Notes under the pieces: model-generated
Told to the model about the DNA's origin: nothing
What the model saw: the letters and a program-made list of their open reading frames with translations, nothing else
Database searches by the model: none
Assembly (NCBI GenBank): GCA_044227445.1
Contig: JBGAWT010000001.1
Location: 1-47,850 of the forward strand
DNA length: 47,850 nt
Source: Bdellovibrionia bacterium
Lineage (GTDB): Bacteria > Bdellovibrionota > UBA1018
Direction of reading: 5' to 3'
Translations under genes and position numbers: made by a program
Shown here: piece after piece, positions 1 through 47,850 of the stretch
Layout of the letters: each line of letters starts with the position of its first letter
Position numbering within the stretch: the stretch's first letter is position 1

Positions 1-336
1 GCCGACGATCATTTTGTTGAGATCTTCGCCCGTCTTAAGAAAGCTGATCTCCGCATGGATCTTTCGGCGATTCTTGTCAGTCGCCGAAACTTGGCCTATG
101 GCCCCCTCGTAGGGATCATTGTCGCTTTTTTCCGGACTCCATTTTGAGGACAGCCCCTTGATTCCATAATCATGTTGGAAGTGGCACCAGAGCGCCTTTT
201 CCTTGGGGTGCGCAAAGATGGGTAGGTAAACGCCCGCCGCGACACCGACGTGGTAGGTCGATTTCTCACCGTCTGCCCAAGACACAGCGGTGAGTAAGGA
301 CAGGATGATCCCAAAGAAGAAACTGGTTTTTGTCAT
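1..336 (-). CDS. hypothetical secreted protein, N-terminal part only (gene runs off the left edge)
   Basis: This is not in the ORF track because no stop falls inside the window. A reverse-strand ATG (334..336) opens a frame that stays open for all 112 codons down to position 1: MTKTSFFFGIILSLLTAVSWADGEKSTYHVGVAAGVYLPIFAHPKEK... The N-terminus looks like a Sec signal peptide. The track ORF 96..314 is in another frame and has Arg/Pro/Ser-rich junk composition. There is no clear SD. Confidence 0.5.
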   Translation of the reverse strand, partial: MTKTSFFFGIILSLLTAVSWADGEKSTYHVGVAAGVYLPIFAHPKEKALWCHFQHDYGIKGLSSKWSPEKSDNDPYEGAIGQVSATDKNRRKIHAEISFLKTGEDLNKMIVG

Positions 337-375
337 TGATTCATTGTGACGAGCGGAGGGGGATCAGTCAACAAA

Positions 376-459
376 GGTGGGGCCGGCGGGATTTACGCTC
401 CGTCGAACGGAATTTGGCTTCCGGTGCTCGGACTACACGTCCTCGCCTTGCAGCCCGGG
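376..459. repeat. att-like copy of the tRNA-Pro 3' end (376..394) fused to copy 1 of a 65-nt direct repeat (395..459)
   Basis: ggtggggccggcgggattt (376..394) matches the tRNA-Pro 3' end ggtcgggccggcgggattt (2977..2995) at 18/19 positions in the same orientation. The next 65 nt (395..459) are about 90% identical to 2781..2846, including perfect 36-nt (atttggcttccggtgctcggactacacgtcctcgcc) and 11-nt blocks. Confidence 0.85.
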
Positions 460-598
460 TTGGCTAGAGATGGCTAAAGCCGTGCCTATAAGCTTTGCCT
501 TCCAAAATCCAAGACTCTGAAATATTCTAATTGAAATACACAGTCCAAATATCTTCAAGATACTTACTCAACAATCCAAATTGGCATGGAGGCCAACA

Positions 599-2650
599 AT
601 GGAGCTAGTTTTCAAGAACTGTAACAGCATAGCTGAAGCGAAGATCCGAATTGAAGAAAACAAGCTAAACATCAAGTTTGGAATAAATGGTGTTGGCAAA
701 AGCACTATAGCTAAAGCACTTTTGCTGAATGCAAATGAGCCGTCGGACTTAACATCCTTGACGCCATTCAGATATCGCCAGACACCTCAGCAAACACAAA
801 ATGCACCAACCGTAGAAGGTGCAAATGGAATTAAAAGTGTCCTGATTTTTGATGAATCGTATATTGAGCAGTTCGTCTTCCGAGAGGATGAGCTAGTAAA
901 AAATAGTTTTGAAATCTTCATAAGAACTCAAAAGTTCAATGAGCAGATGGCATCCATTGAAGCCACCATCATAGAGATTAAAAAGACCTTTGAAGCAGAT
1001 GAGAGCCTCAGTGAGGTCATCACAGACCTCAGCGAACTCGAAAGATGCATTGGAAAAACCACTAAGAAAGGTGAATTATCCGCAGCCAGTCCCTTCGGAA
1101 GAGCCCTAGGCAAGGGAAACCAGACAGAGAAAATTCCTGAAAAACTTAAAAAATACTCTAGCTACCTTACCAATGGCAATCTTGTTGGCTGGTTAGATTG
1201 GCAGATTGATGGCCACGAATTTTTAGATACTTCTGATGCTTGTCCATACTGCGTCGCTTCAACGAGCGGGAAAAAAGAACTCATTCGGTCTGTTGGGGAG
1301 GAGTTCGATAAGAATGTAATAAAGCACTTAAATTCGATTAAGAAAGTGCTCGAAAGACTGAACGAATACTTCAGCGAAGCCTCTAACAAGGAGTTAGTCG
1401 CACTTCTCAAAAACACAGACGGATTTTCCGCGAAGGAAAACCTATTTCTGGAAACACTGAGAAGCCAGGTTGCCTTTCTTTGGCGCCATTTGTCTAATCT
1501 CAAAGAAATAAATTCTTTGTCCCTCATGGATGACGATGAAAAAGTCATCGAAAAGATAAGTGACCTATCCATCAAGATGGACGTCATACAAAAACTAGAC
1601 TCAGAGAAAACTCGCACTATTGTTGAAAAAGTTAACACCTCTCTTCGTTTAGTAATGGAGAAAGCTGAAAAACTTCAGCAGGAGCTCGCGGCTCAAAAGA
1701 AAACCGTCGAAGAAACGATAAATAAACACAAAGACGGGATAAATGGGTTTTTGCGATGCGCAGGGTATCAATACACAGTCGACATTGAGAGTGACCCAGA
1801 AACCAAGTCATTTAAAATGAAGCTAAGTCACAAAGACTTAGATGAATATCTGCCACATGGCGACGCGCATCTGAGCTATGGTGAAAAAAATGCGTTCGCA
1901 ATTGTATTGTTCATGTATGAATGTCTGAGTAAAAAACCAGATTTAATCATTCTCGATGATCCGATTTCGTCTTTCGATAAAAATAAAAAATATGCCCTTC
2001 TAGAAACCCTCTTCGGCGAGGCAACCGAGCTAAGGGGTAAAACTGTGATGATGCTCACCCATGATCTAGAGCCAATCATAGACATGATCTATACAAAGGG
2101 GAAAACTTATGGACATGAAACTACTGCGAGTTTTCTAAAAGCAGAAAACGGGACAATTTTTGAAATTCCGATAAAGAGAGAAGACATTGTTAGCTTCACA
2201 AAGGTTTGTGACGATGTCCTTGGGTCCCAGGAAGACAACATCATCAAATTAATACACTTGCGACGGTGGGCCGAAATTCAGAATGACAAAGGTCCAGTTT
2301 ACAATCTCATTTCTAGTCTCCTAAAAAAACGTCCTCTTCCAACCTTAAGAGATGAAAAAACAGAAATGTCGGCCGAGGATGTGAAATCTGCCACTATTGA
2401 AATCCAAAAAAGGATTTCCAACTTCAGCTATGGTGAGATTCTAAAGCGCATCAAGAACGACTCAGAAATGAAGCAATTATTTGAAACGTGCACAAATCAG
2501 GCGAAGCTAAGCAGGTATTTCGAATTATCAAGACTCTTCCACCTGAAAGTAGACTGCCGGTCGAAAAAACTAAAAGCAGGGATTTTTCTGAAGTTTATCG
2601 ATGAAACCTTTCACATCGAAAACGACTACATAATGCAACTTAGCCCCTGA
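599..2650 (+). CDS. AAA_13-type (RloC/PrrC-like) ABC/SMC-fold ATPase with a CxxC between coiled-coil segments; candidate anticodon-nuclease-type defence protein
   Basis: The track ORF is 581..2650 (TTG); the in-frame ATG at 599 (MELVFKN) is the more likely start. Motifs (track numbering): Walker A GINGVGKST (nt 680..706); CPYC at 1241..1252, flanked by long charged and helical stretches; ABC-signature-like LSYGEKNAF; Walker B DLIILDDP; MLTHD. The C-terminal ~130 aa contains R-x2-E (RYFE) and a His 33 aa later (ETFHIEN), loosely like the PrrC/RloC Arg-Glu-His triad as I recall it. The gene is clearly AT-rich (sampled lines 33-40% GC against ~53% in lpxC). Confidence 0.8.
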   Translation: MELVFKNCNSIAEAKIRIEENKLNIKFGINGVGKSTIAKALLLNANEPSDLTSLTPFRYRQTPQQTQNAPTVEGANGIKSVLIFDESYIEQFVFREDELVKNSFEIFIRTQKFNEQMASIEATIIEIKKTFEADESLSEVITDLSELERCIGKTTKKGELSAASPFGRALGKGNQTEKIPEKLKKYSSYLTNGNLVGWLDWQIDGHEFLDTSDACPYCVASTSGKKELIRSVGEEFDKNVIKHLNSIKKVLERLNEYFSEASNKELVALLKNTDGFSAKENLFLETLRSQVAFLWRHLSNLKEINSLSLMDDDEKVIEKISDLSIKMDVIQKLDSEKTRTIVEKVNTSLRLVMEKAEKLQQELAAQKKTVEETINKHKDGINGFLRCAGYQYTVDIESDPETKSFKMKLSHKDLDEYLPHGDAHLSYGEKNAFAIVLFMYECLSKKPDLIILDDPISSFDKNKKYALLETLFGEATELRGKTVMMLTHDLEPIIDMIYTKGKTYGHETTASFLKAENGTIFEIPIKREDIVSFTKVCDDVLGSQEDNIIKLIHLRRWAEIQNDKGPVYNLISSLLKKRPLPTLRDEKTEMSAEDVKSATIEIQKRISNFSYGEILKRIKNDSEMKQLFETCTNQAKLSRYFELSRLFHLKVDCRSKKLKAGIFLKFIDETFHIENDYIMQLSP

Positions 2651-2767
2651 AGTATGAAACAGTGCCTCACTTTCTTGTCGAAGAGTGTTAAATATCTTGT
2701 TTACAGATCCAGTCATCCCATAGCCTGACGTTTCTACTCGAGAGACTATCCTCAGGAACTATGCGAA

Positions 2768-2846
2768 GGGCGGCGGATTTACGCTCCGCCGAACGGGGAT
2801 TTGGCTTCCGGTGCTCGGACTACACGTCCTCGCCCTGCAGCCCGGG
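2768..2846. repeat. decayed tRNA-3'-end motif (2768..2780) plus copy 2 of the 65-nt direct repeat (2781..2846)
   Basis: gggcggcggattt is gggccggcgggattt with two 1-nt gaps. It is followed by acgctccgccgaacggggatttggcttccggtgctcggactacacgtcctcgccctgcagcccggg, which is about 90% identical to 395..459. Track ORFs 2759..2956, 2761..2997 and 2820..3020 cross this repeat and the tRNA, so I treat them as spurious. Confidence 0.85.
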
Positions 2847-2910
2847 CTCAACGCCCACCCGCAAGCGGGTTCCCGGGCGTCTCCGCCTTTCAAATCCCGC
2901 CGTAGGGTAC

Positions 2911-2928
2911 AAAACGCGTGCGCGTTTT
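2911..2928. terminator. perfect palindromic hairpin (aaaacgcg-tg-cgcgtttt), possible bidirectional terminator downstream of tRNA-Pro
   Basis: An 8-bp stem with a 2-nt loop, and the A/T runs form part of the stem. It lies 48 nt beyond the 3' end of the minus-strand tRNA. Its function is not proven. Confidence 0.35.
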
Positions 2929-2975
2929 GACGATCGTATACCGACCAAAACTTCACTCACTTTGTTCGTTTGTTT

Positions 2976-3053
2976 TGGTCGGGCCGGCGGGATTTGAACC
3001 CACGACCCCTTGCACCCCATGCAAGTGCGCTAGCCAGACTGCGCTACGGCCCG
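2976..3053 (-). tRNA. tRNA-Pro (anticodon GGG), CCA encoded
   Basis: The reverse complement folds as a cloverleaf: CGGGCCG TA GCGC AGTCTGGCTA GCGC A CTTGC ATGGGGT GCAAG GGGTC GTGGG TTCAAAT CCCGC CGGCCCG A CCA. The 7-bp acceptor is fully paired, the T-loop is TTCAAAT, and the anticodon loop is A-T-GGG-G-T with G37, typical of tRNA-Pro. Confidence 0.95.
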
Positions 3054-3104
3054 ATGCACACGTCAGTACCTAAGCCCTAAGCGGAAATCAAGGAATTGCG
3101 CGAC

Positions 3105-4064
3105 CTAAACGTAGGCGGCGTTAGCGGCCACAGCCAAAGCAGCACGGCGACGCTCTTCGCGCTCGCGGCTTTCGCTCGGATCGACTGGCTCGAAATTCTC
3201 TGCGTTCTTGAAGATCTCGGCCAAAAGCTGCTGGTGCAGATCGTGGCCCGCACGGTGCAAGCGCACCGACATCTGCATCGCGACGCCCGCTAGCTTGAAA
3301 TCACCCAGAGCGTCCAAAACCTTGTGACGAGCAAACTCGTCTTTGAAGCGTAGGCCTTCGGGGTTGAGCACGCATGCGGCATCTAAAACGACCGCGTTCT
3401 CAAGCGAGCCGCCCTTGATCAAGCCCATGCGCTTGAGAGCCTCAACATCGCGCAAAAACCCGAACGTGCGAGCTGACGCGAGATCGGTAAAAGGCGTCAC
3501 GCCTTCGACATAAGAATATTCCTGAAAGCCAATCGCGGGATGGTCCCACTCAACCGTACCCTTGATCTCCAGATGCGAGCAGGGCTCCGCAACGGCCCAT
3601 TTCTCACCCATCCTGAGCTCAACCTTGCGCTTGAGCCTTACGAGATGACGGCGAGGGGCCTGGCGCTCAAGCCCTACGGACTCAATGGCCGAAAAAAATC
3701 CATACGCGCTGCCATCTAAGATGGGCAGCTCAGGGCCAAAAACCTCGATACGAAGATTGTCGATGTGCAGGCCTGCGATAGCGGCCAAAAGATGCTCCAC
3801 CGTACTCACTCGAGCGGCGCCCATTCCCAAGGTCGTTGCCATCTGAGTGTGAACCACGCGCGAGTAGTGCGCGGGAATCTCAGGACAGCCCGGCATATCA
3901 GCACGGACAAAGCAGATGCCGGAGTCTGGGGCAGCTGGAACGAGGCGAACGCGAACGATCTCGCCTGTGTGAAGACCCGTTCCTTGAACCTCAACGGGAG
4001 AAAGCAGGGTTTGCTGAAAATTCGATCGCACGTTCAATCCACCTGGAACACTCAAAAGATGCAC
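3105..4064 (-). CDS. lpxC: UDP-3-O-acyl-N-acetylglucosamine deacetylase
   Basis: 319 aa with collinear LpxC motifs: QQTLLSPVEVQGTGLHTG, STVEHLLAAIAGLHIDN, PILDGSA, ARTFGF, FKDEFARHKVLDALGD. An alternative GTG start at 4031 is preceded by GGTGGA. Confidence 0.95.
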   Translation of the reverse strand: MHLLSVPGGLNVRSNFQQTLLSPVEVQGTGLHTGEIVRVRLVPAAPDSGICFVRADMPGCPEIPAHYSRVVHTQMATTLGMGAARVSTVEHLLAAIAGLHIDNLRIEVFGPELPILDGSAYGFFSAIESVGLERQAPRRHLVRLKRKVELRMGEKWAVAEPCSHLEIKGTVEWDHPAIGFQEYSYVEGVTPFTDLASARTFGFLRDVEALKRMGLIKGGSLENAVVLDAACVLNPEGLRFKDEFARHKVLDALGDFKLAGVAMQMSVRLHRAGHDLHQQLLAEIFKNAENFEPVDPSESREREERRRAALAVAANAAYV

Positions 4065-4344
4065 GGTCTAATCCCCTTATCGCTCCCACACCTGCACGAT
4101 TACTTAACTCAAGAGCAAGGAGCGTGCCGAACTCAGGAAATCTGCGTCACGAACGGGAATTAGACAAAACTGGCGTCGATATTCGACCATTTTGTTCCAA
4201 AATAAAAGCTCTATTTTTCATAGAGTTAGAAAGGCAAACACGCGATCGACTTGGCGCGTCAAGAAGTGCAAAAAAACCTGCTGTGCCGAAAGGTTACACC
4301 TCTGTGGCACTCTTAAAAGTGTGTGTGTGAGCACACAGGTTTAG

Positions 4345-5408
4345 CTAAGTTTCGGTGCGCTTCTGCAACACCGCATCCATCGCTGACGCAGCGGGCGGAG
4401 ACCAGACAAAACCCAGATGCTCGTACGCCAGACGAGTGGCCATGCGACCTCGGGGCGTGCGCTGAAGAAGCCCCTCTTGAATCAAAAAGGGTTCGTACAC
4501 GTCTTCGAGAGTGTCGCGCTCTTCTCCTAGGGCTGAACAAAGATTTTCGATCCCCACGGGCCCCCCATCGTACTTCTCGATGATGGAAGTAAGCAGCTTG
4601 CGATCCATGAGATCCAAACCCCGAGGATCCACCTCAAAAAGCGTCAGAGCTTTTTGCGCGATCTCGCGAGTGAGCTTCGCTTCTTGGCCTGCAAACACTT
4701 GGGCATAATCGCGCACGCGCTTGAGCAACCGATTGGCGATGCGAGGCGTCCCGCGCGAACGGCGCGCAATCTCGTTGGCTCCCGACTCATCAGTCGGAAC
4801 TCCCAAAAACTGCGAGGACCTGCGCACGATCTCTTCGATCTCGGTCACAGGATAAAAATCCAAGCGCAGCTGAACGCCAAAGCGATCGCGCAACGGACTA
4901 GAGAGCAAACCGGTGCGCGTGGTCGCGCCCGCAAAGTAAAACGCGGCAAGTCGATGCGAATGGTGCGAGCCGCAGGACCCTGACCCAAAATCAGATCGAG
5001 CTTGAAGTCCTCCATCGCGCTGTAAAGCACTTCTTCGATGGTCTTGGGCAGTCGGTGAATCTCATCGATAAAAAGGACATCGCCGGGCTGAAGATTGCTC
5101 AGCACTGCGGCTAGATCGCCTTTCTTCTCGACGTTAGGGCCGGTGACCAAATGAATCTGCGTCTTCATTTCCTCTGCGATGATGTGGGCAAGCGTCGTCT
5201 TACCCAATCCTGGTGGGCCCGCCAAAAGCACGTGATCCAGGGCTTCGCCGCGTGCGCGAGCAGCGGCCATGAACAGGCGCAGATTCTCTTTAACTTTATA
5301 TTGGCCGATGTAATCGGACAGATGCGAAGGTCTGAGGCTTTTCTCAGCCTGCACCTCTCCCACGCCCTTGGACTCGCGATCAACGGTACGAACGGATTCG
5401 GTTTCCAT
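4345..5408 (-). pseudogene. ruvB: Holliday junction branch-migration ATPase RuvB, split by one frame shift (fragments 4845..5408 and 4345..4908)
   Basis: The N-fragment has [20 protein letters not shown] and ...[10 protein letters not shown]. The C-fragment resumes with (GATTRTG)[11 protein letters not shown]... On the reverse strand the sequence reads ttt act ttg cg ggc gcg acc, so one nt is missing at the C-run 4928..4931. Confidence 0.9.
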
Positions 5409-5420
5409 TTTTATCGCCTC

Positions 5421-6071
5421 CTACCCATGCAACTGCTTTAAGCCTGCTTTAATGAGCCCTTCGACCGAAGGCACAGGCGTATCGCCCAACGCTCTTAAGA
5501 CCTGATCAAGCGCGGTCACCACGTCAGACTCCCTAAACCCTAGCCCCATGAGCGCTTGTTGCGCGTCTTTGAGCCCGTGCGCAGGCTTTGCAACCGCAGG
5601 AGCCGATCCCAAAGCGGCATGCGACTCAAGCCGCCACGCTCCGCTGGCCAATTTCTTTTGAACGCGGTCGCGAATCTCCACCAAAATGCGCTCGGCTAGC
5701 TTTTTGCCGACGCGCGGGAGGGATTCTAAAAAGTCGTGATCTTCTTCTTGAACGGCCTGCGCGATGCGCTCAGCGCTAGCCATCGAGAGCAATCCCATCG
5801 CCACCTTGGGGCCCACGGTATTGACCTGCAAAAGCGTCAAAAAGACTTCCTTCTCAAAGGTGTTCTGAAATCCAAACAGGTCGATTGAGGACTCCGTGAC
5901 ATGCGTGTAGAGCTGCAGGCCGATGCGCTCGCCTTCGATCCATTGATCGTATGGAGCGCGTGCCGGAACATGAACGAGATAGCCTACGTACGAGTGCTCG
6001 GCGCCAACACCGACGACGAGCTCTCCTGGGCGAGACTCCAAACAAACTCCGCGGACCTGTGCAAGATTCAC
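5421..6071 (-). CDS. ruvA: Holliday junction DNA-binding protein RuvA
   Basis: 216 aa with a GTG start and GAAGAGGGGA upstream. It has OB-like N-terminal LxG motifs, the helix-hairpin-helix region LLQVNTVGPKVAMGLLS, and lies between ruvC and ruvB. Confidence 0.9.
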   Translation of the reverse strand: MNLAQVRGVCLESRPGELVVGVGAEHSYVGYLVHVPARAPYDQWIEGERIGLQLYTHVTESSIDLFGFQNTFEKEVFLTLLQVNTVGPKVAMGLLSMASAERIAQAVQEEDHDFLESLPRVGKKLAERILVEIRDRVQKKLASGAWRLESHAALGSAPAVAKPAHGLKDAQQALMGLGFRESDVVTALDQVLRALGDTPVPSVEGLIKAGLKQLHG

Positions 6072-6098
6072 CGGCGATTCCCCTCTTCAGGCAAGGTT

Positions 6099-6752
6099 CT
6101 ATCCCTGCCGCTTAGGCTGCGCAAGGTGAGAGAGAGCTGCTGCGCAACGGATCGTTTGCGCGAGCGCGAACGGGTGCGCTCCTTGATATTCGCGAAGCGT
6201 CTGTTGGGCGGGCTGACCCAAGCCCATGTTGCGTCCATGGCATAGCGCCAGAGCAAGCGCGTCAGAGGCGTCGGGCGATCAAACTTGAAGCCGAAATACC
6301 CAGTCCCAATTGCAGAGCGACGAGTTGAGCCACCTGATCCTTGCCCGCATTGCCGTGACCGGTGACGGCGCGCTTCACTTCGGTTGCGCTGTACTCAAAC
6401 ACATCCAGCCCATTGAGCTTTGCCGTTAAGATCGCAGCCCCGCGCACCTAGCTTAAGAGACGAAACCGCGTTCTTGGCAAAACACACGCTCGATGACAAA
6501 CACGTCCGGCTCAAACTGCTTGATCACTTGGGTGAGCCCATCGTGAATCATGAGTAGGCGGTCTTCGAGGCTAAACGAGGGGTCTGCTGATTTGAGACTA
6601 AAATCGCGCGAGACCTTAAGCGTCCCGTGACCTACGGCAGTAGCCGTGCGCCCATTCCAATCCACCACGCCGTAGCCGGTGAAGCGAGAACCCGGATCGA
6701 TGCCTAGGATGCGAAACCGCGAAGAAGAGCTCACTGCCCGTGAGCCTAGCAT
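6099..6752 (-). pseudogene. ruvC: crossover junction endodeoxyribonuclease RuvC, broken by three +1 shifts
   Basis: Conserved blocks sit in successive frames. RILGIDPGSRFTGYGVVD...VFVIERVFCQ is in frame A (6453..6752). NAVSSLKLG is in the next frame. (A)RGAAILTAKLNGLDVFEYSATEVKRAVTGHGNAGKDQV is in the third frame (6262..6447). DASDALALALCHGRN is back in frame A. The shifts map near 6470..6476, the C4 run 6438..6441 and the G3 run 6273..6275. The stop is taken as 6099..6101, but the 3' end is uncertain. Confidence 0.85.
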
Positions 6753-6768
6753 CGATGCGAGCCGCCAA

Positions 6769-8592
6769 TCAACGATCGGCCGCAGTTTCTAGGTGGTCGC
6801 CCAGATGACCGACGATAATGCGTTTTTTGACGTGATCGACATGAAAATACAGACGCATCTGCCCGGTATGAGTCCTGAGCTTAACGTGAGGCGAGATGTC
6901 GATGGCTTGTCCTTCAAAGACATCCTGGCGCATCTTAGCAAGCTCCGGAGTTTGGTTCGTTCCCTTGGTCTCACTCAGGGCGAGTTTGATGCCGGTTTGG
7001 GCATAGAATTCTTTAGCAAGATGCCCGCTCTTGTCGTTGGAGATAAAGATCATTTCATACAGATTTTGAGCGACCACCCGAATGAGCCTCATCGCGGCGC
7101 GGGCGTCTTGGATCTTGGCGTCCCGAGCGTGACGTCTCGCTTTTTCGGTAAAGCTCAGACGCTCGGGCCAGAGTTTTTCGGCCCAATTCAAAGCTTCGCG
7201 CAAATCCGTAGGTTCAGCTTCGATCACTGGAGGGGCCGGTGTCTCGGGCCCGGATACAGAGCGCGCCTTCTGGAAATCACGCCTCATCTGCTCCAATGAG
7301 AGATCCAGCGCTTGGCGAGCTTGTCTCTCGATGCCGAGTTCTTGTTCGAGGACTTCCTTGCTCTTTTTGACCTGCGCGGCTTCGGCGATCTGAGCATCGC
7401 GCTCCTTAAGTGCCGCATCCCGCGCGCCAAGAGCCGCATCTCGTTCACGAGCAATATGATCGCGCTCTTTTTTAAGCTGCTCGAGCTGCCCGGTCACTTC
7501 TTTGAGACGGGCCTGCACTTCGGGCAGGCGCTTGGAGGATTCGAGCACGTCCCTCTCCGCCTCAAGAAGCTCGACGACTTTAGAAGGAACAGAAATATCC
7601 AGTTTCTTGATCGTTAAGTAATGCTTGTGGGCTTCCCGGCCCTTTTGGATCACGTCTTTTTGGATGACGTTGAGATCGAACTTGTGTTTGGTCGATGAGA
7701 AAAACGGAGCCAACGCCCGCTCTTCATCAGTAGAGGATTTGCGCTTGACGCCAGGAAAGTACATTCGAATCGCGTCGTTCTTAGAGATCGTGTTTTGAGG
7801 CATCACCGCTTCGATCAGGCTATAGGCCTCGGCATCAGCTGCCATGACGACAAGCATGGGAGAAATCTTCTTTGAAACCGAATCATAGATCGACTTGGCT
7901 AATGCTTCGCGTTCGGCCGCACCGAATGAAGGCGGCAAATAGAGGATCGGAACAGCGCGCGTTGGATCGAAAACAAATTCTGAAAATGCATCCAGATCCG
8001 AAACCTGGAGTTTGTGAATTCCTGTATTGAGCTCAAATGGACCTGCCCTAAACTCAAAGGACTCATTGAGCTTCTCAAGAATTCCCTCCATCTTGGCGTA
8101 ACCCACGGGCCACGAAATCCCATTAGCCAAACCCGAGATCGAAAACACGAGCTTGCCGCCTTCGGTAACTTCAAATCCAAGGTCCAGCATATGCGTAGAC
8201 ATGACCGCGCCCACGCCCGAGAGATAGATTCCTAAAGAAGGATTGGGTCCGTGGCCGTGCCTGATGATGACTTGAAATTGTCCATCGCTGACCGTTTGAT
8301 CGCGTTCCAAATCGAGCGCCTTGAGACGCGTTTGAGCTATCTGAGATGTAAGTCCCTCGATCACGCCTTTCCACGCGAGTTGTGCGGCAACCTTAAGAGA
8401 ACTCTGAGCAGAGGATGCGAAGCGATCGCGAAGCTCATAGCGAGTGCTAAGATTCAGTTCTAATTTCTCGATCCGCTCCGCTAAAAGCGCCAAGCATTCC
8501 TGGGGCGTATTCATCGCACGCGCACCCGTGCTCACAAGCGCACTTGCGAGCGCCAGCGCAGACACGAAATACGAAAAAGCCCTTGCTTTCAT
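6769..8592 (-). CDS. hypothetical 607-aa protein: signal-peptide-like N-terminus, unknown globular domain, Arg/Asp/Ala/Glu-rich coiled coil, conserved-looking C-terminal domain
   Basis: A single long ORF. The N-terminus is MKARAFSYFVSALALASALVSTGARA. The central region ...LKEVTGQLEQLKKERDHIARERDAALGARDAALKERDAQIAEAAQVKKSKEVLEQELGIERQARQ is heptad-like. The C-terminus is ...ISPHVKLRTHTGQMRLYFHVDHVKKRIIVGHLGDHLETAADR. I recognise no family. The upstream 94 nt are AT-rich and lack an obvious SD. Confidence 0.75.
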   Translation of the reverse strand: MKARAFSYFVSALALASALVSTGARAMNTPQECLALLAERIEKLELNLSTRYELRDRFASSAQSSLKVAAQLAWKGVIEGLTSQIAQTRLKALDLERDQTVSDGQFQVIIRHGHGPNPSLGIYLSGVGAVMSTHMLDLGFEVTEGGKLVFSISGLANGISWPVGYAKMEGILEKLNESFEFRAGPFELNTGIHKLQVSDLDAFSEFVFDPTRAVPILYLPPSFGAAEREALAKSIYDSVSKKISPMLVVMAADAEAYSLIEAVMPQNTISKNDAIRMYFPGVKRKSSTDEERALAPFFSSTKHKFDLNVIQKDVIQKGREAHKHYLTIKKLDISVPSKVVELLEAERDVLESSKRLPEVQARLKEVTGQLEQLKKERDHIARERDAALGARDAALKERDAQIAEAAQVKKSKEVLEQELGIERQARQALDLSLEQMRRDFQKARSVSGPETPAPPVIEAEPTDLREALNWAEKLWPERLSFTEKARRHARDAKIQDARAAMRLIRVVAQNLYEMIFISNDKSGHLAKEFYAQTGIKLALSETKGTNQTPELAKMRQDVFEGQAIDISPHVKLRTHTGQMRLYFHVDHVKKRIIVGHLGDHLETAADR

Positions 8593-8686
8593 GGGCTTGG
8601 GCTTAACAGTAATTGTGTATTATTTCAATCAAGTAATGTGGGCCAAAAGCATCTTTAGGCCACTGAAATGACTCAGCTTTTAAGTG

Positions 8687-9844
8687 CTATCCACCCAGCG
8701 CGCGATCGTAAATGCGGTAGGTCTTGTTGCGCTTGCTTCCCATGAGCTCCAGGGCGCGATTCATGAGCCGATTGTTCTCCAAGATCCACGAGGCCTCACC
8801 GCGCTGGTAACCCAGCTTGATGCCACGCTTAAAGTACTCGGCATAAAACATCGGTCCGATGCCCATGGGTTGGTAAGCCTTCTTGATCCCGAGGGTGATG
8901 ATGCGGCAGCGGTTGATCGTCTTCTTGCGGCCGGGTCCTTTGAGGTTCCAGAGCAATTTAAAAAGCCCGGTCGGAAGCAACTTCCCGTCACGCACCTTAT
9001 GAAACACCTGGTTTACGTCCGGCAGCGTGAGCGCAAAGCCCACGGGCTCGCCTTTGACCTCGGCGATCAAAAGAAGCTCGGGATCCAGGATCATCTTCAT
9101 GTCCTTGGCCATGTGCCTAAATTCCTCGACGGACATGGGAACGAAGCCCCAGTTTTTTTCCCACGCGTCGTTGTAGATCTCCAAGATGCGATCCACTTCT
9201 TTGTCGAAGTTCTTGAGGCTTGCCGTGCGAAACGTCACATTGCCGTTTTGCTTCAGGCGCTCTGCCTGAGCCAAGATGCGCTCAGACATCTTGGATTGCT
9301 GGGTGAAGTCGTAGGCATACAGATCCATCGACTTGGTGAGGCCCCACTTCTCAAATAGGCCCACGTAATACTGCGGGTTGTAGGTCATCATCACCGACGG
9401 TGGGTCATCAAAACCCTCAACCAAAAGCCCGCACTCGTGATTGGTGCTGGGGTTCATCGGTCCGCGCATGGTCGCCATGCCCTGGCCCTTGACCCACTCG
9501 GAGGCGGCGTCCAAAAGCGCATCCGCCACATCTTGGTCATCGATACTCTCGAAGAAGCCAAAAAACCCGGTCTTCTCCTCGTGGTAATCATTATGAGCCT
9601 CGTCCACCACGCCGATGATGCGTCCCACGCACTTGCTGCCTTTGAACGCGAGCAGTGGACGCATGGATGCGTGCTTAAAAAACGGGTTCTTGTTCACATC
9701 CAGCAGATCTTTGACTGCGATTCGCAGCGGTGGAACCCATTTGGGATCGTTTTTGTAGATATGAAAAGGAAGGTCGATAAACGTTTCCCAATCCGCTTTG
9801 CTTTGAACCGGACGGATTTCGACACCGCTCTTGGATGCGCTCAT
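8687..9844 (-). CDS. GNAT-superfamily N-acyltransferase (long, ~385-aa form)
   Basis: 385 aa. The pattern FIDLPFHIYKNDPKWVPPL ... GFFGFFESIDDQDVADALLDAA ... RGPMNPSTNHECGLLVEGFD ... IITLGIKKAYQPMGIG is typical of the long GNAT family annotated as N-acetyltransferase. It lies 24 nt downstream of the alpha-oxoamine synthase gene on the same strand. Confidence 0.7.
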   Translation of the reverse strand: MSASKSGVEIRPVQSKADWETFIDLPFHIYKNDPKWVPPLRIAVKDLLDVNKNPFFKHASMRPLLAFKGSKCVGRIIGVVDEAHNDYHEEKTGFFGFFESIDDQDVADALLDAASEWVKGQGMATMRGPMNPSTNHECGLLVEGFDDPPSVMMTYNPQYYVGLFEKWGLTKSMDLYAYDFTQQSKMSERILAQAERLKQNGNVTFRTASLKNFDKEVDRILEIYNDAWEKNWGFVPMSVEEFRHMAKDMKMILDPELLLIAEVKGEPVGFALTLPDVNQVFHKVRDGKLLPTGLFKLLWNLKGPGRKKTINRCRIITLGIKKAYQPMGIGPMFYAEYFKRGIKLGYQRGEASWILENNRLMNRALELMGSKRNKTYRIYDRALGG

Positions 9845-9868
9845 GGATTTTTTCCTCGTTGTGGAAAA

Positions 9869-11179
9869 CTAAACAGATGCCGTGGGCTGCGTGCCACGAA
9901 TGCCAAAATGCGTCTCAGCCAGAGCAGCAAGCTCGGCTTGGCGGCTTCCTTCGCCCAAGATCCCGAACTGGCGGCCTAGCTTCTCGAGCACCTCAAGCAC
10001 GTAGTTGAGGTCTTCTTCGGTGTGGCTAGCCATGTAGCTCGTGCGAATCAGCGCGCACCCATCTGGCACTGCGGGACGAATCACGGGGGTCGCAAACACG
10101 CCTTGGTCGTAAAGCGCCTGAGCAAAAGCAAAAGCCGTGAAATCATCGCCTACGAGCAAGGGAATGATCGGCGTCTGGCTTCCCAAGGTGTTGTAGCCCA
10201 TGGCTTGAAGCGAGCGGCTCATCTTGCGCGCGTTCTTCCAGAGATTCTTCAGGTGCTGGGGCTCTTCGCGAACGATGCGCACGCACTCGAGTACTGTGCC
10301 CGCTGCCGCTGGCGGCATGGCAGCACTAAACATGAACGGACGGGACTTATGCTTGATGTAGTTAATGACGTGGGCAGGGCCTGCGATGTAGCCGCCAATG
10401 GATGCAAAGGACTTTGAGAACGTGCCCATGATCAGGTCGGCCGCATCCTTGAGTCCAAAATGAGCTTCGGTGCCTTCGCCGCGAGGGCCTAAGACACCCA
10501 GGGCGTGCGCGTCGTCCACATAGAGGCGGCAGCCGTACTTGCGTGCCAGCTCTGCGGTTTGCGGAAGCTTCAAAATATCGCCTGACATCGAAAACACGCC
10601 GTCGGCAACGATCAAAGCGCCGTCGTACTTGTCGCGCGTGAGTTTTAAAACGCGCTCCAAGTCTTCCATGTCGTTGTGCCTGAACTTAACCGTGTCACCC
10701 AGCGCCGCTCGCGTGCCTTCCATGATCGAGGCATGGTTCTCGCGATCGCTATAAATGACGTCGCTGCGACCGACGATGCACGATAGAGCGCCTAAGTTAG
10801 AAAGAAATCCCGTGGCAAACACCAGAGCCGCTTCCTTGCCTACAAAAGCAGCAAGCTCACGCTCCAAAGTCTCGTGAAGCTCCAAGTTGCCGTTAAGAAA
10901 ACGTGAACCCGTGCAGCCCGTACCCAGCTCATCCACCGCGCGCTTAGCTGCGTCCTTGACTCGCTGATTGTGGGTTAGGCCTAAGTAGTTATTCGAGCCG
11001 ATCATCACCCGGCGCTTGCCGTGGGTGACCACTCGCGAGCCTTCGGATGAGGCAATCGGGCGGAAATAAGGATAGACGCCTGCGGCCTTGACCTTATCTG
11101 CCTCATCAAAGAGGCGCGCTTTTTCGAAAAGATCCATCTTTCCAGAGCCCTGGGAGGGCGTTTTTTCGGTCATAGGCAT
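9869..11179 (-). CDS. PLP-dependent alpha-oxoamine synthase, serine palmitoyltransferase / 8-amino-7-oxononanoate synthase family
   Basis: 436 aa with GSNNYLGL, GCTGSRFLNG, DRENHASI, YVDDAHALGVLG and the PLP-lysine motif GTFSKSFASIGGY. The overall pattern resembles bacterial Spt. Confidence 0.85.
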   Translation of the reverse strand: MPMTEKTPSQGSGKMDLFEKARLFDEADKVKAAGVYPYFRPIASSEGSRVVTHGKRRVMIGSNNYLGLTHNQRVKDAAKRAVDELGTGCTGSRFLNGNLELHETLERELAAFVGKEAALVFATGFLSNLGALSCIVGRSDVIYSDRENHASIMEGTRAALGDTVKFRHNDMEDLERVLKLTRDKYDGALIVADGVFSMSGDILKLPQTAELARKYGCRLYVDDAHALGVLGPRGEGTEAHFGLKDAADLIMGTFSKSFASIGGYIAGPAHVINYIKHKSRPFMFSAAMPPAAAGTVLECVRIVREEPQHLKNLWKNARKMSRSLQAMGYNTLGSQTPIIPLLVGDDFTAFAFAQALYDQGVFATPVIRPAVPDGCALIRTSYMASHTEEDLNYVLEVLEKLGRQFGILGEGSRQAELAALAETHFGIRGTQPTASV

Positions 11180-11334
11180 ATAAGGCGACGATTAGCATCC
11201 GGTTTAGCATGGGTCAATCAAAGGCTAATCGAGGCGGAGGGGTGGCTTTAAAAGGAATTGTTAATTTTCTCTCGATTTTAACGCACCGGGCCGATGAGAA
11301 AAGAGGCGGGGTTTCTCCGCCCAAAGGATGGCGC

Positions 11335-11850
11335 ATGGCCCTGATCAAGCGCGTTTCGGAAGCCCTCACCAAAGCGATCGAACCCGTGTCGCGTGCTACA
11401 GATGCGCCGATCTCGCATTCTTCTCGCTCATCGACGGACCCGGATGGGGGCGCCCGGCATAAGCGCGACTTCAAGGTCATCAAAAAGGACGACTTGCCCC
11501 AGGCACAGGCCTCAGGCCAAGCCACACCTGCTTCGACGGGCTTTCAGCGCTTAGGATCGGTATCCCAAGAAACGAAGATCGCCAACGCCGCTACCCAAGC
11601 CGCGATGGACGACACTGAACCGCGAGAATTCCATGAGATCGTCGCAGTCAACCAATTGCGCGACCAAAAACCCCTGACGCCAGAACAAATGAGCGTTGCC
11701 CATCGAATCGTCCAGCTCATCTCGGCCTTTCAAAAGCAGCAGGGAAACATCCTGCGCTGGGTCGGCACCCGAACCTACCGCGTGCTCTCAGGCGAAAGCC
11801 GCAAGGGCAAGTTCCGAAGAGGCGCGATGCTGGATGAAGAGATCGATTAG
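11335..11850 (+). CDS. hypothetical protein (172 aa from ATG 11335)
   Basis: The track ORF is 11209..11850. The in-frame ATG at 11335 has AAGGA 8 nt upstream (MALIKRVSEALTK...). The sequence is low-complexity and Ser/Thr/Ala/Gln-rich with no recognisable domain. Its stop overlaps the next gene by 17 nt. Confidence 0.5.
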   Translation: MALIKRVSEALTKAIEPVSRATDAPISHSSRSSTDPDGGARHKRDFKVIKKDDLPQAQASGQATPASTGFQRLGSVSQETKIANAATQAAMDDTEPREFHEIVAVNQLRDQKPLTPEQMSVAHRIVQLISAFQKQQGNILRWVGTRTYRVLSGESRKGKFRRGAMLDEEID

Positions 11851-13153
11851 GGTCTTTGCGATCATCCTTGCGCTAGGTGCCCCGTTCGCCTCTTTGCCCA
11901 CGCGAGCCGCTGACCCTAGTGTCTCTTGCTCCCGGGTTACTCAGATCAACACCAACGATCCTTCCAGATTTATCGAACTCGTCAAAGACATCGGCATAGC
12001 CCCTCTTTCACCAAAGGACCCCGGAGACCGGATTACTGGCGGGGGAGATCTTTTGCGAAAAGCCTGCTTCGAAGGCCTAGATGCCAAACAGAGCGCTCGT
12101 GAGGCACAACGCTTGGAGGAAATGCTGTCGGGAGCCAGGCAGCAACTTGCTCAATGCGGCCAATATTACGGATTCAAAGACATGGAGGGTTTGGCTCAGC
12201 TCAATCGTTCGATCATTCTGAGTTGCGAGCACCTAGCAAAGACGACGGGAGCAAGCGCCACGAACTCTCCTTTTGACCTTTCGGTCGACCCGGGCCTCAG
12301 AATTTTCTTGGGCGAGAAAAAACGGAGGTACGCCGTACCGGCAGCCACGATCGCAGACATCCCATATTTTAACGGTGACCGTACCGTGATTCTTCTACCG
12401 GCGTTCATGAGGCTCAATATCGATTCGATGATTGACGGCAAAGAAGGGCAGTTCCGTTTTCGCGAATCGGATTATCAACAGTATTTCACCTCTGTGCTCG
12501 CTCACGAATTGATGCACTTCCTATCCAACAATTCTCGTAACGAGGTTCATAACGATCCTGAAATAAAAAAGGAATGCGGCCCAAAATCGTTATTTAGAGA
12601 TCGTGTTTACTTGATCCAACTGAGCTGCTTCCCGTTCAACGCCTTTTTCTCCGACAATGAGTATTGCGAGAAAGACTGCATGGATAACCTCACCCAACCG
12701 AGCGCCTGGGATGGCTACGAAGATCGCCCCGGAAAACGCATCGGGGGCGGACCGTTCAGCAAGGTCTACACCGAGAAAGAAGCCCTGCCGATCTGCCAGA
12801 AAATCGGGCGCGCTCACAAGCTCTTACGTGCTCGCGTGACTTGGGCAAAAGGTCTTCGGAAGATATTCAGTGACGAAAACGTGCTCGTGGCATCCAAGCT
12901 TGCGTCCTTGATCAATGACCGCCCCGAATCCCATGGCTTGGGCACTCCCGAACAAAGAAAAGAATGGGAAACGCAGGTCACGCTTGAATCAGAGAAAGTA
13001 TTCAAAAAAAGGAAAAATCAGGTCTTCTTTGCCGACTACGCAATCAGCCTGCCTGAGGGCTGGAAAGAGGCAGACCCCTTGGAGCTCAAGGCTCTCTACG
13101 AAGAAAAGAAGCGCACGTATCCGAACGATTTCATGAAGAGCCTGAAAAAATAA
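11834..13153 (+). CDS. secreted Cys-rich protein with HExxH motif (putative zinc metallopeptidase)
   Basis: The track ORF is 11696..13153. ATG 11834 gives MKRSIRVFAIILALGAPFASLPTRAADPS, a Sec signal peptide. It carries VLAHELMHFLSN (HExxH) and about a dozen Cys residues, consistent with an exported, disulfide-bonded protein. Confidence 0.7.
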   Translation: MKRSIRVFAIILALGAPFASLPTRAADPSVSCSRVTQINTNDPSRFIELVKDIGIAPLSPKDPGDRITGGGDLLRKACFEGLDAKQSAREAQRLEEMLSGARQQLAQCGQYYGFKDMEGLAQLNRSIILSCEHLAKTTGASATNSPFDLSVDPGLRIFLGEKKRRYAVPAATIADIPYFNGDRTVILLPAFMRLNIDSMIDGKEGQFRFRESDYQQYFTSVLAHELMHFLSNNSRNEVHNDPEIKKECGPKSLFRDRVYLIQLSCFPFNAFFSDNEYCEKDCMDNLTQPSAWDGYEDRPGKRIGGGPFSKVYTEKEALPICQKIGRAHKLLRARVTWAKGLRKIFSDENVLVASKLASLINDRPESHGLGTPEQRKEWETQVTLESEKVFKKRKNQVFFADYAISLPEGWKEADPLELKALYEEKKRTYPNDFMKSLKK

Positions 13154-13156
13154 GGC

Positions 13157-13513
13157 CTAGCTGCCAAAGCGCCCACTCATCGGCCCGCCACCTAAGACGT
13201 GCAGATGCAGGTGAAACACGCTCTGCCCGCCACCCGCGCCCGTATTGATGACCGACCGGAATCCTGCTGGCAAAAGCCCTTGCTCGCGCGCCACCTTGGT
13301 ACCGGTGGCCATGAGGTCGCCAATGAGCTTGCTGTCCCCGGCTCCCTCTGCTGGAAAAGCCTCATCCAGAGACACGATGTGCTTCTTAGGAATCACGAGC
13401 GCATGAAACTGAGCCTGAGGATGCAAGTCCTTGATGGCAATAAACCGCTCGTCCTCAAAAAGCTTGGGGCTAGGAATTTCGCCTGCGACGATTTTGCAAA
13501 AAATGCACGACAT
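13157..13513 (-). CDS. HIT-family (histidine triad) nucleotide-binding protein
   Basis: 118 aa. It starts MSCIFCKIVAGEIP and carries the histidine triad HLHLHVLGG. Confidence 0.9.
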   Translation of the reverse strand: MSCIFCKIVAGEIPSPKLFEDERFIAIKDLHPQAQFHALVIPKKHIVSLDEAFPAEGAGDSKLIGDLMATGTKVAREQGLLPAGFRSVINTGAGGGQSVFHLHLHVLGGGPMSGRFGS

Positions 13514-13516
13514 CGC

Positions 13517-14782
13517 TCACTCCTCGGTCACGCGCTCGATCTGCGCGCCCAAAACCTGAAGCCGCTCTTCCATCCGCTCATACCCGCGATCCAGGTGATA
13601 GATGCGGCTGACCCACGTCTCGCCTTGGGCACATAGCCCGCCGATGATGAGGCTCGCGCTGGCCCTGAGGTCAGTGGCCATCACCGGTGCGCCCTTGAGC
13701 TCTTCTTGTCCTTTGACCACCACCGCGTTGCCTCGGATGGTGATGTCCGCTCCCATGCGGCACAGCTCGGGCACGTGCATGAAGCGATTCTCAAAAATAG
13801 TCTCGGTGATCACGCTCGTCCCATCGGCCACGCACATCGCGGTCATGAACTGAGCTTGCATGTCAGTCGGGAATCCCGGGAACGGAAGCGTCGTCACATC
13901 CACAGCCTGAGGGCGCTTGCCGCCGATAACCCGAATGCTGCTCTTACCGCGCTCGATCTTGGCGCCAGACTCTTCGAACTTAGCCAGCACTGCCTCAAGA
14001 GCGTGAGGCGCGATGCCTTTAACTTCGACATCACCACGGGTCGCAAAGCCCGCAGCCAAAAAGGTGCCCGCTTCGATGCGGTCACCCAAGATTTCGTGCT
14101 TGGCACCCTGAAGGCTCGACACGCCTTGAATGCGAATGACTTCGGTTCCTTCGCCTTCGATCTTGGCGCCCATGCTCCTCAGAGCTTCGGCCAAATCCAC
14201 GATCTCGGGCTCCTTGGCGCAGTTTTCCATGATGCTCTCGCCTTGGGCGAGCACGGCTGCCATCATGATGTTCTCGGTAGCCCCGACGCTAGGGAACTCC
14301 AGCGGAATGCGCGCGCCTTTGAGCTTCTTGGCCTTGGCAATGACGTAACCGCCTTCGAGCTCGATCTCAGCGCCTAACTTCTCTAAGCCCGTGAGATGAA
14401 AATTAATGGGTCTTGCTCCAATGGCACAGCCCCCCGGCAAGCTCACCTTGGCGTAGCCGTTGCGCGCTAGCAGCGGCCCCAGAACAACAACCGAAGCGCG
14501 CATCTTGCGAACCAAATCGTAAGGAGCTTCGGCTTCTAGAATCTTTTTAGGTTTGAGTGTGAGGCGATGCTTTTTGAGGTCCGACTCATCGACGGCTACG
14601 CCCAAATGCTCGAGCAACGTGAGCGTCGTGCGAATATCCTGGAGCATCGGGACTCTTGAGTATTCGCATGCTTCTTCAGTCAGCAAGGAAGAGATCAGAA
14701 TAGGAAGCGCGGCATTCTTTGCGCCACCGACTTCAATGCTTCCCTTGAGAGGGCGTCCGCCCTGAATTCTCATCCGATCCAT
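13517..14782 (-). CDS. murA: UDP-N-acetylglucosamine 1-carboxyvinyltransferase
   Basis: 421 aa with MDRMRIQGGRPLKGSIEVGGAKNAALPIL, LPGGCAIGARPINFHL (catalytic Cys), GATENIMMAAVLA and FPGFPTDMQAQF. Confidence 0.95.
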   Translation of the reverse strand: MDRMRIQGGRPLKGSIEVGGAKNAALPILISSLLTEEACEYSRVPMLQDIRTTLTLLEHLGVAVDESDLKKHRLTLKPKKILEAEAPYDLVRKMRASVVVLGPLLARNGYAKVSLPGGCAIGARPINFHLTGLEKLGAEIELEGGYVIAKAKKLKGARIPLEFPSVGATENIMMAAVLAQGESIMENCAKEPEIVDLAEALRSMGAKIEGEGTEVIRIQGVSSLQGAKHEILGDRIEAGTFLAAGFATRGDVEVKGIAPHALEAVLAKFEESGAKIERGKSSIRVIGGKRPQAVDVTTLPFPGFPTDMQAQFMTAMCVADGTSVITETIFENRFMHVPELCRMGADITIRGNAVVVKGQEELKGAPVMATDLRASASLIIGGLCAQGETWVSRIYHLDRGYERMEERLQVLGAQIERVTEE

Positions 14783-14786
14783 CGCA

Positions 14787-15695
14787 TCACCGTAGCTTAG
14801 TTTCGGTCCCCACGCGAGCGATCGCGCGCGCTACGCGAGGCCTTCCTGTTAGGTCATCTAAGATAGCCACTTCCCAACCCAAGTCGGAGCCTAAATCGAT
14901 GATCTCGCCGGCTCGTTCATGGGGAATCTCCATCCAAAGCTGCCCGCGGGGCATCAGAGCGATTGCGGCCTGCTCAAAGAGCTTGCGATAAAAATACAGC
15001 GCATCGTGAGCGGGAGCGAAAAGCGCCATGTGAGGCTCGTGGCGGGCGACTTCGGGCGTCACCTCATCGGATCCATGAATCAGATACGGGGGATTAGCGA
15101 CGATGAAGCCTGGCCGTTCCGGATTTTGTGTCGCCCAATCAAACAACGGCTCCAACACATCCGTGTCTTGCTGAGGTCTGACGATCACGAGCTGATCCGA
15201 AGCCAGCTGCCCTAGGATCGTACGCGCGTTTTCCTGGGCGATACGGGTGGCCGCCTCGCTCCACTCGCTAGCAATCATCTTGAGCTCTCTAAAAGTCGCC
15301 AGCAACTCGATGCTGATCACCCCGGAGCCCAGTCCAAATTCCCAACCCAGAGGAGGTGCGCCGTTTCGCTTCAATTCCTCCGTGATCGCACTGACTAAAA
15401 CCTCAGTCTCGGGCCTGGGAATGAGCACCTGCGGCCCCACGCGGTAGCGGTGGTCCAAAAAAACCTGCTCGCCCGTTAGATGCTGCACGGGTACGCCCGT
15501 TTGGCGCTTGGAGAGCCACTGCTCGAGGATTTGACGAGCGACATCGGGCCAGGGCTCACCGCCCTCGAGTACGAGCTCGGAGCGCGAGAGTCTGCGGCCT
15601 GTTGCGGCCTCGAAGGCGGCAAGCACTAAGATATCCGCCTCGGATTGGTTCCCAAGTCGGGTGCCGGCGCTGCCCAACACCTCAGCTAAGGTCAC
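14787..15695 (-). CDS. prmC: peptide chain release factor N5-glutamine methyltransferase
   Basis: 302 aa with the NPPY motif (IVANPPYL). It overlaps prfA by 4 nt. Confidence 0.9.
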   Translation of the reverse strand: MTLAEVLGSAGTRLGNQSEADILVLAAFEAATGRRLSRSELVLEGGEPWPDVARQILEQWLSKRQTGVPVQHLTGEQVFLDHRYRVGPQVLIPRPETEVLVSAITEELKRNGAPPLGWEFGLGSGVISIELLATFRELKMIASEWSEAATRIAQENARTILGQLASDQLVIVRPQQDTDVLEPLFDWATQNPERPGFIVANPPYLIHGSDEVTPEVARHEPHMALFAPAHDALYFYRKLFEQAAIALMPRGQLWMEIPHERAGEIIDLGSDLGWEVAILDDLTGRPRVARAIARVGTETKLR

Positions 15696-16807
15696 TCGTC
15701 ATCCACCGAAGTACGAACGGGCGCGGGAGCATCAGGAGCCAAGCCCTGAGCGCGTAACGCCTCAGTTTGATAAAAGGTTTGAAGGGCATCGAACACGCCG
15801 TCGATCTCGCCTTCCATGATCTGCGGAAGCTGGTAGAGCGTAAGCCCAATACGGTGATCCGTAAGACGGCCCTGCGGAAAGTTATACGTCCTGATGCGCT
15901 CGCTTCGATCCCCGGTACCCACCATCGAGCGGCGAGCGTCGGTTTCGGCTTTAGCTGCCTTGGCCATCTCTTGATCAAGCAATCGAGAGCGAAGGATCTT
16001 CATCGCGCGCGCCTTGTTCTTGATCTGAGAGCGCTCGTCCTGGCACACGACGACGAGCCCTGACGGAATGTGTGTGAGGCGTACGGCGGAGTCTGTTGTG
16101 TTCACGCCCTGCCCGCCTTTGCCACCCGCGCGAAACACGTCCACTCGCAGATCCACAGGGTTGATGTTCACATCGACTTCTTCGGCCTCAGGCAAAATAG
16201 CGACCGTAACAGTCGAAGTATGAATGCGACCCTGCGCTTCGGTCTTAGGCACGCGCTGCACGCGATGCACGCCGCCTTCGTACTTCAGGCGCGAATAAAC
16301 GCCCTGACCTTGAATCTCGGCGATGATTTCCTTGAAGCCACCTAAGCCTGTTTCGCTCGCGCTGTAGAGCTCCACGCGCCAACGCCTGCGCTCCGCATAA
16401 CGCTGATAGAGCCTAAAGAGCTCACCTGCGAACAGAGCCGCCTCTTCGCCTCCGGCGCCCGCTCGAATTTCGAGCATGATGTTCTTTTCGTCGTTGGGAT
16501 CCTTAGGCAGCAGCAAGAGCTGAAGGCGTTTTTCGGAGGCCGAAAGCTCGGGCTCAAGCTCCTTGAGCTCCTCTTTAGCCATGCTCGAGATGTCTTGGTC
16601 CTTCTCGTAAACGAGCTCTTTGTTCTCGGCGATGCTCTTCTTGATCTTCTTGTAGTGAAGAAACTCGGAGACAATCTCCTGAAGGCTCGAGTGTTCCTGC
16701 GAGAGCTTGCGGAACTCCTCAGGACGTGAAGCCAGATCCGGCTCCGCCAAGCGACTTTCGATCTCAAGATAACGCTGCTCGACACTCTCGAGCCGATCAA
16801 ACATCAC
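15692..16807 (-). CDS. prfA: peptide chain release factor 1
   Basis: 371 aa with the GGQ motif (AGGKGGQGVNTTDSAVRLTH), an RF-1-type PxT region (RVQRVPKTEAQGRIHTS) and no internal frame shift, so it is not prfB. Confidence 0.95.
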   Translation of the reverse strand: MMFDRLESVEQRYLEIESRLAEPDLASRPEEFRKLSQEHSSLQEIVSEFLHYKKIKKSIAENKELVYEKDQDISSMAKEELKELEPELSASEKRLQLLLLPKDPNDEKNIMLEIRAGAGGEEAALFAGELFRLYQRYAERRRWRVELYSASETGLGGFKEIIAEIQGQGVYSRLKYEGGVHRVQRVPKTEAQGRIHTSTVTVAILPEAEEVDVNINPVDLRVDVFRAGGKGGQGVNTTDSAVRLTHIPSGLVVVCQDERSQIKNKARAMKILRSRLLDQEMAKAAKAETDARRSMVGTGDRSERIRTYNFPQGRLTDHRIGLTLYQLPQIMEGEIDGVFDALQTFYQTEALRAQGLAPDAPAPVRTSVDDE

Positions 16808-16821
16808 GGGTGTGGGCCTCT

Positions 16822-17922
16822 CTAAAGTTCGGGAAAGTCAGCGACGCCGGCGGCGACGGTCTCGAGCTCGCCCAAGGAGCGCACATGGCGGGCCTTAGCG
16901 ATGTCAGGCGATTTCTCAAGCGCCAAGACCTGCTTGAGCGAAGCGAGCGCGACCTCGAGCTGATCCGCCTCGGGTTCGCGGGTGGTTAGGTACTGAAGGG
17001 TGAGGCCCGGCCAAATCAGAAGCCGGTAAATGCCCTTGTCCATACGGACAGCGCACACCTTGATGAATTCGTAAGCCAGTCCCGAAACAGGCATCATGAG
17101 CAGGATCTTCACGCCGATGACTGCCAGGTGGTTAAGAATCGGCACATCCGAAAAATGCGTCAGCCCCGCCACCGGAAAAAGAATCGTGAACACGGCGATG
17201 GAGATCAATACCAAGAAAAGCAGGAAGCTCGTCCCGCAGCGTGGATGAAGGGTGGTGTGCTGCTTGGCGTTCTCAACCGTCAGCGATTGGCCCTTTTCGA
17301 ATGTGTAGATCACCTTGTGCTCAGCGCCGTGGTACTGGAACACGCGGCGAATGTCGGGAAGCTTTCCGATGAGCCCAACGTAGGCAAGCAGGATGGTCAT
17401 CTTGATGAATCCATCGGCGATATGAAAACGAACGTCGTCCACGGGCGCAACGAAGCTTGAGATAAAATGAGGCAGAGCTACGAACAATCCCATGGCCAAT
17501 GCAAACGCCATGGCCATCGAAGCCGCGATCGCTGCACTTGAAATCTTTTGCGGCTTGCCGCCTTCCTTGGGCGCGTCTTCGACGCCTGCGATCTCAGCTG
17601 AAAAGCTCAGCGCCTTCATCCCCTCGATCATCGATTCGATCAGAGTGACGACACCACGAAGCACAGGTTTCTTGAGGAACTTGAATCGCTCAGAGACGCT
17701 CTTAAACGCCTTGCTCTGAATGGCGATGGACTTCTCGGGATCGCGAACGGCGACGCCGATATAATGAGGCGAGCGCATCATCACGCCTTCGAGAACGGCT
17801 TGGCCTCCGATGCTCGTGTACTTGAACTCGCCCCCAGACGCGCCGCCGCCTAGATCCTCTGCTTGACGCTGCAAGCTCAGGAGAAAGTCGATCGGGAAGT
17901 AGAGCAGTTTTTGGATTTTCAT
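16822..17922 (-). CDS. DUF1385-family membrane protein (commonly linked to prfA/prmC)
   Basis: It carries GGQAVLEGVMMRSP and several TM helices. The track ORF starts at 17958, but that start abuts the rpmE terminator T-tract, so I prefer ATG 17922 (MKIQKLLYF). Confidence 0.8.
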   Translation of the reverse strand: MKIQKLLYFPIDFLLSLQRQAEDLGGGASGGEFKYTSIGGQAVLEGVMMRSPHYIGVAVRDPEKSIAIQSKAFKSVSERFKFLKKPVLRGVVTLIESMIEGMKALSFSAEIAGVEDAPKEGGKPQKISSAAIAASMAMAFALAMGLFVALPHFISSFVAPVDDVRFHIADGFIKMTILLAYVGLIGKLPDIRRVFQYHGAEHKVIYTFEKGQSLTVENAKQHTTLHPRCGTSFLLFLVLISIAVFTILFPVAGLTHFSDVPILNHLAVIGVKILLMMPVSGLAYEFIKVCAVRMDKGIYRLLIWPGLTLQYLTTREPEADQLEVALASLKQVLALEKSPDIAKARHVRSLGELETVAAGVADFPEL

Positions 17923-17963
17923 GAGCAGGCGGCCTTCTGTTGGGGAGTGTAGGCCCAAGCAGC

Positions 17964-18008
17964 CAAAAACACAAACGGACGCTTGCCGGTTTGACCCGGA
18001 GCGTCCGT
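17964..18008 (-). terminator. rho-independent terminator after rpmE
   Basis: The minus-strand RNA is ACGGACGCU-CCGG-GUCAAA-CCGG-CA-AGCGUCCGU followed by UUGUGUUUUU, giving 9+4 bp of GC-rich stem and a U-tract. Confidence 0.7.
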
Positions 18009-18033
18009 CCGAAAACTTGGAACAAGAAGCGAG

Positions 18034-18249
18034 CTACTTAGCAGCAGCGTCCTTTTTCTTGTATTTGTTCATGAAGCGCTCAACGCGGCCTTCCGTATCC
18101 ATGAGCTTGTGCTTGCCCGTGAAGAAAGGATGGCAGTTGGAGCAAATTTCCACCTTGATGGCTTCCTTGGTAGCGCGCGTCTCAATGACGTTGCCGCAGG
18201 CACAGGAAACAGTGGTCTCTACATAATACGGATGAATGGCTTGTTGCAT
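18034..18249 (-). CDS. rpmE: 50S ribosomal protein L31
   Basis: 71 aa: MQQAIHPYYVETTVSCACGNVIETRAT...ICSNCHPFFTGKHKLMDTEGRVERF. Confidence 0.95.
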   Translation of the reverse strand: MQQAIHPYYVETTVSCACGNVIETRATKEAIKVEICSNCHPFFTGKHKLMDTEGRVERFMNKYKKKDAAAK

Positions 18250-18302
18250 AAGGAGGCTTTACCTAGCAAAACCGCCCGGTTGGGGCAAGAAGAAAGGCGG
18301 GA

Positions 18303-19304
18303 TCATTCGTGGGGGTCAAAACCCTCGCTAAAGGGGACTGAGGCCGGTTCGGAGGGGGCCTGGGGCAGCTCAGGGGCCTCCTCTGAGGCCTCCACTTCGA
18401 CCTGGGCAGGTTGTGGCGCAACCGGAGCTGGGACCTCAGCCTGCTTAGGCCCATCTGGGATCCAGTAGTAGATGGACTCCGAGAACACATGGGTCGTCAG
18501 GTCGTTCACTACGAACTGCTCGCCCCCGTCCTCTCCAGAGGAGGTATTCTTGAGAGCCGAGATGATCCGCAGCTCCCGACCCCCGTTACGGACCAAGAAG
18601 TAGGTACGACGGACGTCCTTGAGGTAGGAACCCTCGAGCTTGTGCTCCCTAAAAGGAACCTGAGCACCCGCGGTGAGCTGCGTGGCTTGGTTTTCATGGT
18701 TTCGAAACAGCTCATACTCGCCCTTGGGACAGAAAATCGACGTGTCTTTGACCTTTTGCAAATAAAGCAACGGGTCGCCTGAAGCTCCCCGCCAGTCTGC
18801 CTCGTCGCTGTCGAACTGAATTGTCGCATAAGCCGAGATACCTGGGCCGATGCCACGGGCTCGCTTAGGCTTCTTGAGCACCTCAAAGGTGCTGGAATAC
18901 TTGGAGTACCGCTTCTGAGCGTCGCAATACTCGCGCTTCACGCGCTTGACGGTCTCCTTGCCTTTGAATTCTGAGCGAAACTCATCTTTGCCTTGAAAGT
19001 GAATCGGCTTGCGGCGAGGTGTGCCCTCGGGGGCGCCCGTAAAATCCATGCGATCGATATCAAGGCTCTCTTCGATCTGAGTATGAATTCGAAGCTTGTA
19101 TTGCCCGCCCGCAATCTTGACCTTGGCATTCTTGTCATGAAGGGCTGCGGCGTAGGTCTCTGCCTGCTCAAGCGTCGTGATCTGAGCAAAGTTCAGGGGC
19201 TTGTTGGAGGTGCTACCGGGCTTTCCACAGGCGTAAGCCAGGAGAACACCCGAGACGGCAACAAGCAGCGTCTTTTTGAAATGAACCCGAAACTCTCTCG
19301 ACAT
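18303..19304 (-). CDS. hypothetical lipoprotein (paralogue of 22125..23198)
   Basis: The track start at 19316 is TTG. ATG 19304 follows GGAGAGG. The N-terminus is MSREFRVHFKKTLLVAVSGVLLAYAC-G (lipobox-like). The C-terminal tail is acidic and Pro-rich. It shares blocks with the 22125 gene: LEQAETYAAALHDKNAKVK / VAEVEAYVDSLHDRTALVK; VRRTYFLVRNGGRELRIIS / VVRTYRITRAGGSEIRLLS; FSESIYYWIPDG / ISESIYTWSPTG. Confidence 0.75.
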   Translation of the reverse strand: MSREFRVHFKKTLLVAVSGVLLAYACGKPGSTSNKPLNFAQITTLEQAETYAAALHDKNAKVKIAGGQYKLRIHTQIEESLDIDRMDFTGAPEGTPRRKPIHFQGKDEFRSEFKGKETVKRVKREYCDAQKRYSKYSSTFEVLKKPKRARGIGPGISAYATIQFDSDEADWRGASGDPLLYLQKVKDTSIFCPKGEYELFRNHENQATQLTAGAQVPFREHKLEGSYLKDVRRTYFLVRNGGRELRIISALKNTSSGEDGGEQFVVNDLTTHVFSESIYYWIPDGPKQAEVPAPVAPQPAQVEVEASEEAPELPQAPSEPASVPFSEGFDPHE

Positions 19305-19427
19305 AGACCTCTCCAATGAGGGCTAAGAGCAAACAGCGTGCCCTGAATAGGTATCATCTATAGTGGCCCTAGGAGGAAAGAGCCAGAGGGTTGGGGTTAC
19401 AGGTGTCTAAAGATTAGACGCCTGGGC

Positions 19428-20675
19428 TTACCCGCTCATTCCCTTGATGAACTCTTCGTTCGTCTTGGTGTGCTGGACCTTGTCGAGCAAGAACTCCATC
19501 GCATCCAAGGTGTTCATCGGATGCAGGACTTTGCGCAGGATCCACAGGCGGTTGAGCATGTCCTTAGGCAGGAGCAGCTCTTCCTTACGCGTCGCCGACT
19601 TGTTGATGTCCAAGCATGGGAAAATACGTTTTTCCATCAGCTTGCGATCCAAGTGGATTTCGGAGTTACCCGTTCCCTTGAATTCTTCGAAGATGACTTC
19701 GTCCATGCGGGAGCCGGTGTCCACGAGCGCCGTTGCGATGATGGTGAGCGAGCCGCCTTCTTCGATGTTACGTGCGGCACCAAAGAAGCGCTTGGGCTTA
19801 TGAAGCGCATTGGAGTCCACGCCGCCGGACAAGATCTTGCCCGATGGAGGCACGACCGAGTTGTAGGCGCGCGCCAGACGTGTGATCGAGTCGAGCAAGA
19901 TCACGACGTCGTACTTGTTTTCGACCAAGCGCTTGGCTTTTTCGATGACCATTTCGGCCACTTGAACGTGGCGTGAAGCGGTTTCGTCGAACGTGGAGCT
20001 CACGACTTCGCCCTTAACCGAGCGCTGCATGTCGGTGACTTCTTCAGGGCGCTCGTCGATGAGCAACACGATGAGCTTGATCTCAGGGTGATTGTTGGTG
20101 ATGGAGTTAGCGACGTCCTGCAGAAGCACCGTTTTGCCGGCGCGAGGAGGAGCGACGATGAGGCAGCGTTGGCCCTTGCCCAGCGGAACCATCATGTCGA
20201 TGATGCGCGTGCTGTACAGAGTGGGCTGCCACTCCATATTGATCTTTTTATTGGGGTAAAGCGGCGTGAGGTTGTCGAACAACACCTTCTCGGAATTGAT
20301 CTCAGGGGTCTGGAAGTTGACTTGCTCGACCTTAAGCAGAGCGAAGTAGCGCTCGCCCTCTTTAGGAGCGCGAACCGAACCGCTGACCGTATCGCCCGTG
20401 CGCAGGCCAAAGCGGCGAATCTGCGAAGGCGAGACGTAAACGTCGTCCGGACCTGGCAAGTAGTTGTAATCAGGCGCTCTGAGGAAGCCGAAGCCGTCAG
20501 GCAGGCATTCCAAAACGCCGTCGGCGTAGATGTGCTCGTCTTTTTCGGCCTTCTTTTGAAGGACAGCGAAGATCAGGTCTTGCTTGCGAAGGCCCGCGGC
20601 ATTTTCGATGCCCAGTTCTTTGGCCATTTCGACCAGGTCGCCGATTTTCTTCTCTTTAAGCTCTTTTAAATGCAT
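19428..20675 (-). CDS. rho: transcription termination factor Rho
   Basis: 415 aa with [24 protein letters not shown], the RNA-binding region DGFGFLR, Walker A PPRAGKT and [11 protein letters not shown] long 266-nt upstream region is typical for rho. Confidence 0.95.
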
Positions 20676-20941
20676 GGATTGAATTCTCCCAAGACGTTGA
20701 TGCTAGGGGGGTGGGTTGTTGACTGAAAAACCTCTGGGTTCGCACGGAACCGACGTGAGGGATGGGTGGCTCTTATCGCGGGTTACCTGACCTGGCAAGG
20801 GGGTTTATTTGAGTCCTACCCCCTTCGACTTAGCTCAGTCCGCGGACGCTTCTGACGCATTGCAAAAACACCTTTTTCCTCAGGATTTCTCTTTTTCAAT
20901 AAAACTATTTAAAATGGATAGATAGGGGGTTCCTCAATCTC

Positions 20942-22012
20942 TTGCGCCGCAACATCACTCTTGTTCTCCTAACGGTATTCGTCTTGGGGTTTGGCGCCTT
21001 TTTTCGATTGGGCTGGTACGCCATCACACCCCTGCATCGATACTCTAACGAGACGGTCATTCTTGAAGTTCAAAAAGGCATGGGGCCTCGCGACATCACT
21101 CAAAAGCTCGAAGAGCTCAAGATCGTGGACGATAAGGACCAATTCCTCTGGTTAGGCCGCGTGTTGAGGCGTTGGGGCAAGATCAAAGCTGGCGAATATC
21201 AGCTCACCGCCTCGATGACGCCAATCGAAGTCTTCGGCCGAATCACCTCGGGCGTGAGCATGGCCTACCCGATCACCGTGCGCGAAGGCGAGAACATGTA
21301 CGAGATCGCCGACACGTTTGACGAGCGCGGACTCATGCCGCGAGCTCAGGCTTTGAGGCTGTTTAAGAGCCGCGAGATTATGCGCTCGGTTGGATTCTCT
21401 GATCCCCTACCCCTGAGCCTTGAGGGCTATCTATACCCGGAGACCTATCACTTCAGCAAAACGCAGACGCCTGAGGAAATGGTCAAGCAGATGGTAAAAC
21501 TCGCGCTGTCTCACTGGACTCCGGAGCTTCAGGCAAGCGCGCAAAAATACGGAATGAGCCGCCAAGAGGTCTTCACGCTGGCCTCGATCATCGAAAAAGA
21601 AACGGGCGCGCCCAATGATCGCCCGCTCATCAGCGCGGTTTTTCACAATCGCCTGAAGAAAAAAATGCGCCTTCAAACCGACCCCACGGTGATCTACGGA
21701 ATCTGGGAGCGCTTTGACGGCAACATCCACAAATCCACTCTCAGCGTGAAAACGCCTTACAATACCTATGTCATTCCGGCGCTTCCGATAGGACCGATCT
21801 CAAATCCGGGCGTGGCCTCCCTGCGCGCGGCGCTTCACCCAGCCGAGTCTCCTTACCTGTATTTCGTATCGCGGAACGATGGAACGACCGTGTTTAGCGC
21901 CACTTTGGTTGAGCACAACCGAGCGGTGGCCCAATTTCAGCTAGATCCCAAAGCACGTGCAGGCAAGAGCTGGCGGGACCTCAAGAAGCGCGGAGCGAGT
22001 TCGTCTAACTGA
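20942..22012 (+). CDS. mltG: endolytic murein transglycosylase MltG (YceG-like)
   Basis: 356 aa with a TTG start, an N-terminal TM helix, and the motifs LEGYLYPETY, ASIIEKET, SAVFHNRL, LQTDPTVIYG, YNTY and GPISNPG. Confidence 0.9.
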   Translation: MRRNITLVLLTVFVLGFGAFFRLGWYAITPLHRYSNETVILEVQKGMGPRDITQKLEELKIVDDKDQFLWLGRVLRRWGKIKAGEYQLTASMTPIEVFGRITSGVSMAYPITVREGENMYEIADTFDERGLMPRAQALRLFKSREIMRSVGFSDPLPLSLEGYLYPETYHFSKTQTPEEMVKQMVKLALSHWTPELQASAQKYGMSRQEVFTLASIIEKETGAPNDRPLISAVFHNRLKKKMRLQTDPTVIYGIWERFDGNIHKSTLSVKTPYNTYVIPALPIGPISNPGVASLRAALHPAESPYLYFVSRNDGTTVFSATLVEHNRAVAQFQLDPKARAGKSWRDLKKRGASSSN

Positions 22013-22124
22013 CGAACTTTTAGACACCCCTTTACCCGAAACTACATGGCCATCAGCTCAGACCCTCGCAAAATCAGCGATTTGCTGGCTCACGCTTTGC
22101 AAAGATCCCACGCGGGAGCGTGTT

Positions 22125-23198
22125 ATGGAGTCGAGCAATGGGTTGGAAAACCGCAAGTTTCGCAGTGGCTGGATCGGCGTAATACTCTTGGCTCTAGCTG
22201 GCCAGCTCTATGCGTGCGGAAGGGTCCCCAGAAAAGCTCCCGATGCTAAGGCCTTGGTCCAAGGAGCCTCTCAAAGCATCGAATCATTGAAGACTGTTGC
22301 CGAAGTCGAAGCCTATGTCGACTCCCTGCACGACCGCACGGCCTTGGTAAAAACCTCACGCAGCGGCCAATATGAGTTGGCGGAACACCGCTACTTGGCC
22401 GAAGAGTCCCTCGCAAAAACCTACCACCAGCAAACCACAGCGAAGTCCCGTCCGAAGGGTTACGAGAATACCGACCGGCACTTCGACCACGTCAAGATCT
22501 TGCGCGTCGCAAAGCCTATCAAGGGCTGGGAAAGAAAAGCGCAGATCCTCCACAAAACTTTCATTAACGAAAAGAGCGACCAAAGCACGCTTGCGGAAAA
22601 CGAGTTGATCGAAACCGGACACCGCCGCTCGATGGGATACGGAATCCCCCCGCTCAGCCTGCGCTTTGACTCCGTAAATCGCGACTGGACCGCAGGCCTC
22701 GTTGCTGAGCGGTTCAAGGGCTATGCCTTTACATATGGCCTGAAAAATGAGGAGACCAACGCCGAGTCGATCTCCTACGCGCCGTTTGAGAACGACTTCA
22801 ACACGAGCTACCTCAAGGAGCACGCCGCGCAACTCGAAACCAAAGGCGGAGTTCCTTACGACGAAGCTAAGCTCGACGACGGTCATGAGACCGCCAGCTA
22901 CGATGACGAACGCATCCAGTTTCGATACCGTGATGGATTTAAGACCGGCGTAGTGCGCACCTATCGCATCACTCGCGCGGGCGGATCCGAAATTCGCCTG
23001 CTCTCCGTCGAGGACGTATCCGGAAAATCCAACGACAGCTCGGAGTTCAGCACTGAGCAGAGCGAATTTAGCATTTCGGAATCCATCTACACCTGGTCAC
23101 CCACAGGATATGACGACGACGAGCTCGCCCCTCTTCCCGTCTTGCCCAAGAAGAAAGCTCCCGTCGTTAAACCCAAGACGAAGTCGAAAAAGCGTTGA
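22125..23198 (+). CDS. hypothetical lipoprotein (paralogue of 18303..19304)
   Basis: The track ORF 21957..23198 overlaps the end of mltG. ATG 22125 has GGGAG 8 nt upstream and gives MESSNGLENRKFRSGWIGVILLALAGQLYAC-G. The C-terminal tail is Lys-rich. The shared blocks are listed under the 18303 gene. Confidence 0.75.
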   Translation: MESSNGLENRKFRSGWIGVILLALAGQLYACGRVPRKAPDAKALVQGASQSIESLKTVAEVEAYVDSLHDRTALVKTSRSGQYELAEHRYLAEESLAKTYHQQTTAKSRPKGYENTDRHFDHVKILRVAKPIKGWERKAQILHKTFINEKSDQSTLAENELIETGHRRSMGYGIPPLSLRFDSVNRDWTAGLVAERFKGYAFTYGLKNEETNAESISYAPFENDFNTSYLKEHAAQLETKGGVPYDEAKLDDGHETASYDDERIQFRYRDGFKTGVVRTYRITRAGGSEIRLLSVEDVSGKSNDSSEFSTEQSEFSISESIYTWSPTGYDDDELAPLPVLPKKKAPVVKPKTKSKKR

Positions 23199-23231
23199 TT
23201 CGCCGCGCGCAACGTCGCATAGGGAGGTCTT

Positions 23232-24296
23232 ATGAAATCACGCTTTCGGATCCCAGCCGTCACCTTCCTGCTTGCAGCCATCAGCACCGCATCGTTTCAC
23301 GCGGGAGCTGAACCCAAATGCGATCCAAGCGCGCTTCAAAGCGAGCGATTCGAAGTTCCGCTGGCCAAGCTTCGCGACTACTTCAAGAGCGACGTAGCTC
23401 CTGAGATCGCACTTGAGAATATGATGAAGGCCGACGCACGCGGCGCATTCTTCAAAGTCGAAGGCCTGCTCAGGCTTTACAAAGAAAAGTACCCCGAGTT
23501 TGAGTACCTCCTTATAGAAGTGGTCAAACCCTTTGAAGATGCCCTAGGCCACTACGATGAGCGCGTGGAGTACCGCAAGGCTGCCGAAAAATACAAAGCC
23601 CCCCAAAAGGTCATCGACAACCTCGCCGCGCAAGAAGCGGAAGCAAAGAAAGAATTCTTAGCCTTCTACGCCAAGAACACGCACGTCATCGACAAGCTCG
23701 ATAGCGAGATCGCCAAAGTGGATTGGCGCAAAACGAAAAAAGACCGAAAAGATATCATCAAAGCTCTTCAGAGCGAGTTCGAGGATGTCGCTCAACTCAA
23801 GTACAAGATGTCAGACCTTCAGGGAGGCGTGCACGAGATGCGACGCCACCTGCGCTGGCTGCTCATTTATATCCAAGCACTCAACGGACAGATCTTGCTC
23901 AAGGATCCTGTTGGCGCTCTTAAACTTCCAGAGTACAGCTCGCTGCTGACCCATCCGATCGCAGAGGGTCCGTTTTCAAAAGTCGCTCCCAATCCAGATG
24001 TCAAGGAACCGATCTATGTTTCGCGCGAGCTCTTCTTGGCTCTCTCGCGAGTAGTGCAAGATCTTGGCGCGATCAAATCTGAGGCCGAAGCCATTGAAGC
24101 GATGGCACTGGCTTTCCGAGAAACGGGCGCCGCTCGAACCAAAGAAACCGCCCATGAAAAAGCCTCCGCCCTGGTTCGTGCGGAGCTTGCGACTAAAGGC
24201 AAAGAGCTTGTGCCTTTTGAGGAATCCGCTGGCGCGATCAAGAAGGAACTCAAGCGCACTAAGCTGCTTAAGGTCATGGCCAAGGGAATCAAGTAG
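23232..24296 (+). CDS. hypothetical secreted, mostly helical protein
   Basis: 354 aa with a GGGAGG SD and signal peptide MKSRFRIPAVTFLLAAISTASFHAGA. No domain recognised. Confidence 0.7.
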   Translation: MKSRFRIPAVTFLLAAISTASFHAGAEPKCDPSALQSERFEVPLAKLRDYFKSDVAPEIALENMMKADARGAFFKVEGLLRLYKEKYPEFEYLLIEVVKPFEDALGHYDERVEYRKAAEKYKAPQKVIDNLAAQEAEAKKEFLAFYAKNTHVIDKLDSEIAKVDWRKTKKDRKDIIKALQSEFEDVAQLKYKMSDLQGGVHEMRRHLRWLLIYIQALNGQILLKDPVGALKLPEYSSLLTHPIAEGPFSKVAPNPDVKEPIYVSRELFLALSRVVQDLGAIKSEAEAIEAMALAFRETGAARTKETAHEKASALVRAELATKGKELVPFEESAGAIKKELKRTKLLKVMAKGIK

Positions 24297-25550
24297 CTAT
24301 TCGCTTTTCGCGATCGCAACGCGAGTCAAAAGCCCCAGATGCAAGAACAGCAGCAGCGAGGAAGCTTCGATTTGAGGCCCCAGCGACCGGCCCACGAAAT
24401 CAAAGCCCGTCAGATTGATCAGGACAAAAAGCAGCCCGGGAACACCCCAGCGCAGAAAATTCTTCCATTTGCCTTTGCCCTTTACACGCACGCATTCCGC
24501 CAAAACAAGAACGGCTGCCGGAAGCGAGAACACAAAATAGGGCTTCCACACGAGGTGGGAAGGCACGATGAGCAAACCCAGCAAAACGGCGATCCACCTC
24601 AGCGGAGCGCGAAACTCCCAGGTGAGCATCCAGCCAGCCAAGATGCCTAGCGTGATGAGCGTCCACGCGTAGGACAGAAGCTGAATCGCTTGAAGCGAGA
24701 GCACCGCTCGTCCCATCGGAACTTCGGTTCCCTCGGAGATCACGTGCGTGGGACTACCGCTGAGGTAGTGATACAGCATCGCAGTGAAGCTTTGATTGTG
24801 CGATTCCTGAGGCACACCCTTTGCGATCACCGCCTGCCTCCAAGATGAGTACAGCGAGAACCCGCCGCTAAAACCCTCGAAGAAAAACGGCATCAGCACG
24901 ACCAGCGCAACGCCGATCAAAACGCCGGCCCGCTCCGTCCTAAGCTTTCCGCGCGAAAGCCCGCGCGTGACCATCCAAGGCACCGCAAGCAAGGGAACCA
25001 AAAAAACCTTAGTGACCGCTAGAATCGCGAGCAGCGCCCAAAGCATTGCTGAAACGATGCGCTTGGGATCCCGATCAAAGTGCGAAATCAGGCAAAGCAC
25101 CGCGATGCTCACCAAAAACAAATTGATCTGCCCGTATTGAAAATCGATGAGAATAGGCTTGGCTAGTAAAAGCGCGCCCGCGCACGAAACGAGCGTCGCC
25201 ATCGGTCGCGAAAACCCTGACCGCAGCTTTTCGGCCAATCGAGCCAACACCATGCCCATGCCGAGGGCTTTAGCCAGGCACCAAACTCCCAAAGCGATGG
25301 GCTTTGCCAGCGCACCAAGCGGCGCAAAAACAAACGCGAACCCTGGCGCATAGAGATAACGATCGGGGGTCGCGCGGTAGATCTCAGTTCCCCAGCCATT
25401 AAGGGCAAGCCGAAAGGCCTCGTGAAAAACGTCGAAGTCGCGCCCGCCTCGCGTGAAAGCCCAGTATGAGCCCAGCGCCGCTAACATCCCCGCGGCGACC
25501 GCCGAAACGCGAGAAGCCGAAGGAAGCCAGCGGTCTTCCCAAGCGCTCAT
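24297..25550 (-). CDS. polytopic membrane protein, DUF2029 / glycosyltransferase family 87-like
   Basis: 417 aa with about 10 or more TM helices. The N-terminal pattern RDFDVFHEAFRLALNGWGTEIY...YLYAPGFAFVFAPLG is typical of GT87/DUF2029 lipid-linked sugar transferases. Confidence 0.6.
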   Translation of the reverse strand: MSAWEDRWLPSASRVSAVAAGMLAALGSYWAFTRGGRDFDVFHEAFRLALNGWGTEIYRATPDRYLYAPGFAFVFAPLGALAKPIALGVWCLAKALGMGMVLARLAEKLRSGFSRPMATLVSCAGALLLAKPILIDFQYGQINLFLVSIAVLCLISHFDRDPKRIVSAMLWALLAILAVTKVFLVPLLAVPWMVTRGLSRGKLRTERAGVLIGVALVVLMPFFFEGFSGGFSLYSSWRQAVIAKGVPQESHNQSFTAMLYHYLSGSPTHVISEGTEVPMGRAVLSLQAIQLLSYAWTLITLGILAGWMLTWEFRAPLRWIAVLLGLLIVPSHLVWKPYFVFSLPAAVLVLAECVRVKGKGKWKNFLRWGVPGLLFVLINLTGFDFVGRSLGPQIEASSLLLFLHLGLLTRVAIAKSE

Positions 25551-26113
25551 GCGGATTGAGCCGCAAAATCAAAAAGTGGGCTTCGGTAGAGATCTTCGAT
25601 CGCAAGCAGACGCTGCTTCAAAGCAAGCTCCGGCTGTGCGGGATCGCTCGCCCCCATAAAACCGCCTAAAGAATGGGTGCTCACGACACGGTGGCAAGGA
25701 ATGAGAATCGGAAGAGGATTATTGCGAAGCGCTTGGCCGACGGCTCGATGCGCCGTTCCGCGCTGAATACGTCCGGCGACCCATCCATAAGTACGCGTCT
25801 CAGCATGCGGGATACGCGAAATCGCGAAGTAAACCTGCCTTTGAAAATCAGACCACCCGGATTGATCCAGGTGCTCCCAAGGAACCGGGCCTAAAGGACG
25901 ACCCCCCTCGAAGTAGGCTCTCAGACGGTCTGCTAGCTCCGCAACGACAACCGGAATAGGAAGGGAGGATCGAATGGGTTCCTTTTCGAAAACCCAACGA
26001 ACATGGGTAAGCTGCTCGCGATCGTTCCAGCCGATCACGACTGAGCCCGAGCGGAGTTGAATCTGCAGCTGACGAGAGCTCGATGCCATCATGAACGCGG
26101 TTGAGTTTCTCAT
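25547..26113 (-). CDS. ogt: methylated-DNA--protein-cysteine methyltransferase
   Basis: 188 aa with the active site PILIPCHRVV and TRTYGWVA upstream. It overlaps the downstream gene by 4 nt. Confidence 0.9.
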   Translation of the reverse strand: MRNSTAFMMASSSRQLQIQLRSGSVVIGWNDREQLTHVRWVFEKEPIRSSLPIPVVVAELADRLRAYFEGGRPLGPVPWEHLDQSGWSDFQRQVYFAISRIPHAETRTYGWVAGRIQRGTAHRAVGQALRNNPLPILIPCHRVVSTHSLGGFMGASDPAQPELALKQRLLAIEDLYRSPLFDFAAQSA

Positions 26114-26154
26114 TGCGAAAACGGAAATTCAATTGCTAAACCCTGGAGTGCAGT

Positions 26155-27209
26155 ATGAATCCCTCATCTAACTCTCCTAGTCTGAATCAGCTTTTTTCGG
26201 GTCCCGCTCCCACCTGGGAGATGATGGGCGAATGGGCGCTTGCCGCCATTGCACTCGTCTCGATATTTGCCTTGGGCTACATCGCCAAGCGCCTGATTAA
26301 GCGCGCCCAGCGCCAGCGTTCGATCAACTGGCTACGGCAACTAGGCCCTTCGCTTGCCAACCTGATCTACATCATCGGCTTGCAAGTATTCGTGGAGCTA
26401 GCCCCGCTCAACCCCAAGCTCACGCTCTGGCTCAACTCATTTGTCTATGTGGCAGCAGTGCTCACGATCTTGAGCACGCTCCGAAGAGGCTCGTTTTTGG
26501 CCCTCGATTCGTACCATGGCGATTTGGAGCACGGATTTGGCCCCCTGCTTTAAAACATCCTCACTCTTTTCGTCGCGCTGTCAGGGATGATCATGATCTC
26601 AAGCGCTTCAACTACGACGTGATGTCGCTGCTCACCACTTTGGGCGTCGGTTCGTTGGCCGTCGGTCTCGCTGCAAAAGAGACGCTCTCGAACATGATCT
26701 CGGGCTTTACGCTCATCATCGATCGCAATTTCACCCATGGTGATCGCATCAACCTAGGTGGGCTCATTGGCGATGTGGAGGAAATCGGGCTTCGAAGCAC
26801 GCGCCTAAGGGTACCTGACGGGAACATGATCATCGTTCCGAACTCCGAGCTCGTGAACTCCAAGATCCTCAATCTCTCGGTTCCGAGTCGCGAAGTCGCT
26901 TGCTCCACCGACGTCAGACTCGATCTTGAAGTATCATTTGAGAAAGCCCGAGAGGCCGCTTTAAACGTTTTGAAATCCCTCTCGCAGCAAAAGCGCATCC
27001 TCAATGAACGGAGCCAAAAGGTCTTCTTAAGATCCCTTGGTCAGGGATATCAGTCGGTCAGCATTCACTTTTGGGTCGCTGATTTTGAGGACGCAACGGC
27101 GGTCACTTCTGAGGTCAATGAGCGCCTGCTTGTGAGTTTTCGCGAAGCTGGGATCACGCTTGCAGGGCCGCAAGGCGCGATTTTCTCATCCGGTGATGCG
27201 CCAAAATAA
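26155..27209 (+). pseudogene. MscS-family mechanosensitive channel, interrupted by an in-frame TAA (26551..26553) and one frame shift (~26596..26598)
   Basis: Fragments are 26155..26553 and 26619..27209. Just past the TAA the same frame reads NILTLFVALSGMIMI (a TM helix). One nt later in frame it continues LKRFNYDVMSLLTTLGVGSLAVGLAAKETLSNMISGFTLIIDRNFTHGDRI...IVPNSELVNSKILN, which is the canonical MscS TM3 and beta domain. Confidence 0.8.
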
Positions 27210-27310
27210 CGCAGCGCAATAGCATGATGCACCAAATTCCCAATGTTTTCGCTTGTTTAAGCCCCGGTCGCGGAGTAGTACTGTCGCGCATTCAGTAAAG
27301 GAGAGAGATT

Positions 27311-29011
27311 TTGTCGTCTTACGTCGTATTAGCTAGGAAATGGCGGTCCGCTCAGTTCTCCGACATCGTCGGCCAAGGACATATCGTGCGGATATTGATG
27401 AACGCGATTAAACAAAACCGTGTTCATCAAGCTTATTTATTCACCGGCTCACGCGGAATCGGCAAAACCTCCATCGCTCGCATCTTCTCCAAAGCCCTTC
27501 GCTGCTCCAATACGACTGAGGTTGATGGCTGGCTGAGATCCTGCGATGCCTGCCCGAGCTGCAAAGAAATCACCGCCGGCATGGGCGTGGATGTCCTGGA
27601 GATCGACGGTGCGTCGAACAACGGCGTAGATGCGATCCGCGAGATCCGCGAAAACGCCAGATTCCTCCCCTCTTCAGGCTCTAAGAAGATCTACATCATC
27701 GACGAAGTGCACATGCTCACTACCGCAGCCTTCAATGCGCTCTTAAAGACGCTCGAAGAACCTCCTGCGCACGTGATCTTCATCTTTGCTACGACCGAAC
27801 CGCATAAGATCCCTGCGACGATTCTCTCGCGCTGCCAGCGCCTGGACTACCGCAGGCCAACGCATGCGCAGATCCAAGGCCATCTCACTCAAATCGCCGC
27901 AGCCGAAGGCTTGCAAGCCGATCCTGCAGCGTTAGCGCTGATCGCTCGCGCCGCCGAAGGCAGCATGCGCGACTCTCTGTCGCTTTTGGATCAAGTCATC
28001 GCCTACTCAGGCCAAAACATCACAGCCCAAGCCGCTCGCGAGAGCATCGGCCTCATTGGCGCCTCAGCGCTCATGGGACTGCTACGCGCCGTATTGGGCC
28101 GAAAGCCTGTCGAAGCCCTTAAAACGGCTGACGAGCTTTTTTCACAGGGGCAAGACCTGCGAGTTTTAGGTCGAAACCTCGTGGAGTGGCTTCATCTAGC
28201 GATCCTGCTGCGCGTAGGCGCAGACCCGCAAGGCTCGGATCTCTCCGCCGAAGAGCTCACGGAACTGCGTGAGATCGCGGCTCTGAGGGAACTTGAAGAG
28301 CTCGAGCTGATTTTCCAAGTTTTCCATTATGGGTTGGAATCCCTGGCTCGCTCGCCACAACCTAAGGCCCTGCTTGATGTGCTGCTCGTCAAGTGCGCAA
28401 CAGCTGAGACGATGGTTCCCGTGGCTCAGATGGAACGCGTGGCCGAAGCGCCGGCGCCTCAGGCCACTGCCCCCGTAACTCAACCGGCGCCCGTTATTCA
28501 AGCCGCACCAGCCGCTCCTGTGATTGAGGCGGCGCCGGCCATTCAACCTGCTGCTGCACCCATTGCTCAAGCACCCGCGGTACCTGCTGCAAATCTCCCA
28601 CGCACCTGGGAGGGCTTCATCGAGCAAGTCCGCTCCAAGCGCCCGCTTTTGGCTTCGATCTTAGAACATGGCACCTGCCTTGCGGAGCCGACGCTTGCAG
28701 ACCCCACGCTCTCCGTGGGCTTCTTGCCTCAGGACACTTACTACCAACAGCAGCTTCAGACGCGCACGTACGCCGATCAGTTGGCGACCATCGCGCGTGA
28801 GTACTACGCGTTCTCCGTTCTTAAGGTGCAGCTCCAAACCCGCGAAGGCGGCGAGAGCATGGCCTCACGCAAGGAGCGCGAGCAGCAAGAAGCGGTGGAA
28901 TCAGCCCGGAGCGCAGCGCTCAATCACCCGATTTTGAAGGAAGCCAAAGCTCTTTTTGGCGCAGAACTTGGACCCATTGAGGTGAGGACGGATGCAAGAG
29001 CAGCTCACTGA
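27311..29011 (+). CDS. dnaX: DNA polymerase III subunit gamma/tau
   Basis: 566 aa with a TTG start. Motifs: YVVLARKWRSAQFSDIVGQ, GSRGIGKTS, zinc module CDACPSC, IIDEVHML, SRCQRL, and an Ala/Pro/Gln-rich linker. Confidence 0.95.
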   Translation: MSSYVVLARKWRSAQFSDIVGQGHIVRILMNAIKQNRVHQAYLFTGSRGIGKTSIARIFSKALRCSNTTEVDGWLRSCDACPSCKEITAGMGVDVLEIDGASNNGVDAIREIRENARFLPSSGSKKIYIIDEVHMLTTAAFNALLKTLEEPPAHVIFIFATTEPHKIPATILSRCQRLDYRRPTHAQIQGHLTQIAAAEGLQADPAALALIARAAEGSMRDSLSLLDQVIAYSGQNITAQAARESIGLIGASALMGLLRAVLGRKPVEALKTADELFSQGQDLRVLGRNLVEWLHLAILLRVGADPQGSDLSAEELTELREIAALRELEELELIFQVFHYGLESLARSPQPKALLDVLLVKCATAETMVPVAQMERVAEAPAPQATAPVTQPAPVIQAAPAAPVIEAAPAIQPAAAPIAQAPAVPAANLPRTWEGFIEQVRSKRPLLASILEHGTCLAEPTLADPTLSVGFLPQDTYYQQQLQTRTYADQLATIAREYYAFSVLKVQLQTREGGESMASRKEREQQEAVESARSAALNHPILKEAKALFGAELGPIEVRTDARAAH

Positions 29012-29609
29012 CCCGGTTTCGCAGCTAATTTTCCAACTCTCCAAGCTCCCCGGAGTCGGAGAGAAGACCGCCACACGCCTGACCTATTTTATTCTCAAGC
29101 AAGAAGGCGGCTACGCACGCGCTCTCTCAGAAGCGCTCCTGGGCGCAAAAGAGAAGATCCACCTTTGCTCGCGCTGCTTCACATTCACAGACCAAGAGGT
29201 TTGCCGAACCTGCGCCAATCCACAGCGCAACGCCGCACAGATCTGCGTTGTTGAGCGACCTAGTGATGTGTTTTCGATCGAAGCCACGGGCGCTTACCGC
29301 GGCACCTACCATGTTTTGCACGGAGCGCTCTCACCGCTCGACGGCATCGGACCCGAAGAGCTCAAGATCCGCGAGCTGCTCGCCCGCCTTGAGTCTCAAG
29401 AGGATCGACCTGCCGTAACTGAAATCATTTTAGCGACCAACCCCAGCGTCGAAGGCGACGCTACTGCACTGTATCTAGCGCGCCTCATTAAACCGCTGGG
29501 CATCAAGTTGACACGTCTGGCACACGGCATCCCGGTAGGTGGGATGCTTGAGTACACCGACCGCCAAACCATCGGTAAGGCGCTCGAAAACCGCATGGAG
29601 CTGCACTGA
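28992..29609 (+). CDS. recR: recombination protein RecR
   Basis: 205 aa with LPGVGEKTATRL (HhH), the Cys4 finger CSRCFTF...CRTC, and the Toprim region VVERPSDV. It overlaps dnaX by 20 nt. Confidence 0.95.
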   Translation: MQEQLTDPVSQLIFQLSKLPGVGEKTATRLTYFILKQEGGYARALSEALLGAKEKIHLCSRCFTFTDQEVCRTCANPQRNAAQICVVERPSDVFSIEATGAYRGTYHVLHGALSPLDGIGPEELKIRELLARLESQEDRPAVTEIILATNPSVEGDATALYLARLIKPLGIKLTRLAHGIPVGGMLEYTDRQTIGKALENRMELH

Positions 29610-29610
29610 C

Positions 29611-30201
29611 GTGAGTTTCATCAACTACGCAAGTAAAGAGATCAACTGTAAGATCATTTACTTCGGCCCTGGCCTGTCGGGCAAAACCACGAACGTACAA
29701 TACATTTACGAACATACGCAGGATGGCCAAAAGGGCAAACTGGTAAGCCTATCCACAGAAAACGAAAGAACGCTTTTCTTCGATTTCCTGCCCCTGTCTG
29801 TTGGCGACGTGCGAGGGTACAAAACTCGGTTTCACCTGTACACGATTCCGGGTCAGACGTTTTACGAGACGTCGCGGCAGTTCATCCTAAAAGGCGTCGA
29901 TGGCATCGTCTTCGTTGTCGATAGCCAACCCGAGCGGATGGAAGCCAACATTGAGAGTTTTGAAGCGTTGGAGCGGAGCCTTGAGAAGCAGGGGTATGAC
30001 CTTCACAAGGTTCCGGTAGTTCTGCAGTACAACAAACGGGACATGCCGGGGGCGGTGCCCGTTAAGGAGTTGGAGGCGACGTTCAACCCGATGCGTCGTC
30101 CTTGGTTTGAAGCAGTAGCCAATCGGGGAGAGGGCGTGATGGAGACTTTACAAGCCGTCAGCCAGTCGATCATTCGGGAGTTGAAGTCGCAAGAAGCGTA
30201 G
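29611..30201 (+). CDS. mglA: Ras-like small GTPase MglA
   Basis: The track ORF 29539..30201 starts inside recR. GTG 29611, 1 nt after the recR stop, gives VSFINYASKEINCKIIYFGPGLSGKTTNVQYIY...LSTENERTLFFDFLPLS...RFHLYTIPGQTFY...LQYNKRDMP. From memory this is nearly collinear with Myxococcus MglA. Confidence 0.9.
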   Translation: MSFINYASKEINCKIIYFGPGLSGKTTNVQYIYEHTQDGQKGKLVSLSTENERTLFFDFLPLSVGDVRGYKTRFHLYTIPGQTFYETSRQFILKGVDGIVFVVDSQPERMEANIESFEALERSLEKQGYDLHKVPVVLQYNKRDMPGAVPVKELEATFNPMRRPWFEAVANRGEGVMETLQAVSQSIIRELKSQEA

Positions 30202-30234
30202 TAAATGGGGTCTCGCTTAAGGGGGGAGACAACA

Positions 30235-30645
30235 ATGAATAAGACGCAGCTTAAGCGGTTCAAGAAGGTGTTCGAAGAACAAAGAGAGTCGTTGTTATTC
30301 AATGATCGCGTGATCCGTGAAGATCTATGCGTCAATGAAGACGACAAGTACGACGAAGTGGACCAGGCGTCCGCTGACATCGAGCAATCGATGCGCATGC
30401 GCCTGCGTAACCGCGAAGTCTTCTACTTGAAAAAAGTGGAAGAAGCTCTCAAGCGCATTGAAGAAGGTTCGTTTGGCGAATGCGAAGATTGCGGCGAGGA
30501 CATCGAACTCCGCCGTCTCGAAGCACGCCCGACAGCAACTCATTGCGTAGCCTGCAAAGAAGAGCAGGAGCGGCGCGAAGGCCTCACGATGGCCGGACGC
30601 CAGAGCAAGAGCATGGGCGAAGGCTTCAGCCGTAAGTACGCCTAA
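30235..30645 (+). CDS. DksA/TraR-family C4 zinc-finger protein (paralogue 1)
   Basis: ATG 30235 follows GGGGGGAG; the track start is 30205. It has a DxxDxA-type tip (YDEVDQAS), LRNRE, and the CxxC-x17-CxxC finger (CEDCGEDIELRRLEARPTATHCVAC). Confidence 0.85.
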   Translation: MNKTQLKRFKKVFEEQRESLLFNDRVIREDLCVNEDDKYDEVDQASADIEQSMRMRLRNREVFYLKKVEEALKRIEEGSFGECEDCGEDIELRRLEARPTATHCVACKEEQERREGLTMAGRQSKSMGEGFSRKYA

Positions 30646-30681
30646 TCCGACTGTAGGAGGCCAAGGACGGCTGACTAGGGT

Positions 30682-31314
30682 CTAAAGAAACTCGTACCCC
30701 ACGCCTGCCATGAATTGCAGGTCGCGCTGACCAGCGAACATTCCAGCCGTGGTCGTATCATTGGTGAGCCCAAACAGATAGTTTACTTGCCCCAGAACGC
30801 TTAAACCGACCACCGGAAGCGTAAAGCGCCCAGCAACGCTAGCCATCAATCCCATCGACGATGTCGAAAGACCCACAACCGAAGGCGCCAAGGAGTTTGT
30901 TGATGTGGGTCCACCCGATGGAGTGGTCGCTACGTTCACATTGCCCAATACAATCTGGTAAAAACCGCCTAAGCCGAGGCTGATAAAAGGAATGGGATTG
31001 AACCGAACCATGAAGGGAATCTGAAAATTTCCCCAGTTCTGGGAAAAATTCGTCGTTCCATTCACGCCGTTGATCGTTCGCGTGGCATAAAAACCGCCCG
31101 CCTGAATCGTGATTAGGGAAAAAGGATTGAAGTTAATCATCGCTCCTCCCAGGAAACCAACCCCGGGAGAAATCGTGGTTGCAGTCGTCGGATTGACGAA
31201 CCAGGTCGTGTAGTTCATTCCCCCCATCGCATCAACGCCGATGAACCCGGCTTGGGCAGGAGCGTGGGACAGCGAAAGCGCTAACAACGCAAAGCTGATG
31301 AAGTATTTTTTCAT
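30682..31314 (-). CDS. small outer-membrane beta-barrel protein
   Basis: ATG 31314 gives MKKYFISFALLALSLSHAPAQA (signal peptide). The mature part is Gly/Thr/Asn-rich with alternating strand-like segments and a C-terminal ...FMAGVGYEFL. The track start 31359 is less likely. Confidence 0.7.
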   Translation of the reverse strand: MKKYFISFALLALSLSHAPAQAGFIGVDAMGGMNYTTWFVNPTTATTISPGVGFLGGAMINFNPFSLITIQAGGFYATRTINGVNGTTNFSQNWGNFQIPFMVRFNPIPFISLGLGGFYQIVLGNVNVATTPSGGPTSTNSLAPSVVGLSTSSMGLMASVAGRFTLPVVGLSVLGQVNYLFGLTNDTTTAGMFAGQRDLQFMAGVGYEFL

Positions 31315-31352
31315 ACTCTCAAGTGTACGTGGGGCACCTTTAAAAGCAACGG

Positions 31353-32461
31353 CTACCAACGCCCGCCAAAGGTGAACGAGAACATGCGGATGTGTTTTGA
31401 GAGCTGCCGTCCGGTGGGATCGCGAAACGTCTCTACTTGATCGTCAAACCGAATGCCCGCCATCCCCTGAACAAATCCATAAGAGGGCCGGCTATCGAGG
31501 CGTCTCTCCACAACGGTCCATTGATCAGAACGAAACAGCTGCGGCGTCTCAGCTCCTATGCTTGTCGTGTCGCGCTTGTATCCGGAGGTTCCCCATTCGA
31601 CGAGCTTGCGCGCGTAGAGCTGCACCTTATCGAAGAAATGCATCCGAAGCTCCGCGCCTACGCCACCTGAGATAAAGAGCCCCGCAGGTCGACGGCGAAG
31701 TTCAGGGTCTTTTCTTCTGATTCGCTGAGAAGAGAAAACAACCCGCTGACGATGGGCCACTTGCCTGAGAAGAATTTCTCGAATACCGATGCGTCCAACC
31801 TCATGGGAAGGTTAACGCCCCTTCCCTCTCGCACGTCTTGCTCCGTAGGGATCGCCAAGAACACGCCGATCTTCCCGTACTGGTAGGAGACCGCTAGCGG
31901 AGTGTCATCGCTGTATTTCAGGCCCGAGTGCACCTTGGAGTTGCGCTCCAAGATCGTGAAGTTTACTCCGATGCGGCCTGCGACCTTTCCGGTGTCGTCA
32001 ATGTAATCAAGCTCGATGCGCAAAGGGTGGCCGTCAACCATTGTGGCGCCTAAATCACTCCATGCATCAGCCCAATCCTCAATCAGGCCCTTGTCCAACC
32101 CTTGGGCAAGATACGTGAGCCCGACCATGGGAAGGAAAGCCGCTCCCAGCACGCCCGACTGCTTGCCATGCCCCGCCTCGTGAGCATCACAGCAATCTCC
32201 GTGATGGATCGCACCTGTTGCGTAGTTGAAATGATTGAAAGATCCAGTCGAGAGAACGACTTGCTGACCGGTGGAATCCAATCGGACTGCAGGCTTCTCG
32301 CCTTTGATCCAGTTAATGATCATGCCGACTAAACCGACCGGAATCCCGATGGCTGTGTTGATCGCCCCATAAGTGAAGTGATCGATCCAACCGACTACAA
32401 CGATATCCGGTGACTCAGCCCGAGCAGGGCTTGCCGCGAAAAGATGAAACAACAACAGCAT
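31353..32461 (-). pseudogene. exported protein with HEAGH motif and C-terminal barrel-like end (...FSFTFGGRW), split by one frame shift at a C4 run (31680..31683)
   Basis: Fragments are 31658..32461 and 31353..31760. The reverse-strand sequence gac ctg cgg gg-c tct... reads ...TLNFAVDLRG / LFISGGVGAELRMHFF once one nt is restored. The N-terminal part contains DCCDAHEAGHGK (HExxH). The last residue is aromatic, as in OMP C-terminal signatures. Confidence 0.65.
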
Positions 32462-32832
32462 GAAACCGAGTCTCCGCTCGGCGCGCCGTTTAAACAGAAA
32501 TTCCTCCGTGAAACTCCGTTAAATAAAGATTAGAGATTTTCGGGCAACCAAAGTCAAGGAGCTCGCTCGCTTTGCGCAATCTCCGTCGCGCACCGCATTT
32601 GGCCCAACCTGACTCCAGTTAGACTAGTCCCAGAGCGCACCACGCCCCGAGTTAGTGCGTTTTGACACCACTTGAATGTCAAATTTTGATCGCATAACCA
32701 ATTGTTTATATTGAGCTAATTTAAATCGTGTCCACTTTCTTGACACTTGGCACGCGCCTCGCACTAGGGACTTCACATGAGGGCGACGGCAAAGACGCCG
32801 GAGCCCAAGGGAAAAAGAGAAAGGAACCGTCC

Positions 32833-32967
32833 ATGCTCACGCTGCAAACTTTGTTACCAATTGGAATCGCACTCTTTATCCCCGCTTTGTTCTCGGGGAT
32901 CGTCTCAGGGTTATTGACCTTGAGTTTGAAAAAGTCGGAGCGTTGGAATCCCAAACGGGATTTGTAA
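32833..32967 (+). CDS. possible 44-aa single-TM peptide
   Basis: ATG 32833 has AAGGA 8 nt upstream and encodes MLTLQTLLPIGIALFIPALFSGIVSGLLTLSLKKSERWNPKRDL. It is short, with no homology evidence. It lies 43 nt upstream of the second dksA-like gene. Confidence 0.3.
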   Translation: MLTLQTLLPIGIALFIPALFSGIVSGLLTLSLKKSERWNPKRDL

Positions 32968-33010
32968 CCGCCCCCACTGACTGACTACTGAACAAAATCT
33001 GGAAAGAAAA

Positions 33011-33430
33011 ATGGAACGCGCCATGCTGTCCAAGGAATTCGTGTCTCAAATCAAAACCCTGTTCGAAACCGAGAAGCAACGGCTTCTTTACAGCGGAAAG
33101 CTTGTGAACGCGGATTTCGCCATCGCCGAAGACGATCTCATGGATGAGACGGATCTGACTTCCACGGAACTGGAAACGTCGATGCGCATGCGACTCCGTA
33201 ACCGCGAGGCTCTGTACCTTCGCAAAGTGGAGCAAGCGCTCGCAAGGATCCAGGATGGAACCTTCGGCCAATGCGAAACCTGCGAAGAAGAAATCGACCC
33301 TCGCCGACTCATGGCGCGTCCTACAGCAAATCTTTGCGTGAGCTGCAAAGAACACAGTGAGTACAGGGAAGTACTCCACATCGATGGCCACAGGCCAAAG
33401 AGCCTGGGCCTGAAGGCCCGGTTCGCATAG
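33011..33430 (+). CDS. DksA/TraR-family C4 zinc-finger protein (paralogue 2)
   Basis: 139 aa. It has SMRMRLRNREALYLRKVEQAL, nearly identical to the block in paralogue 1, and CETCEEEIDPRRLMARPTANLCVSC. The tip motif is MDETDLTS (DxxDxT). Confidence 0.85.
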   Translation: MERAMLSKEFVSQIKTLFETEKQRLLYSGKLVNADFAIAEDDLMDETDLTSTELETSMRMRLRNREALYLRKVEQALARIQDGTFGQCETCEEEIDPRRLMARPTANLCVSCKEHSEYREVLHIDGHRPKSLGLKARFA

Positions 33431-33527
33431 ATCCTCGCGCCACGGAAGGCGCGGCTCCCGGTAGTACAAGGGGCAAGGAAGCTGTTGTTCGCTCTTTTTG
33501 AAGGGGAACGTACTAGGGGGAAAACGA

Positions 33528-33563
33528 CGAGGGGACCTGCGCAGGGAGTGCGCGGTCCCCTCG
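33528..33563. terminator. strong GC-rich hairpin between convergent genes (bidirectional terminator candidate)
   Basis: cgaggggacc-t-gcgca-gggag-tgcgc-g-ggtcccctcg is followed by tttcatttc on the plus strand and preceded by gggggaaaacga (a T-run on the minus strand). It sits between the dksA-like gene (ends 33430) and the S8 peptidase gene (ends 33587). Confidence 0.65.
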
Positions 33564-33586
33564 TTTCATTTCTAGGACTCGACTAA

Positions 33587-35143
33587 CTATCTGCTGAGAT
33601 CCGATGACTTAACGTTCATCGCCTTCAGCACATTGATGCGACCGCCAGAGACCGTCTTGCTAGCAAGAGCGGGAATCTTGTCGACCGTATCGATGAGAGC
33701 CTGCTTGACCTGCTTGTAGGTCCACTTGGGGTGTTTAGCCCAAATGAAAGCAGCGGCACCCGCTACGTGCGGAGTTGCCATCGAGGTACCCGAGTACTTC
33801 TTGTACTTGTTACCAGGAAGCGTGCTGTAGACTTCGACGCCAGGAGCGGCCACGTGCGTGGTTTTCTTTCCGTAGTTCGAAAAGGAAGCCAGCTCGTCAC
33901 GCGAATCCGTCGCCGCAACGCCAATCATGTTCTCAAGCGCGTAGGCTGCGGGATAACCCTTCTTTGCAGAAGTATCGTTATCGTCACCGACTCCGTCCTG
34001 GCCGCCGTTACCAGCTGCCACGACGAACAGAGAGCCCTTTTCGCCTGCCCTGACGATTGCGTCCTTGATGGCTTGAACGTCGCAACCATCGCAACCCCAG
34101 CTATTGCTCATGACTTTCACGCCGTGAGCGACAGCATAGTCGATTGCTTTGACCGCATCCGTCAGGGAGCCGCTTCCGTCCTTATTGAGGAACTTAAGCG
34201 CCATGATCGAAACGCGTTGGTTCACGCCTGAGATGGCGATCCCGTTGCTTCCGACTGCACCGATCGTACCCGAGCAGTGCGTGCCGTGAGCTTGGTCATC
34301 ATAAGGAAGGCCGTCGTCGTGAACGAAGTCGTAACCGACTAAGTCATTCTTAGGGCCTGGCTTTGGATTGCGCCAAACGTTGAGGCTCAAATCTTCGTGG
34401 TTGTAATCGATACCCGTATCGATCACAGCGACTACGAAGTCCTTGCTTCCCTTAAAGGTCTTCCAAGCCTCGACAGCGCCGATCTTCTCGATGCCGTAAG
34501 CCATATCGAGATCCTTGTCCGGAGCAGGCTTGCCTTCGGCTGGTGGCTCCTTGACTGGAGGGCGACCATTTTCTGGTGGGGGAGGAGGAGGATTGTCATC
34601 GTCGCTGCATCCAGGAGGGAAAGGAAGCCCTGGAATGAAGCAAGGCAGCGGAGTGTTTGGATCGCATCCAGGGAAATCAAATCCTGGGATGCAGGGAAAG
34701 CCCGCGCCTGGATCTTCATCGTCGCGCGTATGCTTCTTCTTGCCCTTATTGAGCGCGTACACCAGGTAGTTGGGCTGTACGTACTCGATATTGGGATCCC
34801 GTTGAAGACGCGCGATCGCCGTCTTCATAGGAACCTTGTCCCAAAGCACCAGGCGCTCAAAGCCATCACCCACTGGGCCCATCAAACGCTCAACGCGTTT
34901 AACCCCAGCTGTGTTGTACATGGCATTGACGGTTAGCCTGGAGCGGCGAGCAGTCTCTTTATACTTAACGAGCAACTCACCGGGCACATATTTCGGGCCC
35001 TCTTGGCTAGCGAACGAAAACGATGCTTTCGGCGCTGCGAGTGCGCTCAGAGAAAATGTGAATATAAGGAGCACGCTCGCAAACAAGCCCCTTCTGTTCC
35101 TTGAATAGGACATCGAAGAAATCCCCCTTTGAGTAGTCATCAA
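33587..35143 (-). CDS. S8-family (subtilisin-like) secreted serine peptidase with I9-type propeptide
   Basis: 518 aa with the catalytic triad motifs VAVIDTGIDYNHEDL, HGTHCSGTIG and GTSMATPHVAGAAAF. It has the propeptide-like stretch ELLVKYKE...VKRVERL. ATG 35113 (MSYSRNRRGLFASVLLIFTFSLSALA) is a plausible alternative start. Confidence 0.9.
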   Translation of the reverse strand: MMTTQRGISSMSYSRNRRGLFASVLLIFTFSLSALAAPKASFSFASQEGPKYVPGELLVKYKETARRSRLTVNAMYNTAGVKRVERLMGPVGDGFERLVLWDKVPMKTAIARLQRDPNIEYVQPNYLVYALNKGKKKHTRDDEDPGAGFPCIPGFDFPGCDPNTPLPCFIPGLPFPPGCSDDDNPPPPPPENGRPPVKEPPAEGKPAPDKDLDMAYGIEKIGAVEAWKTFKGSKDFVVAVIDTGIDYNHEDLSLNVWRNPKPGPKNDLVGYDFVHDDGLPYDDQAHGTHCSGTIGAVGSNGIAISGVNQRVSIMALKFLNKDGSGSLTDAVKAIDYAVAHGVKVMSNSWGCDGCDVQAIKDAIVRAGEKGSLFVVAAGNGGQDGVGDDNDTSAKKGYPAAYALENMIGVAATDSRDELASFSNYGKKTTHVAAPGVEVYSTLPGNKYKKYSGTSMATPHVAGAAAFIWAKHPKWTYKQVKQALIDTVDKIPALASKTVSGGRINVLKAMNVKSSDLSR

Positions 35144-35276
35144 AGTCTATAGAACGCAGATTCTGTTGAACACTTTTGTTTTTTCGTTTCACGCGTTGCG
35201 ACATGCTTGCATTGACGCAGGAAGGGCTTACACTTACCGGGTTTCATCAAAGCGAATCTAAGACGAGGAGCGATTC

Positions 35277-36029
35277 ATGAGCGGCTCACCACGTGTAGCG
35301 GTCGTAACCGGCGCAGGACGAGGCATAGGCGCTGCCATCGCGCTTCAACTTGCCTCCGATGGATTTGACGTCACCGTCAATGACATCTCCAAGGAAAGCG
35401 CTGCGGACACCGCATCAAAGATTGAGAAAATGGGGCGACGCGCTTTCGTCAGCATTCACGACGTTTCCAAAATGGAATCGGCCGCAGCGATGATCTCCGA
35501 AACCCGCTCCCAGCTCGGTAGAGTAGACGCACTGGTAAACAATGCCGGCATCACGCGCGACGCGCTCTTAGTGAAGATGACGCAAAAACAATGGGACGAA
35601 GTCATCGGCATCAATCTCACTGGCGTGTTCAACTGCGGTCAAGCTGCAGCAAAGGTGATGATGGAGCAAAAGAGCGGATGCATCGTCAACCTCGCGTCCA
35701 TTGCATGGCTTGGAAACATCGGACAAACCAACTACGCCGCATCCAAAGCAGGCGTTGTCGCGATGACTAAGACCTGGGCGCTGGAGCTCTCTCGCTATTC
35801 CATTCGGGTCAATGCAGTCGCTCCGGGATTAATTGATACGATTCTCACCCAACAGATCCCAGCCGAAGTGAAAGAGAAATTCGTGAACCGTATTCCGTTA
35901 AAACGAATCGGCTCAACCCAAGACATCGCTGATGCGATTTCTTTTTTAGTGGGAACCAAGTCCTCTTACGTCACTGGACAAGTGCTGCACGTGGACGGTG
36001 GGCTCGTGACGGGTGTCAGCGGCGGATGA
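35277..36029 (+). CDS. short-chain dehydrogenase/reductase, FabG-like 3-oxoacyl-ACP reductase
   Basis: 250 aa with VTGAGRGIGAAIA, NNAGITRD and YAASKAG, at the length typical of FabG. Confidence 0.85.
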   Translation: MSGSPRVAVVTGAGRGIGAAIALQLASDGFDVTVNDISKESAADTASKIEKMGRRAFVSIHDVSKMESAAAMISETRSQLGRVDALVNNAGITRDALLVKMTQKQWDEVIGINLTGVFNCGQAAAKVMMEQKSGCIVNLASIAWLGNIGQTNYAASKAGVVAMTKTWALELSRYSIRVNAVAPGLIDTILTQQIPAEVKEKFVNRIPLKRIGSTQDIADAISFLVGTKSSYVTGQVLHVDGGLVTGVSGG

Positions 36030-36376
36030 GCTCGATCTGGCCCTGGGCGCGAACTGCGCTTTTGCTGATCGCCTCCAACACCTTCATGACCCTAGCGTGG
36101 TACGGACATCTAAAATTTAGAAAATCCGCATTGATCGTTGCGATCCTAGGAAGCTGGCTCATTGCCCTGCCCGAGTATGCCCTGCAGGTTCCCGCCAATC
36201 GCTTGGGCTACGGACCGATGAGCGCGTATCAGCTCAAGATCCTTCAGGAATGCATTAGCCTCACCGTGTTCATGATCTTTGCTTGGGTGGCTTTGGATGA
36301 GCCTCTGAAATGGCGCACGGGCGTGTCGTTTGGGCTCATTGCCTTGGCTTGCTGGGTGGGGTTTTCGGGGGATTAG
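36026..36376 (+). CDS. DMT-superfamily small membrane protein (DUF486)
   Basis: 116 aa with SNTFMTLAWYGHLKF and EYALQVPANRLGY. It overlaps the SDR gene by 4 nt. Confidence 0.8.
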   Translation: MSSIWPWARTALLLIASNTFMTLAWYGHLKFRKSALIVAILGSWLIALPEYALQVPANRLGYGPMSAYQLKILQECISLTVFMIFAWVALDEPLKWRTGVSFGLIALACWVGFSGD

Positions 36377-36381
36377 CTCAG

Positions 36382-36410
36382 TTGACAAACTGGGTTTTGA
36401 CCCATACTGA
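36382..36410 (+). promoter_or_regulatory. candidate sigma70-like promoter for paralogue 1
   Basis: TTGACA (36382..36387), then 15 nt, then CATACT. The same TTGACA-N15-CATAxx layout recurs at 38433. This is pattern match only. Confidence 0.3.
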
Positions 36411-36442
36411 AGCGTCGAAAACTCAACGATAGGAGCCGCCTC

Positions 36443-37387
36443 ATGAAGCCGATTCTCTTCGTTCTCGCTTCCCTTCTGATCTCTCCCCTTTCATTCGCAC
36501 AGACAGATCTTGAAAACGCTCAGACGTTTCAAAAGGTCATCCTAATCAATACGGCCCCGGGCGGAATGGATGAGAATCGCCTGCACGCCAAGGGAAAGCC
36601 TGCTGAGGTGATCAAGAAATCAGTGCCTGCTTTGAATAGCTCTCTGCTGGCGGCTCGACTCAAGCTTGCTCAAGACCTAGCTGACCATCGCAAAGGCGAC
36701 GCTTCTATCCCCAACCGACTCAAGGAAGTCGCAGATTACAACGCAGTGATCGATGCTTTGGCGCCGAAGTCCGTGGTCTACGACGATGACAATACATTTG
36801 GCTCTTTTGGCGAAAGCTTACCGATTCTGAGCCCTGACGTCGTGAGCGCGGGACGAATCGAGACCACTCCGTTTGATTTTACGGAAGGCTTTCAGGTCCA
36901 ATGCAAAGAGGATTGGTACAGCGGGATCACGGTCCATCGCCACAGGAAGACTGGGGAAGTCCTCTGGTTTAAGGCAAGTCGCTCGAGCATCGCCGTAGTA
37001 GCTGAGGACTATGACGGCAACCCCATCACGAAAGTGAATTATTATGGTGCGATCACCTCTATCTGGGACCCAGTGACAGATCGCTGGAAGGTCTATGAGG
37101 AGAAGGGTCGCTACTCCAATGCGGCGGTGTACAACCCGACTACTGAAAAAGTCGAATACGTTAAAAGCGAGCAAGACCAAGGAATCGGCGGCGTATTTCA
37201 CCCCATCACTGGACAAGTCGAATGGGAAACGGCCTACGAGACCGGCATAGCAGGTTGGTATGATCCGGGCAAAAAACGTGTCTTTTGGAAGAAAAACTCC
37301 CACGGCGGAGTAGCTTGCATCTGGCGCGACGAAAACGGCCAGTACCACACCTCAACGGGATACCCCGTGAGCTTCCCCCGGCGCTGA
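36443..37387 (+). CDS. secreted ~21-aa-repeat protein, tandem paralogue 1 (uncharacterised family)
   Basis: 314 aa with signal peptide MKPILFVLASLLISPLSFA. It shares an N-terminal helical module (HAKGKPAEVIKKSVPALN...HRKG) and C-terminal repeats (...AAVYNPTTEKVEYVKSEQDQ GIGGVFHPITGQVEWETAYET GIAGWYDPGKKRVFWKKNSHG GVACIWRDENGQYHTS) with the next two genes. Confidence 0.8.
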   Translation: MKPILFVLASLLISPLSFAQTDLENAQTFQKVILINTAPGGMDENRLHAKGKPAEVIKKSVPALNSSLLAARLKLAQDLADHRKGDASIPNRLKEVADYNAVIDALAPKSVVYDDDNTFGSFGESLPILSPDVVSAGRIETTPFDFTEGFQVQCKEDWYSGITVHRHRKTGEVLWFKASRSSIAVVAEDYDGNPITKVNYYGAITSIWDPVTDRWKVYEEKGRYSNAAVYNPTTEKVEYVKSEQDQGIGGVFHPITGQVEWETAYETGIAGWYDPGKKRVFWKKNSHGGVACIWRDENGQYHTSTGYPVSFPRR

Positions 37388-37489
37388 TCTTGACCCAATC
37401 TTGATAAACGCCTGACAGTCCTTGGACAGCAAATCGCCGGGGGTTGGGCTATTTTGCGCCTCGTTGCACAACCGCATCGGAGGCCCAAC

Positions 37490-38428
37490 ATGAAAACGTT
37501 ATTCAAAGTTACCGCTCTTACCTTGGGATGTTCTGCCTTGCTGGCTAGCTTTTCGGCGCTGGCAGATCTGAATCGGGAGCGCGCTCTGAGCTTAAATAAA
37601 CAGCTCTTTGAATCGACCACGCCAGGCAGTCTCAACTCAGCCCGCAGACACGCCAAGGGCGAGAACGCTCGCGTAGTGAAGGATCTTATTCCTGCCCTCA
37701 ACAACGAATTGATTTTGGTTCGCGATACCTTAAGCAGGGAGCTCGTAGCTCATCGCCTCGGGCAAGAGACCGCAATCGATCTGAGGTACCGAATCGACGA
37801 ATACAATAAACTCTTTGATTCGCTGGATTACCATTCGGTCGTGTACGACGACGCAAGTCCCATGGGAGCTTACGGTAGCTCCTTTCGAGTCTTGAATGAG
37901 GGCGTGCGTAGTTTAGGAACTATTGAGCTCACGGGGTTTGATTTCACTTCCGGATTCTACGTCGAGTGCCAAAAACGCTACAACTCCGGTTTGGTTGTCC
38001 ATCGCAACAGCAAAACGGGTGATATCACCTGGCGCCACAGATATTCGAACGCCTTAGCCGTTGTAGGCGAAAATCCCGACGGAAGCCCGATCATCGCCAT
38101 TAAATACGAAACGGGAATAACCTCCGCGTTTAACGCTGCGGCAGGACGCTGGGAATCCAGTGCCGCGCGCTACATGCATTCCAACGCAGCGGCCTACAAC
38201 GAGGCCACGGAAAAAGTAGAATTTCAAGAAAGCGGCTACCATTCGGGCTTGGGCGGAGTCTTCAATCCGGTATCGGCAAAGGTAGAGTGGAGCTCTGCCT
38301 ACCACACCGGTGTCGCCGGTTACTTTGAACCTACCAAAGCCGAAGTCATTTGGACTAAAGCCTACCAGTCAGGGCGCTACCACACTTCTTCAGGCTACTA
38401 CGGCTACTACGGCGGTTCGGATGACTAG
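37490..38428 (+). CDS. secreted ~21-aa-repeat protein, tandem paralogue 2
   Basis: The track ORF is 37454..38428. ATG 37490 follows GGAGG and gives MKTLFKVTALTLGCSALLASFSALA. It is collinear with paralogues 1 and 3 but lacks the GVACIWRDxNGQ segment (AYQSG-RYHTSSG). The tail is Gly/Tyr-rich. Confidence 0.8.
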   Translation: MKTLFKVTALTLGCSALLASFSALADLNRERALSLNKQLFESTTPGSLNSARRHAKGENARVVKDLIPALNNELILVRDTLSRELVAHRLGQETAIDLRYRIDEYNKLFDSLDYHSVVYDDASPMGAYGSSFRVLNEGVRSLGTIELTGFDFTSGFYVECQKRYNSGLVVHRNSKTGDITWRHRYSNALAVVGENPDGSPIIAIKYETGITSAFNAAAGRWESSAARYMHSNAAAYNEATEKVEFQESGYHSGLGGVFNPVSAKVEWSSAYHTGVAGYFEPTKAEVIWTKAYQSGRYHTSSGYYGYYGGSDD

Positions 38429-38432
38429 GGGT

Positions 38433-38461
38433 TTGACAACATCGATCAGTTCACATAACTG
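38433..38461 (+). promoter_or_regulatory. candidate sigma70-like promoter for paralogue 3
   Basis: TTGACA (38433..38438), then 15 nt, then CATAAC, and AAGGAG 8 nt before ATG 38491. This is pattern match only. Confidence 0.3.
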
Positions 38462-38490
38462 GGCGATCAACAATTAAGGAGTTTTCCTGT

Positions 38491-39447
38491 ATGAAGCGCT
38501 CTTTTGCCGTCCTTGTTTGCATCAGCCTCTCAGCGACTTTTTCCGCTTTCGCCGATTCGGGCGAGGAACGAATCAAAGCTCTCAGTGAGCAGGTATTCGA
38601 GTCGACGTCAGGAGGAAACTTCCGCTCGAGCCGCAGGCATGCCACCGGCGAGAAGGCGAAGACCGTTAAGGAAACCCTTCCTACTTTGAACAATGAAGTG
38701 ATTCTTGTTCGTCACAACCTAAGCCGTGAGCTCATGATCCATCGGCTGGGCGGCGAGACCCCTTCAAATCTTTATTCCAGGATCAACGACTTCAACTCGC
38801 TCTTTCGGAAACTGGATTCTAGCAACATTGTGTACGACGAGGACAACACCTTTGGTTCCTTCGGCGGAAGCACTCCTGCTCTGAACGCGGGAGTTAAGAG
38901 CTTGGGCGAAATCGAGCTCACCCGTTTTGATTTCACCACAGGCTTTCAGGCCGAGTGCAAAGATGCTTACAAGGCGGGAGTTATCGTATTTCGCAACACC
39001 AAGACGGGCGAGATCCACTGGAGCCAAAGCTATAAATCTGGGTTGGCTGTCGTAGGCGAAGCCGCGGATGGAAGCGCTATTACCAAAGAGAGTTACCAAA
39101 CGGGCTTAACATCGGACTTCAATCCCACGACGGAGCGATGGGAGTATTTCGAGGGCAACTATTTGCATGCCAATGCGGCCGTCTACAACCCCGCCACACA
39201 GCAAGTCGAGGTACAGGAGAGCGGATATAAGAGCGGCATCGGCGGGGTGTTCAACCCCCTCACCCGTCTCGTCGAATGGAAGTCGAGCTACCGAAATGGC
39301 GTCGCGGGATACTTTGATCCAACTCAAGGAAAAGTTATCTGGGTAGAAAGCTATAAATCAGGCGTCGCTTGCATCTGGCGGGATAGCAATGGCCAGTACC
39401 ACACGTCTTCGAGCTTCTTCGGCGGTATCAGCGGCAAGTACGACTAG
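38491..39447 (+). CDS. secreted ~21-aa-repeat protein, tandem paralogue 3
   Basis: 318 aa with signal peptide MKRSFAVLVCISLSATFSAFA. It carries RRHATGEKAKTVKETLPTLNNEVILVRHNLSRELMIHRLG and the repeats ...AAVYNPATQQVEVQESGYKS GIGGVFNPLTRLVEWKSSYRN GVAGYFDPTQGKVIWVESYKS GVACIWRDSNGQYHTS. Confidence 0.8.
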   Translation: MKRSFAVLVCISLSATFSAFADSGEERIKALSEQVFESTSGGNFRSSRRHATGEKAKTVKETLPTLNNEVILVRHNLSRELMIHRLGGETPSNLYSRINDFNSLFRKLDSSNIVYDEDNTFGSFGGSTPALNAGVKSLGEIELTRFDFTTGFQAECKDAYKAGVIVFRNTKTGEIHWSQSYKSGLAVVGEAADGSAITKESYQTGLTSDFNPTTERWEYFEGNYLHANAAVYNPATQQVEVQESGYKSGIGGVFNPLTRLVEWKSSYRNGVAGYFDPTQGKVIWVESYKSGVACIWRDSNGQYHTSSSFFGGISGKYD

Positions 39448-39449
39448 AA

Positions 39450-39830
39450 CTAAAGCTGCTGCGTAGGCGCAGGCCCCGGAGTATGGGCCGACTCTTTGAA
39501 GGGCTGGTAGCACTTAGGGCAGTACTGAGGATTGTCCGTCGTCCACATGCCCTTGAGGCAACCAGGGCACTTAATGCGCCCGTACTTGCCAAAGGCCATG
39601 AGCAGACTGATCAAAGAGGCCGAAAATAAAATCGCATCCATGATCGCGCCGAACTCAGGGCTCTTGTGCTTGATGTTGAGCACATCGATGAAGTTGAGCG
39701 CTTCGGCCACCCCAAAGACGGCAAATAGAACCGTAAAAACCAGAAACAGCGTGCGCGAGGTCGCCAGCTGTTTCTGGAAGGCTTTTCTTACGGAATCGCT
39801 GATCTGAACCCCTCTATGGGGCGCCGGCAC
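39450..39830 (-). CDS. hypothetical 2-TM membrane protein with C-terminal CxxC...CxxC zinc-ribbon
   Basis: 126 aa with two hydrophobic helices followed by KCPGCLKGMWTTDNPQYCPKCYQPF. It starts 3 nt after the ftsZ stop on the same strand. Confidence 0.6.
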   Translation of the reverse strand: MPAPHRGVQISDSVRKAFQKQLATSRTLFLVFTVLFAVFGVAEALNFIDVLNIKHKSPEFGAIMDAILFSASLISLLMAFGKYGRIKCPGCLKGMWTTDNPQYCPKCYQPFKESAHTPGPAPTQQL

Positions 39831-39833
39831 CCG

Positions 39834-41132
39834 CTAAACCTCAGACTCTTGCTGGCGACGCATGTAAGTCGGAATATCGTATTCGTCATCAGTGAGGTTG
39901 GTGATGCCCAGGCGTTGAGCGATTGCGCGAGCCCGCGTGAGCTCAGAGGCCGCTGGAGCCAAGGGAAGGTCTTCTTCGACCCCTTCAGCCGTAGCCGCTG
40001 CGATCTCGGCGGTTTCTTGCGCCACCGTCTCAGCGACGTTCTGTGCTTGAGCAAGCATCTCGGCCGAAGGCATCGGAGGAGCAACCGTGTTGGTTTGCAT
40101 CACGGGAGCTGCCGAAGCCATCGCGCTGGAGAGATCGATTGCCGTATCCATGCGATGCGATTGCATGTGCGCTTGTGAGCCACCCAGACCAGTGGCGATG
40201 ACCGTTACCTTTACGCGGTCGTTCATCGTCTCGTCGATCACGGTGCCGAAGATGATCTCGGCGTCTTCGTGAGCAGCTTCCATGATGAGCGTCGTGGCTT
40301 CGTTGACTTCGTGGATCTTGAGGTTGGATCCGCCGGTGATGTTGATGATGATACCCGTGGCGCCTTCGATCGAGATGTCCTCGAGCAGAGGGCTTGAGAT
40401 GGCGTTGGTAGCGGCTTCGATCGAGCGGTGCTCGCCTTCGCCGTAGCCGATGCCCATGAGAGCGAGCCCCTTGTTCTGCATGATCGTGCGTACGTCGGCG
40501 AAGTCGGAGTTGATCAAGCCCGTGTGATTGATCAGATCCGAAATGCCTTGGACGGCATTGAGCAACACTTCGTCAGCTTTCTTGAATGCATCCATCATCG
40601 AGAGCGAAGAGCCCGAGATGGCAAGGAGGCGCTGGTTAGGAATCGTGATGAGAGAGTCGACGTTCTCGCGAAGGCCCAAGATTCCGCCTTCGGCATGCTT
40701 GAGGCGCTTCTTGCCTTCGAACATGAAGGGTTTGGTCACGACGCCTACGGTAAGCGCACCGATCTCTTTGGCGACCTTAGCAAACACTGGAGCGGCTCCC
40801 GTCCCAGTGCCGCCGCCCATGCCGGCGGTGATGAACACCATGTCCGATCCCGTCAGGATATCAGCGATCTTGGCGTAATCCTCAAGAGCTGCCTTGCGAC
40901 CTACTTCGGGATTGGCGCCGGCGCCTAAGCCCTTGGTGAGCTCCTGGCCGATGGCAAGCTTTACAGGAGCAAGCGAAGCGTCCAGCGCTTGTTTGTCCGT
41001 GTTGGCCGTGATGAATTCCACGCCTGAGAGGCCCATTCGAATCATCGTGTTCACGGCGTTGCATCCGCTGCCGCCCACGCCGATGACCTTGATTTTTGCC
41101 CCGCCGCTTGTCAATTGATCCAGTTCGAACAT
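39834..41132 (-). CDS. ftsZ: cell division GTPase FtsZ
   Basis: 432 aa with [11 protein letters not shown], the [10 protein letters not shown] tubulin signature, and the C-terminal peptide [13 protein letters not shown]. Confidence 0.97.
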
Positions 41133-41151
41133 CGTTTCTATCCTTCCGTGG

Positions 41152-42387
41152 TTAAAAAAGATCTCGGATCCACGAAACCATCGATCCGCGTACCTTGTCG
41201 TAAATATTGCGCTCCCTGATCGGGAACTTGCTCTTTTGCGAGTTGCGCGAGCCGTATCGAATCAGACCCACGCCCGTTGCAAACTTAGGAGAATTGACGA
41301 CGTCTCTCAGGCCACCGATGTCCTGAGGGAAACCGCGTTTAACGGGCATCTCGAAGATCATCTCAGCCAGCTCAGGCATTCCTTCGAGCAACGAGGATCC
41401 GCCGGTTATGACGACTCCGGCTGAGAGCAGCTCTTGGTAGCCCGACTTCATGACTTCGCGTTGAATGAGCGAGAAGATCTCCTCGACCCGAGGCTCTATG
41501 ATTTCGGCCAAAAGCCTGCGCGACACGACACGCGGTTTGCGCCCACCGACTCCAGGCACTTCGACCGTCTCGTCAGGCCTGACCATCGAGGCCATTGCGC
41601 AGCCGTAGCGAATCTTGGTGCGCTCGGCTTCGTTTTGAGGAGTGCGTAGGCCCACTGCGATGTCGTTGGTGATGTGATTTCCGCCGATAGCAAGCACGCC
41701 TGTGTGAACAACGGCGCCTTCCTTGAAAATGGCGATATCGCTTGTGCCACCGCCGATATCGACGAGCACGACGCCCAATTCTTTTTCGTCCTGACAGAGC
41801 ACGGCTTCGCTTGAAGCGATCGGCTCTAGGCAAATCTCAGCGACGTTTAAGCCCGCCTTGTTCACGCACTTGATGATGTTTTGCGCGGAGCTCACTGCGC
41901 CAGTCACGATATGGACCTTCGCTTCAAGTCTCACGCCGCTCATTCCGACCGGATCCTTGATCCCGTCTTGGTCATTGACCATGAACTCCTGCGGAATGAT
42001 GTGGATTGTCTCGCGGTCCAAAGGGATGGCCACAGCTTTCGCCGCGTCGATTACCCTTTGGACATCGGCTTGCGTGATCTCGCGGTCTTTAACCGCCACC
42101 ACGCCCGTCGAATTAAATGATTTGATGTGTCCGCCCGCGATGCCCGTGTAGACGGTGGAAATCTCCACGCCTGCCATGAGCTCCGCTTCTTCGATAGCGC
42201 GCGTGATGCTCTCAACGGTCGTGTCGATGTTTACGACGACGCCTTTTCTGAGTCCGTGCGATGGGGCGGTTCCGATTCCCACGACATCGATTGTCGTCGT
42301 GGGACCGTTGTCAACGATCTCGCCCACGATGCAACAAATCTTGGTCGTTCCGATGTCGAGCCCGACAATAAAGTCCTTTTTGGACAT
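41152..42387 (-). CDS. ftsA: cell division protein FtsA
   Basis: The track ORF 41152..42846 has a 153-codon N-terminal extension that is really ftsQ 3' sequence. ATG 42387 follows GGGAGGG and gives [23 protein letters not shown]..., and it has [10 protein letters not shown]. Confidence 0.93.
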
Positions 42388-42461
42388 TCGAGAATCCCTC
42401 CCATGGGACTCTGTGGGCAAAGCCGGCAAAAAAAGCCTGGCCCAGCAGGCTCTAAGAAAGT

Positions 42462-43196
42462 CTAAGAACCATGAGCGGTTTTGACAACTATTTTTTGCCA
42501 ATATCTGCCCAGATTTGACGCGCCACGGCGCGAACCGAGTATCTCTCGAAGACCCGCGCCACGCCGAGCCCGCCACTCCGGAGAGCCCCAGCTCAACCCA
42601 AACGCGATTTGGAGGGGCTTGGAACCTAAAGGATAGGCCAAAGCCCTGACGCCGCGTTCGGCATCCCCATCTCAACTCCAGAAGTTTAAAGCGCGCGAGC
42701 GCCGCTGTTTTCTCCCAACTTTGGATGAGTTCCACAAATACGGGCAGTCTGCTGTCGCCCGAACCCAACGCCGTGATGAGAGTCAGATCCCAACCCGTGT
42801 GTGCATTCACCGGAGCGAATGCTTCACCCGATCGATCCACGTACAAAGTTTTCCCACTTAGAGCTTTGAAGCACGCCTCACCTGAAACTCAGGCCGAATC
42901 ACGACGGTGCCGGGAAGTTTCTTTTGCAGCCGAACAGATGCGATCCAAGGATGGCGCTCAATTCGCTTTTGAAGCGCCGAGAAATCCAGATCGAATAAGG
43001 AGATCTTGCCAATGGGGACCGAAGCCTGCGCGATGATCTCTGCCGCCGAAAGCGGCGAGTGCGTCGATAGTCCTTCGACCTCGGCAAGCCGTACTAAGAA
43101 AAGATCCGATCGAAGCGCTGAAACAATTCCCGCGCCCAATCCCGCCAGAACGGCAACCGAGAAGAAAACTCGTGTCGCTTTGCTGCGATTGCCCAT
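42462..43196 (-). pseudogene. ftsQ: cell division protein FtsQ, interrupted by at least two and probably three 1-nt deletions
   Basis: Frame 1 (42858..43196) holds the TM helix plus POTRA (LFLVRLAEVEGL...HPWIASVRLQKKLPGTVVIRPEFQ). The next frame reads EACFKALSGKTLYVDRSGEAFAP...GFGLSFRFQAPPNRVWVELG. The next reads GVARVFERYSV (compare E. coli RLARFVELYPV). The last reads ASNLGRYWQKIVVKTAHGS-stop (42462..42464). The shifts map to about 42861..42888, near the C4 run 42586..42589, and about 42511..42535. The 3' end is uncertain. Confidence 0.75.
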
Positions 43197-43252
43197 CTTC
43201 TTTTAAGACTAAAGCATGGCGTGAGCTTAGGCCACCTGGTAGTTTTATTGTT

Positions 43253-44605
43253 ATGCAACCATCTTGGAATCGGCTCCTCGCTCTTGCTGCTTTCGCTCGT
43301 CAGCTGCAATCGCCCTCCGGCATCCGTGATCGAGAAATCCTCTCGACGCCCTTAGTCGGTAACCTCAATGTGCAGCGCTTTAAACTCAAGAACGGGCTCA
43401 AGATCCTCGTCGTTGAGGACCATTCGGCACCGACCTTCGCGTATCAAACCTGGTTTCACGTGGGCTCCAAAGACGAAGAAGTGGGCAAGACCGGATTGGC
43501 TCACCTCTTTGAGCACATGATGTTCAAGGGAACCAAGAACCACAAAGACGGCGAGTATGACCGCATTCTCGAAGGCGCCGGCGCAGAAGGAGAAAACGCC
43601 TTCACGAGCCGCGATTACACGGCCTATGTGCAGGAGCTTCCGAAGGGAAACCTAGAACTCATCGCACAAATGGAATCTGACCGCATGGTCAACCTCATCG
43701 TGGATGAGAAGGCATTTCGAACGGAGCTTGAAGTCGTTCAAAACGAACGCCGATTTAGAAACGAAAACAGCGCCGACGGAATGATGTACCAGGAGATCTT
43801 CGGGCTGGCTTTTGACAAGCACCCCTATCACTGGCCTGTCATCGGCTACCAAAAAGACCTCGACAGCATGCACGCCCCGGACGGCTATAAGTTTTATCGC
43901 GAGCACTACAGCCCCAACCGCGCGACCATCATCGTCGTCGGCGATGTCACGGCAGCTGAAGTTTTGAAGGTGGTGGATCGCTATTACGCAGCCCTCCCTC
44001 CGACGGCACCCGAGATCTCAGCACCACGCACTCCAGAGCCTGAGCAAACGGCGCCCAAACTCCGACGCATGCCCTTTAGCATTCAGGTGGAGAAACTCAT
44101 GGTGGGCTACCGCGTTCCGGAAATCTTCAATGAGGAGCGGGCCGCACTCGACGTGCTCCAGGTCATTATGGCTGGCGGTAAGAGCAGTCGCTTGTATCGA
44201 GCTGCCGTCAAATCGGGCGTCGCCTCGGAGATCGAGGCCTTTGACCTCGAGGACGAAGACCCTTCGCTGTTCTTGGTCGCTGGAAATCTCCAAAAAGGGA
44301 AGAAAGCCACCCAGCTCGAAACCATCATGCTCAAGGAATTTGAGCGCGTCGGTAAGGAAGGCGTTACAGCCGATGAACTCGAGCGAGCGCGCAACCGTAT
44401 CGACTTCCAGTATAATGAACGGCTCAGCACCCATATGGAGCGCGCTTCGTTCCTAGGCCACTTTGAGACCTCGGCTGGCGGCTTCGAGGTTGGCGTCAGA
44501 CGCCACGACCAAGCCCAAAAAGTTGAGTCCAAGCAGATCCAGCAGCTCGTGACCAAATACTTCAAGCCGCATCAGCGCGTCACGATGATCGGAGAAAAGA
44601 AATGA
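43253..44605 (+). CDS. M16-family (pitrilysin-like) zinc peptidase, catalytic subunit
   Basis: It has the HxxEH motif (GLAHLFEHMMFKGT) and downstream GENAFTSRDYT and ELEVVQNERR. The track start is 43172. ATG 43253 is used here, but the N-terminus is uncertain (see the rejected note on the alternate-frame lipobox). It overlaps the next gene by 4 nt. Confidence 0.85.
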   Translation: MQPSWNRLLALAAFARQLQSPSGIRDREILSTPLVGNLNVQRFKLKNGLKILVVEDHSAPTFAYQTWFHVGSKDEEVGKTGLAHLFEHMMFKGTKNHKDGEYDRILEGAGAEGENAFTSRDYTAYVQELPKGNLELIAQMESDRMVNLIVDEKAFRTELEVVQNERRFRNENSADGMMYQEIFGLAFDKHPYHWPVIGYQKDLDSMHAPDGYKFYREHYSPNRATIIVVGDVTAAEVLKVVDRYYAALPPTAPEISAPRTPEPEQTAPKLRRMPFSIQVEKLMVGYRVPEIFNEERAALDVLQVIMAGGKSSRLYRAAVKSGVASEIEAFDLEDEDPSLFLVAGNLQKGKKATQLETIMLKEFERVGKEGVTADELERARNRIDFQYNERLSTHMERASFLGHFETSAGGFEVGVRRHDQAQKVESKQIQQLVTKYFKPHQRVTMIGEKK

Positions 44606-45937
44606 AACACCTCATCGTTCTTTTGTTAGCCGCACTGTACTCCTCGCAAGCCCTAGCTATCGAACTGAGCTTCGAGGAAGAATCGACGCTCCCACTCGTT
44701 CAACTGGCCCTTGTCTACAAGAACGGATCCATCACGGATCCGAATGAGAAGCTGGGCTTAACCAACATCACGGGTGAGCTGCTCATGCGCGGAACGAAAA
44801 CGCGCACACGCGAGAAGTTTGACGAAGAGATTGATCGTTTAGGCGCGAAAATCGACGTCGAAACACGGGTTGAGGCTCAAATCGTTCGTGTGGCGGTGCT
44901 CTCACGCAAGCTGCCTGAGTTTTTAGAGATCATGACCGATGTGCTGACTGGGCCCGGATTTTCGGCCGATGAGCTCAAGAAACTCAAAAGCGAAATCACG
45001 GCCGGAATCCTGGAAGAAACGAGCCGCGACCCTATGCTGGCGGCAAGGCGCTTTTCGGAGTTCTTCTTTTCGGGACACCCGTACGGTCGTCCGATCTGGG
45101 AAAGATTCCTACGGTTGAGAAAATCAGCGCTGCGGATGTCGCGGGCCATTATAAAAATCACTTCGGAAAGACCGTCTGCTGATCGTCGGAACCGGCGACG
45201 CTAAGCGAGCTGCGCTTGAAAAATGGAAAACGGATTTAGAGGCCCGTCTTTCGGATTCGGCCCAGCCTCAGTTCAAGATCGAAGCTCCGCAAGAAGCCAG
45301 CACTCGTCGCCTTCAGATCGTCGATAAGCCCGATCGCACTCAAACCCAGATCGATATCGCTCAGATCGGAATCAGGCCGACGGATGAGGATTTTTTTCCG
45401 CTATATGTCGCCAATCACGCCTTTGGAGGACGCTCGTTTCAGGCAAGGCTGATGACCGAGATCCGCGTTAAGCGCGGATGGAGCTATGGCGCTTACAGCG
45501 ACTTTAAGTACGGGCTCAAACCACGCAGCTGGCAGGTGCACCTGTTTCCCGCTTCTAAGGACACCGCAGCCGCATTGAAAACGACGCTGCAGATGATCAC
45601 GGATTGGCACGACAAGGGCCTCACTCAGGAGGAGTTCGCTTTTTCGCAAAAGAGCCTTTTGAACTCGGCGGGCTTTATTTACAGCACGCCTCGCAAGCGC
45701 CTGGAAAACAAGATCTTGGAGAAAACCCTCGACCTTCCGGATGGGTTTTTTCAATCGTACGCCAAGAGGCTTCCCGGTGTGACGCTTGCGGCGACGCAGG
45801 CTGCCGTAAAGAAGTTCTCGCGACCGGATCGCCTATCCATTGGGGTGCTAGCCACAGCCCAGCCGATGAAAGCTGCCTTGGCTGAAGCAGCCGGGGTTGC
45901 GGCTGATCAGGTTAAGGTTCTTCCCTACAATCAGTAA
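44602..45937 (+). pseudogene. M16-family peptidase, non-catalytic partner (no HxxEH), interrupted by two 1-nt deletions
   Basis: The first fragment, 44602..45204, has signal peptide MKHLIVLLLAALYSSQALA and GLTNITGELLMRGT in place of HxxEH. After ...GHPYGRPI the conserved reading continues in the next frame (GKIPTVEKISAADVAGHYKNHFGK) for 66 nt. It then continues in the third frame (RLLIVGTGDAKRAALEKW ... FGGRSFQARLMTEIRVKRGWSYGAYS...) to 45937. The shifts are at about 45097..45100 and 45168..45172. Confidence 0.8.
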
Positions 45938-45970
45938 GATGTTGGCAGGTGGCTTGCACTAGCCGCTGCC

Positions 45971-46474
45971 ATGAAAAACACCTGGTTTAGCGTTGTTGGC
46001 GTTCTCTTATTTGGTTCGAATGCTTTTGTCCCGGACCGAGAGCGAGTTCCACAGTTTTCGCGCGCAGCGAAGCTTGTGTACAGCGAGCTCGTCACGCGTC
46101 TTGAGGACCCCGAAACCGCGGCAGCTGCGCTCATAACGCGTGCCCAGGGCAAAAGCGTCCAAGACTCTATTGATAGGGTGATCACGCAGAGCTTTGGAGT
46201 AAGGCTTGATGTCGACGAAGTCTGGACCGAGCCTTCATCGGATCTCAAGGGCGCTTTAGCTCGAACGCTTAAGCACATTGCAGGTTCGTCGGGTTTCACC
46301 CACAAGCAAGCGCGGGTATTAACCGACACCTTGTCTGCTCTGCTGAGCAGCCTGGAACACCTTCAGGTATATGAAGGCGGCTTTGAGATGCCTTACGGGC
46401 TGAGCTGGTATGTCGCGCTGATAGAGCCTACTACGGGCCAGATCCTATTCATCACGTCGAATATTGAGGACTAA
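45971..46474 (+). CDS. hypothetical exported protein
   Basis: 167 aa with a hydrophobic N-terminus MKNTWFSVVGVLLFGSNAF. No domain recognised. It is convergent with murB across a 5-nt gap. Confidence 0.6.
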   Translation: MKNTWFSVVGVLLFGSNAFVPDRERVPQFSRAAKLVYSELVTRLEDPETAAAALITRAQGKSVQDSIDRVITQSFGVRLDVDEVWTEPSSDLKGALARTLKHIAGSSGFTHKQARVLTDTLSALLSSLEHLQVYEGGFEMPYGLSWYVALIEPTTGQILFITSNIED

Positions 46475-46479
46475 CCAGC

Positions 46480-47403
46480 TTAGAACCCCAAGGTCACGAC
46501 TTCGGGCTCAAGCTCCAAGCCCATTTGGGCTTTCGCTCGCTCACGCGCCAAATCGATGAGCGCTTTGACGTCTCCGGCCTTGGCCCCACCTAGGTTCACG
46601 ATGAAATTGCAGTGTTTGGGGCTGAACTGCGCTTGCCCCACTTTATGTCATCTCAAACCCAATTTTTCGTTCACTTGCCAAGCTTGTTGGCCCGCTGGAT
46701 TCTTGAAAACGCTCCCGCAAGATGGAAAGTCGATCGGCTGGGTGGCCTTTCTGCGAGCGAGCAGATCATCTAGTCTCGTGCGCACCACCTCGGGTTTGTC
46801 CAGGTCCACGCGCCACTCGGCAGCCCAAACAAAAGCATCGTTCGAGAGAAAATGATTCTTACGATAGGCGAACTTGAGCTCCGCTCCCTCAAAACGCTGC
46901 ATCCGCCCCTCATCTAAAAGAAAGGCTTCGACCGCCACGATTCGCGATGAGGATTCGCCTAAGTGAGTCCCGCCGTTCATCTTGACCACTCCGCCGATGG
47001 TGCCCGGAATGCCTGTCCAGATCTCCAGCCCACCCCAACCCTCGGTTCCCGCGCGCCTCAGAAGGCTGGAGATCGCCACCCCGCTGCCAGTACGAAGCAA
47101 ATCACCTTTGAGCGAGATTTCTTGATTGGCGCGTCCCGCTTTGATGACCCATCCGTCAAAGCCTTTGTCCGATACGAGGAGATTGGAGCCTGAGCCCAAA
47201 AAGAAATACGGCTTTTTGGAGCGCACGATCCACTGGGAAAGAAGCTTAAGATCTTCAAGCGAAGTCGGAATGGCCAGCACCGAAGCAGGGCCACCGATGC
47301 GATAGTACGTATGCTTGGAGAGCGGCTCAGCTACTTTGAGCTCGCCTTTGAAACGAGCGCGCTCCTCTTGGGAGACGCCCAAAACCGATAACTCACTATC
47401 CAC
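46480..47403 (-). pseudogene. murB: UDP-N-acetylenolpyruvoylglucosamine reductase MurB with an in-frame TGA (46648..46650) at a conserved Gly
   Basis: The track ORF 46648..47403 ends ...SCGSVFKNPAGQQAWQVNEKLGLR-TGA. The same frame continues HKVGQAQFSPKHCNFIVNLGGAKAGDVKALIDLARERAKAQMGLELEPEVVTLGF-TAA (stop 46480..46482). The conserved MurB pattern is GL(K/R)G-x-x-(I/V)G, so GGA to TGA is the simplest change. Confidence 0.85.
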
Positions 47404-47850
47404 GCTTGGGAGCTCCTAAGGCCAAAATGAGTTGATCTGGAAGCCGCGTAATAGAACCCGCGCCCAGGCAAAGCAGCAGATCGCCTTTTTTGAATTCTTT
47501 GAGAATGGCCTCTTGCGCGGCTTCGAGCGAACCTGCGTAAGCCGTTCCGGCAGAATCAGGCCTGCGCGGTTTGAGCTCCTCGATCAACGCTTGGCTTGTC
47601 ACCCCTTCGATCGGATCTTCGCCCGCGGCATAGATATCGGTCATCCAAAGCCAATCGGCCTGATTGAAGGCTGACAAAAACCCATCTCGGCAATGCATCG
47701 TGCGCGAATAACGATGAGGCTGAAACACCACGAGAATGCGACCCGGCCAGCTCGAGCGTGCCGCTTCGAGAGTCGCGGTGATCTCTGTGGGATGATGTCC
47801 GTAATCATCTACGATCCACTGGGATTGATCCTGAGATTTCCAACGCACCT
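47396..47850 (-). CDS. murC: UDP-N-acetylmuramate--L-alanine ligase, C-terminal part (gene runs off the right edge)
   Basis: It carries DDYGHHPTEI, VVFQPHRYSRT, DIYAAGE and CLGAGSI. It overlaps murB by 8 nt. Confidence 0.9.
   Translation of the reverse strand, partial: VRWKSQDQSQWIVDDYGHHPTEITATLEAARSSWPGRILVVFQPHRYSRTMHCRDGFLSAFNQADWLWMTDIYAAGEDPIEGVTSQALIEELKPRRPDSAGTAYAGSLEAAQEAILKEFKKGDLLLCLGAGSITRLPDQLILALGAPKRG

What the first reader, a model, noticed from the sequence alone, without database searches (positions are those of the whole stretch)
376..3053. Decayed, possibly tandem integrative islet at tRNA-Pro(GGG), bounded by tRNA 3'-end copies and a duplicated 65-nt element end
The layout on the plus strand is: [tRNA-3'-end copy 376..394, 18/19 match][repeat R 395..459][AT-rich cargo with one ATPase gene 460..2767][degenerate tRNA-3'-end copy 2768..2780][repeat R' 2781..2846, ~90% identical][129 nt with hairpins][genuine tRNA-Pro 3' end at 2976]. 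The pattern att-R-cargo-att-R-cargo-att(tRNA) is what two related elements would leave after integrating one after the other into the same tRNA 3' end, with R as the conserved element arm. No integrase remains. The cargo is clearly AT-rich (sampled lines 33-40% GC) compared with its neighbours (~53-60%).
Basis: partly seen in the sequence, partly recalled or inferred. Interest (0 to 1): 0.7.

Follow-up and report, generated by a model that had tools for sequence, protein, structure and literature searches.

The report
Integrase-less defence islet at tRNA-Pro
A 2.4-kb stretch of foreign, AT-rich DNA with one candidate anti-phage ATPase gene sits beside a proline tRNA gene, bracketed by copies of the tRNA's end and of a small folded DNA module that also occurs alone in a distant relative; it is an ordinary kind of genomic islet with an unusual, structured attachment site.

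Summary
tRNA-Pro(GGG) (2976-3053, minus) is followed by a 129-nt spacer and a repeat made of a degenerate tRNA-3'-end copy plus R' (2768-2846). Next come 2.3 kb of 40.5% GC DNA with one gene (599-2650, plus) and a second repeat (376-459): an 18/19 tRNA-end copy plus R, 94% identical to R'. The gene matches the PADLOC candidate defence family PDC-S06 over its full length and is a Rad50/SMC-like ABC ATPase. The 47.8-kb contig has no integrase. R was found at no other locus searched. New result: R' and most of the "129 nt" form one structured module of about 140 nt, made of an inverted tRNA-core copy, two hairpins and a direct core copy. This module stands alone beside tRNA-Pro(GGG) in a distant relative (71% identity, 9 compensatory pair changes). 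A third relative has units of the same architecture in tandem with a real integrase island at this tRNA. Best reading: tandem integrase-less units (like cis-mobilizable elements) at a tRNA-Pro integration hotspot, one empty and one carrying a defence gene. The kind is ordinary; the structured att module is unusual and unexplained. I found no empty site in a close relative and no integrase element carrying R.

The parts
2976..3053 (-). tRNA-Pro(GGG), intact. Its last ~19 nt (plus-strand 2977-2995, GGTCGGGCCGGCGGGATTT) are the att core (T-loop 3' part, T-stem 3' strand, acceptor 3' strand, ACC).
   Evidence: ARAGORN; Rfam RF00005 59.5 bits; repeat family D5
2906..2975 (-). Spacer after the tRNA. 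CCGACCAAAAC (2941-2951) is an inverted repeat of GTTTTGGTCGG (2972-2982), which is the tRNA 3' end plus 4 nt. A bidirectional terminator-like hairpin CAAAACGCGTGCGCGTTTTG lies at 2910-2929.
   Evidence: read from the sequence; folds; a hairpin is at the same aligned position in L061
2765..2905 (-). Module 1, a structured unit. Its parts are: inverted core copy (plus-strand TTTCAAATCCCGCCG 2888-2902); closing stem 2892-2898 with 2796-2802; hairpin domain D1 (2850-2881, with invariant ACCCGCTTGCGGGT); hairpin domain D2 (2803-2842); a near-perfect palindrome GGCGGA-GCGTAAA-TCCGCC (2771-2791); and the degenerate direct core 2768-2780.
   Evidence: homolog in L061: 71% over 104 nt ungapped, blastn E=8.8e-9, nhmmer 4.3e-9; 34 pairs, 97% paired, 9 compensatory vs 0-2 in slid controls; covariance model (CM) 170.6 bits
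2651..2767 (.). Non-coding 117 nt between the ATPase stop codon and the degenerate core. It resembles neither the spacer nor any module part.
599..2650 (+). Cargo gene: 683-aa Rad50/SMC-like ABC ATPase with a ~300-aa helical insertion carrying an invariant CPxC, plus a ~190-aa C-terminal domain of unknown family. It matches the PADLOC candidate defence family PDC-S06.
   Evidence: PADLOC PDLC04889 E=5e-242 over 1-683; Pfam ABC_tran; AlphaFold pLDDT 75.8; Foldseek SMC/Rad50 heads E~1e-7, also retron Ec83 ATPase and AriA; invariant C215/P216/C218
460..598 (.). AT-rich region upstream of the ATPase gene (RBS GGAGG at 588-592). The stretch 460-517 may be a diverged inverted core plus D1 of a second module (GCCTTCCAAAATCCAAG 485-501 vs CGCCTTTCAAATCCCG in module 1). 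This is tentative.
   Evidence: CM hit 374-517(-) 67.8 bits, most of it from R; motif match has chance probability ~0.01; fold not significant, z=-0.38
376..459 (-). Distal repeat: R (395-459, a copy of D2 plus the closing-stem 3' strand) and an 18/19 copy of the tRNA 3' end (376-394). This is the outer att boundary.
1..375 (-). Host flank: the 5' part of a gene for a secreted protein (start at 336, runs off the contig end) with a promoter-like site at 343-371. GC is 52%.
   Evidence: no homologs found

Best explanation
This is a tandem pair of integrase-less integrative units at the 3' end of tRNA-Pro(GGG), a site used as attB by tyrosine integrases in this Bdellovibrionota/Oligoflexia-like lineage.

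Unit 1 (2768-2975, ~210 bp) has no cargo. It consists of a spacer with a terminator-like hairpin and a conserved structured att module. Unit 2 (376-2767, ~2.39 kb) carries one foreign gene, a PDC-S06 Rad50/SMC-like ATPase that probably acts as a stand-alone anti-phage (abortive-infection type) sensor-effector. Unit 2 ends in a copy of the same module arm (R) plus the tRNA-end core.

Each unit was inserted by site-specific recombination at the core; the second used an att site of the first (accretion). The recombinase is supplied in trans or has been lost. The units are therefore like cis-mobilizable elements (CIMEs): att sites retained, no integration genes.

Shown: the anatomy, the foreign composition, the gene family, the homology and structure of the module, and integrase use of this tRNA in a relative. 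Inferred: the order of events, the trans-acting recombinase, and the defence function.
For: - Anatomy and repeats.
- Cargo 40.5% GC vs 55.2% for the host.
- PDC-S06 full-length match and Rad50/SMC fold.
- The gene family is mobile: 815 plasmid records, 607 of them conjugative. Its closest full-length homolog (56%) lies in an island with HTH_17 and Phage_integrase genes.
- Nucleotide homology with the closest relative, L100, stops exactly at the tRNA 3' end.
- L101 has tRNA-Pro(GGG), a 444-aa tyrosine integrase and a 21-nt direct repeat of the same tRNA segment, then at least one complete ~229-nt mini-unit and possibly a further partial one, bounded by a third core copy.
- L061 has unit 1 alone between a tRNA-end copy and the tRNA.
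- The module is present at 2 of 8 related tRNA-Pro loci by homology (the window and L061), and at 3 of 8 counting L101, which shares only the architecture. Such a patchy distribution is expected for a mobile element.
- R is absent elsewhere: window, GTDB representative genomes, JGI metagenomes, IMG/VR.
- No integrase in the whole contig.
Against: - No autonomous relative with R next to an integrase was found, so 'decayed from an integrase-bearing element' is unproven.
- The tRNA-proximal end of unit 2 (2651-2767) shows no relation to unit 1's spacer or module. The two units therefore share only one arm.
- The central core is degenerate (two 1-nt deletions).
- R and R' are 94% identical while the remaining module parts of unit 2 are at best about 50% similar. 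This fits recombination within the 84-bp homology as well as it fits two independent arrivals.
- No close relative with an empty or unit-1-only site was found.
- Other contigs of the source genome could not be searched, so a few more R copies cannot be excluded.
- PDC-S06 is only a predicted defence family.
Confidence: 0.6

Rival explanations
1. A single event, not two elements. The ancestor had only tRNA, spacer, module and flank, as in L061. A circular or linear DNA carrying the ATPase gene plus an R-core homolog then recombined within the ~84-bp homology, by RecA or by an integrase. The result is one insertion flanked by an 84-bp direct repeat.
For: L061 shows the module alone. R and R' are 94% identical while flanking parts are unrelated. 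The repeat ends sharply at CCCGGG inside the module, between D1 and D2. The proximal end of unit 2 has no att arm.
Against: The incoming DNA must still have carried R plus core, that is, the att arm of the same element family. This is therefore more a variant of the main explanation than an alternative. L101 shows true tandem units at this tRNA. The distal copy may have its own diverged inverted core, with a compensatory G-C to A-U change in the closing stem.
Confidence: 0.2
2. The att module works as folded single-stranded DNA. The inverted core and the direct core anneal to rebuild a duplex copy of the tRNA core, and D1 and D2 hold the fold. A recombinase encoded elsewhere inserts integrase-less cassettes next to the tRNA one after another. 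This would resemble integron attC sites or the CTX-phage attP(+) hairpin.
For: An inverted core lies 95-125 nt from a direct core in three loci: the window (I1, 73, 74), L061 (z=-3.85; DNA z=-4.67) and L101 (13-bp closing stem, z=-3.46; I1/I2). The hairpins are kept by 9 compensatory changes. In L101 the inverted core follows that genome's different tRNA sequence. Each terminator-like hairpin is immediately followed by the inverted core, leaving no room for a promoter in the window or L101, which argues against an RNA gene. Tyrosine recombinases are known to act on folded ssDNA (PMC4246890).
Against: There are only three loci. No recombinase is linked. There is no evidence of a single-stranded stage: no rolling-circle replication or conjugation genes. 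L101's own integrase island has ordinary arms with direct arm-type repeats. Inverted cores might instead arise by template switching at the terminator palindrome.
Confidence: 0.12
3. The module is a structured non-coding RNA gene transcribed in the tRNA direction. The tRNA-end copies are part of the RNA, and the ATPase insertion merely duplicated part of it.
For: There is strong covariation. Two G-U pairs occur only on the tRNA-sense strand. The module is conserved between organisms whose LpxC is only 62% identical.
Against: No Rfam family matches. A terminator-like hairpin separates the module from the tRNA, with no room for a promoter. The inverted copy covers the whole att core including CCA, so the 3' end would be base-paired, not tRNA-like. 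The distribution is patchy: 2-3 of 8 related loci. Both strands fold equally well as DNA.
Confidence: 0.08
4. R is a dispersed REP/MITE-like repeat, and its two copies around the ATPase gene are coincidental.
For: R contains hairpins.
Against: There are only two copies in 47.8 kb. There were no exact 20-22-mer hits in 596 Gb of representative genomes, the JGI metagenomes or IMG/VR, and no blastn hit in plasmids or phages. Both copies are fused in register to a tRNA-end copy. The only homolog is also at tRNA-Pro.
Confidence: 0.03
5. Assembly artefact: the AT-rich segment was joined into the contig at the repeats.
For: The source is a metagenome-assembled contig and the islet lies 375 nt from its end. 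The GC jump is abrupt.
Against: Two joins at homologous positions would be needed. The two repeat copies differ at 4 positions, and host DNA continues on both sides. The longest exact shared stretch is 35 nt.
Confidence: 0.03

Closest known systems
Cis-mobilizable elements (CIMEs) and tandem accretion of integrative elements at the 3' end of tRNA genes (ICESt1/ICESt3-type, reviewed in PMC5704250)
   Same: The att sites are retained on both sides and there are no integration or transfer genes. Units lie in tandem, separated by a copy of the target-gene end. A new element is proposed to enter at an att site of a resident remnant.
   Different: No related autonomous element is known. The units are tiny (0.2 and 2.4 kb). 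The shared arm is a structured module with an inverted core. The host is an uncultured Bdellovibrionota-like bacterium, not a Firmicute.
tRNA-targeted genomic islands with a tyrosine integrase (P4-like type; the sublocation rule of Williams 2002 is cited from memory)
   Same: The direct repeat starts in the T-loop and runs to the tRNA 3' end. The cargo is foreign in composition and carries an accessory or defence gene. L101 is a complete example at the same tRNA.
   Different: No integrase or excisionase gene is present here, and the repeat is 84 bp including non-tRNA sequence.
Integron gene cassettes with attC sites
   Same: Single-gene, integrase-less cassettes lie in tandem. Each ends in an imperfect-palindrome site whose structure is conserved more than its sequence and whose outer core repeats the core of the primary site.
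   Different: There is no GTTRRRY core, no IntI/attI/Pc platform, the gene points away from its site, and the primary site is a tRNA gene.
CTX-phage / IMEX folded attP(+) (PMC4246890, PMC3442271)
   Same: Two att-like sites lie in inverted orientation about 90-125 nt apart and can anneal into a duplex copy of the chromosomal target. The elements lack their own recombinase and form tandem arrays.
   Different: The target is tRNA-Pro, not dif. There are no filamentous-phage or rolling-circle replication genes, and the recombinase is unknown.
PDC-S06 (PADLOC candidate) and RloC/PrrC-type ABC-ATPase defence proteins (PMC2610378)
   Same: It has an ABC ATPase head split by a coiled-coil with a CxxC apex and a C-terminal extra domain. 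An invariant R-x3-E motif (R555, E559) is present. It is a single-gene accessory locus.
   Different: RloC's His 36-52 residues after the Glu is absent; the nearest invariant His is 113 residues away. No nuclease family was detected in the C-terminal domain. Defence activity is untested.

Membership tests
tRNA-targeted integrative genomic island | Lies directly 3' of a tRNA gene, with a direct repeat of the tRNA 3' segment at the far boundary | tested here: met
   376-394 vs 2977-2995, 18/19
tRNA-targeted integrative genomic island | Encodes its own tyrosine (or serine) integrase | tested here: not met
   The only ORF is the ATPase. No integrase was found in 45 ORFs of the contig or by tblastn with the L101 integrase.
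tRNA-targeted integrative genomic island | Composition differs from the host | tested here: met
   40.5% vs 55.2% GC
tRNA-targeted integrative genomic island | Empty site in a close relative | tested here: inconclusive
   In L100 (LpxC 85%), homology ends exactly at the tRNA 3' end, but 140 nt of different AT-rich DNA follow and the contig ends. More distant relatives L001, L060, L062 and L105 have no module.
CIME / tandem accretion | attL and attR retained; integration and transfer genes absent | tested here: met
CIME / tandem accretion | Derived from, or related to, a known autonomous ICE/IME sharing the att arms | tested here: not met
   No R- or module-bearing element was found in GTDB representatives, JGI metagenomes, IMG/VR, plasmids or phages. 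The arms of the L101 integrase island are unrelated.
CIME / tandem accretion | Excision or mobilization by a cognate integrase in trans | not testable with these tools
   Needs an experiment or read-level data.
PADLOC PDC-S06 | Full-length match to the family HMM | tested here: met
   E=5e-242, residues 1-683 on profile 1-669/693
PADLOC PDC-S06 | Demonstrated anti-phage activity | not testable with these tools
   The five papers that mention PDC-S06 only list it as predicted.
RloC anticodon nuclease | ABC head with a coiled-coil/CX2C zinc-hook insert | tested here: met
   Invariant C215-P-x-C218 in the helical insertion. Rad50/SMC heads are the top structural matches. Definition from PMC2610378.
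RloC anticodon nuclease | C-terminal Arg-X3-Glu-X36-52-His catalytic triad | tested here: not met
   R555-x3-E559 is invariant, but there is no conserved His 36-52 residues downstream; the next invariant His is H672.
Integron cassette / attC | R''/L''-L'/R' site with a GTTRRRY core, next to intI/attI | tested here: not met
   The core is AAATCCCGCCGGCCC, and there is no intI in the contig.
IMEX / CTX-type folded attP | Two target-like sites in inverted orientation able to anneal | tested here: met
   (I1)
IMEX / CTX-type folded attP | Target is dif; recombination by XerCD; ssDNA genome | tested here: not met
   The target is tRNA-Pro, and no phage or rolling-circle replication genes are present.
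REP/MITE dispersed repeat | Many copies at unrelated loci | tested here: not met
   The rest of the source genome was not available.
Any Rfam RNA family | Covariance-model match | tested here: not met
   Only the tRNA matches; nothing else has E<0.01.

The most novel reading that the evidence does not exclude
The ~140-nt module defines an undescribed class of integrase-less cassettes. Their attachment site would be a folded hairpin that rebuilds, from an inverted and a direct copy, a duplex mimic of the tRNA-Pro T-arm/acceptor end. A recombinase encoded elsewhere would insert such cassettes, empty or carrying a defence gene, one after another beside the tRNA. This would be an integron- or CTX-like logic operating at a tRNA gene.
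Probability: 0.12. Interest if true: 0.8.

Novelty: new variant of a known kind. Interest (0 to 1): 0.45.

Why it matters
As a genomic islet this is routine: tRNA genes are classical landing sites, defence genes are typical cargo, and tandem remnants are well known. Two points go beyond routine.

First, it is a clean example of a single candidate defence gene (PDC-S06) moving as a 2.4-kb unit with no recombinase of its own. This bears on how defence genes spread in little-studied predatory or uncultured Bdellovibrionota.

Second, the attachment arm is not a loose set of protein-binding sites. It is a compact structure kept by compensatory changes and built around an inverted copy of the target core. 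Units of the same architecture, with unrelated interior sequence, occur in a third genome whose tRNA sequence differs. If this structure is the recombination substrate, folded-DNA site-specific recombination would extend from integrons and Xer-exploiting phages to tRNA-targeted islands.

Tried and rejected
- R as a dispersed repeat: exact 20-22-mers found nothing in GTDB representative genomes, JGI metagenomes or IMG/VR. A conserved module motif found nothing in IMG/VR. blastn of the module found nothing in plasmids or phages. Rejected.
- Source genome: the ATPase and LpxC proteins were not retrievable by exact look-up. The other contigs of the MAG could not be searched.
- Empty site: LpxC-based searches of genomes and metagenomes gave at best 61-63% identity. 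The protein database gave one 85% relative on a 2.1-kb contig that ends 140 nt past the tRNA. The flank protein has no homologs.
- Closest ATPase homologs: L059 (65%) is truncated by an IS and has no R. P0002 (56%) lies in an integrase island, but no DNA was available.
- R or the spacer as a stable RNA on their own: z-scores of only -1.2 to -1.6.
- Known RNA families: none.
- Covariance model R1 on 112 loci (1.3 Mb): only the window and L061 match.
- Unit 2 as a complete second module: only tentative (chance probability ~0.01; fold z=-0.38).
- Retron reading (structured ncRNA plus ATPase): rejected, because there is no reverse transcriptase and the module occurs alone.
- RloC membership: the catalytic-triad spacing is not met.
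- Integrase in trans on the same contig: none.


Full report
**1. Observation**

The window is a whole 47,850-bp contig of an uncultured bacterium (P0001, NCBI). Its housekeeping genes (ruvAB, lpxC, aroA, prfA, rho, dnaX, recR, ftsAZ, murB) are closest to Bdellovibrionota/Oligoflexia MAGs.

ARAGORN and Rfam find one tRNA, tRNA-Pro(GGG), at 2976..3053 on the minus strand, 52 nt after lpxC.

- 376-394 matches the tRNA 3' end (2977-2995) at 18/19.
- 389-459 matches 2775-2846 at 94% over 72 nt with one 1-nt gap.
- 2768-2780 is a copy of the core with two 1-nt deletions.
- The shared 35-mer and the 14-mer core occur nowhere else in the contig.

The stretch 460-2767 is 40.5% GC, against 55.2% for the rest. 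It holds one gene, 599..2650 (+), preceded by GGAGG. Nothing in the interval, or anywhere else in the contig, resembles an integrase.

**2. The cargo**

The 683-aa product matches PADLOC family PDC-S06 end to end (E=5e-242). Pfam sees only an ABC ATPase head.

An AlphaFold model (pLDDT 75.8) is closest to SMC and Rad50 heads with their coiled coil. It also resembles the ATPases of retron Ec83 and of PARIS (AriA). A CPxC motif is invariant in the middle of the helical insertion, as in the Rad50/RloC zinc hook (PMC2610378).

The RloC nuclease triad spacing is not met, and the C-terminal 190 aa match no family.

The family is large (at least 2,900 proteins with E<=1e-20 among the 8,000 candidates scored) and mobile. 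It occurs in 815 plasmid records, 607 of them conjugative, and in no phage record. Its closest full-length homolog lies in an island with an HTH_17 gene and a tyrosine integrase.

PDC-S06 is so far only a predicted defence gene.

**3. Is R a dispersed repeat?**

No, in everything I could search. Exact 20-22-mers of R are absent from 596 Gb of representative genomes, from the JGI metagenome contigs and from IMG/VR. The module is absent from plasmids and phages. The remaining contigs of the source genome could not be reached.

**4. Relatives of the locus**

ruvB-lpxC-tRNA-Pro(GGG) is conserved in order in several relatives (L001, L060, L062, L100).

- L100, the closest relative (LpxC 85%), is collinear with the window. 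Its nucleotide homology stops exactly at the tRNA 3' end. It then carries 140 nt of unrelated AT-rich DNA before its contig ends. The site is therefore a variable hotspot, but a true empty site was not seen.
- L001, L060, L062 and L105-107 have the tRNA followed by ordinary DNA.
- L101 has a textbook island. The tRNA-Pro(GGG) is followed by a 444-aa tyrosine integrase gene, two small genes and a 21-nt direct repeat that starts in the T-loop and runs to the 3' end. This is the same identity block as in the window.
- L101 also has a third core copy 229 nt further on. It thus carries at least one cargo-less mini-unit in tandem with the island.

**5. The unexpected part: a structured module**

L061 (LpxC 62%) has, next to its tRNA-Pro(GGG), a tRNA-end copy about 160 nt from the tRNA. 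The DNA between is homologous to window 2796-2905: 71% identity over 104 ungapped nt, blastn E=8.8e-9 and nhmmer E=4.3e-9 against 1.3 Mb.

On the tRNA-sense strand both sequences fold into the same shape.

- A 7-9-bp closing stem pairs an inverted copy of the tRNA core (GGGAUUUG) with the direct copy (CAAAUCCC).
- The stem encloses hairpin D1: a 7-bp stem around the invariant ACCCGCUUGCGGGU.
- It also encloses hairpin D2: an 8-bp hairpin that is the heart of R.

Of 34 pairs, 97% of cells are paired and 9 pairs changed on both sides while staying paired. The same partners slid by 1-3 columns give 26-46% paired and 0-2 such pairs. One of 500 shuffles reaches the observed values.

The L061 copy folds far better than shuffles: z=-3.85 as RNA and about -4.6 as DNA on either strand. 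The window copy reaches z=-1.76.

A covariance model built from the two finds nothing in 112 other loci. In the window it finds module 1 (170.6 bits) and the distal repeat (67.8 bits). That second hit extends into 460-517, where GCCTTCCAAAATCCAAG resembles the inverted core. The closing stem there shows a G-C to A-U double change. The motif match has a chance probability of about 0.01, and that region does not fold significantly. I treat a complete second module as tentative.

**6. The same architecture with a different sequence**

In L101 each distal core is followed by a terminator palindrome and then an inverted core copy (I1 and I2). The 181-nt unit folds at z=-3.46, with a 13-bp closing stem between the inverted and direct cores.

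The tRNA of L101 differs in this segment (CCAGTCGCCCC instead of CCCGCCGGCCC), and its inverted copies follow its own sequence. Its interior hairpins are unrelated to D1 and D2.

In the window the tRNA end itself is inverted-repeated at 2941-2951, and a bidirectional terminator-like hairpin (2910-2929) precedes the inverted core. The recurrent unit is therefore: core, terminator hairpin, inverted core, hairpins, core.

**7. Interpretation**

The best-supported reading is a tandem pair of integrase-less units at a tRNA-Pro integration hotspot. One is an empty mini-unit (2768-2975). The other is a 2.39-kb unit with a candidate defence ATPase (376-2767). They share one att arm.

This matches the definition of cis-mobilizable elements and of accretion at tRNA 3' ends (PMC5704250).

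What cannot be decided is whether two elements arrived in turn or whether one DNA recombined within the 84-bp homology of a resident module. It is also open whether the units ever had an integrase.

Why the arm is a conserved hairpin structure with an inverted core is unexplained.

- An RNA gene is less likely. There is no Rfam match. A terminator-like hairpin lies just upstream with no room for a promoter. The CCA end would be base-paired. The distribution is patchy.
- A folded single-stranded att site, as in integron attC or CTX attP(+) (PMC4246890), fits the anatomy but has no direct support.

**8. Verdict**

- The kind of element is known; the structured att module is a new variant resting on three loci.
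- Interest is moderate.

Noticed in passing
window 4345-5408 (-): ruvB is split into two overlapping ORFs (4345-4908 and 4845-5408) carrying the C- and N-terminal RuvB domains. Relatives have one 350-358-aa RuvB. This is a frameshift, either a pseudogene or an assembly error.
   Followed up: partly
L101 11700-16000: A complete integrase island (444-aa tyrosine integrase) lies at tRNA-Pro(GGG) and is followed by tandem ~229-nt units. There are three direct core copies (11765, 15558, 15787). The two distal copies (15558, 15787) are each followed by a terminator palindrome plus an inverted core; the tRNA's own copy at 11765 is not. The motif GCGAACGNAGTGAGCACG recurs at 15669 and 15882. Both island arms carry TGCAACCACTTGCAACCAGTCTC (11837, 15425).
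   Followed up: partly
L100 1985-2124: In the closest relative (LpxC 85%), the DNA right after the tRNA-Pro 3' end is AT-rich and unrelated to the window, and the contig ends 140 nt later. Another, different insertion probably occupies the same site.
   Followed up: partly
L059 1-2375: The closest ATPase homolog (65% identity) is truncated at 545 aa. It is followed by what looks like the start of an IS3-type transposase gene and preceded by a recombinase-like ORF. It has no R and no tRNA.
   Followed up: no
window 2771-2791 and 384-405: Next to the direct core, the window copies carry about 21 nt that L061 lacks. In copy B this creates a perfect 6-bp palindrome with a 7-nt spacer (GGCGGA GCGTAAA TCCGCC). 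It resembles a T-arm or a core-type recombinase site with a 7-bp overlap.
   Followed up: no
window 599-2650 (protein residues 555-559, 665-674): The PDC-S06 family has invariant residues in its unassigned C-terminal domain: R555, R556, E559, and K665, E669, H672, E674 (motif FHIEN). These are possible catalytic residues of an unknown effector domain. The model has low confidence there (pLDDT below 50 for 640-683).
   Followed up: partly
window 4065-4344: The 280-nt intergenic region between lpxC and ruvB has a local GC dip to 46%. Relatives have about 90-250 nt there. It was not examined.
   Followed up: no
window 343-371 (-): A promoter-like site (TTGACT-17-CACAAT) for the flanking secreted-protein gene lies just 5 nt outside the distal tRNA-end copy. 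The islet boundary therefore abuts that gene's promoter. The protein has no detectable homologs.
   Followed up: partly

Follow-up and report, generated by a model that had tools for sequence, protein, structure and literature searches.

PrrC, the tRNA-Lys anticodon nuclease encoded in the prr locus, carries a compact ABC NTPase domain and a triad of the R320-E324-H356 type. It lacks a coiled-coil/CxxC insert and is always found inside a type I restriction-modification (R-M) locus that silences it (PMC3458546). RloC, a zinc-responsive tRNase that excises the wobble nucleotide and has the triad Arg-x3-Glu-x36-52-(Ser)His (PMC2610378), is seldom linked to R-M genes (PMC2610378, PMC3458546), and an internal switch as well as solitary transfer have been described for it (PMC3458546). 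The gene order hsdM-hsdS-X-Fic-RhuM-hsdR is a described context for ABC-HEPN proteins that resemble RloC (PMC3710099). A further family, PDC-S06, is listed in PADLOC as a single-gene 'phage defence candidate' and was, like the other members of that class, picked on a guilt-by-embedding criterion, from loci of BREX, DISARM and type I R-M systems; these families are candidates only (Payne et al., bioRxiv 10.1101/2024.01.29.577857). In the literature that mentions PDC-S06, no member is reported to confer anti-phage protection.

The window analysed here, a whole stretch of 47,850 nucleotides from a Bdellovibrionia bacterium, contains an open frame without a break from 581, or from its ATG at 599, to 2650 on the + strand. 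The corresponding CDS (599–2650, +; stop TGA at 2648–2650) encodes an ABC ATPase of 683 amino acids, which the PADLOC PDC-S06 model PDLC04889 recognizes with an E-value of 5e-242 and 803 bits, residues 1–683 being aligned to profile positions 1–669 of 693. The same model matched 50 of 50 homologues. We retrieved 2900 homologues, the nearest of which is 56% identical to the window protein and, judged by its sequence, the gene is a diverged PDC-S06 member and a divergent outlier. The sequence cluster to which the protein belongs has this one member. At a probability of roughly 70%, our preferred reading is that the locus carries a diverged member of PDC-S06, in which an RloC-type chassis is joined to a separate C-terminal domain, that it resides on a low-GC islet in a copy that is probably inactive, and that the family would act by an RloC-like switch mechanism.

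A preliminary description of this DNA had named the protein a solitary RloC/PrrC-like AAA_13 ATPase, to be sought among the DefenseFinder and PADLOC models of RloC and PrrC. A PADLOC family was indeed found, but it is PDC-S06; neither the RloC nor the PrrC HMM is among the PADLOC matches of the window protein at E≤1, and RloC lies outside the top 25 PADLOC families for the 50 homologues. The AAA_13 label likewise holds for the family rather than for this protein. Pfam AAA_13 (PF13166) gives no match to the window protein even at E≤1, whereas its gathering threshold of 36 bits is passed by 47 of the 50 homologues (55–75 bits in three that were inspected), with matches confined to the ATPase parts, at profile positions 5–129 and 426–572 of 713.

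All elements of an ABC-type head are in place. The Walker A motif or P-loop GINGVGKST (residues 28–36; 680–706, +), of which N30, G31, G33, K34 and T36 are invariant across 118 sequences, is followed by the ABC signature LSYGEKNAF (residues 425–433; 1871–1897, +), by the Walker B and D-loop segment DLIILDDPISSFD (residues 448–460; 1940–1978, +; Pfam ABC_tran, 32.9 bits) and by the H-loop THD (residues 487–489; 2057–2065, +). The AF2 model places a helical insert of ~285 aa within this head (about residues 105–390; 911–1768, +), and the distance from Walker A to the signature is about 390 aa, as had been estimated beforehand. The insert is modelled as a short stalk with an apical helical region and is split into more than 12 helices with no single long coiled coil. 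Its CPYC motif (residues 215–218; 1241–1252, +), a candidate zinc-hook, lies in a non-helical loop (residues 205–225) that is modelled at low confidence (pLDDT about 58–60). C215, P216 and C218 are nevertheless kept in 118 of 118 sequences, and Walker A, the signature, Walker B/D-loop, the H-loop and CPYC are all invariant or almost so among 118 homologues; the motifs singled out in the preliminary description, including the pair of cysteines, are thus conserved family features. When the whole-protein model was compared by Foldseek, the top matches were the heads, with coiled coil, of Rad50, SMC, SbcC and RecN (E 2e-7 to 1e-5) at sequence identities of 10–14%, while a PDB sequence search with the family profile gave matches to the ABC C-lobe only. 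The stretch from residue 1 to about 500 forms an ABC-ATPase head of the Rad50/SMC type, split by a CPYC-bearing insert.

The same region connects the family to RloC. Aligned by hhalign to an RloC-type family, whose proteins are annotated 'wobble nucleotide-excising tRNase' and carry R-x3-E-x39-SH, the PDC-S06 family profile scored 99.6% (E 1.5e-23) across 453 columns. Starting at residue 1, the alignment reaches the H-loop, stops just beyond it, and sets CPYC on an invariant CPFC. By this profile comparison, the ATPase head and helical insert (residues 1 to about 500) are homologous to those of RloC-type proteins. The likeness to RloC claimed earlier is therefore well founded for the head and the CxxC insert, but it does not extend to a nuclease domain, to the triad or to matches with the RloC and PrrC HMMs.

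The gene lies on an islet of 2.3 kb with 40% GC, 126 bp from a tRNA-Pro (anticodon GGG; 2976–3053, −; ARAGORN, Rfam tRNA 59.5 bits) whose 3' end points towards the islet. GC content is 38–44% over 500–2750, as against 54–60% in the flanks, in agreement with the earlier view of a horizontally acquired, AT-rich gene near a tRNA. An AT-rich leader, marked by the drop in GC, precedes the gene (460–598, +) and offers a Shine-Dalgarno sequence GGAGG at 588–592, 6 nt ahead of the ATG; no consensus sigma-70 site was found in this leader. Direct repeats of 71–84 bp bound the islet. The left one, DR-A (376–459), is 95–96% identical to 2775–2846, and its outer 19 nt (376–394) reproduce the tRNA-Pro 3' end, being 95% identical to 2977–2995, while the right one, DR-B (2765–2846), has a degenerate tRNA-3'-like end. 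A 32-nt core of the repeat occurs twice in the window, both times at the islet flanks, where none would be expected by chance; it is absent from JGI metagenome contigs, and no empty site was found. In addition, an inverted, degenerate copy of the T-arm/acceptor 3' end of the tRNA-Pro is located at 2889–2915 (+; 27 nt, 78% complementary to 2972–2998). Rfam returned the tRNA alone over positions 1–4200 at E≤1, and the flanking repeat therefore corresponds to no known RNA. Among the open reading frames of the window, no integrase, excisionase or partner gene lies inside the islet; the islet of the closest relative carries HTH_17 and a tyrosine integrase. A low-GC islet between ~80-bp repeats with a copy of the tRNA-Pro 3' end fits insertion by an integrase that was later lost.

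Outside the islet, a secreted-protein gene lies to the left and lpxC, ruvB and ruvA to the right and, as the preliminary description stated, neither hsd genes nor other partners are present. Their absence is not unusual, because RloC is rarely R-M-linked and most PDC-S06 homologues are solitary. The further proposal of a stand-alone anti-phage module is upheld in so far as the gene is solitary and belongs to a candidate defence family, but it is undercut for this locus by a copy that is probably defective.

Compared with 117 homologues, the last 150 bp of the gene contain three frame changes, which scramble ~27 residues and take away the conserved tail. The stretch out of ancestral frame (residues 637–664, LSRYFELSRLFHLKVDCRSKKLKAGIF; 2507–2590, +) is entered through a +2/−1 change near 2510 and left through a second change, somewhere from about 2545 to 2583, that compensates the first, which is why ETFHIEN remains in frame; read in the other frame, the DNA gives AKQVFRIIKT..PE, matching the family consensus, whereas at 637, 639 and 642 the window protein has residues that no other of the 118 sequences shares. 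The third, a 1-nt frame change in a C-run at 2644–2647, puts the conserved C-terminal tail out of frame, and a remnant of it (PLKYETVPHFLVEEC, then a stop) can be read at 2644–2691 (+). A tail of 18–30 aa after QLxP is found in 116 of 118 homologues and amounts to zero in the window protein. Together, the changes garble one helix of the C-terminal domain and remove its last one. Three frame changes relative to the homologues mean that the copy is either decaying or mis-assembled, and segments that are still consensus-like when read out of frame indicate that the lesions are very recent or artefactual. Hence we regard the copy as probably inactive or decaying, unless the indels at ~2510, ~2545–2583 and 2644–2647 are assembly errors, as they could be, in which case the gene would be intact.

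These observations bear on the strongest alternative, namely that what sits on this decayed integrative islet is a pseudogene, a remnant that no longer functions and plays no role today; we give this reading somewhat less than even odds. It would account for the clustering of three frame changes within 150 bp, when one was detected across the remaining ~45 kb, and for the loss of the conserved terminal helix. The window protein also departs from the family at 18 of 141 highly conserved columns (median 1, next-highest 8), and its islet lacks an integrase, unlike that of its closest relative. Against decay of this kind speak the first 1.9 kb of the gene, which are intact and preserve every catalytic and structural invariant, as well as two frame changes that compensate each other and out-of-frame parts that remain consensus-like. 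A remnant would be compatible with, and not opposed to, the assignment to PDC-S06.

As to the quality of the contig, ruvB is also split. Four overlapping ORF pairs were suspected to be frameshifted core genes, and only ruvB is clearly split; candidates for further split core genes were rejected, two being complete genes with long upstream ORF extensions (by Pfam) and two having no Pfam match. The split ruvB and the consensus peptides in the other frame would be in line with assembly error.

The C-terminal all-alpha domain (residues 528–683; 2180–2647, +) is modelled with confidence in an intact homologue (pLDDT 89.7). It comprises about 155 aa in the window protein and about 170 in intact homologues, rather than the ~130 first proposed. 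Its invariant residues are R555 R556 x2 E559 and K665 x3 E669 x2 H672 x E674; their conservation suggests that they may form a catalytic site. No significant fold match was obtained by Foldseek for the model of this domain against PDB and BFVD (best PDB E 0.38), and Pfam on 30 isolated C-terminal domains gave noise at E≤10, with neither AAA_13 nor HEPN. A search among 1.84e9 representatives returned 544 matches to the domain (E≤0.001), and in the best 150 of them it is C-terminal in proteins of ~700 aa, or the match is a fragment. The domain is separate, is confined to the PDC-S06 family, and has no detectable relation to the HEPN-type nuclease domain of RloC/PrrC or to a known fold.

It was this domain that the preliminary description took for an anticodon nuclease, citing an R..E...H spacing. 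That pattern is absent from the entire protein and would at best be a frameshift artefact: the sole R..E in the C-terminal domain with a His within 10 residues is RYFELSRLFH (residues 639–648), which lies where the reading frame departs from that of every homologue. It is nonetheless conceivable, if unlikely, that the protein is a true RloC/PrrC-type enzyme whose C-terminal part represents a strongly diverged HEPN RNase cutting tRNA anticodon loops. The chassis is RloC-homologous with an aligned CxxC, the invariant R555-x3-E559 resembles the first two residues of the triad, K665-x6-H672 loosely fits the HEPN Rx4-6H motif, and some homologues sit in the hsdM-hsdS-X-Fic-RhuM-hsdR loci known for RloC-like ABC-HEPN proteins (PMC3710099). 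However, the homologue alignment shows no conserved His 36–52 residues downstream of E559, and H672, the only invariant His of the domain, lies 112 residues past it. The profile of the C-terminal domain scored 1.2% by hhalign against the RloC-type nuclease-domain profile and 0.5% against a single sequence, the AAA_13 matches of the homologues end at the ATPase head, and Foldseek gave no HEPN match, Csm6 appearing only at E 5. Taken with the missing RloC and PrrC matches in PADLOC and the missing HEPN match in Pfam, these comparisons indicate that the window protein is probably not an RloC/PrrC anticodon nuclease. Two further candidates for a catalytic His were rejected. A semi-conserved His in FRIINxxxHxND, considered as the counterpart of the RloC His, is not invariant, its position having no majority residue in the consensus, and the hhalign values of 0.5–1.2% apply to it as well; the idea that H576 is a catalytic His lost in the window, where K is found, was dropped since K is also present in six other homologues.

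The wider family is patchily distributed across many phyla and is horizontally transferred. We found 427 loci in a one-genome-per-species set and homologues in 906 plasmids of PLSDB. Of 5426 complete E. coli genomes, 725 carry the gene, at 750 of 763 places on a plasmid and near par, rep and toxin-antitoxin genes; it is abundant on IncF plasmids. In IMG/VR, 24 viral contigs carry homologues, often near the ends of prophage contigs, and PHROGs phrog_2801 gave a match; a tblastn search of the GenBank phage collection gave no match. No partner or neighbour gene is conserved across 80 homologue loci, most of which are solitary. About 10 loci are embedded in an R-M system of type I or type III or in BREX, and eight lie between hsdM/S and hsdR, as in the locus L061 with the order HsdM-Bro-HsdS-DUF2188-X-Fic-RhuM-HsdR; about six of the 80 adjoin a gene for an SbcD-like phosphoesterase and one for a large SMC/LmuB-like ATPase.

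These contexts, together with the top fold matches to Rad50, SMC, SbcC and RecN heads, allow a different reading, in which the protein is an SMC/Rad50-like ATPase for DNA maintenance or plasmid competition and the C-terminal domain serves to bind DNA or protein and is no effector. The loci with the SbcD-like phosphoesterase and the strong plasmid bias in E. coli, close to par, rep and toxin-antitoxin genes, would suit such a role. We consider it improbable given the patchy horizontal spread over many phyla, the embedding in R-M and BREX loci, the position on prophage contigs, often near their ends, the absence of both a conserved partner and a long coiled coil, and the fact that the closest characterized sequence relatives are defence proteins. 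An ABC-transporter ATP-binding subunit ('ABC-type Mn2+/Zn2+ transport system ATPase' in some annotations) is a negligible option: the Pfam ABC_tran score is above the cut-off, weak NCBIfam transporter-ATPase matches exist and JGI gives transporter names to homologues, but the NCBIfam matches span only a ~90-residue signature/Walker B segment at 8–10 times under the family cut-offs, the head is split by a Rad50/SMC-type insert, and no permease or binding-protein genes are adjacent in the window or in the 80 other loci.

If PDC-S06 works in the way of RloC, from which the following is drawn by analogy, the ATPase with its Cys hook would constitute an internal switch that holds the C-terminal effector silent until a cue of infection is perceived. 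This cue might be DNA ends or damage, or the loss of restriction; ATP- and DNA-dependent remodelling would then free the C-terminal domain, which could harm a macromolecule of the host or phage and so abort the infection. An internal switch would account for a gene that travels alone. A bolder and more tentative extension, which we think rather doubtful, is that PDC-S06 is an effector-swapped sister family of RloC, in which the shared ATPase switch, controlled by DNA breaks and the zinc hook, is combined with a structurally new, non-HEPN toxic domain (RR..E / K...E..H.E) to give an abortive-infection module carried by plasmids, prophages and islets; the copy in the window would be either recently inactivated or, if the indels are assembly errors, intact.

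This locus alone matters little: PADLOC would label it without further work, its family already figures there as a candidate, and the copy appears damaged. The family may matter more. If the effector-swap reading is true, one allele, plasmid-borne in about 13% of the complete genomes of E. coli, would represent a major unrecognized module. Knowing how the C-terminal domain acts would tell if several effectors can be mounted on the RloC-type switch as a common chassis, and would explain what an 'AAA family ATPase' that is very frequent on IncF plasmids does.

Among known systems, Rad50, SbcC and SMC proteins are the best structural matches, sharing a head interrupted by a helical insert whose apical CxxC recalls the zinc hook of Rad50. 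In those proteins the ABC head is split by a long antiparallel coiled coil and acts together with an Mre11/SbcD or kleisin partner; the insert of the window protein is far shorter and broken into many helices, it is accompanied by an extra C-terminal domain, and a Mre11/SbcD partner is absent in the window. PARIS AriA, Septu/retron PtuA, Lamassu LmuB, AbiLi and MADS mad3/mad8 give weak HMM matches to the ATPase head (E 1e-5 to 1e-21), and AriA and retron ATPases also match the model of the window protein by Foldseek. Common to them is the idea of an ABC ATPase as a sensor of infection, but these ATPases use separate effectors (TOPRIM, HNH and others), whereas in PDC-S06 a family-specific C-terminal domain is fused to the ATPase and no neighbour is conserved. 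With PrrC the protein shares an order of domains, an N-domain of the ABC-type NTPase kind ahead of a C-terminal effector domain, and a role as a defence candidate; it differs in its 285-aa insert and in having no hsd genes, no PrrC HMM match and no triad. Compared with other members of PDC-S06, the full-length HMM match and the single gene with no obligatory partner are typical, and relatives occur within type I R-M and BREX loci, while this copy is 56% identical to its nearest relative, stands outside any defence locus and has a frameshift-damaged C-terminus.

The comparison with RloC is the closest. The C-terminal domain of PDC-S06 is unrelated to that of RloC (1.2% by hhalign), with neither an R-x3-E-x36-52-(S)H triad nor a match to the RloC HMM. 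In contrast, the head and insert, with CP[YF]C aligned, are homologous between PDC-S06 and both RloC and RloC-type AAA_13 proteins, such as WP_000423308.1 from the P2-like prophage in E. coli APEC O1, and PDC-S06 homologues belong, as RloC does, to Pfam AAA_13. Both families are mostly solitary and are at times found in R-M loci with Fic and RhuM. This shared ATPase/CxxC chassis and context lead us to infer that RloC and PDC-S06 probably possess the same type of internal ATPase/hook switch.

The gene at 599-2650 (+) occupies an open frame of 581..2650 (+), with GGAGG at 588-592 preceding the ATG at 599; the ORF is a genuine one encoding a 683-AA product. The PADLOC model PDLC04889 (PDC-S06) matches this product over residues 1-683 (E 5e-242) as well as all 50 of 50 sampled homologues, and we consider it a new member of this catalogued candidate family, probably a crippled one. 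The PDC entries comprise 145 'phage defence candidates' collected on the guilt-by-embedding principle from BREX, DISARM and type I R-M loci (bioRxiv 10.1101/2024.01.29.577857); they are explicitly untested candidates, and the five papers naming PDC-S06 report no assay of it. The head motifs, including those that had been read from the sequence, are all present, namely Walker A (GINGVGKST, residues 28-36), the ABC signature (LSYGEKNAF, 425-433), Walker B with the D-loop (DLIILDDPISSFD, 448-460), the H-loop (THD, 487-489) and a CxxC that occurs only once in the protein (CPYC, 215-218). Aligned across 118 full-length homologues, the head-motif residues are invariant or almost so, and C215, P216 and C218 are kept in 118 of 118 sequences. 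An AF2 model of the window protein (pLDDT 77.5) predicts an ABC head that a helical insert interrupts at approximately residues 105-390. The PDB entries most similar to it are heads of Rad50/SMC proteins together with the coiled coil next to them (E 2e-7). The proposed assignment to AAA_13 did not hold for the protein itself, as ABC_tran alone passes in Pfam and AAA_13 gives no match even at E<=1; the profile is passed by 47 of the 50 homologues, with matches spanning only profile positions 5-129 and 426-572 of 713, that is, the two halves of the ATPase head. Several antisense ORFs of 59-158 AA, e.g. 1162-1638 (-), lie inside the gene; no coding evidence was found for any of them, and the A-rich sense strand (AT skew +0.15 to +0.23) is their most likely source.

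The C-terminal domain is an autonomous, family-specific unit with invariant polar residues. A model built on an intact homologue and a 30-sequence alignment confidently predicts an all-alpha domain with nine helices and a beta-hairpin (pLDDT 89.7, pTM 0.86). The domain is unlike anything known: Foldseek with this model returned nothing significant (best E 0.38 in the PDB and 0.84 in BFVD), and Pfam gave no match to the domain at E<=10. A full HMMER scan of 1.84 billion representatives yielded 544 matches (E<=0.001), and in the best 150 of these the domain always ends a ~700-AA protein, unless the sequence is a fragment. Nine residues (R555, R556, E559, Y568, F609, K665, E669, H672 and E674) are invariant in 118 of 118 sequences and P581, Y611 and N675 almost so; judged from conservation, they look like a putative active site, and the domain may have a catalytic role. 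E559 and H672 are 112 residues apart, outside the spacing of the RloC triad, and the K-x6-H of the domain is just a loose echo of the HEPN Rx4-6H motif. The triad-like R..E...H string reported in the preliminary description occurs nowhere in the protein; what comes closest to it in the C-terminal part is RYFELSRLFH (639-648), in a segment whose frame differs from that of every homologue.

This stretch belongs to a region in which, as traced by tblastn of homologues against the window and by three-frame translation, the ancestral frame switches three times within the last 150 bp of the gene. The first change lies near 2510, where 'cta-ag-cag' replaces the expected KLQ and beyond which another frame reads the family consensus QVFRIIKT..PE; a second, somewhere between about 2545 and 2583, brings KFIDETFHIENDYIMQLSP back into frame; and a third, at the C-run at 2644-2647, leads to a premature TGA, with the conserved tail PLKYETVPHFLVEEC and its stop still readable out of frame at 2644-2691. 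As a consequence, residues 637-664 are garbled, with residues at 637, 639 and 642 that are unique among the 118 sequences, and the protein lacks the 18-30-AA tail found in 116 of the 118. It departs from the family at 18 of 141 columns conserved at >=95% (median 1, next highest 8), and 6 of these 18 departures come from the frame changes. In the model, the lesions fall in one internal helix of the C-terminal domain and take away its last one. The indels may represent real decay, as suggested by the compensation of two of the three frame changes by each other and by the presence of only one other clear frameshift, in ruvB, in the remaining ~45 kb, or they may be assembly errors, as suggested by ruvB itself being broken and by the consensus-like state of the out-of-frame pieces. 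At 4345-5408 (-), a 1-nt deletion divides ruvB into a pair of overlapping ORFs (4845..5408, RuvB_N; 4345..4908, lid and C-terminal domain). The deletion lies at ~4925-4930 on the minus strand, which reads 'act ttg cg ggc gcg acc acg' at the place of the expected T-L-x-G-A-T-T. The break means either that this core repair gene is a genuine pseudogene or that the assembly is wrong here, and it affects how much trust the indels of the islet gene deserve.

As initially described, the ATPase gene is a low-GC gene beside a tRNA, with no hsd genes or other partners near it in the window: GC is 38-44% between ~500 and 2750 and 54-60% on either flank, tRNA-Pro(GGG) lies at 2976-3053 (-), and the flanking genes are ordinary chromosomal ones, a signal-peptide protein gene running off the left end and, to the right, lpxC, ruvB and ruvA. 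Further along the window, an Arf/MglA-like small GTPase is encoded at 29539-30201 (+) (Pfam Arf, E 1e-8), directly 3' of recR (28992-29609); such GTPases characterise deltaproteobacteria-like lineages with a gliding or predatory way of life, which gives a hint of the host taxon. Imperfect direct repeats at 376-459 and 2765-2846, with 95-96% identity across 71 nt, bound the low-GC segment (460-2764). The outer 19 nt of the left repeat (376-394) copy the 3' end of tRNA-Pro (2977-2995) at 95%, and this end is degenerate in the right repeat. A 32-nt repeat core occurs twice in the 47.8-kb window, at the two islet flanks (0 expected by chance); it was not found in JGI metagenome contigs, and the flanking repeat, including ~65 nt beyond its tRNA-like start, matched no Rfam family. 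The islet contains no integrase, excisionase or second gene. Because no empty site was found, we only infer that it is what remains of an element inserted by an integrase at a tRNA-Pro-like att site. An extra, inverted tRNA-Pro 3'-end fragment lies at 2889-2915, between the right repeat and the tRNA, and together with the repeats it may be left over from repeated rounds of integration and excision at this tRNA.

The PDC-S06 family occurs in mobile and defence-associated contexts without a conserved partner. A word-indexed protein search gave 2900 matches, the nearest at 56% identity, and homologues are present at 427 loci from many phyla in a one-genome-per-species collection, on 24 IMG/VR viral contigs and on 906 PLSDB plasmids, mostly conjugative enterobacterial ones, where they are annotated just as 'AAA family ATPase'; this abundance on enterobacterial plasmids is itself of wider interest. 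The IncF allele WP_000350638.1 (38% identity to the window protein; L082:7001-9139, plasmid NZ_AP027579.1) is carried by 725 of 5426 complete E. coli genomes. It too is annotated just as 'AAA family ATPase', and 750 of its 763 places are on plasmids, typically IncF, next to vapBC. Across 80 homologue loci there is no conserved neighbour gene, and a solitary state is therefore the norm for the family and not peculiar to this locus. The idea of a solitary defence islet stands insofar as the gene is alone and belongs to a candidate defence family, but its solitariness is not unusual. Eight of the 80 loci sit between hsdM/hsdS and hsdR (at L061, HsdM-Bro-HsdS-DUF2188-X-Fic-RhuM-HsdR), in further ones the gene comes after BREX PglZ-BrxL or after a restriction enzyme of type III, and roughly every sixth locus has a tRNA within 8 kb. 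On the small island of the closest relative (56% identity), HicA and the ATPase are followed by three small ORFs, among them one for an HTH_17 protein, and then by a tyrosine integrase; another homologue, P0008, is alone between housekeeping genes. In about 6 of the 80 loci an SbcD-like phosphoesterase (Metallophos and SbcD_C) is tightly linked by stop/start overlap, downstream in L030, L053 and L054 and upstream in L025, L049 and L063. These loci also hold a large LmuB/SMC-like ATPase (~800-1090 AA), the groups being preceded by a restriction enzyme of type III or type I or by BREX PglZ-BrxL; they may represent a multi-gene variant or merely co-resident systems.

The window protein is most probably not an RloC/PrrC anticodon nuclease, although part of the resemblance noticed at first is real. 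It matches neither the RloC nor the PrrC models of PADLOC at E<=1. As RloC-type reference we used WP_000423308.1, a 738-AA 'AAA family ATPase' from a P2-like prophage of E. coli APEC O1; NCBI and JGI give members of its family the name 'wobble nucleotide-excising tRNase'. The alignment of that family has an invariant CPFC and the motif R-x3-E-x39-(S)H, which corresponds to the Arg-x3-Glu-x36-52-His triad defining the RloC nuclease (PMC2610378). The prophage gene (L112:6933-9149; NC_008563.1 925932-928148) lies in a hotspot between replication and portal genes and probably corresponds to the ABC-HEPN family 'APECO1_4465' described by Anantharaman et al. 2013. Profile-profile comparison aligned the PDC-S06 and RloC-type families with 99.6% probability (E 1.5e-23, 453 columns), the alignment starting at residue 1, spanning the insert and stopping at the H-loop; DWQIDGHEFLDTSDACPYC of the window protein pairs with DWVKKGKEHYLDGSTCPFC of the RloC type. 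The head and the CxxC insert are thus homologous to RloC, but the C-terminal domains remain unaligned (hhalign 1.2% between profiles, 0.5% against a single sequence), and a true RloC/HEPN-type anticodon nuclease is a very improbable reading. That the PDC-S06 effector has an RNA target of some kind is somewhat less improbable, yet still doubtful. In RloC, a zinc hook and a DNA-break-responsive ATPase form an internal switch that silences and activates the nuclease and is believed to make an external silencer unnecessary for transfer (PMC3458546). The ATPase/hook module of PDC-S06 would by analogy hold the C-terminal domain silent until an infection-related cue, upon which the domain would be released and the infection aborted. 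The result of wider interest is that PDC-S06 constitutes a relative of RloC with a swapped putative effector, a C-terminal domain that is a fold orphan: it shares with RloC the ATPase/hook chassis with its CPYC and, as only head and insert align, differs in being without the RloC nuclease domain. PrrC, which has no insert and invariably sits inside an hsd locus (PMC3458546), is more distant from the family than RloC.
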